Virus record (IMG/VR): IMGVR_UViG_2563366960_000002
Length of the DNA: 64,000 bases
From: a virus
Taxonomy: Duplodnaviria; Heunggongvirae; Uroviricota; Caudoviricetes
Strand: one strand, 5' to 3'
In this document: in pieces, positions 1 through 64,000 of the stretch
Layout of the letters: every line of letters starts with the position of its first letter
Position numbering within the stretch: position 1 is the first letter of the stretch
The notes under the pieces: model-generated
What the model was told of the DNA's origin: nothing
What the model saw: only the letters and a program-made list of their open reading frames with translations
Databases searched by the model: none
Translations under genes and position numbers: made by a program

Positions 1-9294: not shown

Positions 9295-10512
9295 ATGCCA
9301 ACTGAATATGCTCGCGACAACCTTGGTCGCTATCAGACCGATGGATTAAGTGCAAAAGACTTTAACAAGGTCTTCGATCTTATCCGTAAACAGCAGCGTC
9401 AGAATCGGCGAAACGCGCGGCGTACACTCACCCCAAGGATTATGGGGATGCGTAACCGCGAACTTGAGGCATTCCTCAGCCTTGGGAAAAAGAAAGATGG
9501 CACCTACTTTACGCCCGAAGATATACGCAGTTTCAACACCTCAAGGCAGGCTCATAAAACCAAATTCAAGAGCACGGTACCCGGCATTACCTATGCTCAG
9601 CTGGTGGCGCAGTCCACCAGCATTGATATAAAACGCGCTAACAACAAAGTTTCTGATGGCACAGGGATCAAAGCCGCGACATTCCTCGGGCTAAAACACA
9701 ACCTTGCATTGATATCTGTTAATGCCTCGGATGAGTCGGTCCACCAGCATCACCGTGTCAGAATTCGATTTGAGGAATGGGATAAAGCCGTTGAGGAAAT
9801 TGCTGAAGACGGTGCGAAAAAAGCCCGAATCGCTGCCGATCTCTGCAAGGGCCGGGTATCTTTCGACTGTGATTGTGGACGCCATCAATACTGGTATCGT
9901 TATATGGCCACGGCTGGTAACTATGCTGTCGCGCCGCCAAAAGAGTATGCATTCCCCAAGATCCGCAACCCTGATCTGACTGGTGTAGCCTGCAAACATG
10001 TGTTGCACGCTATGACGCGTTTTCAATCTCCCACATGGCACAAGGCCATCATTATTGCCCTGGAAAAAGCAGCTGAACAGGTGGCCTTCGGCGATGACAA
10101 GCGGAAGACAACAACCTATTTCAAAGGCGAACTGGCTAAATCACTCGCACGCAACCGGACAACAACGACGGATCAGGCTAAAGCGGCGCGTGAGTATGAG
10201 TTATATCTGAAATCTCAGGATGCATTAGGCAAAAAACTACGCGCCAAAGATAGCGCCACGGACAACGTTCGCCGGTTGTTAAAAAAAGCTCGCACCACGG
10301 CAAACAGGAAGAATGCCGAACTAAAAGCATCGCGGGTGAGGGAAGCCCAGGCTCGCGCTGAAGCCGACGCCCTCAAAAAAGCCCTGCAAACGCAGGCGAA
10401 CAACCTCATAAAGTTTTTCATAAGTCAGGGAATGGACAAGGCCGCTGCCACCGCGCAGGCGCGAAGCATTCTTGAGACACAAATTAACGAAGCCCGTAAA
10501 CGGAAAGGATAA
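9295..10512 (+). CDS. hypothetical protein with SWIM-like zinc finger and basic coiled-coil C-terminus
   Basis: 405-aa ORF; FDCDCGRHQYW...GVACKHVLHAM fits CxCxnCxH. Confidence 0.5.
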   Translation: MPTEYARDNLGRYQTDGLSAKDFNKVFDLIRKQQRQNRRNARRTLTPRIMGMRNRELEAFLSLGKKKDGTYFTPEDIRSFNTSRQAHKTKFKSTVPGITYAQLVAQSTSIDIKRANNKVSDGTGIKAATFLGLKHNLALISVNASDESVHQHHRVRIRFEEWDKAVEEIAEDGAKKARIAADLCKGRVSFDCDCGRHQYWYRYMATAGNYAVAPPKEYAFPKIRNPDLTGVACKHVLHAMTRFQSPTWHKAIIIALEKAAEQVAFGDDKRKTTTYFKGELAKSLARNRTTTTDQAKAAREYELYLKSQDALGKKLRAKDSATDNVRRLLKKARTTANRKNAELKASRVREAQARAEADALKKALQTQANNLIKFFISQGMDKAAATAQARSILETQINEARKRKG

Positions 10513-13659
<3,147 letters not shown>

Positions 13660-13660
13660 G

Positions 13661-13689
13661 AAAAGCCCGGCGATCGGGCTTTTCTTTTA
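13661..13689. terminator. bidirectional intrinsic terminator (AAGCCCG-N5-CGGGCTT with flanking A and T runs)
   Basis: Direct read between convergent genes. Confidence 0.65.
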
Positions 13690-13704
13690 TAATGGGTTCA
13701 ATTT

Positions 13705-14679
13705 TTATCCGTTACCGCACGACGGTTTCTGCGTGATAAACGTTTCAAGCATCTTTTCCGCGATTGCCGACCAGGTGTGACACTGGACCTTTTCAGCATT
13801 TTTCAGGCGATCAACGCGAGCAATCACCTCATCCCAATCAATCCGCGACTTGATAACCATATGGTTCACCAAAGCCAGGCGATCTGGCGGAAGGCAATCG
13901 GACGGCGTTAATATCAACGCCCCACACATTGCCGCCTCAAGAACAGTTAATCCAAGGCTTTCGGGATGCGTAACGATAAAAACGTCACTCTTACGCAATT
14001 CAGCTGCAAATTCGGTTGCTGGTACCGGCGTCCGTCTGTATGGAGTTACCGAAATATTCCCCGGATCAATGGTAACCAATCCGTCATCGGTCAACGTTCT
14101 GGCCTCATACGGAACAGTCAGACGCTGAAGGTTCATAAGGATACTTAAGGAGTGATCAAACCCACTAACATCAAATGCAGCGTGGTCTACAAAAATACGC
14201 AGAACATCGTCTGTTTTGGTTTCCAGATGGAACAGCTCCTGATTCGCTGCCCATCCAACATGTTTGTTAAAGCGATTATGACGCTCTAACCTGCCGGGAT
14301 TATCCAGGTACCGCCAGGTATCATCGCGGACAGTAAAAGTAATATCAACTGGTGCCGAATCCAGCATAGAACCGTCGTATACCTGAGCTACCCATCCAGT
14401 GAATCGACGACGCAGTTGCACGCCTATTTCCCTGGGCACCGTAGTAAAATACCGCAATCCTGGCGCTAAAATGGCTTTCGCAGAACACGAGAGCGCAGCG
14501 GTCAACACAGCTTCAACATAATCCTCCGGGCTTTCGACGCCGGGAGAATATGGACGATGGTATTGCAATGTTACCCCAGCCTCACTAAAGGCGCAGGCCA
14601 GGTTGTAAGCCCACATTTCCGTATATGTTTTCACATCACTGATAGCTTCAAATTTTCGCCCAATGATCAGGATGTTCAT
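13705..14679 (-). CDS. GT-B-fold glycosyltransferase-like protein
   Basis: 324-aa ORF; HPESLGLTVLEAAMCGALIL resembles the GT4 E-x7-E region. Confidence 0.5.
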   Translation of the reverse strand: MNILIIGRKFEAISDVKTYTEMWAYNLACAFSEAGVTLQYHRPYSPGVESPEDYVEAVLTAALSCSAKAILAPGLRYFTTVPREIGVQLRRRFTGWVAQVYDGSMLDSAPVDITFTVRDDTWRYLDNPGRLERHNRFNKHVGWAANQELFHLETKTDDVLRIFVDHAAFDVSGFDHSLSILMNLQRLTVPYEARTLTDDGLVTIDPGNISVTPYRRTPVPATEFAAELRKSDVFIVTHPESLGLTVLEAAMCGALILTPSDCLPPDRLALVNHMVIKSRIDWDEVIARVDRLKNAEKVQCHTWSAIAEKMLETFITQKPSCGNG

Positions 14680-14981
14680 TGCGTCTCCTTTTCCCTGACT
14701 AAAAGCTCATCCAGCTTGCTTTTATGTTTGAGCACATAGCCACATATTTTTCCTTTGGAGCTAATTTGCGGAATGGAATAATATTCCGAAAATACTAATT
14801 CAGCCTTTTCTAAGACAAGTGAAACACCATAGCGCGCAACATGTCTGTCGATCATTTTTGCATCTCTGAGATTACCTTTAATTGATAGCCAGTCGTTGAG
14901 GTACATATGGTTGCGATTGGCTTTTTTCAGCATGTCGCTCAACCAATTTTTATTACGCTTAGTTAGTTTCCGTTGCATCAA
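14676..14981 (-). CDS. hypothetical small protein
   Basis: 101-aa ORF translationally coupled between ban and the glycosyltransferase. Confidence 0.4.
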   Translation of the reverse strand: MMQRKLTKRNKNWLSDMLKKANRNHMYLNDWLSIKGNLRDAKMIDRHVARYGVSLVLEKAELVFSEYYSIPQISSKGKICGYVLKHKSKLDELLVREKETQ

Positions 14982-16342
14982 TAATCCTCTTGCCAGTCAG
15001 CACCAGCATAGTTATCAAACCGTGAGTATTGGCCGTTAAAAGCCAATCTCACCGTGCCAATTGGGCCATTTCGTTGCTTACCGATAATCACCTCGGCAAT
15101 GCCCTTCATTTCGCTATCCGGGTGATAAACTTCGTCGCGATACAGAAACATGATCAGGTCTGCGTCCTGCTCAATTGCTCCTGATTCACGTAAATCTGAA
15201 TTTACCGGACGTTTGTCCGCACGCTGTTCAAGCGATCGATTAAGTTGTGACAATGCCACCACCGGTACTTGTAATTCCTTCGCCAACGCCTTCAGTGAGC
15301 GAGAAATCTCGGCAATTTCCAGCGTTCGGTTATCTTGCAGCTCGGGGACGCGCATAAGTTGCAGGTAGTCGATCATAATCATGCTCAAACCACCATTTTC
15401 TTTATAAACACGACGAGCGCGGGAACGTAGCTCTGTCGGCGTCAGGGCGCTTGAGTCATCAATAAAAATATTCTGCTTGTCCAACAGAATCCCCATTGCG
15501 CCAGAAACCCGCGCCCAATCCTCGTCGTTAAGTTGCCCTGTTCGAATACGAGTCTGATCAACGCGTGCAAGAGAAGCCAGTGAGCGCATCATCAGCTGGT
15601 GGCTCGGCATCTCAAGGCTAAAAACCAATACGGGCTTATCGTTACGGACTGCGGCATTTTCGACGAGATTCATCGCAAACGTAGTCTTCCCCATCGATGG
15701 GCGGGCGGCGACAATAATGAGATCGGACGCCTGAAGTCCTGCCGTCTTCTTATTGAGATCGGTAAATCCGGTATCAAGCCCCGTTACACCATCATGCGGT
15801 CGCTGAAACAACTCTTCTATGCGAGATACCGTTGCATCGAGAATGCTGGCGATATCTTTTGGACCACTACCGCTCTTTTGTCGTTTTTCAGCTATTTCAA
15901 AAACGCGGCGCTCGGCCATATCCAGCAATTCATTGCTGCCCCTGCCATCCTGCGCATATCCAGCTTCGGCTATTTCATTTGCGACGGAAATCATTTCACG
16001 AACAACCGCGCGTTCACGAACGATATCCGCATAAGCACAAATATTTGCCGCGCTGGGCGTGTTCTTTGACATCTCCGCAAGGTACGCAAAACCACCGGCG
16101 CGTTCTAATTTACCGTTCTGTTCAAGTGCTTCAGCAAGTGTTATCAAATCAATCGGTTTGCCATGACTTAATAACCTCTCCATCTCACTGAAAATTTCAC
16201 GATGAGCACTGGTATAAAAATCATCAGCAACTATACGATCTGCAACTTCATCCCAGCGGCAGTTATCAAGCATTAAGCCACCAAGTACAGCTTGTTCTGC
16301 ACTAAGGGAATTTGGCATGGATTCAAGAGGGGATGCAGACAT
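14978..16342 (-). CDS. ban: DnaB-family replicative helicase (P1 Ban-like)
   Basis: N-terminal AEQAVLGGLMLD, Walker A ARPSMGKTTFAMN, Walker B IMIDYLQL; start set at ATG 16342 after GGTGGAG RBS (track ORF begins at GTG 16348). Confidence 0.85.
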   Translation of the reverse strand: MSASPLESMPNSLSAEQAVLGGLMLDNCRWDEVADRIVADDFYTSAHREIFSEMERLLSHGKPIDLITLAEALEQNGKLERAGGFAYLAEMSKNTPSAANICAYADIVRERAVVREMISVANEIAEAGYAQDGRGSNELLDMAERRVFEIAEKRQKSGSGPKDIASILDATVSRIEELFQRPHDGVTGLDTGFTDLNKKTAGLQASDLIIVAARPSMGKTTFAMNLVENAAVRNDKPVLVFSLEMPSHQLMMRSLASLARVDQTRIRTGQLNDEDWARVSGAMGILLDKQNIFIDDSSALTPTELRSRARRVYKENGGLSMIMIDYLQLMRVPELQDNRTLEIAEISRSLKALAKELQVPVVALSQLNRSLEQRADKRPVNSDLRESGAIEQDADLIMFLYRDEVYHPDSEMKGIAEVIIGKQRNGPIGTVRLAFNGQYSRFDNYAGADWQEDY

Positions 16343-16627
16343 TAGCACTCCACCCAGGCGTGCTGAATGTCAGATATAATCGGCATACTCAAATCACTCC
16401 TAACGATATGAGTCATCACCAGAAAATCAGGATTAATGCGCCGGACTCTTCCCGGCTGTCACACCGAATCGCCAGGATGGTGAGTCCCTGTATCCGCTAT
16501 CCCTCCAACGGTGACTTGCACATTCCGGCTACCTGGTTTGTTGCCTGAGCTAGGGGAAAAGGTAACCCCTTTAACGTCACCAGACCGCTAACGACGCATG
16601 TGCCAGACGCCGTGTTACAACCAAATA

Positions 16628-16703
16628 TGGTGGCCCCTACCGGACTTGAACCGGTGACCGTGCGATTATGAGTCGCCAGCTCTAACCACTGAGCTAAAGG
16701 GCC
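16628..16703 (-). tRNA. tRNA-Ile (anticodon CAU, ileX-like)
   Basis: Cloverleaf read by eye: acceptor GGCCCTT/AGGGGCC, D-arm GCTC-AGTGGTTA-GAGC, anticodon loop CTCATAA, T-loop TTCAAGT, encoded CCA; near-identical to E. coli ileX as recalled. Confidence 0.8.
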
Positions 16704-16730
16704 GGATTACTGCCAATTTTGCTTACGCTT

Positions 16731-17558
16731 TTATTTCACCGGAACAAACGGAACAGCGGCATTACTGGTCATATACTGCGGTAATGTACCGTTCCATTTG
16801 TTGATCGCTTCCAACTCCATAACACCGGGGTTCTGGCGCAGAGCTTCACCACGTAAACGAATGGCATCAGCTTCGGCCTGGGCTTTTGTGCGAATAGCAT
16901 CAGCCTGTCCGGCAGCTTCCGCGCGCAGCATGTTGGCCTCTGCTTCACGTTGTTTGACCTCTTGCTCGCGTTGCAGGGTTTTTTGGTTTGCCGTAACTTT
17001 GGCGTTAATACTGTCAATAACTGTTGGCGGATATTCTGGCTTACCTACATAAGAGAGGCTCATCACCTGAATGCCGATTGGCGTCATTTCTTCCTGAATG
17101 TCTTTAAGGGCTGCATCAAGCAATTCAGATTTGCCACCGTCGATAAATTTGTCGGTGGTCATTTTGCTGGCTAACCGGTTCAGAGCATCTGCAACCTTCT
17201 GGCGTAGATCGGTATCAGTAATATCATCTACACCTTTGCGATAGGTCTGAAATACCGTTGTGACTTTTGCTGGATCAACCTTGTAGGCTACGCCGATGTG
17301 GTAACCAATGGTTGTTCCGTCGCTCATCTGGAAGCTGAACGGCTCATCGTATGTCTTCATTTGCTTAAAGGTCGGGAAGATATAAACTTCAGTATTCAAG
17401 CCTGTCCAGTAGCGACCAACACCAACTACTTCACCGATACCTTTATCATCCCCCAGCTTATTTACTTTGATCCCTACGTTACCTGGCTCTACCCGATCGC
17501 ATCCGGTCAGACATAAAGAACCCAAAATAATCGCTGCACTAATCAACGTTTTTTTCAT
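16731..17558 (-). CDS. plp: SPFH/band-7 domain lipoprotein (P1 Plp-like)
   Basis: 275-aa ORF; signal peptide with lipobox LTGC; band-7 core and C-terminal coiled coil. Confidence 0.65.
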   Translation of the reverse strand: MKKTLISAAIILGSLCLTGCDRVEPGNVGIKVNKLGDDKGIGEVVGVGRYWTGLNTEVYIFPTFKQMKTYDEPFSFQMSDGTTIGYHIGVAYKVDPAKVTTVFQTYRKGVDDITDTDLRQKVADALNRLASKMTTDKFIDGGKSELLDAALKDIQEEMTPIGIQVMSLSYVGKPEYPPTVIDSINAKVTANQKTLQREQEVKQREAEANMLRAEAAGQADAIRTKAQAEADAIRLRGEALRQNPGVMELEAINKWNGTLPQYMTSNAAVPFVPVK

Positions 17559-17775
17559 TAATTAATTTCCTGGTTTTTTCACGAAAAAAGACTACTGCGA
17601 AAGCCGGGTAAATGAGCGCGAGAAGGACTCCCAACAATACAAGTATTGTGCTGTTAGATGAGATCATATTTGGCAAAAGCCAAACATACAGAACCAGTGA
17701 CACAATCAAACAGAGGACGGCATAAATATATAACCGCACCCATAGCGTTCGACATTTGTTCGGATTGTTCTGCAT
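17539..17775 (-). CDS. small membrane protein (P1 Upl-like)
   Basis: 78-aa ORF with two hydrophobic helices, overlaps plp start. Confidence 0.5.
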   Translation of the reverse strand: MQNNPNKCRTLWVRLYIYAVLCLIVSLVLYVWLLPNMISSNSTILVLLGVLLALIYPAFAVVFFREKTRKLINEKNVD

Positions 17776-17931
17776 CCTCTCACTCCATTATTTAACGAAT
17801 AAAAAAGCTGCGGTGCCGGGTACCTCCCGGTGTCCTTTGGCTGGTTATCCACCGTGGACGGGGAAACAAGGAGAAATGAATGGACTGATATAACCATTTC
17901 CCCGCGTGCGCTTAGCCGCATTCACCGCAAT

Positions 17932-18031
17932 GGTAAGAGCACTTGGCTGGCTGGGCGGCGATGACGCCTGTATGCATTTGGTGATCCGGTTCTGCTTCCG
18001 GCATTCGCTTAATTAGCCAAATACTCTTAAC
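17932..18031 (-). repeat. GGTAAGAGCA-initiated structured element directly 3' of tRNA-Ser (imperfect partner TACTCTTAAC)
   Basis: Direct read; shares terminal motif with elements at 18497 and 19038. Confidence 0.3.
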
Positions 18032-18038
18032 GTTGCGC

Positions 18039-18125
18039 TGGCGGAGAGTAATGGAATCGAACCATCATCGCTTGCGCTATGGGACGGTTTTCAAGACCGC
18101 TTGAGCACCATGCTCCCTACTCTCC
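18039..18125 (-). tRNA. tRNA-Ser (anticodon UGA), class II with long variable arm
   Basis: Acceptor GGAGAGT/ACTCTCC, anticodon arm GCGGT-CTTGAAA-ACCGT, T-loop TTCGATT, encoded CCA; D-arm spacing non-canonical, needs covariance-model check. Confidence 0.65.
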
Positions 18126-18259
18126 CGTTATTGTGGCGACCGGTGCTGATCTCCGGCTTGCGGTTATTTCAGACTCTCACGGGCGTTTAATTGCCCCGCC
18201 GAACAGCTCTTTTCCGCAATAGCTGCAATGTCTTTCGCGCATCAGCCTGCGCATTCACC

Positions 18260-18350
18260 ACAACGTTGAGAACACTGGTTGTCACGCGCAACGCAACATT
18301 TATTCGTAGATTGGGATATGACCCCGTTACGCCAGTGTTCTCAACGTTGT
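18260..18350. repeat. perfect 19-bp inverted repeat ACAACGTTGAGAACACTGG / CCAGTGTTCTCAACGTTGT around a 53-nt spacer
   Basis: Direct read, arms 18260..18278 and 18332..18350. Confidence 0.7.
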
Positions 18351-18496
18351 AGTGCCGGTTACGGTTCCGGCCAGGCCTCTTCCTCAACGGGGTGTTCTCC
18401 ATACGGACTACCGTTTATTGGTCGTTCCTGCGGTTTATGTTGTGAAGCCAGATGCTTATCTTCTGGTTGCTTCAAAGAGCTGCACTTCATCACAAC

Positions 18497-18570
18497 GGTA
18501 AGAGCATTTATGGCTCGCATCGCGGGAAAAAGCCCACGGTAGAGAGTCGAACTCTACAAATGCTCTTACC
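18497..18570 (-). repeat. tRNA-sized palindromic element (13-bp terminal stem GGTAAGAGCATTT/AAATGCTCTTACC, internal T-arm-like hairpin) directly 3' of tRNA-Thr
   Basis: Direct read; no full cloverleaf could be drawn. Confidence 0.45.
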
Positions 18571-18578
18571 TGTTGTGT

Positions 18579-18654
18579 TGGTGCCGGTTAACGGGATCGA
18601 ACCGCTGACCATTCGCTTACAAAGCGACTGCTCTACCAACTGAGCTAAACCGGC
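18579..18654 (-). tRNA. tRNA-Thr (anticodon UGU)
   Basis: Acceptor GCCGGTT/AACCGGC, D-arm GCTC-AGTTGGTA-GAGC, anticodon loop TTTGTAA, T-loop TTCGATC, encoded CCA. Confidence 0.8.
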
Positions 18655-18658
18655 AATT

Positions 18659-18745
18659 TGGTGGGGAGTGATGGAGTCGAACCACCCGAGTCGCAATGAC
18701 AGTAGATTTACAGTCTACCCCGCTACCCCTACGGACTAACTCCCC
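18659..18745 (-). tRNA. tRNA-Tyr (anticodon GUA), class II
   Basis: Anticodon arm GTAGA-CTGTAAA-TCTAC and variable arm nearly identical to E. coli tRNA-Tyr as recalled; acceptor GGGGAGT/ACTCCCC; D-arm spacing irregular. Confidence 0.65.
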
Positions 18746-18750
18746 TAAAT

Positions 18751-18827
18751 TGGCGATGGTGGGTGGATTCGAACCACCGACCGACAGCTTAGAAGGCTGC
18801 TGCTCTATCCTACTGAGCTACACCATC
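18751..18827 (-). tRNA. tRNA-Arg (anticodon UCU)
   Basis: Acceptor GATGGTG/CACCATC, D-arm GCTC-AGTAGGATA-GAGC, anticodon arm GCAGC-CTTCTAA-GCTGT, T-arm GGTGG-TTCGAAT-CCACC, encoded CCA. Confidence 0.8.
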
Positions 18828-19037
18828 ACTTGCCGGGTACGTCTCCGGCGAGGGCTTCCACCTCCGTATGCTTTTCGGCGCACCGCGCCCTGGCTGCAAT
18901 TCGGTAACAGGGGATGCACAACCCTGGCTTCCAACGTGATTAGCGCCTTCAGCATGACGGGATATACCCGTAGTAGGACGTTATCTTCAAATTGCTAAAA
19001 GCAATTGCTGTTACGCAGAATGAAAAAGGACGTAACA

Positions 19038-19105
19038 GGTAAGGACGCTGACCAAAAAGATGGCCCCTTCTCGCTCATCTGGTTAATCGAACCAGCGCCC
19101 TTACC
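19038..19105. repeat. palindromic element GGTAAGGACGC...GCGCCCTTACC with internal CTGG-TTAATCGAA-CCAG hairpin
   Basis: Direct read; terminal motif shared with 18497..18570. Confidence 0.4.
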
Positions 19106-19496
19106 TGTTGTGCCTCCCCGTTCCCTAATACACAGACGGGGACACTCTGCGGTCGATTTTTTGACGGGGGACGACTCATACCCCGTGGCGTCTGGCTTCT
19201 TAGGCCGCTACCATCATCAGATCATCGTTTGCATTTACTTTAATGGTCAGTTTCTAAACCGCCGCAAAGTCGCTAACCATGACGAAAACCCTGAAAAAAA
19301 CGCCCACCCGAAGATGGGCAAACTGGAAGCTCGTAACGCACTTCGGTGTTGCCACTTAGGCGTATGGTCAACCTGGCAACTCGGCGTCATGATGGGGAAG
19401 GAGTCACTACCCCGCCATACTTGCCGCCGCGCCTGTCGCGGCTAACAGCTAAATCGCTCTATAAATCACGATTCATTGATGCGATATTACACTAAT

Positions 19497-19513
19497 AAAT
19501 TTATTAGAGCAAT
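19497..19513 (-). promoter_or_regulatory. C1-type operator, perfect 17/17 ATTGCTCTAATAAATTT, overlapping the last codons and stop of dmt
   Basis: Direct read; -35-like TTGCTC inside, TAATAT 17 bp downstream on minus strand; a degenerate inverted site follows at 19451..19469. Confidence 0.7.
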
Positions 19514-29689: not shown

Positions 29690-31396
29690 TTGAGTAACTT
29701 ACGCGAATACCAGAATCGTATTGCAGATATCGCAAAACGCTCTAAAGCTGTGCTTGGCTGGGCAAGCACTGCGCAGTTCGGTACTGATAACCAATTCATT
29801 AAAGATGATGCCGCGCGTGCCGCATCTATCCTTGAAGCTGCACGTAAAGACCCGGTTTTTGCGGGTATCTCTGATAATGCCACCGCTCAAATCGCTACAG
29901 CGTGGGCAAGTGCACTGGCTGACTACGCCGCAGCACATAAATCTATGCCGCGTCCGGAAATTCTGGCCTCCTGCCACCAGACGCTGGAAAACTGCCTGAT
30001 TGAGTCCACCCGCAATAGCATGGATGCCACTAATAAAGCGATGTTGGAATCCGTCGCAGCAGAGATGATGAGCGTTTCTGACGGTGTTATGCGTCTGCCT
30101 TTATTCCTCGCGATGATCCTGCCTGTTCAGTTGGGGGCAGCTACCGCTGATGCGTGTACCTTCATTCCGGTTACGCGTGACCAGTCCGACATCTATGAAG
30201 TCTTTAACGTGGCAGGTTCCTCTTTTGGTTCTTATGCTGCTGGTGATGTTCTGGACATGCAATCCGTCGGTGTGTACAGCCAGTTACGTCGCCGCTATGT
30301 GCTGGTAGCAAGCTCCGATGGCACCAGCAAAACCGCAACCTTCAAGATGGAAGACTTCGAAGGCCAGAATGTACCAATCCGAAAAGGTCGTACTAACATC
30401 TACGTTAACCGTATTAAGTCTGTTGTTGATAACGGTTCCGGCAGCCTACTTCACTCGTTTACTAATGCTGCTGGTGAGCAAATCACTGTTACCTGCTCTC
30501 TGAACTACAACATTGGTCAGATTGCCCTGTCGTTCTCCAAAGCGCCGGATAAAGGCACTGAGATCGCAATTGAGACGGAAATCAATATTGAAGCCGCTCC
30601 TGAGCTGATCCCGCTGATCAACCACGAAATGAAGAAATACACCCTGTTCCCAAGTCAGTTCGTTATCGCGGCTGAGCACACGGTACAGGCGGCGTATGAA
30701 GCACAGCGTGAATTTGGTCTGGACCTGGGTTCCCTACAGTTCCGCACCCTGAAGGAATACCTGTCTCATGAACAGGATATGCTGCGTCTTCGCATCATGA
30801 TCTGGCGCACTCTTGCGACCGACACCTTTGACATCGCTCTGCCGGTTAACCAGTCCTTTGATGTATGGGCAACCATCATTCGTGGCAAATTCCAGACTGT
30901 ATATCGCGACATTATTGAGCGCGTTAAATCTTCTGGTGCGATGGGGATGTTTGCTGGTGCTGATGCAGCATCTTTCTTCAAACAGTTGCCGAAGGATTTC
31001 TTCCAGCCAGCCGAAGACTATATCCAGACTCCGTATGTTCACTACATCGGTACCCTGTTCGGTAACGTGAAAGTGTACGAAGTACCTGCTGGTATTTGTA
31101 AGAACTTAACGACAGAGAACATTCAGTTCAGCTCGATGGATGTGCTGTGCTACGTCCGTGATGAAAATCCGGGTAAAGCAGGCTTCGTGACTGGTGATGC
31201 TGTACCGGCCATCCCGTTCCAGCATCCGACCACTCCGGCGCTGGTCAACCGTACCACGCTGTGGGGTTCGGCTATCAACGATATGCACCCACGCAACGGC
31301 GCTGATTACTTCACTCGTGTAACGCTGACAATGGCCAAAAAAGGCGGGCTTAACTTCATAAGCGGCGACACGATTGATGCCGGTGACTCTGAGTAA
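29690..31396 (+). CDS. major capsid protein (P1 gp23-like)
   Basis: Large ORF after parS; start set at TTG 29690 eight nt after AAGGAAG RBS (track uses TTG 29669); assignment by position and size. Confidence 0.55.
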   Translation: MSNLREYQNRIADIAKRSKAVLGWASTAQFGTDNQFIKDDAARAASILEAARKDPVFAGISDNATAQIATAWASALADYAAAHKSMPRPEILASCHQTLENCLIESTRNSMDATNKAMLESVAAEMMSVSDGVMRLPLFLAMILPVQLGAATADACTFIPVTRDQSDIYEVFNVAGSSFGSYAAGDVLDMQSVGVYSQLRRRYVLVASSDGTSKTATFKMEDFEGQNVPIRKGRTNIYVNRIKSVVDNGSGSLLHSFTNAAGEQITVTCSLNYNIGQIALSFSKAPDKGTEIAIETEINIEAAPELIPLINHEMKKYTLFPSQFVIAAEHTVQAAYEAQREFGLDLGSLQFRTLKEYLSHEQDMLRLRIMIWRTLATDTFDIALPVNQSFDVWATIIRGKFQTVYRDIIERVKSSGAMGMFAGADAASFFKQLPKDFFQPAEDYIQTPYVHYIGTLFGNVKVYEVPAGICKNLTTENIQFSSMDVLCYVRDENPGKAGFVTGDAVPAIPFQHPTTPALVNRTTLWGSAINDMHPRNGADYFTRVTLTMAKKGGLNFISGDTIDAGDSE

Positions 31397-31456
31397 TCAG
31401 GGGAAGTTCTCCGTTTAACATAGCGCCCCCGTGCGGGGCGCATAACAGGGAAAGTT

Positions 31457-33046
31457 ATGTCTCAATATTCAATTCAACAGTCATTAGGTAATGCATCCGG
31501 CGTCGCGGTTAGCCCGATCAATGCCGATGCGACGTTATCTACCGGTGTTGCATTAAATAGCAGCTTGTGGGCTGGTATTGGCGTATTTGCGCGTGGCAAG
31601 CCGTTTACTGTTCTTGCGGTTACTGAGTCCAATTACGAAGATGTTCTCGGCGAACCGCTGAAGCCGTCTTCCGGCTCACAGTTCGAACCAATTCGCCATG
31701 TATACGAAGCTATTCAGCAAACGTCTGGTTACGTTGTTCGCGCTGTTCCGGATGATGCGAAGTTCCCGATTATTATGTTCGATGAATCAGGCGAACCGGC
31801 TTACAGTGCGTTGCCATACGGTTCTGAAATTGAACTTGATAGTGGCGAAGCCTTTGCTATCTACGTTGATGATGGTGATCCGTGTATTTCACCTACCCGT
31901 GAGTTAACCATCGAAACGGCAACAGCGGACAGCGCGGGTAATGAACGCTTCCTCTTAAAACTGACCCAGACGACTTCGCTCGGCGTGGTAACGACCCTGG
32001 AGACACACACTGTGTCTTTGGCGGAAGAAGCGAAAGATGACATGGGCCGCTTGTGTTATCTGCCTACGGCTCTGGAAGCCCGTTCTAAATATTTGCGCGC
32101 GGTTGTTAATGAAGAGCTGATTTCGACAGCGAAAGTAACAAACAAAAAATCGTTGGCGTTCACTGGCGGTACCAACGGCGATCAGTCGAAAATCTCAACC
32201 GCTACGTACCTGCGTGCGGTGAAAGTTCTGAACAATGCGCCGTACATGTACACCGCTGTTCTTGGCCTGGGCTGCTATGACAATGCGGCTATCACCGCAT
32301 TAGGTAAAATCTGTGCAGATCGCCTGATTGATGGCTTCTTTGATGTCAAACCGACATTAACGTACGCAGAAGCACTACCAGCTGTTGAGGATACCGGTTT
32401 ACTTGGTACCGATTATGTAAGCTGTTCTGTCTATCACTACCCGTTCTCCTGCAAAGACAAATGGACCCAATCCCGTGTGGTCTTTGGTCTGTCTGGCGTG
32501 GCGTATGCGGCGAAAGCTCGTGGCGTCAAGAAAAACTCTGATGTCGGCGGTTGGCATTACTCACCGGCTGGTGAAGAACGTGCCGTCATTGCTCGTGCGT
32601 CAATTCAACCGCTGTATCCGGAAGATACCCCGGACGAAGAAGCAATGGTCAAGGGCCGTCTCAATAAAGTATCTGTTGGCACCTCTGGCCAGATGATCAT
32701 CGACGATGCTTTAACTTGCTGCACGCAGGATAACTATCTGCACTTCCAGCACGTCCCATCCCTGATGAATGCAATCAGCCGTTTCTTTGTCCAGTTAGCC
32801 CGACAGATGAAGCATAGCCCGGACGGTATTACTGCGGCTGGCCTGACTAAAGGGATGACCAAACTTTTAGATCGCTTTGTCGCCTCCGGCGCTCTGGTGG
32901 CTCCTCGTGATCCTGATGCTGACGGTACAGAACCGTATGTGCTGAAAGTTACGCAGGCGGAATTCGATAAATGGGAAGTAGTCTGGGCCTGCTGCCCGAC
33001 TGGCGTAGCCCGTCGTATCCAGGGCGTACCGCTGCTTATTAAGTAA
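31457..33046 (+). CDS. contractile tail sheath protein (P1 gp22-like)
   Basis: 529-aa ORF; size and position consistent with sheath. Confidence 0.5.
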   Translation: MSQYSIQQSLGNASGVAVSPINADATLSTGVALNSSLWAGIGVFARGKPFTVLAVTESNYEDVLGEPLKPSSGSQFEPIRHVYEAIQQTSGYVVRAVPDDAKFPIIMFDESGEPAYSALPYGSEIELDSGEAFAIYVDDGDPCISPTRELTIETATADSAGNERFLLKLTQTTSLGVVTTLETHTVSLAEEAKDDMGRLCYLPTALEARSKYLRAVVNEELISTAKVTNKKSLAFTGGTNGDQSKISTATYLRAVKVLNNAPYMYTAVLGLGCYDNAAITALGKICADRLIDGFFDVKPTLTYAEALPAVEDTGLLGTDYVSCSVYHYPFSCKDKWTQSRVVFGLSGVAYAAKARGVKKNSDVGGWHYSPAGEERAVIARASIQPLYPEDTPDEEAMVKGRLNKVSVGTSGQMIIDDALTCCTQDNYLHFQHVPSLMNAISRFFVQLARQMKHSPDGITAAGLTKGMTKLLDRFVASGALVAPRDPDADGTEPYVLKVTQAEFDKWEVVWACCPTGVARRIQGVPLLIK

Positions 33047-33055
33047 GGGAATACA

Positions 33056-33871
33056 ATGAGCAAAAACTTTTTTCAATCCGGGGCATTTTTGGGGAATGGA
33101 CTGTCTCGTTTCGCTTTGAACTCTGATCCTGTGCAGCTGATGGAGTCTGCCCGAGCAAGCGCCGAACCGCCAACAGATCCGGTTATTAATAATAATCCGG
33201 AACCGGCGGCACAGACTAACGATAACGTTCCATCTGCCCAGGCTCCTGAGCAAATCCTGGAAGGGAAAGACGGTAAAGAATGGACCGTCGAACAGGCGCA
33301 CCAGATGATTCTGGAAGCTGCAAATCGAAGTGCTATGCAGAATGCGTTGAGTGATGCGGCCGACGCCGTTTTCGCCTGGGCTGATAGCGGTGATCTGACT
33401 TTCGACTCCCTTGATGGTTTCGTTCAGGCTATCGCTGGTATCTCTGATGACGACGACTCCGAAGTTACAGAAGAACAGGACGATGCCTATAACGAAGCAT
33501 GGGCAAATGTTGCTGACTTCCTCGCAGCATGCGGTGTAGATGATGACCTGATCGAAGCACTGGCTGACGATGAAGACGACGACGCTGCTGCTGATGTTGG
33601 TGCCTCTATCGCTGGTTTAGATAGCGACGACCGCGACGAACTGGAAGCGGCGTTTGTTGTTGCTGGCACTTCTGATGAAATGCTGACTGAAGCATTTAAG
33701 AAGGTTGTTCGTAACGGTGAGATCAAACTCATCCGTAAACGCCTGCGTAAAAAACGTCTGACTGCGGCTCAAAAATCGGCGCTGAAAAAAGCGCGTCGAA
33801 AAGCCCAGACCGGCGCGGCAAAACTTGCCCGCAAAAAGTCAATGAAACTGCGCCGTAAGCGCCTTGGCTAA
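33056..33871 (+). CDS. acidic protein with lysine/arginine-rich C-terminal tail
   Basis: 271-aa ORF; Asp/Glu-rich body and KRRLRKKRL C-terminus. Confidence 0.5.
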   Translation: MSKNFFQSGAFLGNGLSRFALNSDPVQLMESARASAEPPTDPVINNNPEPAAQTNDNVPSAQAPEQILEGKDGKEWTVEQAHQMILEAANRSAMQNALSDAADAVFAWADSGDLTFDSLDGFVQAIAGISDDDDSEVTEEQDDAYNEAWANVADFLAACGVDDDLIEALADDEDDDAAADVGASIAGLDSDDRDELEAAFVVAGTSDEMLTEAFKKVVRNGEIKLIRKRLRKKRLTAAQKSALKKARRKAQTGAAKLARKKSMKLRRKRLG

Positions 33872-33906
33872 AGGAGGAGGCCGGAGAACTCCGGCCTTTA
33901 ACTTGA

Positions 33907-34488
33907 ATGGCTCCTATAGCTTATGGGGTTTACAGCCAGGCTGACGGTGTATCGCCATATCTGAAAGTTACTTTAACGAACTCTCAGTACCAGGTTACCG
34001 GATATATCAGCCAGGGAGCGGCAATGAACATGGCCCAGAATTGGGAAGCGCCGTTTACCGGTATGTCCATGGGATCTGTTTCTGGTGCTCTGGGTGGTTT
34101 TGTGCAAGTAGGTACTGAAACAACGTCGGTTGCCCGTTGGAATAGCTTAATGGTTTGGGAAGGGGGGACTCCGCCGACGTTCACGCTGCCTGTAACTTTC
34201 ATTGCTTTGAACAATCCATTCATTGAAGTTTCAGGCGCTATCGCCGCGTTGACAGCCATGATTAGCCCGGAACTAAAAGCGGCCAATGTTGGTGGTCGAA
34301 TCCCGGAGCGCGTGACGCTAAACATTGGTCGCCGGATCAACATCACCGATGTCGCCATCCAGGACTTAAGTTTTGATCTCGATGCGCCAAGGGACAGTAA
34401 TGGATATTTCCTGAAAAACACCGTCAACCTCCAGTTGACCGGTTCTTCGATATATAACAGCTCCGATATTGTTCGGGCGTTCCAGTAA
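33907..34488 (+). CDS. hypothetical tail-module protein
   Basis: 193-aa ORF. Confidence 0.45.
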   Translation: MAPIAYGVYSQADGVSPYLKVTLTNSQYQVTGYISQGAAMNMAQNWEAPFTGMSMGSVSGALGGFVQVGTETTSVARWNSLMVWEGGTPPTFTLPVTFIALNNPFIEVSGAIAALTAMISPELKAANVGGRIPERVTLNIGRRINITDVAIQDLSFDLDAPRDSNGYFLKNTVNLQLTGSSIYNSSDIVRAFQ

Positions 34489-34499
34489 AAGGATTTTAT

Positions 34500-35009
34500 A
34501 TGGGGCACAATAACACTAAGGGAAACCGTAAATTTATTAAGGGCCGCTATACTGCCAACGCGGCCAAAGGCGAACGACTGGTATCTTCTGAATTCCAGCT
34601 CACTTTTGCAGGCCATGAAGATATCAGCGTACTGGTTCGCACGTCGCAAATCCCTGAAATGACCCGCGAGGATGTGGAGGACTATGGTCCGAATGGTGTG
34701 AAGTTCAACCAGCACGGTCCAATTCGAAACTCTGGGGAAATCCAGGTCCAGTGCGTGGAGACTATCGAAGGCGATATTCTTCAGTTCATTAAAGATCGCA
34801 TTGCGGCGAAGGACTATGTTGATATCACGATGGCTGCTACCCCTGAATCCAAATCTTCCGGGGTTAACGCTGTGACAAAAGCTGCTACAACAATTGAAAT
34901 GTTGGACTGCAAAATCTACAGTGATGCAATCGACTTTAGTACCGAAGATGTGACTGCTGCTGTGCGTCCGTCACTTCGTATTGTCTACAACTGGATTGAG
35001 TGGGATTAA
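34500..35009 (+). CDS. hypothetical tail-module protein (tube-sized)
   Basis: 169-aa ORF. Confidence 0.45.
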   Translation: MGHNNTKGNRKFIKGRYTANAAKGERLVSSEFQLTFAGHEDISVLVRTSQIPEMTREDVEDYGPNGVKFNQHGPIRNSGEIQVQCVETIEGDILQFIKDRIAAKDYVDITMAATPESKSSGVNAVTKAATTIEMLDCKIYSDAIDFSTEDVTAAVRPSLRIVYNWIEWD

Positions 35010-35028
35010 GAGTCATCACTTGTATTTT

Positions 35029-35053
35029 AAAGCTCCTACGGGAGCTTTTTTTT
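35029..35053 (+). terminator. intrinsic terminator AAAGCTCC-TACG-GGAGCTTT plus T8
   Basis: Direct read after stop at 35009. Confidence 0.7.
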
Positions 35054-35180
35054 ATAACTATTTTATATAAAAATGCATTGATAACATTGTCTGGAGTTTT
35101 ATGTTAGATTATTAATGTTCTAATAAACTACAATTATTGAGGTAGAGGTTTGTGCCTGTCTGTTAAAGGGGGACTCTAAA

Positions 35181-35777
35181 ATGGCTGTGATTCCAATGTC
35201 GTACTCCCCGGGTACTGTCGCTCGTCGATTTTCGATCCTGGACGGAGTTACCATCCAGGGTGTGCTTTACCAGGTTATATGGGATTCCAAAACCCCATTT
35301 GCAGCTGTAATAGAGGCTGCGCCTTCTGTTATCGATGGTGATATGCGGCATAAGGTTGTCGCTACTCTTGAACTTCAACGTCGCCCGCAGCTTGAAGGTG
35401 TACTGGTAAGGAGGTTCTGGGAGGATAGTGATGTTGCCCAAATTGAAGGTATCGTGGTTGATGGAACCGTCCGTGATGTCGGTTTAGCTACTTTTGTTTA
35501 CGAAACCGTAGCCTCAAAAGCTGGTGTTGTTTTGCTTAGTGATAATGAGCAATACGAAGGTGGAAAAGCTCTTTGGCAACACATCGCCCGTCGCTCTTCC
35601 GAGCTAAAAGTGTTTATCCTCGACACCGATGCCGCTCAGTATTACCCGTTTGACGGCGAACGTGTTTGCTATGACGGGGTAAGTATTCCTGAATCTGAGA
35701 TATGGAGTGAACACCCAGATCGAAGTAAGCATGGGGTTGTTCTTGTCGCTGAATCCATAACTGGAAAGGCGGCATAG
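35181..35777 (+). CDS. hypothetical protein
   Basis: 198-aa ORF with AT-rich promoter-like leader and AAAGGGGGA RBS. Confidence 0.5.
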   Translation: MAVIPMSYSPGTVARRFSILDGVTIQGVLYQVIWDSKTPFAAVIEAAPSVIDGDMRHKVVATLELQRRPQLEGVLVRRFWEDSDVAQIEGIVVDGTVRDVGLATFVYETVASKAGVVLLSDNEQYEGGKALWQHIARRSSELKVFILDTDAAQYYPFDGERVCYDGVSIPESEIWSEHPDRSKHGVVLVAESITGKAA

Positions 35778-36066
35778 CAGTAAAATTCCTTGCTCCTTAA
35801 AAGGGGAGAGGGTTAATCTAGATATGCTAAGCATGGATATGGCCTCAGATTAATGTTAAGCGTCTTGCAGGACGCGTAATGTTATCTGGGGCTTTCTTCT
35901 GTTATTTGTTTGAGTGCTAGGTAGCAAAGAGAGCTAGCATTCATCAGGCAAATCTATCAATAAATAGCGTTAGTTTTTGTTGTGTGTATGTTTCTTTATT
36001 GTTATTGTGTTGTTTGTTTTTTGGACAACGCAATTCCTATAATCTATAGAATAAAGGAAGTATATA

Positions 36067-36353
36067 TGGCTGATGTACGCATTACTTGCATTACCCTCTC
36101 CGGCTCGCAATCAATCCATGAGCATATTACTCATGTGGGAAGTCCTCAATTTAATACTAGCAATGGGAAATGGACTGTTGAGCAGGTAATTAATGCTATT
36201 GATAATAATCTCCATACATTCTATGTAACAGATAATGCAGGTAATCGTGTAGAAGTTGGGGTTGTTAATCCTGGTAATGGTGGAAGGCAGTTTATTAGAA
36301 CGTATGCAGACAATCGATGGAATAATAATTTACTATCGCTACCAGTCTGTTAA
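36067..36353 (+). CDS. small hypothetical protein, low-GC moron
   Basis: Start set at ATG 36067 after AGGAAG RBS; AT-rich coding; strong terminator follows. Confidence 0.5.
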
Positions 36354-36364
36354 TGTAATTTTAT

Positions 36365-36398
36365 AAAAAAGGCTGCAACCTCTGTTGCAGCCTTTTTT
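36365..36398. terminator. bidirectional intrinsic terminator (A6-GGCTGCAAC-N4-GTTGCAGCC-T7)
   Basis: Direct read between convergent genes. Confidence 0.75.
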
Positions 36399-36423
36399 TA
36401 GCTATTATGACTGAGATAAGCCA

Positions 36424-37479
36424 CTATAAACTCTGAACAAGACGTTCGATTGCTGCACCATATCTTTCTAATGGTTCATTATTGATTTGTGGCTCAGTGT
36501 CATGGATCTGATATCTGCCTGGTTTTATATCAAATAGAGGTCTTCCTAGATGGGAAGATACTATAGCTACGGAATGGTTATCTGGCACAGTAAACGTTTT
36601 TAAATTTCCGCCTTGGAACGCTGTTGGTTTATTCGTCCGCAGATTTTCAGCTCTATCCCTGATTTCGTCGAACATTGCCGAAAACGCTTTACTTGCTCGT
36701 TTGTCATACTCTGTCGAACGATTAAAAACTAGAGAATGAATGACAGGAACCGCTAGACCAAACTGTTGACACCGATCGTAAAAGTTAACAGAACGATAAT
36801 CGTTTTGTACTCCAACGCCATAAACCAACTGGCTTAGGTTATCCACTGCTCGAGCCGAAGAACCATCACTTGAGCAAGGTATTATAATTGCATTTGCTGC
36901 TATCAGTGATAGTTCGGTATAGGCAGAGAAACTGGGGTTGCAATCAATAAAGCAAATGGTTTCTTCGATACCTTGTTGTTGTGCACATGCAACAAGCAAA
37001 TCTCGTAGCCACAGGTGGATGCTTTTCCATGAGTCAACTGGTAAGTTTACGCTGCTTAACTGATTGATTACTTGCGCCTGAACTTCCAGGCTTGGGTCGC
37101 CTGCAATCAAAAATACATTGTCAGGGACATGCCCGTTAATTTCAGAGACATGAATTAAGAAACTTGTTTCTGAACCGGTAAGCATGTGGGGGCTGCGAGT
37201 TCTTCTGTCAAAGTACCCACCGACAGTTTTTCGTTGTTGAATTAAGCTCGCGAGGTTAGCAGCACCAGTACCGTTACCACCGAGCAATATTTCAGATAAG
37301 TTAGCCTGCGGACACATATCTGCAAAAATAATACGCTTTTCTGGATTTTGCCTTGCGTATTCACAGGCCATAGCGAAAGATAAGTAGGTCTTTCCTACGC
37401 CACCTTTATTATTCCAAATAGCATACGATTTCATGGTATCCCCGGCGTTATCTGCTGTTTGTGTGCCAGCATAAGTCAT
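36424..37479 (-). CDS. orphan ParA/MinD-family ATPase (not part of the partition locus)
   Basis: Deviant Walker A NNKGGVGKT, A' IIFADMCPQAN, Walker B ICFIDCNPS; alternative start ATG 37434 (MKSYAIW) is plausible; no ParB-like partner adjacent. Confidence 0.6.
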   Translation of the reverse strand: MTYAGTQTADNAGDTMKSYAIWNNKGGVGKTYLSFAMACEYARQNPEKRIIFADMCPQANLSEILLGGNGTGAANLASLIQQRKTVGGYFDRRTRSPHMLTGSETSFLIHVSEINGHVPDNVFLIAGDPSLEVQAQVINQLSSVNLPVDSWKSIHLWLRDLLVACAQQQGIEETICFIDCNPSFSAYTELSLIAANAIIIPCSSDGSSARAVDNLSQLVYGVGVQNDYRSVNFYDRCQQFGLAVPVIHSLVFNRSTEYDKRASKAFSAMFDEIRDRAENLRTNKPTAFQGGNLKTFTVPDNHSVAIVSSHLGRPLFDIKPGRYQIHDTEPQINNEPLERYGAAIERLVQSL

Positions 37480-37722
37480 TATGCATCTCCATTACTATCC
37501 ATGAATTGAGTCAAAAAATATGTAAAAGTAGCAATGTATCACTCTTTTACTCATTATAAACGTTACAAGTTGTGATGGTTAGCTGTGTTTTTATCAGTAC
37601 AAGTTTTGATCTGGCTTTGGGTTTTTATATATGGATATGTCTCAAAGATGCCCTGCAAAAGCGATCGCTAACTGTAAAAAATCAGATTGCATCTCCGACC
37701 TCAAACTGAAAACGCCAGGTGA

Positions 37723-37739
37723 CTCCAGATTAGAGCAAT
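37723..37739 (-). promoter_or_regulatory. partial C1-type operator (ATTGCTCTAATCTGGAG on minus strand; first 11 positions match)
   Basis: Direct read just after repL stop and upstream of the ParA-like gene. Confidence 0.35.
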
Positions 37740-37742
37740 CTA

Positions 37743-38588
37743 TCACCCTCTGAATCCTGCCGGTATACCCCATTGTTCGTTATCTTTATTTTTGGCTAAA
37801 ACCGCATTAAGAGCTTTGTTTACCGTCATGCAATGCGGCAGATTATCGAAGTTTGATATCCCGCAAATATCAGGAGAACGCTTGTTCTTCAGGTAAGCAT
37901 ATTTCCGCGCTGCCGCCTCTACTTTCTGCTTGAACTCATGTTTTTGAGCGCGTTTTTTGGATAACCGCAGATTGTCAGCCTTTGCTTTTGCCTCAGCGAT
38001 CCATGAAGTCAATTTTTTGAGTCTGGTCGTTCCGGCACCGCCGGAAACTGATCTTTTTGTTTTTTTAACTTGTGACTTCTTATTCTTTATTGCCACGTCA
38101 TCCTGACAGGGGGAGGGGGTATCATTTTGACATGGGGGTGTGGATAAAAAATCAAATAAAGCCAATGTATTAGCGAGAACAGCTTTAACCTTGGTTGCGG
38201 CTGAAGAGATCTTTAATTTGCTTTCAATCAGCGCGTTTTTAGCGTGTTGTGCGAAGGCCAAAAAGGATGGTGTAAACCGGTACAGGTTAGCGCGGCGTTC
38301 ACGGTGATCGCCGATAACAATCTCTACAGACAGGATTCCTTTGTTTACAGCTTCACGGAATGCACGAACGACGGTTGATTGACTATAACCAGTTTCTGCC
38401 GCGATCAGGCGGTGAGGCTTGTGAATGAAGTATTCACTGGTTGTTGCCGCGAGATTTGCACATTGCGACAGGATATGCCCGGCGCTACGGGATAGACCGG
38501 AGTGTGTTACAAAGCAGGCCAATTCATAGCCAGAAAAAGTAAAATCGCTCATCGTTATACAGCTCAGGAAAGTGACTTTAGCCAGCAT
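37743..38588 (-). CDS. repL: lytic replication protein RepL-like
   Basis: 281-aa ORF after kilA under an operator-bearing promoter; HTH-like AAETGYSQSTVVRAFREAVNKGILS; size matches P1 RepL as recalled. Confidence 0.6.
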   Translation of the reverse strand: MLAKVTFLSCITMSDFTFSGYELACFVTHSGLSRSAGHILSQCANLAATTSEYFIHKPHRLIAAETGYSQSTVVRAFREAVNKGILSVEIVIGDHRERRANLYRFTPSFLAFAQHAKNALIESKLKISSAATKVKAVLANTLALFDFLSTPPCQNDTPSPCQDDVAIKNKKSQVKKTKRSVSGGAGTTRLKKLTSWIAEAKAKADNLRLSKKRAQKHEFKQKVEAAARKYAYLKNKRSPDICGISNFDNLPHCMTVNKALNAVLAKNKDNEQWGIPAGFRG

Positions 38589-38617
38589 TACAATGCTGGT
38601 GGTTCTTACTACGTCTG

Positions 38618-39418
38618 TTAGCGCGTTGCCGCGACAGGTACCAGCACACCAGCATCAAGCAATCGCTTCATCAGCCACTGCTGACCTTTGCCGGTTATAC
38701 GAGTCGTGAAAGAAATCCTGCTTCCATTGCTTGTATCGATCACGGTTTCTTTAAGGGTGAAATACCCACGGGATATGTATTCTTGTTTGGGGACGTTCCT
38801 GCGTTCACCGGTTGCGATCAGAATTCCGTTATCACGCAACCAGGTGAAGAGATAGTTTTGGCCCAGGCCGAGCACTTTGGCATAGTTGCCGATTAGAACC
38901 CCGCTGGCGGTAGCAACGCGTTCGGCGAATTCGACTTTAGGTGCATCCATCAGCATTTTTTGCTCCAGCCGTTGCTTTTGCTCTGCCAGGTCGGCAGCCA
39001 AACGGAGAGCTTCTGGGAGGCTCTTCGGAATAGCAGGTTGTAATCTTCCAGCTCGATAGTCGATAAATGTCTGGTTTACCTTCAGCCGAAACGCGGGAGA
39101 AATCCAACCAGCGTACTCCACTGCGAGCAATTCATGGGCAAAAGTGCCGCCGCCACGGCCTTCGAACGAAACTATGCAATTCTGCATAGTTTCTTTTTCA
39201 AGCTCTTCGATGAGCTGTTTTGCTGACAGCGTTCTTAGCCATTGAGCTGGCGCTTTATGGGCACCGAGTCCGCTCGCTCTGTGTAGAGCATTAAGGTTGT
39301 AACGGCCAGCGCGGTCGGTCGTAATTTCAACACCACAAATAACGGGCAGAGTGGTTGAAGGATCGACATTTTGATGAAGGTTTGATATATTCATATCCGC
39401 ATTGAATGTTTGTTGCAT
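38618..39418 (-). CDS. kilA: KilA-N / antirepressor KilAC-domain protein (P1 KilA-like)
   Basis: 266-aa ORF; C-terminal LPEALRLAADLAEQK...GNYAKVLGL...LFTWLRDNGIL is the KilAC pattern shared with the upstream Ant. Confidence 0.65.
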   Translation of the reverse strand: MQQTFNADMNISNLHQNVDPSTTLPVICGVEITTDRAGRYNLNALHRASGLGAHKAPAQWLRTLSAKQLIEELEKETMQNCIVSFEGRGGGTFAHELLAVEYAGWISPAFRLKVNQTFIDYRAGRLQPAIPKSLPEALRLAADLAEQKQRLEQKMLMDAPKVEFAERVATASGVLIGNYAKVLGLGQNYLFTWLRDNGILIATGERRNVPKQEYISRGYFTLKETVIDTSNGSRISFTTRITGKGQQWLMKRLLDAGVLVPVAATR

Positions 39419-39487
39419 TTTTTCTCCAAATTTGCATCAACCTTCAATCACCAGCTCGAAATGGTGATTCTTTGCACTTAGAAAACG

Positions 39488-39504
39488 AAATTTATTAGAG
39501 CAAA
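39488..39504 (-). promoter_or_regulatory. C1-type operator (TTTGCTCTAATAAATTT on minus strand), 16/17, upstream of kilA-repL
   Basis: Direct read. Confidence 0.65.
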
Positions 39505-39581
39505 TTTTTCTGACTCGATCCAGATCGGGTTGGACGATCTGCTCAGAAACCTGCCAGTTTGCTGGCAGGTTTTTTCTTTTG

Positions 39582-40619
39582 TTAACCTATTGCTACTGGT
39601 TTTAACAAACCAGCATCAAGTAGCTTGCGAGTTAACCACTGCTGGCCTTTACCCGTTAATTGGGGCGTCAGCCGTATCTGGTAGCCATTTTCATCATCCA
39701 GCACCACTTCTTTCACCGTGAAATACCCGGCGTTAATGTACTGCTGGCGCGGTACGTTTTTGCGCGCACCAAAAGCCATGAGAATGCCGTTCTGGCGCAA
39801 CCATGAGAAAAGGGCGTTTTGCTTAAGTCCAACGACCTTTGCAAAGTTCCCGATCAGGATTCCATTAGCCGCTGATACCCGGTCGGCAAAATCGACTTTA
39901 GGGGTTGCGGCCACCAGCTGTTGTTCCAACTGCATTTTCTGTTCTGCCAACTCGGCAGCCAGGCGTAGAGCTTCTGGTAATGTTTGGGGGATCGATGGGG
40001 CAGGGGAGTTTGCCTGCTGCAATTCTTCCAGTTTGTCGATCAGCGAACGGCGGACCGCTTTTGACTCGCGCGCGGCGACTCGCAGGGCTTGTTTGAAAGT
40101 CATGGTTATGACAAGCATTGATGTTTTGTTCATTTTTTCCACTACACTTTTTGTGTAGTGCTCACCATCAAGCTCATCGAGTATTTTTTCGATGAATTTG
40201 TTGTTCCGAACCTCTGGTTCCCCACATAACTTACGCGCTTCATTGACCATCTTTAACAGTGTCAGGCTGTCGATTGTGTCTCCGGTGTTGGAGATAACAT
40301 TCACTGCTGGTGATGGCGTAGCTGAAGCAACAGGTGCTGGTTTTTCAACATTCAAATTATTACCGGTCATTCTGCGCGCCTCCTTTCTCATTTCTGCTGC
40401 CACTGTTGCGTAACGTAGACGTCCTTGTTCAATCAAATAATCCCTGATCTCGGCTATCAGTAGCCTGTTGATCACAGCCTTATCTGTTCGGGTATAAAAA
40501 CGTCTGGTTATCATGAAATAGTTGGCAATTGCGCCGGGGATCTCCCGTGTCGGCATACAGGTTGTATGCAAAGCGATCGCTTCGGCTATTTCATTACGGG
40601 TGACGAGAGGTGTTTTCAT
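39582..40619 (-). CDS. ant: antirepressor Ant (KilAC C-terminal domain)
   Basis: 345-aa ORF; C-terminus paralogous to KilA C-terminus; start overlaps icd stop. Confidence 0.7.
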   Translation of the reverse strand: MKTPLVTRNEIAEAIALHTTCMPTREIPGAIANYFMITRRFYTRTDKAVINRLLIAEIRDYLIEQGRLRYATVAAEMRKEARRMTGNNLNVEKPAPVASATPSPAVNVISNTGDTIDSLTLLKMVNEARKLCGEPEVRNNKFIEKILDELDGEHYTKSVVEKMNKTSMLVITMTFKQALRVAARESKAVRRSLIDKLEELQQANSPAPSIPQTLPEALRLAAELAEQKMQLEQQLVAATPKVDFADRVSAANGILIGNFAKVVGLKQNALFSWLRQNGILMAFGARKNVPRQQYINAGYFTVKEVVLDDENGYQIRLTPQLTGKGQQWLTRKLLDAGLLKPVAIG

Positions 40620-40837
40620 AAACCCCCCTGAACGTCGGCAGAGAAGGGGAGGCTCCAGTAACTAAGTGAATTGCGCGAGTCAGTTGAAAAACGGGCAGTA
40701 AAAATGCAGGGGCCATCAGGCAATTGAGAGCGTGCTTCGTCTTCTGTTGCTGCGATAACGAAGTGATAGTGACGTTTTTGGCAGGAGTAAAAGCGCCAGA
40801 TAAATTCAGGATGAGTTTGGGTAGGGGTAGTAGCCAC
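40616..40837 (-). CDS. icd: Icd-like cell-division inhibitor, small ORF coupled to ant
   Basis: 73-aa ORF, GTG start after AAAAGGAGG RBS; position and size match P1 icd as recalled. Confidence 0.55.
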   Translation of the reverse strand: MATTPTQTHPEFIWRFYSCQKRHYHFVIAATEDEARSQLPDGPCIFTARFSTDSRNSLSYWSLPFSADVQGGL

Positions 40838-40879
40838 AATGGCAGCCTCCTTTTGCTAATTTAAGGAGCTACCGCGTGA

Positions 40880-41090
40880 GGTTCCAATCTCAATGGCGGT
40901 AGCACTGACTGGGTTGGAACTACCGGCGCAAAAGGGAACCGGCCTGCCTTTCGGCAGCCCAGCCAGCACTACCATTGATCTCGGAGCTATGTGCTACGTA
41001 TGGCTGTGCGATGGCATGACACAAAAAAGACGCTTTTGGCGTCTGTGTCGCCTTTTGCATTATCCGGGGTTCCAATCCCGGCATCCGTTT
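40880..41090 (-). ncRNA. c4-type antisense RNA region with complementary target elements (boundaries approximate)
   Basis: Leader between operator/promoter and icd contains GGTAGTTCCAACC complementary to GGATTGGAACC upstream and GATTGGAACCTC downstream; the latter sits in a hairpin next to the icd RBS. Confidence 0.4.
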
Positions 41091-41170
41091 TACTAAGATG
41101 CCTGTTTAGGATAAACCGAAAATGCATTAGCACGCAAGAAAGTTAATGTAGCATATGAAGCTAAAAAAAC

Positions 41171-41187
41171 AAAATAATTAGAGCAAT
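41171..41187 (-). promoter_or_regulatory. C1-type operator variant (ATTGCTCTAATTATTTT on minus strand), 15/17, at the immunity-region promoter
   Basis: Direct read. Confidence 0.55.
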
Positions 41188-41333
41188 TTGCAACCGTGCG
41201 AATTATTTCTCAGGTAACTAAAATACATAACTTTAATTGATATAGATCAAAGATTTTGACCATTGCATGGTGAAACTTTGTGCTACAAAATGTTATTTTA
41301 AGGCGTTTTATCTGTGACAGGAGATAGTTAATC

Positions 41334-41684
41334 ATGTCATCTGAACATGTTCGTAAAGGTGTAACAAATGCGAAATTCAATGAAGAGCAATCTAATATTC
41401 TCTTTATTGAAATAGGAATTCTGTCAATACTGATAGGTTTAATATCTAAATCATGGTGGGCTTTTGGCGGTTCTTTTCTTGGACTGATTTTTAGTTTAAG
41501 AATAAAATTTCTGGCAATTCCATTGATGATTGTTTTTAGCTTAGTATGGGGAGCTATTGGCTATAGTATTGGTACTTTGTTTGAATCAACAGCAGCAAGT
41601 ATTGTTTTGGGGGTAATTGCTTTCCTGAGTGGCTTGGGGACTCATTTTGCTGCCGTGCAATGGGCAAATGATATTGCAGAATAA
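41334..41684 (+). CDS. small polytopic membrane protein, low-GC cassette gene 1
   Basis: 116-aa ORF with three to four hydrophobic helices; GGAG RBS. Confidence 0.55.
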   Translation: MSSEHVRKGVTNAKFNEEQSNILFIEIGILSILIGLISKSWWAFGGSFLGLIFSLRIKFLAIPLMIVFSLVWGAIGYSIGTLFESTAASIVLGVIAFLSGLGTHFAAVQWANDIAE

Positions 41685-41706
41685 TTACAGATAAGAAGCG
41701 AAAATA

Positions 41707-42183
41707 ATGAATATGAGATTGTTTTTATTGTTTGTATCGTTAATTTCAGCAGGAGCATTTGCAAAAATTGATCCTCTACAATGGAATGTGATTGAAGAGA
41801 GAGGGGGGAGAGAATATACAATCCATAATCATAATGGTGATAAGATAAGTTTTTTATGTGATATGGGATTCATGTATGGTTCACCAGATAGTGCAGGTAG
41901 TTTAGGCTTGTTGCTAAGTTCGTCGAATAATAAAAAGGAGTATAATGCTGACAAGAATAAAATAGTATTAACTATAGATGGTGAGCAATACCCTTTTAGC
42001 AATCTTGGGTCAATGGTTGGAGATTCTTGGTGGTATGCCTTTTGGCAAGATGCAGCAGATTCAAGTGCTAATATGATTGATGCTTATGTTGATGATGAAA
42101 AAATTGCTACATTCCCTCTTTCTGGGCTAAGTAAGTTGTATCAACAAGCCAAAATGGATGGATGCATTAAACGAGGAAAATGA
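41707..42183 (+). CDS. secreted/periplasmic protein, low-GC cassette gene 2
   Basis: 158-aa ORF with signal peptide MNMRLFLLFVSLISAGAFA. Confidence 0.55.
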   Translation: MNMRLFLLFVSLISAGAFAKIDPLQWNVIEERGGREYTIHNHNGDKISFLCDMGFMYGSPDSAGSLGLLLSSSNNKKEYNADKNKIVLTIDGEQYPFSNLGSMVGDSWWYAFWQDAADSSANMIDAYVDDEKIATFPLSGLSKLYQQAKMDGCIKRGK

Positions 42184-42257
42184 TCTTTCTGTGTTAAAGA
42201 TTAACGCAATCAATAAAACATTGGTTGCGTAATATTCTATTATATAAATGGAATAAT

Positions 42258-43292
42258 ATGACAAAAATTACTAATTCTAATGAGTTGGAGTTACTGTACA
42301 AACAGTCAGTAATCATTCCATCATACAAAGATCACGTAGCGATCTTGCAAAAACAATTAGGAATAGAAAAACATTCTTTTCAAAATATGACAAGATTGAA
42401 TAGACAAGCTGTAATTAGTAACGCTCTTCGAAAACAATTGGCTAGTATGCCGAACTTGGCTGGAATAGGCAGCAAGTATCGTGAACATATCGCGATTTTA
42501 CAGAAACAGACACAGGCTCTTTTCCCTCATAACGCAAATAGATATATTCAAATGCTAAGGAAACAGGCAGAAATAGCTATGCCATTACGAAACCAGCTTG
42601 AGATGCTTAATAAGCAAGCTGGTTTAAATAACATGCAAGCGATACTTAAAGAATTACAACAAAGTGCAAGTTATAAAATAGATGTAAGCCAAGACATAAA
42701 GAAAGTACTAGATCATTATGCTAGAACAAGAAATGCTTCATTACATCAAATAATAGAGCAGGGGCTTTCATCTATTGCGCAGGCTTATGCTGAAGGTGCT
42801 ACTGAAACATCACACACCAAAAGTGATGTCCAAAACAAAGGATTAAATAAATCTAATTCAACGTTTGTTGATTCATTTAAAGAGCTTCCTTATCCGCTGC
42901 AATGGTTACTAATGGTTATATTTTCTCAAGTTGTGTTTGGTGCCTTTATTGATTACGGAAAGGAGAAAACCTTATTGGGAATACACGAGGCAGAATCATA
43001 CCTTATATCTCTGTTTGAGGATAAACCAATATCAAAACAACAATTAATTAAAGAAAACAAAAAAATTAGTTGGGAAGATCTCAATGGTTTTCGTTTTATA
43101 ACTGGTGAGAACGTAAGATTACACGTCAGTCCTTCTGTAAATAGTGAAGTGATTGAATGCATTGCCAAAAACACAATCGTTGCTATTTTAGATAAAAAAG
43201 ATCGACAATGGCTTTTCGTGCAGGTTAAATCAGGGGACGAGTTTATTACTGGATGGATTACACGAACATATACAAAGCCTCTTAAGGCTTGA
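42258..43292 (+). CDS. membrane-anchored protein with repeat/coiled-coil N-terminus and C-terminal SH3b-like domain, low-GC cassette gene 3
   Basis: Start set at ATG 42258 (track uses TTG 42225); repeated AILQKQ / MLRKQ / MLNKQ units; one TM helix; C-terminal SH3-like pattern. Confidence 0.5.
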   Translation: MTKITNSNELELLYKQSVIIPSYKDHVAILQKQLGIEKHSFQNMTRLNRQAVISNALRKQLASMPNLAGIGSKYREHIAILQKQTQALFPHNANRYIQMLRKQAEIAMPLRNQLEMLNKQAGLNNMQAILKELQQSASYKIDVSQDIKKVLDHYARTRNASLHQIIEQGLSSIAQAYAEGATETSHTKSDVQNKGLNKSNSTFVDSFKELPYPLQWLLMVIFSQVVFGAFIDYGKEKTLLGIHEAESYLISLFEDKPISKQQLIKENKKISWEDLNGFRFITGENVRLHVSPSVNSEVIECIAKNTIVAILDKKDRQWLFVQVKSGDEFITGWITRTYTKPLKA

Positions 43293-43417
43293 ATTTTATC
43301 TCCGTACCTTGGGGCTGGGTGTTGATGATGCTACTTGAAGCACTTGAGTTGTTTTAACGTAGTATCTGAAATGTGTAGACTGACCGGTAACAAATGACAA
43401 CTCGTAGAATCGGTTAA

Positions 43418-44008
<591 letters not shown>

Positions 44009-44018
44009 GGGAGCTGAT

Positions 44019-44630
44019 ATGGGGCTTAATGTTGCTTCAGTAAAGTCTTATGTATCTTCGGCATTAACGACGACATTATTTGGCTCCGGCGTTGGTGAGC
44101 GGGAAGTTGGTAAGCTGACGTCAATCATCATGAACAAAATGTTGTTCGCGCAAGGATGGCAGTTCTCTGTCGAAGTTGATGGACTGGAGGGGGCAGACTT
44201 CTTTGCCAAAGATATTACCTACCACGATTACAGCATCGAATATGAAACGATTAAAATCGGCGGAGGGAATATCCTTCAACCAACGGAGCGTTCGCCTGGG
44301 CAGATAACAATGATGGTCAGGGATACCGTTGATGGCCTCGTTTTGGACTGGTTTAAGACGGCAAAAAGTCGGGTGATCAATCCGGACGGTACCGGGAATA
44401 TACCGTCTAAATATTTGCTCAATGTGCGTATTTATCGGTTGCTGTCTTCCGGCTTAACCAAACTGGAAAATGAGATGACGGTATTCCCGGTCACTACCGG
44501 CGATGTCACCTATGCGCGAGATCAGGTTACTGAATTTAAGTCATTCCCAATGACCTTCGCATTGCACAGCACGTTTAACCAATCCTCAAGTTCTTTGGCT
44601 TCCCTTCTGGGCTTTAGCTTTTCTCTTTGA
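44019..44630 (+). CDS. hypothetical tail-module protein (tube-sized)
   Basis: 203-aa ORF. Confidence 0.5.
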   Translation: MGLNVASVKSYVSSALTTTLFGSGVGEREVGKLTSIIMNKMLFAQGWQFSVEVDGLEGADFFAKDITYHDYSIEYETIKIGGGNILQPTERSPGQITMMVRDTVDGLVLDWFKTAKSRVINPDGTGNIPSKYLLNVRIYRLLSSGLTKLENEMTVFPVTTGDVTYARDQVTEFKSFPMTFALHSTFNQSSSSLASLLGFSFSL

Positions 44631-44644
44631 ATTAAGGAGCAAGG

Positions 44645-45526
44645 ATGCTTTTACCTCTTTTCCCGCTACCATCGCGGCCAACTGAATTGATCCAGTTCCG
44701 TCAGCCAAATATTGCTGATGCGATGCGTTTCAACTCGATAACACCGGAGGAACAAGAACAACAGACAACGGCGTATTTAAAAGCCTTGCTGGCTGAACCC
44801 GCGAAACATGATCCCCTGACATGGACGGCGCAGGACCGGATTACCGCGTTATGGTGGATATTTACCGGCTCCCGTGAAACACCGGTCGAGACATTCACCT
44901 ACACCTGTAAACATTGCGGTAAAGAGCACTATTACGATTGCGATATGAATGCTCTGGCTGAAGATATCCAGGTCCTGGAAGTGGAACCTTTCATTGACGA
45001 TATTGAGGTGTCTGTAGAGGGAGTACCTTATCAATGGCGTATCGTGCCGCTTGATGGCTGGGCAATGGAAATGCTGGAGATGCGCCGTGCAGCATTGCCA
45101 CCTGAAGACGACGCGGAATTCAAAGAAGCGATCGTTGATTTGCGTTTTTGGGAATTCGCTTATCAGTGTGAGCTTTATAACGATGTTAGCGGTACTCGTG
45201 AAGATCAGGCTGAGCGTCGTTATGAAACGATTAAACGGATGGCCATTGATACTGAATTTATGAAGCTGGCGGCACACATCCGACTGGCTCATGAAAAGCT
45301 CGAACATGGTTTACCGTGCTACATCGATAAAGGTGAAATGCGTCTTCGTCTCCCGCCGCATAAATGCCCAAATCAGGATAAAAAGGAGTCCACAGAGGGT
45401 GCGTATACCCGTCTGTGGGTGCCCTTTCGGGCTACCGACTTCATTCCACAGGTGGGGATTGAAAAGCTATCAGACCTTAGTGTCCAACCTGGTTTTGTAT
45501 GGGGGTATACCGATTCAGGACGCTGA
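44645..45526 (+). CDS. hypothetical tail-module protein with CxxC...C motif
   Basis: 293-aa ORF; CKHCGKEHYYDC. Confidence 0.5.
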   Translation: MLLPLFPLPSRPTELIQFRQPNIADAMRFNSITPEEQEQQTTAYLKALLAEPAKHDPLTWTAQDRITALWWIFTGSRETPVETFTYTCKHCGKEHYYDCDMNALAEDIQVLEVEPFIDDIEVSVEGVPYQWRIVPLDGWAMEMLEMRRAALPPEDDAEFKEAIVDLRFWEFAYQCELYNDVSGTREDQAERRYETIKRMAIDTEFMKLAAHIRLAHEKLEHGLPCYIDKGEMRLRLPPHKCPNQDKKESTEGAYTRLWVPFRATDFIPQVGIEKLSDLSVQPGFVWGYTDSGR

Positions 45527-45607
45527 AAGGCTTACTGAATCCTATGCGTTTTTCCTGTTGGAGAAACTGGAAGAAAAACTTAAACCGAAACGGTAGGCGA
45601 TAAGATC

Positions 45608-48600
45608 ATGGAAAGAAAAAACGCCAACATTGACGATGTTATAAGGACAGTTGAAACCGCCAGCGCAAAAGAGCTGGAAGAGCTTGCAGGTATCCGGGAA
45701 GCTGTTGAAGATTTGAAAGGGGGACGCGTTGCTACTGTTGATCCTGTCTCTCGCAGCGTGTCGGCATTAAATCGCACAATCGACAATTCCCGGCCTGACT
45801 TTGTGGCCAAAGCGCCATCAGTAGACCCTATTGTTGACGCAATGAAACGGCTTAATTTAGGGGACGTTTCTCGTGTAGTTCAGGAAGATGTTGCTCAACA
45901 GGAACTGCGGGCCAAATCAACTACACCAAAGGGTAAAAAACGACACAGGAAGGCTATACCAGAGGATGTAAAGGCACAACGGACCGAAGCAGCCGAACAC
46001 GCTCGCGAAATGTTCGGTCAAAAAGGCGGTGCGCAAAAAAGCCAAAACAAACGCGATGCGCGTGGTCGTTTTATTGGCAAGTCAGGGAGTAAGGCCGCAG
46101 CGGAAGAAGCCCGTGCTGAACGAGCAGAAAAGGCCAGGCGCAAAGAGGATGATGAGCGTCTAAATGCTGAATCAGGTTTATTAAAAAAACTGTCAAAAGT
46201 AGCTGAAGGCATAGGTAACCCTTCAGAGACTCGTGCCGTCGATGCGTTAGGTTATGCCGTTGCTGGTCCATTGTGGGCAGCAGGGAAGGAGCTTGGCGGG
46301 ATATCAAAAGAAGTTGGCGGATCGCTTAATGGTGCCAGAAAGTCTATTGCCGATGTGATTCGTGGCAATGACGATAACAGCCGTAGAAAAGGTTTTTTTA
46401 GGCGTAAATCGCAAAGTAGTGCCGATGTCGTTCAGGTTAACACCCAAAAACGGACGGTTCAGGAACTTCAGGATCAGACCAGCGAAATTAAAGAGGGCAA
46501 TGACAAGATTCTCCGCGCCCTTGATCAGATAGCCAAAAACACCGGGAAAAAGAAGGGCGGCTTGCTGTCCAAACTATTTAGCCTGTTAGGGAAGGGGGCC
46601 GGTGGCGTCGCGTCGTTGTTAATGGGGCGTGGCATGCTGAAAAAAGCTGGAGCACTCGCTTTTGGCGCTCTGGGGGCAAAGAAACTTGTAGGAATGCTAC
46701 GCGGTGGTGGCAAGAAGACTCTCACCCATGAAGGCGGAGATTTGGCTGCCCGGGCAGCAGGTAAACTTGGATTAAAGGCAGTTGGTAAAGGGGCGTTACG
46801 CGCAATTCCCCTAGTCGGCACAGTGGCTGGAGGTATTTATGATGCGGTAACCGGTTGGAATGATACAGAAGCGCAACGTCGAGCGTTTGGGCTTAAATCA
46901 GGACAAGATCCATCATTCCAGCAAAAAGCCGCTTATACGTTAGCCAATGTTCTTGATATGGGGGGACTGGTATCTGGTATTAGCAGCGCCATTGGTGAGG
47001 TTCTCAAATCACTTGGATTTGAGGATATCGGCAATATGTTGCAATCATTTTCGACGGAAAGTATTGCCCAGGCCATTGATAGTGGGATTACCAACTTAGA
47101 AACATATATTTCTAACCTTGGCGACACCATTTCTACCAAGTTCGAAGATTACACAGCAAAGATTGGTGATGCTGTTTCAGAATGGTTTAGCGATACATCC
47201 AATAAGCTGATTGAAAAGCTGGATGCCATAAAAAACTTCTTTACTGTCGATAACCTGAAACAGGTTTTCAGTGATGTAATTGATAGTGCAATTGATTTCA
47301 TTAAGAACCCAGGGAAACACATTAAAGAGGCGGCTGGTAATATTTGGGATGGGGTTAAAAATTTACCCGGTAAAGCATTAGATGCAGCGGTTGATGCCGT
47401 TAAAAATACCCCTGCGGAAATGATTGTATCAAAAATACCCAATCCGATCGGCGAGGCTAATGCGAAAGAAATCACTCCAGAGTTAAAAGCTCCGGTTAAT
47501 AGCCACCAGGAGACATCTGATTCTAAAACTGAATCCGATGCCAAACAGACTAATATTGTTACCCGCGTGATAAATGCGGCACTGGACACGGCGAAAGATA
47601 GCAATAAAACAGTTAAAGAAACTGCTAATCAGATTATCAATGCAAATGCCGTAGAAACGGGAAATAGCGCGTTGCAGAAAATTGATAGAGCTATTGGTCA
47701 AAATAGCTCGTCATCATCGTCGCTTAATACCACTGGTACCAGGAATGACATTCAGAAAGCTGCGGATACCTACAACAATGGCAACTTGGATGTAAAAGTC
47801 GAAGGTCTTGGCGCTGAAGGTAAGGCAAATCTCGATAAGTTGGCTCCGTATTTTGCTGACCTAGAGAATAAATATGGCCTTCCTGAAGGTACTCTTTACT
47901 CGATTGCTGCAACTGAATCAGGAGGGAATCCTAACGCAAAGTCTCCGCTGACAAGATCACCAGATGGAAAGTTAAGTGGTGGCGCACTCGGGATGTTCCA
48001 GTTCACGAGTATTGCTCGTAAAGAGACAGGGATATCGGAACAGGATGCATTTGATCCCGTGAAATCGGCAGAAGCTGCGGCTCTTCTCATGAGCAAGTAT
48101 CTGAAGCAAGCCAATGGAGACTTAAACGAGGCCATCACTGCATATAACGCTGGGTTTGGCACTATCAATAAGTGGAAAAAAGGCATAGGTGACTTATCGA
48201 AAGAAAACCGTGAGTACGCGATCAAGGTCAATACTCATCGTGCTCGCTATTTAGGTGGTGAAATCTATACACCTGGAGCAGAAGCACAGGGTGGGGCGCA
48301 ATATGGAGTGAGGGGACCACTGCCTGATAACGCTGTTATCGATCAGTCTACTGGTCTGGCGTTTACCCCTGGTGATAGTCCGTTTGAGAAAGGCGGTCTG
48401 GTAGACAAAATCGGTAATGCTGTTGGCGTTAACGATCTGGTCAACAAATTCATGCATGGTCGGGGGATGCGTCGAGAAGTTGTTCAGGGAACGCTCGAAG
48501 AACGTGCACGAGGAAAGGGGACCGCAACGGCTGCTGGCAATGTGTATGTTGATACACCTATGCCAGTTGAAGAGGCACGTCCGGTGGCCAACAACTCAAG

Positions 48601-49030
48601 TTACTTTGACCAGCTCGGCGCACAAATGGGGATTGATGGACTGTATGACAAACTCATTAATGCCCGGGGAATGCGCTCAAATAATTCTCCTCAACCAGCC
48701 TCCACGTCCCAGGTGACGACTGCCGCCAACGATTTGCAGCAACCAACCGGTCGTATGCAGATAGACGGGCAGGTTATTAGTGACCTTGGCGGTTCCGGTG
48801 CCAAGCCGACAATGCAGTTGGCTGATAATACCGTTTCACTTGATGGTGAAACGAAGCGGCTGTTTGCGCAGATGACCTCATTGCTCGCCAGGATTGAAGA
48901 GCACACCAAAGACTCGGCGAAAGGCCAGGGAACTGTCGTAAAGGTCAGCACGCCTCAGCCGGGCGTTATGCGCACGGTACCACTGTCAATTGATGATCCG
49001 TTGATGAATGACTACGCGAGAGTTGATTGA
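45608..49030 (+). CDS. sit: tape-measure-like structural injection transglycosylase (P1 Sit-like)
   Basis: 1140-aa ORF; Gly-rich central region; C-terminal SLT motif ATESGGNPNAKS...GALGMFQF...AYNAG. Confidence 0.8.
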   Translation: MERKNANIDDVIRTVETASAKELEELAGIREAVEDLKGGRVATVDPVSRSVSALNRTIDNSRPDFVAKAPSVDPIVDAMKRLNLGDVSRVVQEDVAQQELRAKSTTPKGKKRHRKAIPEDVKAQRTEAAEHAREMFGQKGGAQKSQNKRDARGRFIGKSGSKAAAEEARAERAEKARRKEDDERLNAESGLLKKLSKVAEGIGNPSETRAVDALGYAVAGPLWAAGKELGGISKEVGGSLNGARKSIADVIRGNDDNSRRKGFFRRKSQSSADVVQVNTQKRTVQELQDQTSEIKEGNDKILRALDQIAKNTGKKKGGLLSKLFSLLGKGAGGVASLLMGRGMLKKAGALAFGALGAKKLVGMLRGGGKKTLTHEGGDLAARAAGKLGLKAVGKGALRAIPLVGTVAGGIYDAVTGWNDTEAQRRAFGLKSGQDPSFQQKAAYTLANVLDMGGLVSGISSAIGEVLKSLGFEDIGNMLQSFSTESIAQAIDSGITNLETYISNLGDTISTKFEDYTAKIGDAVSEWFSDTSNKLIEKLDAIKNFFTVDNLKQVFSDVIDSAIDFIKNPGKHIKEAAGNIWDGVKNLPGKALDAAVDAVKNTPAEMIVSKIPNPIGEANAKEITPELKAPVNSHQETSDSKTESDAKQTNIVTRVINAALDTAKDSNKTVKETANQIINANAVETGNSALQKIDRAIGQNSSSSSSLNTTGTRNDIQKAADTYNNGNLDVKVEGLGAEGKANLDKLAPYFADLENKYGLPEGTLYSIAATESGGNPNAKSPLTRSPDGKLSGGALGMFQFTSIARKETGISEQDAFDPVKSAEAAALLMSKYLKQANGDLNEAITAYNAGFGTINKWKKGIGDLSKENREYAIKVNTHRARYLGGEIYTPGAEAQGGAQYGVRGPLPDNAVIDQSTGLAFTPGDSPFEKGGLVDKIGNAVGVNDLVNKFMHGRGMRREVVQGTLEERARGKGTATAAGNVYVDTPMPVEEARPVANNSSYFDQLGAQMGIDGLYDKLINARGMRSNNSPQPASTSQVTTAANDLQQPTGRMQIDGQVISDLGGSGAKPTMQLADNTVSLDGETKRLFAQMTSLLARIEEHTKDSAKGQGTVVKVSTPQPGVMRTVPLSIDDPLMNDYARVD

Positions 49031-49386
49031 TGGCCAACAATAACGAAATTGATCCTTTGCTGACGCTGGAGTTATCCGGCGTAAAAACGTATGAGTCCCA
49101 GGAGGAGGCCTGGGGCGCTCGTTTATATGAGTGGCTAAACACTTATCAGGGTGAGGTATACGGAGATCCGTCATGGGGCAATGTTTTACCGCAGTTTAAA
49201 CACGAACCGACCAACTTGTCGCATGTTCAAATTGCGGTTGAGGCAATGCTGTTGCAAAAACTGACGGTAGATTTACCTGACATACCGATTTCTGGCTTGT
49301 CAGTAGCCGAGGGAGATGCTTTTGATAAGTTGAAAATATCCATTCGTATCAGGGATATAACTATCACACAGGACGTGGTGCTATGA
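49027..49386 (+). CDS. baseplate wedge protein, gp25/gpW-like
   Basis: 119-aa ORF coupled to sit; weak resemblance to gp25-like proteins. Confidence 0.4.
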   Translation: MMANNNEIDPLLTLELSGVKTYESQEEAWGARLYEWLNTYQGEVYGDPSWGNVLPQFKHEPTNLSHVQIAVEAMLLQKLTVDLPDIPISGLSVAEGDAFDKLKISIRIRDITITQDVVL

Positions 49387-50816
49387 GTAAAACAACACCG
49401 ACTAAAGACAGTATTCGTGCAGAGTTTGAAGAGCTTGTCGAGAAAGACTCATTCTGGTCGAAGTTTGTCGGCTCTCAATTTGTCTCGATGCTGACATTGT
49501 TTATTACCCAGATTGTCTACAGGTGCTTTCAGTATGCCGATGCGGCGCTGGCTGAAGGCTTTATATCGACCGCGACGCGGCGTTCCTCTATCCTGGCAGC
49601 GGCAGAAACGAATAGTTACGTTGGTACCAAGCCAACACCGTCATCGGGGATGATTGAGATCACCGCCACAAGTGAAGATGCCCCAGCGGTAATCCCCAAA
49701 AACATGCCTTTAATATCTGACGACCAGTACCCTTACATGACTATGGATGTATGCAGGTTGGTTGACGGCACCGGTACGGTAGAAGTGGCGCAGTTGGAAA
49801 TCCAGGAGGTGACATATACCGTTACGGCAGCTAAAGAATTTCTGGAAGTCGTGTTATCAAAGGCTCTTACTGCTGTCTGCTATAAGCTGGAAGTATTCGT
49901 GACGACCGATGGTAAGACCACGCAGTGGTCTTCCAGCACTATGTTCCGGTTAGCCGGTAGTAAAAGCCAGGTCTACGTTGAGTTTTATAAACCATCCGAG
50001 CAGTTGGGGGTTCGATTCGGTGATGGGCTAATTGGGCAAATACCGCCAGAAGGCTCGACCATTACGCTTAAGGTATGGTGCACCAACGGCGATATAACCC
50101 TGGTTGCTGGCCAAAACCTGACGCCTGTCGATTCTGCGGCTAATTTAGCTAATTTGATTTCAGTTAAGACAACGACACCTATAACCGCAGGTACCGATGC
50201 CGAAACAACGGAGATCACACGTAACCGTGCACAATATTACCTTGCCTATGATGATCAGGTCGTATGGGGCGGGGACTATACGTATTTTCTGGTGCGTAAC
50301 ATCCCGGGACTGTCCTGGGTAAAGGCATGGGGCGAAGGCCAGCAAGAGAAATTAGATGGTGCTTATAATGTTCGGAATATCAATAAGATATTTATTTCAG
50401 GGTGGCATCCAAATAAAAGCCAGTCAGAGCTTGAAGAAATGATCCTGGCTGCCTTTAAGAAGGTGCCGAATGAGTTGAACAAGAAATTCTCGTATAAAGA
50501 GGTCAGAAAACTACCCTTTAAGATCACCATCACCGGGCGGATATCGGCAAGCCTGACCATTGAGAACGTGACCGATGAGCTGAAGTCGGCACTGGAAACA
50601 AAATTTGGGCGCGACTCAACTTTCTTTGATCCGAACCGCGTCGGAAAGTACATCCTGATTAAGAAAAAAGACGTTTGGGCGTTTATCGAAACGCTGGGTT
50701 ATTTCCGCGACTTTTATCTGGAATTTGTCGAGTGGAATGAGTCCAACGGCTTTTACGATTTCGTTTATCTGGATACAGAAAGCTCCACCTTTAATATTTC
50801 GTATGAGGAGGAGTGA
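49383..50816 (+). CDS. baseplate protein, gpJ-like position
   Basis: 477-aa ORF in coupled baseplate operon. Confidence 0.4.
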   Translation: MSKTTPTKDSIRAEFEELVEKDSFWSKFVGSQFVSMLTLFITQIVYRCFQYADAALAEGFISTATRRSSILAAAETNSYVGTKPTPSSGMIEITATSEDAPAVIPKNMPLISDDQYPYMTMDVCRLVDGTGTVEVAQLEIQEVTYTVTAAKEFLEVVLSKALTAVCYKLEVFVTTDGKTTQWSSSTMFRLAGSKSQVYVEFYKPSEQLGVRFGDGLIGQIPPEGSTITLKVWCTNGDITLVAGQNLTPVDSAANLANLISVKTTTPITAGTDAETTEITRNRAQYYLAYDDQVVWGGDYTYFLVRNIPGLSWVKAWGEGQQEKLDGAYNVRNINKIFISGWHPNKSQSELEEMILAAFKKVPNELNKKFSYKEVRKLPFKITITGRISASLTIENVTDELKSALETKFGRDSTFFDPNRVGKYILIKKKDVWAFIETLGYFRDFYLEFVEWNESNGFYDFVYLDTESSTFNISYEEE

Positions 50817-51652
50817 TGCAGCGTTCCTGGTTTAATAACCGGCTTACATCAGCTAAGCAAAAGTCATTGCTCTATAAATCATTGGCTGATTTGGTTCAGT
50901 CAATGATGGACACCTTTGTTGACCCATGGTTGGAGCGAATTACCAACCGGAAGTCTATTTTCTCCATGAGCAAGGAGGATCTGGAGACCAGGACAAATGA
51001 ACTTGGCCAGTTCTTTACTATCAGAACCTCGAACTCATCTTCCGTTCCGATGTTGTTACAACAGCGGCTTGATGAGATCCACTTTAAGGGAACTGAACGC
51101 CCTATAAACCAGACAATTTACCGCGAATTTAACGGTATTTCTGTTTTATGGGATCCGATATATGCACCGGTGGACCTTGAGCGTCATCCCTATGGCACGG
51201 TTCTAATACCAGAAAGCACACTGGAGACTACCGGCGGCACATTCGGCGAGATGTTTCTGACTTCCAGAGGGATGATCAGTATTCCCATAAACGACCTGGC
51301 CCGGACAATGGGGATTACTGGCACGATAGATCAGTCCGCAATTACAGAAGAAATTCTCAGAAAGTTTAATCAGTTCGTAAAGCCTCTACTGCCACTGCAT
51401 ATAGTGTTTGATGGGCTTACGCTCTATTTGTCGGTTGTTGTAAATGAACAGGCCGACATGATCACTTTGAACGAGATTTCTGATACCGAAAAAGCGTACT
51501 GCTGGTTTGAAACTTCGGATACAACTTCGCTTACTGGAGTTACGTCGATTAGCGCTCCGATCACTGCAACGCCGGGAGGCACTATTGTGAAAGCAACGCC
51601 TACGTTTGATCGCACCCGCGCAGATGATTTGCTGCTGGATAGCGATGCCTGA
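50813..51652 (+). CDS. baseplate/tail protein
   Basis: 279-aa ORF coupled to previous gene. Confidence 0.4.
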   Translation: MMQRSWFNNRLTSAKQKSLLYKSLADLVQSMMDTFVDPWLERITNRKSIFSMSKEDLETRTNELGQFFTIRTSNSSSVPMLLQQRLDEIHFKGTERPINQTIYREFNGISVLWDPIYAPVDLERHPYGTVLIPESTLETTGGTFGEMFLTSRGMISIPINDLARTMGITGTIDQSAITEEILRKFNQFVKPLLPLHIVFDGLTLYLSVVVNEQADMITLNEISDTEKAYCWFETSDTTSLTGVTSISAPITATPGGTIVKATPTFDRTRADDLLLDSDA

Positions 51653-51730
51653 CAATCACCCCGTCCGTAGGGCGGGGTGACAAGTTACTTCTCTTACAAT
51701 GAGGCTTCACAACATTGATTAGGGAAAATC

Positions 51731-52165
51731 ATGTCTGACGTCTCAACAAACCTCTATAAGAGTCAGTTGTTGGACTATTACTATCAGCGGCGCGCTGAAT
51801 CGTCCATTAACAAAGGCTCTCGATTTTTAATCAGCAAGGCCGTTTTCGGTACCAGTTCGCTGGTTACCAAGAAAGGAGATGGCACTTATGAGATTGGAGA
51901 ACTGCCAAAGGCTTTCGATCTGGCAGAACTGACCAGTCAATTTTGCACCATCAACCTCGTGCCAACCTACTCAGGTGGGATAATTACTGTCCGAATGGAC
52001 CTTGATCAAAGCCAGTTGCAGGAAGGGAAAAACTACCCATTCAACACTCTGGTTGTTCTGGATAACGAGAACAAGCCAATCGCCATTATTTGTGTCCAGG
52101 AAGACTCGCTGTATGTGGGCAAAACATATACCGCAGTTATGGCCATAAACACGACTACAGCATAA
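51731..52165 (+). CDS. tail-fibre-associated protein (P1 R-like)
   Basis: 144-aa ORF immediately upstream of the fibre gene. Confidence 0.45.
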   Translation: MSDVSTNLYKSQLLDYYYQRRAESSINKGSRFLISKAVFGTSSLVTKKGDGTYEIGELPKAFDLAELTSQFCTINLVPTYSGGIITVRMDLDQSQLQEGKNYPFNTLVVLDNENKPIAIICVQEDSLYVGKTYTAVMAINTTTA

Positions 52166-52176
52166 GGATATGCTTG

Positions 52177-55101
52177 ATGAATGACGTTACAGTTGTCACA
52201 TCGGTTACTTACCCATCACCCGAGTCGTTGGCTCTGGTGGCTGATGTGCAATACCACGAACCATATCTGTCAGCCGCGCTAAACCGAAAATTCAGGGGGA
52301 TTGTTGACCCGGGATTTTATGCCGGTTTCTTACCTAAGCCTGGCGGTGGGATGAACCTGTTAATCACCTCAGTGGATGGTGATAAAACCGCAGGCGCGGC
52401 GTCGGTGGATATTGGTGAATTCTACCAGGTAACTATTCAGCAACGTAAGGATATTTCTCTTGCACTTAGTGCAGGCAAGAAATATGCAATTGTGCTGAAG
52501 GGAAGATACCTCCTTGGAGAAGATACCTATCAGGTGAATACCGCGTCACATATTCATGCGGCTGAATTTGTTGCCAGAACCTATACCGATTCATATCAGT
52601 TAGGAGATGGGGAGCTGCTTGTTTGTACGGTGAATATCCCTGCTGGTGTATCTGCCATTACCCAGGAGATGATTGATACATCCGAGCGTATCAACCGCAC
52701 GATCGGCATTGATATTTCAGACTCTGTAACCAGTAGCAGAAGTGATGTTGCTGCAAGTTCGCTGGCAGTTAAAAAAGCTTACGATCTGGCGAAAAGTAAG
52801 TATACGGCGCAGGATGCAAGCACAACGCAAAAGGGATTAGTTCAGCTCAGTAGCGAAACTAACAGCGACAGCGAAACAATGGCGGCTACCCCTAAAGCCG
52901 TTAAGTCTGTAAAAGATCTTGCTGATACCAAAGCGCCAATAGAAAGCCCGAGTCTGACAGGAACGCCAACCGCGCCGACGGCAGCGCAAGGTACAAATAG
53001 CACGCAGATCGCAAATACAGCCTTTGTTAAGGCAGCTATAACGGCACTTATCAACGGTGCACCTGGCACACTGGATACACTTAAAGAAATAGCTGCTGCG
53101 ATCAATAACGACCCGAATTTCAGCACAACTATCAACAATGCTCTGGCCCTTAAAGCGCCTTTAGCAAGTCCTGCATTAACGGGAATACCTACTGCGCCTA
53201 CCGCTGCACAGGGTACGAATAACACGCAGATTGCTACGACCGCTTATGTAAGAGCTGCCATATCCGCACTGGTTGGTTCATCACCAGAAGCTCTTGATAC
53301 CCTGAATGAGCTTGCCGCAGCACTTGGCAATGACCCGAACTTTGCGACAACAATGACAAATGCGCTGGCAGGCAAACAGCCTCTGGATGCAACTTTAACC
53401 GCTCTCGCGGCCCTTGCGACTGGTGCAAACAAACTGCCTTATTTTACTGGTAAGGATACGGTAGCTCAGACTGATTTAACGTCAGTCGGTCGCGATATTC
53501 TGGCTAAAACAAGCACACTGGCCGTTATCCAATACCTTGGTTTAAGAGAACTCGGTACCAGCGGTGAAAAGATCCCCCTGTTGAGCACGGCTAACACATG
53601 GAGTGCGCGCCAGACTTTCAACGGCGGGATCACCGGAGCGCTGACAGGGAACGCCGATACCGCAACGAAATTGAAAACAGCCAGAAACATTAATGGCGTC
53701 AGGTTCGATGGTTCTGGTGACATTAATATCAATACTATGGTATCGCGTGGTCGCGTAACGGCTCTGGGGGCGAATGCACAGGGGACATCCGGGATTCAGC
53801 TGTATGAGGCATACAACAATGGCTACCCTTCCCCCTATGGCAATGTGCTTCACCTTAAAGGTGCCACCGCTGCTGGCGAAGGTGAGTTATTCATTGGCTG
53901 GAGTGGCACGAGTGGTGACCATGCGCCCGTACATATCCGTTCGCGGCGGGATACTGATTCTGCTAACTGGTCTGAATGGGCGCAGGTCTATACGTCAAAA
54001 GATTCCGTTCCCGGCGTTAATGCCAAAGGGAATCAGGACACCTCTGGTAATGCGGCTACAGCGACTAAATTGCAGACAGCATGTACTATTAACGGTGTCT
54101 CGTTTGATGGTTCTAAAAACATTGAGTTAACGGCGGAAGATTTAAATCTTGAGCAAACCGTAGAATTAGCCGTAGGAGCATTACAGAAAAACCAGAACGG
54201 CGCGGATATTCCAGGAAAAGATACCTTCACCAAAAATATTGGGGCCTGCCGCGCATATAGCGCATGGCTGGATATTGGTGGCGATAGTCAGGTCTGGACA
54301 ACCGCGCAATTTATTTCGTGGCTGGAGAGTCAGGGAGCATTTAACCATCCTTACTGGATGTGCAAAGGCTCATGGGCTTATGCAAATAATAAGGTCATTA
54401 CAGATACAGGTTGCGGAAATATTTGTCTTGCAGGTGCTGTGGTGGAAGTTATTGGCACTCGCGGCGCAATGACCATACGCGTTACCACGCCGAGCACGTC
54501 CAGCGGTGGAGGAATTACTAACGCTCAATTCACTTATATTAATCATGGTGATGCTTACGCTCCTGGCTGGCGACGAGACTACAACACGAAAAATCAACAA
54601 CCTGCATTTGCTTTAGGGCAAACAGGAAGCACTGTCGGAAATGATAAAGCTGTTGGCTGGAACTGGAATAGCGGGGTCTATAACGCAATCATTGGTGGCG
54701 CATCGACATTAATCCTCCACTTCAATATGAATACGGGGAGCTGCCCTGCTGTACAGTTCCGCGTGAATTACAGGAACGGTGGTATTTTTTATCGTTCAGC
54801 GCGTGATGGTTACGGATTCGAAGCTGACTGGTCAGAATTTTACACCACAACACGCAAGCCATCAGCAGGAGATGTTGGTGCATATACGCAGGCAGAATGT
54901 AACTCAAGGTTTATTACAGGTATTCGCCTTGGCGGTCTGTCATCTGTTCAGACATGGAATGGTCCCGGCTGGTCTGACAGGTCAGGTTATGTCGTTACGG
55001 GTTCAGTTAACGGAAACCGTGATGAATTAATTGATACAACTCAGGCAAGGCCAATTCAGTATTGCATTAATGGAACGTGGTATAACGCGGGGAGTATTTA
55101 A
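52177..55101 (+). CDS. S: tail fibre protein S (constant Sc part to about 53550, variable Sv part thereafter)
   Basis: Start set at ATG 52177 (MNDVTVV) after AAGGA RBS; track ORF begins upstream at 52090; crosses cix site at 53525..53550; C-terminal half shares a 599-bp repeat with the inverted Sv' cassette. Confidence 0.8.
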   Translation: MNDVTVVTSVTYPSPESLALVADVQYHEPYLSAALNRKFRGIVDPGFYAGFLPKPGGGMNLLITSVDGDKTAGAASVDIGEFYQVTIQQRKDISLALSAGKKYAIVLKGRYLLGEDTYQVNTASHIHAAEFVARTYTDSYQLGDGELLVCTVNIPAGVSAITQEMIDTSERINRTIGIDISDSVTSSRSDVAASSLAVKKAYDLAKSKYTAQDASTTQKGLVQLSSETNSDSETMAATPKAVKSVKDLADTKAPIESPSLTGTPTAPTAAQGTNSTQIANTAFVKAAITALINGAPGTLDTLKEIAAAINNDPNFSTTINNALALKAPLASPALTGIPTAPTAAQGTNNTQIATTAYVRAAISALVGSSPEALDTLNELAAALGNDPNFATTMTNALAGKQPLDATLTALAALATGANKLPYFTGKDTVAQTDLTSVGRDILAKTSTLAVIQYLGLRELGTSGEKIPLLSTANTWSARQTFNGGITGALTGNADTATKLKTARNINGVRFDGSGDININTMVSRGRVTALGANAQGTSGIQLYEAYNNGYPSPYGNVLHLKGATAAGEGELFIGWSGTSGDHAPVHIRSRRDTDSANWSEWAQVYTSKDSVPGVNAKGNQDTSGNAATATKLQTACTINGVSFDGSKNIELTAEDLNLEQTVELAVGALQKNQNGADIPGKDTFTKNIGACRAYSAWLDIGGDSQVWTTAQFISWLESQGAFNHPYWMCKGSWAYANNKVITDTGCGNICLAGAVVEVIGTRGAMTIRVTTPSTSSGGGITNAQFTYINHGDAYAPGWRRDYNTKNQQPAFALGQTGSTVGNDKAVGWNWNSGVYNAIIGGASTLILHFNMNTGSCPAVQFRVNYRNGGIFYRSARDGYGFEADWSEFYTTTRKPSAGDVGAYTQAECNSRFITGIRLGGLSSVQTWNGPGWSDRSGYVVTGSVNGNRDELIDTTQARPIQYCINGTWYNAGSI
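53525..53550. promoter_or_regulatory. cix recombination site (TTATCCAATACCTTGGTTTAAGAGAA)
   Basis: Resembles Gin/Cin crossover sites as recalled; lies at the boundary of the inverted repeat. Confidence 0.7.
53551..54149. repeat. left inverted repeat of the C-segment (599 bp)
   Basis: Exact reverse-complement match to 57228..57826; identical ORFs on opposite strands in the track. Confidence 0.85.
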
Positions 55102-55103
55102 TT

Positions 55104-55637
55104 ATGATGCACTTAAAAAATATTACTGCTGGCAACCCTAAAACAAAAGAGCAATACCAGCTAACGAAACAATTTAACATCAAATGGCTTTATACAGAGG
55201 ATGGGAAAAACTGGTATGAGGAACAAAAGAACTTTCAGCCTGATACGTTGAAAATGGTCTATGACCACAACAACGTTATTATTTGTATTGAAAAGGATGT
55301 TTCAGCAATTAATCCAGAAGGCGCAAGCGTCGTTGAGGTTCCTGATATTACAGCAAATCGCCGGGCTGATATTTCGGGTAAATGGATGTTCAAAGATGGC
55401 GTAGTGATAAAGCGAACTTATACCGAGGAGGAACAGAGGCAGCAGGCAGAGAATGAAAAGCAAAGCCTGTTGCAACTTGTCAGGGATAAAACCCAGCTAT
55501 GGGACTCACAGCTACGGCTGGGCATCATTTCCGACGAGAATAAGCAGAAATTAACCGAGTGGATGCTCTTTGCGCAGAAAGTCGAATCTACAGACACCTC
55601 CAGCCTGCCAGTAACGTTTCCCGAACAACCAGAATGA
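55104..55637 (+). CDS. U: tail fibre assembly protein U
   Basis: 177-aa ORF directly after S; paralog of the inverted U' gene. Confidence 0.75.
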   Translation: MMHLKNITAGNPKTKEQYQLTKQFNIKWLYTEDGKNWYEEQKNFQPDTLKMVYDHNNVIICIEKDVSAINPEGASVVEVPDITANRRADISGKWMFKDGVVIKRTYTEEEQRQQAENEKQSLLQLVRDKTQLWDSQLRLGIISDENKQKLTEWMLFAQKVESTDTSSLPVTFPEQPE

Positions 55638-55640
55638 GAG

Positions 55641-55668
55641 AAGGCCCGCTATCGGGCCTTAATTTTTA
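55641..55668. terminator. bidirectional terminator (AAGGCCCG-CTAT-CGGGCCTT then T-rich)
   Basis: Direct read between convergent U and U'. Confidence 0.65.
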
Positions 55669-56193
55669 TTCAGGCTTTTGTGGCCATTCAGGATTTGCCG
55701 TATCCACACGGCTGACCAGAACGCTGTAGCGTTCCCATGACTCCAGTCGTGCGCGTTCCTCATCCGTCGCCATGTTCAGCCTGACAGCGCGTTCCAGTGG
55801 CTGGATAACTGATTCAGCTTCGGAAAGTAATGCGGCCTTTTGTGATTTGGCCTGTTGTTGCTGTTCGTCTGCCGTATAAATCCGCTTAACTACAGCCCCG
55901 TCCTTAAACATCCACTTACCGGAATCATCAGCACGACGATTAGCTGTAATATCAGGAACCTCAACGACGCTATAACCTTCAGGGTTAAGCGTGGAGGCAT
56001 CTTTGGTGATGGCGACAATAATATTATTTGCATCGTAAACAATCTTTATTGTGTCTGGCTGAAAGTTTTTCACTTCCTCATACCAGTTTTTTCCGTCCTC
56101 AGAGTAAAGCCAGATAACTCCGTGTTTCTTTGTTAACTCATACTGTTCCAGTGTTTTAGCGTTACCCGCTTTTATGTTCTTTAAGTGCATCAT
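55666..56193 (-). CDS. alternative tail fibre assembly protein U'
   Basis: 175-aa ORF; N-terminus [14 protein letters not shown] paralogous to U. Confidence 0.7.
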
Positions 56194-56194
56194 A

Positions 56195-57796
56195 TTAAAC
56201 GCTCGCTACATTATACCAGGTGCCATTTATATACTTTTGAACGGGTCTGTAATAAACGCCCGCTATATTATCGGCAGAGTTGGACCCTGTATCCTGAACA
56301 TTAATACCAGACAATACATGACCTGACGGGCACTGGAAATTCCATGTTTGCCAGTTGTTCACTCCATAATATTGCTGTGAACCAAGTCGAACATCTTTCA
56401 CATATCTGGAATCAAAATTGCCATAGTTTCCGGGAATAACTTGCGCACCGCAAAGCCAGTTTCCGTTATTATCCATGTACGCCTGACCATCGGTGCCATT
56501 GGCTGTCCTTGAATTATTAATCATGTAAAAACCAAACTGGTAGTTACCAAGTCCACCGACAAAAAATTTGCGTTCTGCATGGTCTTGTCTTAACAAAGCC
56601 TGCGCAGAACTTGTTGATACTGCGTTTCTACCAAAAATGACATTCTGGTTTCGCATATCAATCCATGAGGTTGAGCCACTATTAATAGCAAACCTGTTTG
56701 CATACACCCAGGCGTTAGTTGTTATATCTCCTGTAACATCCAGACCATGCCCCATAGTTATGCGGCCAGTTCTGAGATTAAGCGTAAAGGGACGTAGTGG
56801 CCCTATATCACCATTTTCCCCCTCATTCTCTCGTGTAGGGATGATATGCAGGCATTCTTCAGAACGGCGAAAAATGGCACCAAAAGATGAATTAAATATC
56901 CTCAGTGCATTGACTGTCGATATTTTTACTTCACTGCTGAAAAGGGCTTTAACAAGAACAGACAAAGCATCCCATTTAAGATTCATCAGGTCTTTTGTTG
57001 TGGTGCTCTGGCGGCTTCTCCATTTGAAATATTCATTTCCGTTGTCGCCTGTTTCAAACCACATGTATGAATCAGTATCGCTGTCGGCATCATTTTTAAA
57101 TCCAATCTTTGCCCAGTCAGTATTTCGAATCCAGGCAAGGATTGAGTCATTTTCAAAAGTAAGCCCGCCGGACAAGATATCGCCTGAACGCTGAACGGCA
57201 TTATTTGCTTTATTAATGAATTCCTGTAGATTTAAATCTTCCGCCGTTAACTCAATGTTTTTAGAACCATCAAACGAGACACCGTTAATAGTACATGCTG
57301 TCTGCAATTTAGTCGCTGTAGCCGCATTACCAGAGGTGTCCTGATTCCCTTTGGCATTAACGCCGGGAACGGAATCTTTTGACGTATAGACCTGCGCCCA
57401 TTCAGACCAGTTAGCAGAATCAGTATCCCGCCGCGAACGGATATGTACGGGCGCATGGTCACCACTCGTGCCACTCCAGCCAATGAATAACTCACCTTCG
57501 CCAGCAGCGGTGGCACCTTTAAGGTGAAGCACATTGCCATAGGGGGAAGGGTAGCCATTGTTGTATGCCTCATACAGCTGAATCCCGGATGTCCCCTGTG
57601 CATTCGCCCCCAGAGCCGTTACGCGACCACGCGATACCATAGTATTGATATTAATGTCACCAGAACCATCGAACCTGACGCCATTAATGTTTCTGGCTGT
57701 TTTCAATTTCGTTGCGGTATCGGCGTTCCCTGTCAGCGCTCCGGTGATCCCGCCGTTGAAAGTCTGGCGCGCACTCCATGTGTTAGCCGTGCTCAA
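56195..57796 (-). CDS. alternative tail fibre variable cassette Sv' (promoterless; fuses to Sc after inversion)
   Basis: 533-aa ORF; first about 200 residues identical to the matching S segment, then divergent. Confidence 0.7.
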
Positions 57797-57826
57797 CAGG
57801 GGGATCTTTTCACCGCTGGTACCGAG
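57228..57826. repeat. right inverted repeat of the C-segment (599 bp)
   Basis: Reverse complement of 53551..54149. Confidence 0.85.
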
Positions 57827-57852
57827 TTCTCTTAAACCAAGGTTTAGGATTG
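57827..57852. promoter_or_regulatory. cix recombination site, inverted copy
   Basis: Reverse complement CAATCCTAAACCTTGGTTTAAGAGAA matches the left site over its core and inner arm. Confidence 0.7.
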
Positions 57853-58404
57853 AAATGATGACGCAGGAAACTTTTTATAAAGCGTGGAAACAGCAACATC
57901 ATAGATGATTGCAACCTGCTTACGGGGGATGCCATTCTCCAGCAATCGACGCATTTGCTGCCATGTTTCTTCTTGGTATTTAGGCCGACGGCCTCCTATT
58001 CGACCTTCTGCGCGAGCTGCATCAAGTCCAGCGCGTGTACGTTCAACGATAAGCTCGCGTTCCATTTCAGCCAGCGCCCCCATTACGTGAAAGAAAAAAC
58101 GCCCCATTGGTGTACTGGTGTCGATAGAGTCAGTGAGACTCCGGAAATTAATTCCTCTGTCACGCAGCTCTTCCACCAGCACAACCAAGTGACGCATGCT
58201 GCGCCCAAGACGATCTAACTTCCATACGACCAGGGTGTCACCTCTGGAAAGCATACGCAAAACCTTTTTTAGCCCAGGGCGTTCAGTCTTTTTGCCGCTC
58301 GCCTTATCCTCAAAAATTAGCTCACATCCTGCGCTTTCAAGGGCATTTCGTTGCAAAGCAGTGTTTTGTTCATTTGTTGATACGCGTACATAGCCGATCA
58401 GCAT
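57844..58404 (-). CDS. cin: serine recombinase / DNA invertase Cin
   Basis: 186-aa ORF; N-terminal resolvase-family catalytic motif GYVRVSTNEQ, C-terminal HTH; adjacent to cix. Confidence 0.85.
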   Translation of the reverse strand: MLIGYVRVSTNEQNTALQRNALESAGCELIFEDKASGKKTERPGLKKVLRMLSRGDTLVVWKLDRLGRSMRHLVVLVEELRDRGINFRSLTDSIDTSTPMGRFFFHVMGALAEMERELIVERTRAGLDAARAEGRIGGRRPKYQEETWQQMRRLLENGIPRKQVAIIYDVAVSTLYKKFPASSFQS

Positions 58405-58525
58405 GATTTTTACTCTAATGCGTTGTTCTTATGAGTCTGCGAATTTTAAAGAACAAAGCGTTATGCACAGAAATAACAATCTGAATAGGTTCCTGCTTGA
58501 TTTTTGTTAGATCCGGGAGGAGCTT

Positions 58526-58810
58526 ATGCAGATTTTGATTTTTTTAATGTCCATTATTAGTGGAACCTATTTATTTCTTACTGGAGTTAGGCGTGGAGCT
58601 TATAAGCCATGTTTTTTACATTGGCTTGAAGCATGGCTGCTTGCCATAAAAGGTGGTTTTGTTGGTTTTTGTCTTGCAGAAGTTCAGTGGGGAAACTCAT
58701 TTTTGAATGTGGTTGCTTTTTTGATATGTAGTTGGAATAGCCATTTTGTATTAAGAATAACCAAAATATGGGTTTTTCACTTGATTTACGAATGTATTGG
58801 CAAATTATGA
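58526..58810 (+). CDS. small membrane protein, AT-rich
   Basis: 94-aa ORF with three hydrophobic helices; GGAGG RBS. Confidence 0.45.
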   Translation: MQILIFLMSIISGTYLFLTGVRRGAYKPCFLHWLEAWLLAIKGGFVGFCLAEVQWGNSFLNVVAFLICSWNSHFVLRITKIWVFHLIYECIGKL

Positions 58811-58870
58811 ACAACCAGATGAGAAGTTACTTTGCATACCATTACCTCCTGACAACGTAGGAGGGAACTT

Positions 58871-59200
58871 GTGCTTGACACACAGGAATTAGCTCCAGTT
58901 GCTATTGCGCTCCTGCTTTCAGTAATTGGTGGGATAGGCACGTTCCTGATGGATGTCCGAGACGGTCGCCAGTCTGGCAATTTGTTGGGATTGGTTACGG
59001 AGATCTTTGTTGCAGTGACAGCTGGCGCGGTGGCGTACCTATTGGGGCAACACGAGGGCTGGGAGTTATCAATTACGTACTTAATGGTAACGATAGCCAG
59101 CAATAACGGTCATGAGGTGATTTCAGGGATGAAACGAGTGAATATCGATAGCATTCTGAATGTTCTTACAAGTTTGGTGAAAAAGGGAGGCGGGAAATGA
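58871..59200 (+). CDS. holin-like membrane protein (P1 LydA-like by position)
   Basis: 109-aa ORF with two TM helices and charged C-terminus. Confidence 0.45.
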   Translation: MLDTQELAPVAIALLLSVIGGIGTFLMDVRDGRQSGNLLGLVTEIFVAVTAGAVAYLLGQHEGWELSITYLMVTIASNNGHEVISGMKRVNIDSILNVLTSLVKKGGGK

Positions 59201-59640
59201 TTGGCTGGGGTGTATGCGTTCTTGCGTTAGCCTTAGCCGATCGCTATTTGCTAAAACGCAAGGACATCACGCATTTAGAACTTGGTGATGTGGAAATTAA
59301 ACCGGGTTTCATCCGGGTGCCGTTCAAATACCGGTCTAAATTCCCGTTTTTGCGCGGCGCAACGGTCAGATATTGGATCCGCGATGTTCAGAAGCCGACG
59401 ACAGTGATTGAAGGCGAACAACGTTGTCTGACGTCAGCTGAACAGGGCGAAAACAGTGAATGGTTGTACATACCCACTGAATATATGGGTAAAGGAGAGC
59501 GACTGTGGCATTTCAACGTCATGGTTACGCATGGCGACTCGTTCATTAACCCGTTGTATCGGATTTTCCCTGTTACTCAGCAAATCCGCAGAAGTTACGT
59601 AATAAATCTCGCACAGGATGTGTCAGATGACGAAAAATAA
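59197..59640 (+). CDS. hypothetical protein (LydB-like by position)
   Basis: 147-aa ORF coupled to previous gene. Confidence 0.4.
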   Translation: MIGWGVCVLALALADRYLLKRKDITHLELGDVEIKPGFIRVPFKYRSKFPFLRGATVRYWIRDVQKPTTVIEGEQRCLTSAEQGENSEWLYIPTEYMGKGERLWHFNVMVTHGDSFINPLYRIFPVTQQIRRSYVINLAQDVSDDEK

Positions 59641-60229
59641 GTATGCAACGGTCGATTTTGACCAGGTTAATGAAAAGGGGCTGAAATCCCTTATCGCGGC
59701 GATCAATAAAACCGGTGTTACGGTAATTGAGGTTGACTCCAGCAACCGCGCAACAACGAAAGATGGCGTTAAAGTTAAAACCGCAAAGCTGGTTCTTAAC
59801 GACGGACAAATTCTTGCCATACAGGTAAACGATACTGGCGATATATCGTCTGTGAAACTGAATGGAAAAGCTATTCCTAACGCTCAGTCGCCGGATATCA
59901 AGACGCTTGGTACCGTCATGGGACAGGCGGCCCGCAAAAACTCCGCAAAATTCCAGAAATCACTGATCGCCAAAGCGAAGCGTGTTGCCAATCCGGTAGA
60001 CAAGAAACCGGCAGTTAAATCCAACTTTCAGCGCCTGCAAGAAGCAAAACAGCGGAATGCTCAGGTGGTTGCCGCTTATAAGTCCGCGCAGAATTCGGTG
60101 TCTTTCAATCAACAGCAGATCACTGATTTGCGGGCGAAGCTGGATAAGGAGACGGGCCGACTCAATAACGAAAAGGCACGGAATGGCGAACTCAAACGTC
60201 GTCTTAAGCAACTGAAAGCAGGAAATTAA
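59627..60229 (+). CDS. hypothetical protein with basic coiled-coil C-terminus
   Basis: Start set at ATG 59627 after AGGA RBS (track start 59618). Confidence 0.45.
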   Translation: MTKNKYATVDFDQVNEKGLKSLIAAINKTGVTVIEVDSSNRATTKDGVKVKTAKLVLNDGQILAIQVNDTGDISSVKLNGKAIPNAQSPDIKTLGTVMGQAARKNSAKFQKSLIAKAKRVANPVDKKPAVKSNFQRLQEAKQRNAQVVAAYKSAQNSVSFNQQQITDLRAKLDKETGRLNNEKARNGELKRRLKQLKAGN

Positions 60230-60230
60230 C

Positions 60231-62150
60231 ATGGAACAGTTAAATATCAATAAAGGGGTGACGATCAAGCCTGGGCTTGACGTGCTTCCCCCGCCAGTGA
60301 CTGATGATGAATATCGCGCATTAATGGCCGGTGAGGACCGCTATCTGATGACGGAATCCAACACCCTGGAGGAAATCGAGGCTACGTTCTTCTATGACAC
60401 GCCGATCCACTGGTGTGCTACGGATTTACTGGAGGCGATTAGTTCTACTCGTTTGCAGTTACACCGGACCATGCAGGCATTTGTCCGGGCATTGAACCAG
60501 AAGCTGAATGGTACCGGAATCTCTGCGGGGAGTGATAAAACGGGGGAGGTGGCCCAGAGCGGCGCGCGCGCGATCGGCGGTGCTGAAATTGGCCGGGCAC
60601 GTAACGTTAACGGGCTGCCGGTCCTGCCAGCCATTATTCCGCTCAGTGATGGTCAGACTATCAGCATTCTGTTTCATAGCCCGACAGCGGAAAACCGGAT
60701 CACCAATAGCGATACGCTGGTTGCTTTCCAGTTCTTACTGAATAAAAAAGACGTTACTCACACCGTTGCTCCGATGAGTGGACGTGATATGACGCTGGCG
60801 CAGGTCACCATGAAACTTGCCAACCTTGCAGAGAAAAACTCGGCAAAATTCCAGCGTGCGCAGAAGAAGAAAAAAGCCCTGGTTGATGAAATAACCCAAC
60901 TACAGGCTGACAGTGACCAGAAAGAGGATGCCATGAGCGACCTCGCGGATCAGGTGGCAGCGGTAGAAGGGCAGAAGGTAGATCTGGAGCAGAAAATTAA
61001 CGCTGTTGCATCGGAAGCGGATTCTCTTTATGAAGAGAATGAGCGTTTGCAGACGGAGATTGATCAGCTCAATCGCACAGGTGGGCGCGATACCATTGAT
61101 CCAGCGGGGATGACTGGTGGGCACTCGCGCGCGCTGACGGATCGCCTTGCCAGTATCAAAAATCGTATGCATATGAACGGGGAAGTGACGCTCAGTAATG
61201 GAGCATCAATGAAGCAATTCATTGAGGACGGCGAAGGGTATATCCAGTTAACCGATTCGGATGGCAGCGTGTACATGATCAAGGCTAAATCCATACAGGG
61301 TGTGGACATGGCAGATGCGATCGGCAAGCTGTTTAAAGCCTATAAAGCGGGTAATGTATCGGAATATCTGGTCCAACCAGAAGAACATAAACCGGAAAAC
61401 GTCGAACCTGAACCAGCGGAGGATACCGGTAGCTCTTCGCCTGAACCAGAAGTCTCTGTAGGTGCATATCGATATGCCTTGCAAATGCGTCCGGCGGCCC
61501 CTGGCGCAATACCTGAAGGTAACAAAGCAATTCTGCCGCGCCCTGATGAAGGTGACCCGTATTATGAATATGCACGCTACGGCATTGCTACTTACGATAC
61601 CCCGCTTTCTGATCAGCAAATGAGTGAGTACGACCTGAAGTTATTGCCTCGCGAGGATTCTTTCGACTTCCTGGCGAAGACACTTACTAATGGTCCGTTT
61701 GGCAAATATGCACAAAAAGCTCTGGATCTGGCCACCAGCTCACCAGACGAGTTCCGCGTAATGCTGAAAACTCAGTTTCAAAAAACTTTCCCCAATATTG
61801 CGTTTCCGGGGGGCGCTGGCACCGAGAAAATGGTGCAGAGCATGATCAATGCATTGCAGGCCGAAGTCGGTGAGATTACTCAGCCAGAACCTGCCCCGGC
61901 ACAGCCTGATGAAACGGTTAGCGAAGCAGATGCAGAGGCTAATAAAGCCATTGAATATCTCGATAACGTGATGGATATGCAAAGCACTGACATGGCGGAG
62001 ATCCGTAACGCCCGGGGTAATGTCCGGGAAGCGATTGCAGCCCTTCAGGCTGCCGGGCGTTTTGAGGAAAACGAAGAGCTGGTTAATGGCGCTGCTCGCC
62101 ACCTGGCTGATCTGCTGGTAGCAATCCAGAAAGCGGGGGTAGCGGCATGA
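60231..62150 (+). CDS. darA: DarA-like internal head / antirestriction protein
   Basis: 639-aa ORF; assignment by size and position downstream of holin-like genes; no catalytic motif recognised. Confidence 0.45.
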   Translation: MEQLNINKGVTIKPGLDVLPPPVTDDEYRALMAGEDRYLMTESNTLEEIEATFFYDTPIHWCATDLLEAISSTRLQLHRTMQAFVRALNQKLNGTGISAGSDKTGEVAQSGARAIGGAEIGRARNVNGLPVLPAIIPLSDGQTISILFHSPTAENRITNSDTLVAFQFLLNKKDVTHTVAPMSGRDMTLAQVTMKLANLAEKNSAKFQRAQKKKKALVDEITQLQADSDQKEDAMSDLADQVAAVEGQKVDLEQKINAVASEADSLYEENERLQTEIDQLNRTGGRDTIDPAGMTGGHSRALTDRLASIKNRMHMNGEVTLSNGASMKQFIEDGEGYIQLTDSDGSVYMIKAKSIQGVDMADAIGKLFKAYKAGNVSEYLVQPEEHKPENVEPEPAEDTGSSSPEPEVSVGAYRYALQMRPAAPGAIPEGNKAILPRPDEGDPYYEYARYGIATYDTPLSDQQMSEYDLKLLPREDSFDFLAKTLTNGPFGKYAQKALDLATSSPDEFRVMLKTQFQKTFPNIAFPGGAGTEKMVQSMINALQAEVGEITQPEPAPAQPDETVSEADAEANKAIEYLDNVMDMQSTDMAEIRNARGNVREAIAALQAAGRFEENEELVNGAARHLADLLVAIQKAGVAA

Positions 62151-62512
62151 CACTATCAGCTATTGAGTTAATGGATCTCAGCGATAAGTTGGATGCTCTG
62201 ATGTCCAAAGCGGCTACCGCGAGTGGCATGGAGTTGCTGGATATCAGCGATGAAATTGACCAGATCATGCAACAGATGGGGTACGGTGTGTCCGGCGGCA
62301 GTAGTGGCGAGGAAAAACAACCTTCGGTACATGATGGTGTGCCAAAACTGGTTGCTGATTTCCTGGCTGATAAATTCGTCGATCAGAGCACCGATGCATT
62401 TATCGGTACCTTGCAGGATTTGAGTCAATATGTTGGCACATACATCGACCTGGACCAGGTTAAACAGCACACGGCGGCATGGATAGCCGCCAACATTAAA
62501 GAGGCAGCATAA
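62147..62512 (+). CDS. hypothetical acidic protein
   Basis: 121-aa ORF coupled to previous gene. Confidence 0.45.
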   Translation: MTLSAIELMDLSDKLDALMSKAATASGMELLDISDEIDQIMQQMGYGVSGGSSGEEKQPSVHDGVPKLVADFLADKFVDQSTDAFIGTLQDLSQYVGTYIDLDQVKQHTAAWIAANIKEAA

Positions 62513-62524
62513 GGCGTAACAGGG

Positions 62525-64000
62525 ATGAGCTTAAGCGATCAGGTGGTAATGGCCACCAGCATAGAAACGCTGATCGAGCTGCTAAAGAACCTGCCCGATT
62601 ATGGGCGGGTTTCGTATGTGGTGACAGCGAAGGGAGACGAGGTAAAAACAGCGTTTGATATCGTCGATGCCTCAGCTCTTTTGGTATCCAATACTCTGGA
62701 TGGGAAAATTAATCCTGACTATCCCCAGGAACTTCAGCCGCGCGACCGGACCCGCGCATCCAGCCTTCTTCAGGTTAACCAGATATCCAAAGATTTGCGG
62801 CCTGCTCAGCTTACTGATTCCGGTTTATCCAGCCATGGCGCGCCGATAATTGGTGAGGATAATGCCGTTGAGTCAGGTAATGGACGGACCATGGGGATCA
62901 TCAAAGCCTATCAGGACGGCAATGCGGATCGGTATCGTGAGTACCTGATTGATCATGCGACCGAATTCGGCATACGACCTGAAAAGGTTGAATCAATGAC
63001 GGCTCCGGTACTGGTGCGCCGCCGGTTAACTAAGGTTGACCGCGTTCAGTTTGCCAAGGACTCAAATATTTCTGATCTTCAGGAAATGGCAGCCAGTGAA
63101 AAGGCTTTTGTTGATGCCGACAGCATAACACCGGCGATGATGGCGCTTTTTAACCCGTCAGAAAGCGGAGATCTGCTTAGCCGCAGTAATGACGCGTTTA
63201 TTCGCGGATTTATGACGCAAGTTGGTGCCACACAGGCGGCTGGCCTTGTAACTGAAGATGGGCGACCAACACGGCAACTTGTTGACCGTATACAAAACGC
63301 GATCTTTGCCAAGGCATATAAGGATGCGCGCCTGGTAAGGATGGTTGCAGAAGAACCTGATCCGGATATGCGTAATGTTCTGACGGCGCTTAATGCGGCA
63401 GCCAATGATTTTGTCCAGATGCAGGCTTTATCAGGAGAAGCGCACAAGCAGGCTGTGACAACTATTGTTGATGGCATTGAGACAGCGGATAGCCTCGATA
63501 AAAAGGCGCTGGCGGCATTGAAAGATGCGGTAGACCTGGTAAGGCAATCGAAGGAGTCAGGCCAGCATATTACCGATGTTATTGCTCAGGGGGATATGTT
63601 CAGCGAAACGGCCCCGGAAGTGAAAGCACTCGCGTTGTTCATCGTCGCGAATAACCGTAGCGCGAAGCGTATGGCCACCGCCTTTAAGTTGATGGCGCAA
63701 CGTATCAATGATGAGTTACAGCACCAGGGCCAGGCGCTCGGGGATATGTTTGGCGGCGGCGATGTGTCGTTACAGGATATCCTTCGCCAAGTATCTCAGG
63801 AACTGGAAAACGAAGGTATGCAAGGGATATCTGGCGGTCTTTTCGAGTCAGCTTCTGGCGGTAGTTACAACGGTGTTGCTCCATATACCAGCTTGCTATT
63901 ACATCGGGCATCCGGCATCAAAGACATTATTCATCTGATCAGGCTGCTTTCCCGTACAGATCCCCAGGATGAACAGCTTGTTCAAGTGCTTGCGCATTTT
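62525..64000 (+). CDS. large protein with ParB/Srx-like N-terminal domain, 3' end beyond window
   Basis: ATG 62525, frame open to window end; N-terminal LQPRDRTRASSLLQVNQISKDL...GAPIIGEDNAVESGNGRTMG resembles the ParB N-terminal fold. Confidence 0.5.
   Translation, partial: MSLSDQVVMATSIETLIELLKNLPDYGRVSYVVTAKGDEVKTAFDIVDASALLVSNTLDGKINPDYPQELQPRDRTRASSLLQVNQISKDLRPAQLTDSGLSSHGAPIIGEDNAVESGNGRTMGIIKAYQDGNADRYREYLIDHATEFGIRPEKVESMTAPVLVRRRLTKVDRVQFAKDSNISDLQEMAASEKAFVDADSITPAMMALFNPSESGDLLSRSNDAFIRGFMTQVGATQAAGLVTEDGRPTRQLVDRIQNAIFAKAYKDARLVRMVAEEPDPDMRNVLTALNAAANDFVQMQALSGEAHKQAVTTIVDGIETADSLDKKALAALKDAVDLVRQSKESGQHITDVIAQGDMFSETAPEVKALALFIVANNRSAKRMATAFKLMAQRINDELQHQGQALGDMFGGGDVSLQDILRQVSQELENEGMQGISGGLFESASGGSYNGVAPYTSLLLHRASGIKDIIHLIRLLSRTDPQDEQLVQVLAHF

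What the first reader, a model, noticed from the sequence alone, without database searches (positions are those of the whole stretch)
41200..43300. Low-GC three-gene membrane/periplasmic cassette at the sim-like position
Seen: three co-oriented ORFs (polytopic membrane protein, signal-peptide protein, and a protein with repeats, one TM helix and a C-terminal SH3b-like domain) whose composition is visibly more AT-rich than the flanks. The cassette sits between the immunity-region promoter/operator (41171..41187) and the first tail gene (43442). Established (from memory): P1 carries its sim superimmunity genes next to c4. Inference: a horizontally acquired envelope-acting module, possibly superinfection exclusion or another defence or conversion function; I could not place any of the three proteins in a named family.
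Basis: partly seen in the sequence, partly recalled or inferred. Interest (0 to 1): 0.72.

Follow-up and report, generated by a model that had tools for sequence, protein, structure and literature searches.

The report
Envelope-protein cargo in P1 sim slot
In this P1-like phage-plasmid, the known variable site that holds the sim superinfection-exclusion genes in P1 instead carries two juxtaposed accessory modules encoding three uncharacterised membrane or periplasmic proteins; they probably act at the cell envelope against incoming phages, but this is untested.

Summary
Three co-oriented genes (41334-41684, 41707-42183, 42258-43292) fill the lowest-GC 2.2 kb of the window (0.347 vs 0.475, z = -4.3). 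They lie exactly between the C1 operator of c4 (41171-41187) and the late promoter LPsit (43392-43410) in front of pmgC. In P1 this slot holds simABC. It is a published hypervariable, low-GC region of P1-like phage-plasmids.

The cassette is not one acquired unit.
- ORF2 is a Sec-exported member of the named YfjT/YkfB family (PF27224). It is the commonest resident of the slot, found even in distant relatives.
- ORF1 is a small polytopic membrane protein that always travels with this ORF2 allele.
- ORF3 has a cytoplasmic variable helical-repeat region, one TM helix and a conserved periplasmic SH3b domain. It is an autonomous moron: in Citrobacter and Salmonella D6-like elements it sits alone at another locus, on an element with no YfjT gene.

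All three genes are under purifying selection. None resembles Sim, any PADLOC defence protein or any solved structure. Every cargo variant examined in this slot encodes exported or membrane proteins, so envelope-level exclusion of incoming phages is the best-supported function (about 0.4). No phenotype is known. I rate it a moderately interesting new variant of a known kind.

The parts
41171..41187 (-). C1 repressor operator of the c4-icd-ant operon (Oc4/Op51); left edge of conserved P1 backbone
   Evidence: Reads ATTGCTCTAATTATTTT, two mismatches from the consensus; 9 sites in the window against 0.46 expected. Aligns with the annotated operators of P1 and P7.
41188..43388 (.). Variable low-GC cargo slot, equivalent to the simABC region of P1
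   Evidence: GC 0.347 against 0.475, z = -4.3. Homology to P1, P7 and Ro157 stops after the operator and resumes at LPsit. At least 7 alternative cargo architectures among 85 P1-like loci.
41334..41684 (+). ORF1: 116-aa polytopic inner-membrane protein (PHROG 15014, unknown function)
   Evidence: pN/pS of 0.05-0.12 against other alleles. Always found with the ORF2 allele. No hit in Pfam, NCBIfam, PADLOC or PDB.
41707..42183 (+). ORF2: 158-aa Sec-exported periplasmic protein of the YfjT/YkfB family (PF27224; PHROG 3429). The signal peptide is residues 1-19 (41707-41763).
   Evidence: The 96%-identical cluster representative carries PF27224, named YfjT. 29% identical to K-12 YfjT, E = 6e-12; family profile against K-12 YfjT, E = 1.7e-33. 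PGAP name 'YfjT/YkfB family phage-associated protein'. AlphaFold2 pLDDT 86.6, a beta-sandwich plus a long helix. C51 invariant and C153 nearly invariant. pN/pS of 0.2-0.28.
42204..42230 (+). Hairpin in the ORF2-ORF3 spacer, just downstream of the junction between the two modules
   Evidence: Terminator-like stem of 11 pairs with a weak T tail. Homology with slots that carry ORF1+ORF2 but not ORF3 ends at about 42171.
42258..43292 (+). ORF3: 344-aa bitopic inner-membrane protein. The cytoplasmic helical repeat region is residues 1-211 (42258-42890), the TM helix residues 212-234 (42891-42959), and the periplasmic linker plus SH3b domain follows (SH3_3 at residues 285-338, 43110-43271).
   Evidence: dN/dS of 0.3-0.75 in the N-terminal region against 0.1-0.15 in the SH3 domain. 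PHROG 7086. Family of 38 clusters, restricted to P1/D6-like elements of Escherichia, Citrobacter and Salmonella.
43275..43290 (+). Short palindromic hairpin overlapping the ORF3 stop codon; a possible terminator
   Evidence: 6-pair stem, tail GAATTTTATC.
43392..43410 (+). Late promoter LPsit (-22 box and -10); right edge of the slot
   Evidence: Reads AAATGACAACTCGTAGAAT, one mismatch from P1 LPsit. Conserved in all four aligned phages.
43442..44008 (+). pmgC (tubA), first gene of the pmgC-tub-pmgB-sit late operon; a boundary marker, not part of the cassette

Best explanation
SHOWN.
- The window is a P1-like (Punavirus) phage-plasmid.
- The stretch 41188-43388 is the cargo of its 'sim slot', a recombination-prone, low-GC site. 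The slot lies between the C1 operator of the immI operon and the late promoter LPsit.
- In this element the slot holds two separable accessory modules.
- Module 1 is ORF1 plus ORF2. ORF1 is a small polytopic inner-membrane protein. ORF2 is a Sec-exported, probably disulfide-bonded periplasmic beta-sandwich protein of the YfjT/YkfB family.
- Module 2 is ORF3, an autonomous single-gene moron. ORF3 encodes an N-in/C-out bitopic membrane protein. Its roughly 210-residue cytoplasmic helical-repeat region varies freely between alleles. Its periplasmic linker and SH3b domain are nearly invariant across three genera.
- All three genes are maintained by purifying selection.

INFERRED.
- The genes lie outside the late operon, next to the immunity control region, as sim does.
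- Solitary ORF3 homologues must carry their own promoter.
- On this basis I infer that the genes are expressed from the prophage.
- Their products then sit in the inner membrane and periplasm.
- There they most likely interfere with entry of superinfecting phage DNA, after adsorption and before the DNA reaches the cytoplasm. This is the step that P1 Sim blocks.
- A plausible division of labour is as follows. ORF3 anchors to peptidoglycan through SH3b and obstructs or mis-positions the tail-tip/Sit penetration site. ORF2, with ORF1, binds a periplasmic component of the ejection machinery or of the host entry route.

Confidence is about 0.9 for the anatomy and about 0.4 for the exclusion function.
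For: Position:
- The cassette is an exact positional replacement of simABC.
- The slot is a published hypervariable, low-GC region (PMC9603915).

Envelope theme of the slot. Every cargo variant examined encodes exported or membrane proteins:
- SimA-remnant/gp35, SimB, SimC, Upf50.0 and gp34 have signal peptides.
- P7 Upf50.5 has a lipobox and a weak TraT-like match (E = 7e-5).
- DUF4760 is a multi-TM protein, and a Citrobacter variant is a 2-TM protein.

Turnover and modularity:
- At least 7 architectures occur among 85 loci whose backbones are 97-100% identical in pmgC.
- YfjT alleles are only 28-39% identical to each other.
- ORF3 is solitary and low-GC (0.36 against 0.49) in D6-like elements with no YfjT gene.
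- ORF1+ORF2 occur without ORF3, with the junction at the ORF2 stop.

Topology and domains.

The genes are real: dN/dS is below 1 everywhere.

No late promoter lies inside the cassette; LPsit lies downstream of it.
Against: - No sequence or fold similarity to SimB/SimC or the P7 cargo, to any PADLOC defence model, or to any PHROG annotated as exclusion.
- No consensus sigma-70 promoter was found upstream of ORF1 by the simple scan, so expression in the lysogen is unproven.
- The YfjT family gene sits upstream of pmgC even in distant relatives. That could equally point to a conserved phage-cycle role.
- The K-12 paralogues yfjT and ykfB have no reported phage phenotype.
- dN/dS in the variable N-terminal region of ORF3 is relaxed (0.3-0.75) but not above 1, so no arms-race signature is demonstrated.
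Confidence: 0.4

Rival explanations
1. Lysogenic conversion that is not aimed at phages. The envelope proteins would change host physiology, for example envelope robustness, peptidoglycan tethering, serum or bile resistance, or colonisation, and so favour carriage of the phage-plasmid.
For: - Same envelope targeting and moron-like features.
- The alternative P7 cargo has a TraT-like lipoprotein signature, and TraT also confers serum resistance.
- YfjT/YkfB paralogues persist in cryptic K-12 prophages. One of them, ykfB, is under host FliA control.
- The cassette is found in isolates from blood, urine, faeces, food and animals.
Against: - No homology to any known virulence or fitness factor.
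- The only characterised cargo in the slot (Sim) is anti-phage.
- Only about 5% of P1-type plasmids carry the full cassette, and 18% carry any part of it. This argues against a strong general host benefit.
Confidence: 0.25
2. A sensor-effector (abortive-infection-like) defence. The variable cytoplasmic repeat region of ORF3 would sense a component of an invading phage or plasmid. The membrane/SH3 part, or ORF1, would execute membrane damage or growth arrest.
For: - The hypervariable cytoplasmic region is joined to an invariant membrane/periplasmic part, an arrangement seen in many sensor-effector defence proteins (from memory).
- ORF3 works as a single gene elsewhere.
- The alternative third gene in the slot is a multi-TM DUF4760 protein.
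Against: - No PADLOC match.
- No recognisable effector domain.
- dN/dS stays below 1 in the N-terminal region.
- Repeat-number variation looks more like a spacer or coiled coil under low constraint.
Confidence: 0.12
3. An accessory role in the phage's own cycle, for example modulating peptidoglycan penetration by Sit, lysis timing, or preventing progeny from wasting ejections on lysed or lysogenic cells.
For: - A YfjT-family gene sits immediately upstream of the pmgC-tub-pmgB-sit operon even in distant relatives such as Cronobacter phage JK004 and L004.
- The SH3b region of ORF3 weakly resembles the wall-binding end of phage amidases (PHROG 1794, E = 0.003).
- Stand-alone SH3 proteins have been proposed as lysis-module accessories in T1-like phages (PMC13164509).
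Against: - P1, P7 and many relatives lack all three genes yet are fully functional phages.
- The genes lie upstream of LPsit, not behind it, and no late promoter precedes them.
- They are not near the lysis genes.
Confidence: 0.1
4. A ToxR/ToxS- or VtrA/VtrC-like envelope signalling pair. ORF3 would be a membrane-tethered DNA-binding regulator (RHH-like segment at residues 141-168) with a periplasmic sensor domain, and ORF2 its periplasmic partner.
For: - Weak RHH_1 match (E = 0.075) and PHROG Arc-like repressor match (E = 0.007) in ORF3.
- The predicted secondary structure there is coil-helix-helix.
- In all 12 complete sim slots with ORF3, a YfjT gene lies directly upstream. In one allele family the two genes overlap.
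Against: - Only 2 of 16 family members give the RHH hit, and one subgroup lacks the segment.
- The family profile finds no RHH protein in the PDB.
- ORF3 exists on an element with no YfjT gene.
Confidence: 0.04

Closest known systems
P1 simABC (superimmunity; SimC is the exported effector)
   Same: Identical genomic slot between Oc4 and LPsit, same orientation, low GC, and exported protein products. From memory (Kliem & Dreiseikelmann 1989; Maillou & Dreiseikelmann 1990): Sim blocks infection after adsorption, and its precursor is processed on export.
   Different: No detectable sequence similarity of ORF1-3 to SimA, SimB or SimC. Different number and architecture of proteins. No phenotype is known.
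YfjT/YkfB family (PF27224): E. coli K-12 CP4-57 yfjT and CP4-6 ykfB; Ro157c2YLVW gp34; Cronobacter phage JK004 gene_13
   Same: ORF2 is a member. It has the same length, a signal peptide, C51 (invariant in the family alignment) and C153 (nearly invariant), and 29-39% identity to these proteins. In K-12 the gene follows another envelope-protein gene (lipoprotein yfjS), and in the phages it follows a secreted protein.
   Different: The upstream partner here is ORF1, a polytopic membrane protein, rather than a lipoprotein or a secreted protein. The function of the whole family is unknown.
Other envelope-level superinfection-exclusion proteins (T4 Imm and Sp, P22 SieA, HK97 gp15, T5 Llp / T1 Cor cassette)
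   Same: Small prophage- or phage-encoded inner-membrane or periplasmic proteins that act at DNA entry. The T1 Cor locus is likewise a three-gene envelope cassette (PMC13164509; PMC11436027).
   Different: No homology: no Pfam, PHROG or PADLOC match. The large cytoplasmic repeat region and SH3b ectodomain of ORF3 have no counterpart among these proteins. The resemblance is architectural only.
SH3b cell-wall-binding domains of phage endolysins and NlpC/P60 hydrolases (PF08239)
   Same: The ORF3 C-terminus matches SH3_3 in all 16 family members scanned and weakly matches the C-terminal end of phage amidases (PHROG 1794).
   Different: There is no catalytic domain. The SH3b is tethered to the inner membrane by a TM helix and joined to a cytoplasmic repeat region. 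The family profile finds no solved relative by sequence.
P7/RCS47/SJ46 slot cargo: Upf50.5 lipoprotein plus Upf50.0 (DUF5384)
   Same: An alternative occupant of the same slot, also with two exported proteins.
   Different: Unrelated sequences.

Membership tests
P1 sim superimmunity locus | Located between the C1 operator of c4 and LPsit/pmgC, transcribed away from c4 | tested here: met
   Alignment with P1, P7 and Ro157; operator; LPsit.
P1 sim superimmunity locus | Encodes a homologue of SimC (or SimB) | tested here: not met
   BLASTP of ORF1-3 against SimA/B/C: best E = 1.9-3.3, short chance segments.
P1 sim superimmunity locus | Confers exclusion of superinfecting P1 after adsorption | not testable with these tools
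   Needs efficiency-of-plating and DNA-entry assays.
YfjT/YkfB family (Pfam PF27224), for ORF2 | Significant match to the family model or to its founding members | tested here: met
   PF27224 is precomputed on the 96%-identical representative P0039 and on relatives. BLASTP against K-12 YfjT, E = 6e-12. Profile of A4 against K-12 YfjT, E = 1.7e-33. PGAP name. The model itself is absent from the local Pfam copy.
YfjT/YkfB family (Pfam PF27224), for ORF2 | About 150-165 aa with an N-terminal Sec signal peptide; C51 invariant and C153 nearly invariant | tested here: met
Bacterial SH3 domain (PF08239 SH3_3), for the ORF3 C-terminus | Score at or above the Pfam gathering cut-off | tested here: inconclusive
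   The window protein scores 26.3 bits against a cut-off of 27. All 16 family members match, best E = 2.3e-9. PF08239 is precomputed on most homologues.
Bacterial SH3 domain (PF08239 SH3_3), for the ORF3 C-terminus | Binds peptidoglycan or another periplasmic ligand | not testable with these tools
   Periplasmic location is inferred from the positive-inside rule only.
TIGR04211 SH3_and_anchor (YgiM-like) | Match to the equivalog model | tested here: not met
   9.2 bits against a cut-off of 65.
Known anti-phage defence systems (PADLOC-DB v2) | Any component model matched | tested here: not met
   No hit for ORF1-3 at E <= 1. SimB, SimC and the other slot cargos tested also give no hit at E <= 0.1, so this library does not cover Sim-type exclusion.
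Ribbon-helix-helix DNA-binding domain (PF01402), for ORF3 residues 141-168 | Family-wide match to RHH models or to solved RHH proteins | tested here: not met
   E = 0.075, and only 2 of 16 members match. The segment profile finds no RHH chain in the PDB.

The most novel reading that the evidence does not exclude
ORF3 founds a new single-gene envelope defence family, restricted to P1/D6-like phage-plasmids. A peptidoglycan-anchored SH3b ectodomain and a freely varying cytoplasmic repeat region would together block or sense phage genome entry. Independently, the YfjT/YkfB family, which includes two E. coli K-12 y-genes, would be a widespread class of periplasmic phage-entry blockers, for example inhibitors of tail-associated transglycosylases such as Sit. 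That would make the P1 sim slot a dedicated, swappable 'entry-exclusion' locus, with Sim only one of several unrelated solutions.
Probability: 0.15. Interest if true: 0.65.

Novelty: new variant of a known kind. Interest (0 to 1): 0.38.

Why it matters
If the exclusion reading is right, the sim slot of P1-like phage-plasmids is a swappable locus for unrelated envelope-level entry blockers. P1-type pmgC-tub DNA is found in 509 PLSDB plasmids, and part of this cassette in about 2% of complete E. coli genomes. It would give a first function to the YfjT/YkfB family, two of whose members are still in the E. coli K-12 y-ome. It would also define a new SH3b-anchored membrane protein family. In practice, such cargo could alter the susceptibility of clinical E. 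coli, Salmonella and Citrobacter to therapeutic phages and to P1-based delivery vectors. If it is not right, the finding remains an ordinary example of moron turnover at a known hotspot.

Tried and rejected
- AlphaFold2 of full-length ORF3 with a 16-sequence alignment gave pLDDT 40. The model was unusable for fold search, and only its secondary structure was used.
- The ORF2 model (pLDDT 86.6) was searched against three libraries.
  - Foldseek on the PDB found nothing at E <= 0.001.
  - BFVD found only uncharacterised phage proteins of the same size.
  - The afdb50 library was unavailable.
- Sequence and profile searches of the PDB found nothing for ORF1, the ORF2 family, the ORF3 N-terminus, the ORF3 C-terminus or the RHH-like segment.
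- The long multi-stretch hits in the exhaustive ORF2 search (P0048, P0054, P0060-62) are repetitive, unrelated proteins such as META, SpaA and SH3 arrays. I dismissed them as spurious.
- A profile search with the ORF3 ectodomain found only fragments of the same family.
- Tandem Repeats Finder found no DNA repeats in ORF3.
- The consensus promoter scan found no site upstream of ORF1. Hand-picked candidates (an extended -10 near 41290; TAAAAT at 41219) are too weak to claim.
- The RHH/membrane-tethered regulator idea and the ToxS/VtrC analogy are not supported.
- The idea that ORF3 needs a YfjT partner was refuted by a complete Citrobacter element that has ORF3 but no YfjT gene.
- P7 Upf50.5/Upf50.0 are not homologues of K-12 YfjS/YfjT.
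- The contexts of distant YfjT relatives were on contigs too short to be informative.
- No paper on the function of yfjT, ykfB, DUF5384 or DUF4760 was found.
- The P1 genome paper is not in the held library.
Full report
**1. What is in the sequence.**

Between 41200 and 43300 the + strand carries three ORFs.

- ORF1 (41334-41684, 116 aa) has three to four hydrophobic segments and a strong ribosome-binding site.
- ORF2 (41707-42183, 158 aa) begins with a canonical Sec signal peptide ending AFA|K.
- ORF3 is 355 aa from TTG 42225. Public homologues start at the ATG at 42258 (344 aa).
  - It has no signal peptide and one hydrophobic helix at residues 212-234.
  - The N-terminal part is net basic (27 K/R against 17 D/E over residues 1-210). 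The stretch after the helix is acidic. This predicts an N-in/C-out topology.
  - The C-terminal domain is an SH3b domain. It scores SH3_3 E = 8.4e-6, just under the Pfam cut-off, and all 16 aligned family members match (best E = 2.3e-9).
They are unmistakable tandem 13-, 17- and 19-residue repeats in the Citrobacter and Salmonella homologues.
- Minus-strand ORFs inside the block are short and lie in AT-rich sequence.

GC is 0.347 over 41188-43388 against 0.475 for the window. This is the lowest of all 2.2-kb windows (z = -4.3).

**2. Where it sits.**

The window is a P1-like (Punavirus) phage-plasmid. The flanks are 96% identical to P1, P7 and relatives, but the cassette itself is absent from all of them.

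- The left boundary is the C1 operator of the c4-icd-ant operon (41171-41187, minus strand). It is two mismatches from the consensus, and the window has 9 such sites against 0.46 expected.
- The right boundary is the late promoter LPsit (43392-43410, one mismatch from P1). It is followed by pmgC, tub, pmgB and sit.
- Alignments show that homology with P1, P7 and Ro157c2YLVW stops right after the operator and resumes at LPsit.

In P1 this slot holds simA-simB-simC. In P7 it holds a lipoprotein (Upf50.5) plus a DUF5384 protein. In Ro157c2YLVW it holds gp35 plus gp34. PMC9603915 already lists simABC as one of eight highly variable, low-GC regions of P1-like phage-plasmids. The 'sim-like position' is therefore correct, and the hotspot itself is known.

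**3. The cassette is a composite, not a unit.**

I fetched 80 P1-like loci from IMG/VR through pmgC. I then classified the DNA between the last operator and pmgC, together with the reference phages and the window. The architectures are:

| Slot content | Loci |
|---|---|
| SimA fragment + SimB + SimC | 15 |
| gp35-like secreted protein + YfjT-like | 19 |
| P7 type (lipoprotein + DUF5384) | 10 |
| ORF1 + YfjT-like + SH3 protein (window type, counting the window itself) | 5 |
| gp35-like + YfjT-like + SH3 protein | 7 |
| ORF1 + YfjT-like without SH3 | 3 |

- In the last type, homology with the window ends at about 42171, at the ORF2 stop. The third position holds a minus-strand multi-TM DUF4760 protein.
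- ORF3-family genes in Salmonella and Citrobacter D6-like elements are solitary + strand genes wedged between minus-strand blocks at a different locus.
- The complete Citrobacter plasmid NZ_CP145667.1 carries ORF3 as a low-GC island (0.36 against 0.49). It has no YfjT-like gene anywhere.
- Hence ORF3 is an autonomous moron, and ORF1+ORF2 form a separate module.
- Conversely, a YfjT-family gene sits directly upstream of pmgC even in distant relatives (Cronobacter phage JK004 and L004). ORF2's family is therefore probably the old resident of the slot.
- P1's 52-aa SimA matches the start of the full ATG-initiated gp35-like ORF at 46 of its first 48 residues (45 consecutive). It is thus a remnant left by the insertion of simBC.

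**4. What the proteins are.**

*ORF2.*
- Its 96%-identical cluster representative carries Pfam PF27224, named YfjT.
- It is 29% identical to K-12 CP4-57 YfjT (E = 6e-12). A family profile hits YfjT at E = 1.7e-33.
- The newest PGAP annotation calls it 'YfjT/YkfB family phage-associated protein'.
- The exhaustive search finds only 23 representative clusters at E <= 0.001, and the longest of those are spurious repetitive proteins.
- In the alignment C51 and W109 are invariant and C153 and W26 nearly so.
- AlphaFold2 gives a confident beta-sandwich with one long helix (pLDDT 86.6).

*ORF3.*
- The family has 38 clusters, all from contigs of about 90-100 kb from Escherichia, Citrobacter or Salmonella. 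It occurs on 64 PLSDB plasmids and on no record in the phage collection.
- The last 110 residues or so are almost invariant. The first 210 or so differ in sequence and in repeat number.
- dN/dS is 0.3-0.75 in the N-terminal region against 0.1-0.15 in the SH3 domain.

*ORF1.*
- It matches only PHROG 15014, of unknown function.
- It is strongly constrained, with pN/pS of 0.05-0.12.

None of the three matches PADLOC, NCBIfam, SimA/B/C or the P7 cargo, or any PDB sequence.

**5. How it most likely works.**

*Shown:*
- The products are one polytopic inner-membrane protein, one periplasmic protein, and one bitopic protein with a periplasmic SH3b domain.
- All are encoded outside the late operon, beside the immunity control region.
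- They lie in a slot where every cargo variant examined encodes exported or membrane proteins.
- The only characterised cargo of that slot, Sim, excludes superinfecting P1.

*Inferred:*
- The genes are prophage-expressed, and they act at the envelope against incoming phage DNA.
- ORF3 would be tethered to peptidoglycan through SH3b.
- ORF2/ORF1 would target a periplasmic step.

I put this at about 0.4. The rivals are:
- non-phage lysogenic conversion (0.25);
- a sensor-effector, abortive-infection-like role for ORF3 (0.12);
- an accessory role in the phage's own penetration or lysis (0.10);
- a ToxR/ToxS-like signalling pair (0.04).

Against the main explanation:
- there is no homology to known exclusion proteins;
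- no consensus promoter was found;
- no positive-selection signal was found;
- no phenotype is reported for yfjT or ykfB.

**6. Frequency.**

- 509 PLSDB plasmids carry P1-type pmgC-tub.
- Of the PLSDB plasmids, 27 have the full cassette at 80% coverage or more, and 90 have some part of it.
- 112 of 5426 complete E. coli genomes have some part and 37 have the whole. All but one copy are on plasmids.
- The best identity to the window is 96.8%.

**7. Verdict.**

The finding is real and correctly placed. It is a new cargo variant at an already-described hotspot, made of two independent modules. One component belongs to a named but uncharacterised family.

Novelty lies in three things. ORF3 is an unexplored protein family. 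The slot seems dedicated to envelope proteins. And the finding gives a testable hypothesis for the YfjT/YkfB y-genes.

Interest is moderate (0.38). The most novel reading not excluded is new entry-exclusion families, with probability 0.15 and interest 0.65 if true.

Noticed in passing
L002 (P1) 3138-3296 vs L001 (Ro157c2YLVW) 3166-3813: P1 simA (52 aa) is not a gene family of its own. It matches the start of the full ATG-initiated ORF of the Ro157 gp35-like secreted protein (224 aa; annotated as 215 aa from an internal start) at 46 of its first 48 residues, 45 of them consecutive. simA is therefore a 5' remnant left when simB-simC replaced the older gp35-like + YfjT-like cargo.
   Followed up: yes
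window 40776-41102 (c4 / immI leader): This stretch is 93% identical to phage D6 and diverges from P1, P7 and Ro157, although icd/ant and the operator are P1-like. This suggests a D6-type C4 antisense specificity on a P1-type backbone.
   Followed up: partly
L018, L023, L030 (slots with ORF1+ORF2 but no ORF3): The third position holds about 1.15 kb of unrelated DNA (GC 0.33). It encodes, on the minus strand, a multi-TM protein of about 297 aa with DUF4760 (Pfam E = 7.7e-14). The swap junction is at the ORF2 stop codon.
   Followed up: partly
window 35601-37000: This is the second low-GC block of the window (0.38), at the rlfA/rlfB position. It holds a DUF3892 protein (35982-36353, +) and a ParA-like AAA_31 ATPase (36424-37479, -). 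It is probably another variable cargo region.
   Followed up: partly
L093/L094 (Citrobacter freundii plasmid NZ_CP145667.1): In this D6-like element the gene directly upstream of pmgC encodes a 237-aa protein with two hydrophobic helices and a coiled-coil tail, next to a GNAT/DUF1778 toxin-antitoxin pair. It is yet another membrane-protein cargo at the equivalent slot.
   Followed up: partly
L085 (E. coli K-12 CP4-57) 8446-9616; literature on CP4-6 ykfB: K-12 yfjT follows ypjK (a small, very hydrophobic protein) and yfjS (an inner-membrane lipoprotein). Its paralogue ykfB is transcribed from a FliA promoter inside yafY, and its deletion has no motility phenotype. In K-12 the YfjT/YkfB gene thus lies just downstream of another gene; for yfjT that gene is the lipoprotein gene yfjS.
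   Followed up: partly
L035, L054 (IMG/VR loci), slot upstream region: Two slots of the gp35-like + YfjT + SH3 type carry an extra 402-aa ORF between the operator and the cargo. From memory it looks like an IS200/IS605-type accessory (TnpB-like) protein. I did not check it against Pfam.
   Followed up: no
E. coli genomes NZ_CP015229.1 1824349-1826448 and NZ_CP012497.1 100675-102774: The same strain (06-00048) shows the cassette both in a 5.5-Mb chromosome record and in a 136-kb plasmid record. This is either an integrated P1-like copy or alternative assemblies.
   Followed up: no
L041, L051, L053, L078 (gp35-like + YfjT + SH3 slots): In this allele family the 168-aa YfjT-like gene overlaps the start of the 394-aa SH3 gene by 14 nt, which suggests translational coupling. 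In the window the two genes are 74 nt apart with a hairpin between them.
   Followed up: partly

Follow-up and report, generated by a model that had tools for sequence, protein, structure and literature searches.

The 64,000-nucleotide stretch of phage DNA analyzed here (the window; IMG/VR record IMGVR_UViG_2563366960_000002) carries what is almost certainly the Cin/cix invertible tail-fibre segment (C-segment) by which a P1/P7-like phage-plasmid of the genus Punavirus switches host range, and it is an intact and ordinary example of a P1/P7-type C-segment, a system that is already known and belongs to the fibre switches driven by Cin/Gin/Hin/Pin (Din) invertases. The invertible segment itself (53538–57839, assigned to neither strand) measures 4302 bp between its two crossover points, compared to 4256 bp annotated in P1. 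An earlier, sequence-only reading had proposed an intact invertible host-range switch, and this description is borne out, as Cin, both cix sites, the enhancer sequence, the two fibre ends and the two chaperones are all intact. Descriptions of the P1-type fibre switch date back to the early 1980s, and sequenced phage-plasmids of enterobacteria carry such a system by the hundreds. As a clean and fully intact copy of this known system, the locus has little significance beyond annotation. It is the C-segment together with Cin that confers a flexible host range (PMC6906374).

Between positions 52000 and 59000, 93% of the window aligns collinearly to P7 and RCS47 with about 95% identity, and the gene order is the same as that of the annotated P7 and P1 loci. 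The 24-kb neighbourhood is common to 798 plasmid records, and the best PLSDB match to positions 40000–64000 reaches 96.6% over 92%. Plasmid p3 of E. coli EC02 is 100% identical over a 2.2-kb junction query, but it is unlike the window outside the junction, having another tRNA set and another sit length. No identical record was thus found, neither in PLSDB nor in EC02 p3 with its differences elsewhere, and the element is mosaic.

Both ends of the segment are marked by a recombination site. The Sc-proximal cix (P1 cixR) lies on the plus strand at 53525–53550, which reads TTATCCAATACCTTGGTTTAAGAGAA, and the cin-proximal cix (P1 cixL) lies on the minus strand at 57827–57852, where it extends over the final codons and stop codon of cin and reads, as reverse complement, CAATCCTAAACCTTGGTTTAAGAGAA. 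Each is identical to its P1 counterpart at 26 of 26 positions, and the central TT (53537–53538 in the Sc-proximal site) is found on the inward-reading strand of both, so that the dinucleotides match. A pattern search of the window allowing up to three mismatches recovered no sites other than these two, which lie on opposite strands, where chance alone would give 0.01, in agreement with the two inverted 26-bp cix sites previously noticed. A multi-segment shufflon of the p15B Min type was also considered and rejected, since the cix-like search gave two sites only.

A perfect inverted repeat of 616 bp begins inside the cix sites (left arm 53534–54149, plus strand; right arm 57228–57843, minus strand), and is reported by a repeat search as 630 nt at 99%. 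The length of 599 bp given before for exact inverted repeats is correct for the portion outside the 26-bp cix (53551–54149). Further inverted repeats located inside the segment, 72–73% complementary, were rejected as recombination sites, as they turned out to be the two chaperone genes, which are homologous, lie face to face and encode products with 58% amino acid identity. Homologous recombination would find ample substrate in a perfect inverted repeat of 616 bp, and the homogenisation of its arms, which show 100% identity to each other and 96.1% to the P1 arm, itself bears the mark of homologous exchange or gene conversion; inversion might occur mainly by RecA-dependent recombination between the repeats rather than by Cin at cix. 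We regard this route as highly improbable, since Cin, cix and the enhancer are highly conserved with P1 and P7, and such conservation would not persist if they were unused. In P1 and Mu it is the site-specific inversion route that dominates, which also counts against a RecA route, and Cin-mediated inversion at cix is therefore the reading that we retain.

The late promoter LPs (51682–51700, plus strand) lies outside the invertible segment and consists of a −22 box, AAGTTACTT, and a −10 box, TACAAT, both identical to those of the annotated P1 and P7 LPs, with a single substitution in the spacer. It is followed on the same strand by gene R (51731–52165), an ORF of 144 aa for tail-fibre structure or assembly at the same position as gpR in P7 and P1, and by Sc, the constant N-terminal part of tail-fibre gene S, which starts with an ATG at 52177, contains Pfam Phage_fiber_2 repeats and extends to the crossover (52177–53537). 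In an identical record, PGAP annotates a 974-aa “phage tail protein” here. Beyond the crossover, the expressed variable fibre end (53538–55101, plus strand) is identified as orthologous to both P1 Sv′ and Mu S′ by sequence identity (91% in a 520-aa alignment with P1 Sv′, 97% in one of 317 aa with Mu S′) and by its match to the Mu S′ structure 8ju3 in PDB (E 2.5e-214), while past the shared repeat it aligns weakly to P1 Sv (35% over about 70 aa). The adjoining tail-fibre assembly chaperone is of the U′ type (55104–55637, plus strand; 177 aa; Pfam Caudo_TAP), sharing 96% of its residues with the U′ of P1 and 98% with that of Mu. A candidate terminator (55641–55660, plus strand), a GC-rich hairpin followed by a T-run, is situated between the two convergent chaperone genes.

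On the minus strand, the silent cassette comprises a U-type chaperone of 175 aa (55666–56193; Pfam Caudo_TAP; 91% identity to P1 U and Mu U) and a variable fibre end of the P1 Sv/Mu S type (56195–57839) that lacks its own start codon and promoter. This fibre end holds a 533-aa ORF (56195–57796) whose frame is open to cix, and PGAP labels it “incomplete; missing N-terminus” in a locally identical record. Its identity is 75% with P1 S but 64% with Mu S; among PDB entries it matches 5yvq with an E value of 2.6e-138. Its tip is the sole mildly unusual feature of the locus, as the last 121 aa show 96.7% identity to SfMu and P2-like fibres, and about 50–63% to P1 Sv (62.8% over 121 aa). The promoterless cassette on the opposite strand that had been proposed is indeed present and without promoter, although its Sv′/U′ label is wrong by homology. 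A promoter scan over 7.5 kb gave two weak sites, fewer than in shuffled sequence and neither at a relevant place, and found no sigma-70-like site at the 5′ end of the silent cassette. Inversion of the segment in silico keeps the frame and produces an uninterrupted 1001-aa S with the chaperone ORF directly after it. The two fibre ends had been expected to diverge completely after the shared repeat; divergence is evident, with about 20–30% identity per 50-aa block mid-way, but it is not complete, as the identity is 40–50% in the last 85 aa or so, and blastp aligns the two variable parts with 36% identity over 75 aa (E 1e-6).

The state of the switch has to be named with care. The “S-Sv orientation” assigned at first is a positional label only and is the wrong way round by homology, the expressed fibre end and chaperone being of the P1 Sv′/U′ type. 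C(+) in P1 denotes Sc fused to the P1 Sv orthologue and followed by U, which is not the arrangement found here, and the C-segment matches the P1 reference solely on the strand opposite to that of its flanks. Since the expressed cassette is the Sv′/U′ orthologue and the P1 reference has the segment the other way round, the state displayed by the window is C(−) in P1 nomenclature. The same arrangement is found in the deposited P7 genome, and the P7 annotators name it C(+). Orientation names copied by position (P7 record) clash with those assigned by homology (P1, Mu), and given this conflict, host-range prediction from an assembly should use homology. It is conceivable, though we consider it rather unlikely, that the printed orientation is an assembly choice, the culture being mixed and the assembler having resolved the 616-bp repeat one way; the repeat arms exceed short-read length, and either orientation can be met among publicly available assemblies of related plasmids. 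Such a choice is compatible with an invertible switch and weakens just the word “captured,” with which the orientation had been described, and in a mixed-population assembly across a 616-bp repeat the printed orientation is not strong evidence of the biological state.

The intact cin gene (57844–58404, minus strand) is adjacent to the segment as previously recognized, overlapping the distal cix site with its last codons. It encodes a serine DNA invertase of 186 aa with 98.9% identity to P1 Cin, 99.5% to P7 Cin and 77% to Mu Gin, and differs from P1 Cin by two substitutions, A40T and K157N. Its two Pfam domains match practically the full length of their profiles (Resolvase, E 3.8e-51, positions 2–144 of 145; HTH_7, E 2.4e-18, positions 1–44 of 45), and the active-site Ser9 is present in the motif YVRVST. 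A putative recombinational enhancer (sis) is placed in the 5′ part of cin (58315–58386, minus strand) by its likeness to the annotated P1 and P7 enhancers; it is identical to the P7 enhancer and agrees with that of P1 at 69 of 72 positions, with no indels and the spacing kept, all three changes being located in the central stretch. The region upstream of cin is P7-type, with a P7-type C1 operator 5 bp from the cin start codon, and is unlike the P1 region with its predicted P1cin and P2cin promoters. A simple scan detected no sigma-70-like promoter upstream of cin, a scan that is uninformative for this gene, and expression of Cin in this element is assumed.

One could ask whether the switch is frozen or very slow, with Cin barely or not expressed in the host and the silent cassette an unexpressed relic. 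The stretch upstream of cin yielded no consensus promoter, the C1 operator so near the start codon might repress the region in lysogens, the given sequence holds one orientation only, and truncated cin or a damaged C-segment has been reported in other P1-like plasmids (PMC6906374). We nevertheless consider a frozen switch unlikely, since the silent cassette, with its 533-aa ORF and 175-aa chaperone, is free of stop codons and frameshifts, the arms are 100% alike yet 96% identical to those of P1, which argues for continuing exchange between them, and close relatives show both orientations. The plasmid of E. coli mip270_05 matches the inverted window with 96.97% identity over 9,989 bp in a single alignment, and among complete E. 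coli genomes the as-given junction is found in 44 and the inverted junction in 16 (each with at least 80% query coverage), from which it follows that both states occur in nature. A working switch remains our preferred reading; by homology with P1 and Mu, this particular copy would invert, with dependence on Fis, and the two fibre ends would differ in receptor specificity.

In the layout of the locus, a single late promoter, LPs, upstream of R serves R and Sc and, across the Sc-proximal cix, the cassette that happens to face it. By homology with P1 and Mu, Cin would pair the two inverted 26-bp cix sites with the assistance of host Fis at the enhancer in cin, and strand exchange at the central TT/AA dinucleotide would flip the 4.3-kb segment, swapping the last 520 aa or so of the fibre along with the co-transcribed chaperone. 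In the orientation given, Sc is joined to the P1 Sv′/Mu S′ orthologue with a U′-type chaperone; inversion would yield a 1001-aa fibre of the P1 Sv/Mu S type with an SfMu/P2-like tip, accompanied by a U-type chaperone.

The receptor specificities of both fibre ends are extrapolated from P1, Mu and SfMu. The S′ fibre of P1 depends on O-antigen, and with it P1 transduces S. flexneri 2a and 5a as well as E. coli O3 (bioRxiv 10.1101/2022.07.24.501295; PMC10999674). SfMu and Mu S′ fibres are over 95% identical and yet have different host ranges (PMC4406740), and for this reason 91–97% identity to P1 Sv′ or Mu S′ does not oblige a fibre to have the hosts of either. We tentatively suggest, as a possibility that we hold to be somewhat less than even, that the element combines a pair of cassettes absent from P1, namely an O-antigen-dependent S′-type fibre and an Sv-type fibre with a tip of about 120 aa from the SfMu/P2-like lineage. 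In that case the classical P1 C(+) specificity for the K-12 LPS core would be lacking in both states, and the two receptors between which the element alternates would be those of wild enterobacteria with O-antigen, which would constitute a new combination in a known mosaic system and not a new mechanism. As the fibre tips are mosaic (SfMu/P2-like), the two host ranges of the element are not readable from P1, which concerns transduction and phage-delivery work.

Compared with known systems, the locus shares with the P1 C-segment (NC_005856, 31660–36490) the architecture LPs-R-Sc, cix, Sv, U, U′, Sv′, cix and cin, repeats of about 0.6 kb and a segment of 4.3 kb. Unlike the window, the P1 reference holds its segment in the opposite orientation, and its repeat arms carry four mismatches whereas those of the window are perfect. 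P7 (AF503408) and phage RCS47 are collinear with the window in the same orientation, and they agree with it fully in the enhancer and between cin and lydC. However, the P7 inverted repeat is about 140 bp with mismatches, against 616 bp and perfect in the window. P7 also has a shortened Sv′, which counts 447 aa beyond the crossover, and its expressed chaperone is broken into two parts, Ua and Ub, while both chaperones are intact in the window. The 3-kb unique part of the segment also shows 91–93% DNA identity to the G-segments of SfMu, P88 and Mu, and both fibre types have solved structures (8ju3 and 5yvq). In contrast to the window, Mu has a short constant part, inverted repeats that consist of the recombination sites only, and its invertase on the other side relative to the expressed cassette; in the window, about 200 aa of the variable part lie inside the 0.6-kb repeat.

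Two cix sites, between which Cin would invert the C-segment, lie on opposite strands of the window, one on the side of the constant fibre part Sc (53525-53550, plus strand, TTATCCAATACCTTGGTTTAAGAGAA) and one on the cin side (57827-57852, reverse complement, CAATCCTAAACCTTGGTTTAAGAGAA). A degenerate cix pattern tolerating up to three mismatches found these two and no others in the 64 kb, where 0.01 were expected by chance, and each is identical at 26 of 26 positions to the P1 annotation (NC_005856), matching cixR on the Sc side and cixL on the cin side. With crossover at the central TT (between 53537 and 53538, and between 57839 and 57840), the invertible segment measures 4302 bp. A perfect inverted repeat of 616 bp (53534-54149 and 57228-57843), returned as 630 nt at 99% by a separate repeat search, begins within the sites. 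The inverted cix pair of the sequence-only reading is thus present, and its 599-bp repeat is exactly the portion past the 26-bp sites. Inside each arm there is also a 78-nt direct repeat (53647-53724 and 54046-54123, 71% identity, 399 nt apart; mirror copies at 57254-57331 and 57653-57730), coding for the fibre-shaft motif GNA(D/A)TATKL(K/Q)TA..INGV.FDGS..I.

Downstream of a late promoter LPs (51682-51700), whose boxes are the same as in P1 and P7, R (51731-52165) is followed by S (52177-55101, 974 aa), consisting of Sc up to 53537 and then the variable part, and by the expressed chaperone (55104-55637, 177 aa, Caudo_TAP), "expressed" meaning the cassette joined to Sc as given. The deposited P7 genome (AF503408) has the U'-type chaperone in two pieces, Ua (93 aa) and Ub (83 aa) (4608-5141 of the P7 locus), whereas the window version is intact. 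A GC hairpin with T-run (55641-55660) comes next, and then, on the minus strand, the silent chaperone (55666-56193, 175 aa, Caudo_TAP) and the silent fibre ORF (56195-57796, 533 aa), whose frame is open up to the cix site. ORF and promoter scans found no start codon or promoter belonging to this ORF, in agreement with the promoterless opposite-strand cassette described earlier, and in a record identical over a 2.2-kb junction query PGAP labels the silent-fibre stretch "incomplete; missing N-terminus." The adjacent Cin invertase was likewise correctly recognized: on the minus strand, cin (57844-58404, 186 aa) overlaps the distal cix site, and its Resolvase and HTH_7 domains are both full-length.

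The sequence-only reading was right in calling the locus an invertible switch; as to the state it is in, homology gives a different answer. The whole-query match to P7 is collinear, and the P1 reference aligns with the C-segment on the opposite strand only. In the expressed cassette, the variable end shares 91% identity with P1 Sv' (520 aa) and 97% with Mu S' (317 aa), its PDB match being 8ju3 (Mu S/S' fusion, E 2.5e-214), and for the chaperone the values are 96% against P1 U' and 98% against Mu U'. In the silent cassette, the fibre end shares 75% identity with P1 S (Sv), 64% with Mu S and 87% with P7 Sv' (PDB match 5yvq, Mu S, E 2.6e-138), and the chaperone 91% with both P1 U and Mu U. Protein comparison settles the orientation question at the level of homology: because the expressed end and chaperone are of Sv'/U' type and the silent pair of Sv/U type, the window is assigned to the C(-)/S' state under P1 and Mu nomenclature. 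The label "S-Sv" is positional and misleading on function; the deposited P7 genome is arranged in the same way, yet is labelled C(+) by position.

When 53538-57839 is inverted in silico, both cix sites are re-formed and an unbroken 1001-aa S results, with the U-type chaperone behind it, its start codon 1 nt past the S stop codon (TAATATG). The plasmid of E. coli mip270_05 carries just such a 1001-aa S, followed by chaperone genes of 528 bp and 534 bp. With the inverted window it forms a single alignment of 9,989 bp at 96.97% identity, whereas its alignment with the window as given is broken at the repeat. Judged from this record, the opposite state occurs in nature. In a set of 5,426 complete E. 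coli genomes, counted irrespective of relatedness and at a coverage of at least 80% of the query (52838-55049), 44 have the as-given junction and 16 the inverted one; among genomes with this cassette pair, natural hosts that bear O-antigen or a bias in assembly may account for the roughly threefold excess of the S'-type junction. The printed orientation itself may be an assembler's choice from a mixed population. From such population-level arguments we infer that the window's own copy flips, and RecA could mediate inversion across the 616-bp repeat as a minor route. Alternatively the switch may be frozen; against this, the silent ORFs are intact and the repeat arms perfect. The two arms match each other at 100% but the P1 arm at only 96.1%, and P1's own arms mismatch at 4 positions, which indicates that homogenisation between arms is ongoing. 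The P7 inverted repeat spans no more than about 140 bp and contains mismatches. Taken together, the comparison suggests that within each element the arms evolve in concert.

The silent fibre is a mosaic. Through the repeat and slightly past it, it resembles P1 Sv (92-100% in each 50-aa block), while over the last ~120 aa identity is 96.7% with the SfMu silent cassette and with a P2-like prophage fibre, against 62.8% with P1 Sv and 67.2% with Mu S. P1 cannot provide a basis for assigning the silent fibre's receptor. Small fibre differences matter for host range, as the S'-type fibre of SfMu, for which O-antigen is the receptor, is >95% identical to that of Mu and differs in host range (PMC4406740).

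The element is a P1/P7-like phage-plasmid and the locus its C-segment: 52000-59000 is collinear with P7 and RCS47 (~95% identity over 93% of the length), and there are matches to the 24-kb neighbourhood in 798 plasmid records, most of them from Escherichia and others from Salmonella, Klebsiella and Shigella. No PLSDB record is identical across 40000-64000, and the backbone is, by comparison, a mosaic. Plasmid p3 of E. coli EC02 has a 100% identical tail-fibre junction and differs in the remainder; its sit is 3375 nt long vs 3423 nt in the window (45608-49030). A cluster of five tRNAs (16628-18827, minus strand) was predicted by ARAGORN, namely CAT anticodon (Met or Ile2), Ser-TGA, Thr-TGT, Tyr-GTA and Arg-TCT, four of which were confirmed by Rfam, with Ser-TGA (18039-18125) not reported. 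The otherwise related EC02 p3 has another set (Ile, Ser, Thr, Asn), and therefore the tRNA complement is variable among P1-like elements. Rfam also reports C4 antisense RNA (40892-40979, 76.7 bits) and isrK (41023-41101, 58.5 bits) on the minus strand. As would be expected of a P1/P7 element, this stretch is the ImmI immunity region, which lies upstream of icd/ant.

The switching machinery is close to that of both phages. The window Cin differs from P1 Cin solely by A40T and K157N, and the predicted 72-bp enhancer inside cin (58315-58386) is identical to that of P7 and shares 69 of 72 positions with that of P1, the three changes all being central and without indels. A simple scan for a sigma-70-like promoter of cin found none. 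A P7-type C1 repressor operator (58409-58425; Op(lydC) in the P7 annotation) precedes the cin start codon by 5 bp, and the cin-lydC intergenic region is the same throughout as in P7, annotated C1 operator included, whereas it differs from the P1 region with predicted cin promoters. The system is already known, the C-segment having been described since the early 1980s according to the account in PMC6906374 (Iida et al., 1982), and it is common in sequenced enterobacterial plasmids.
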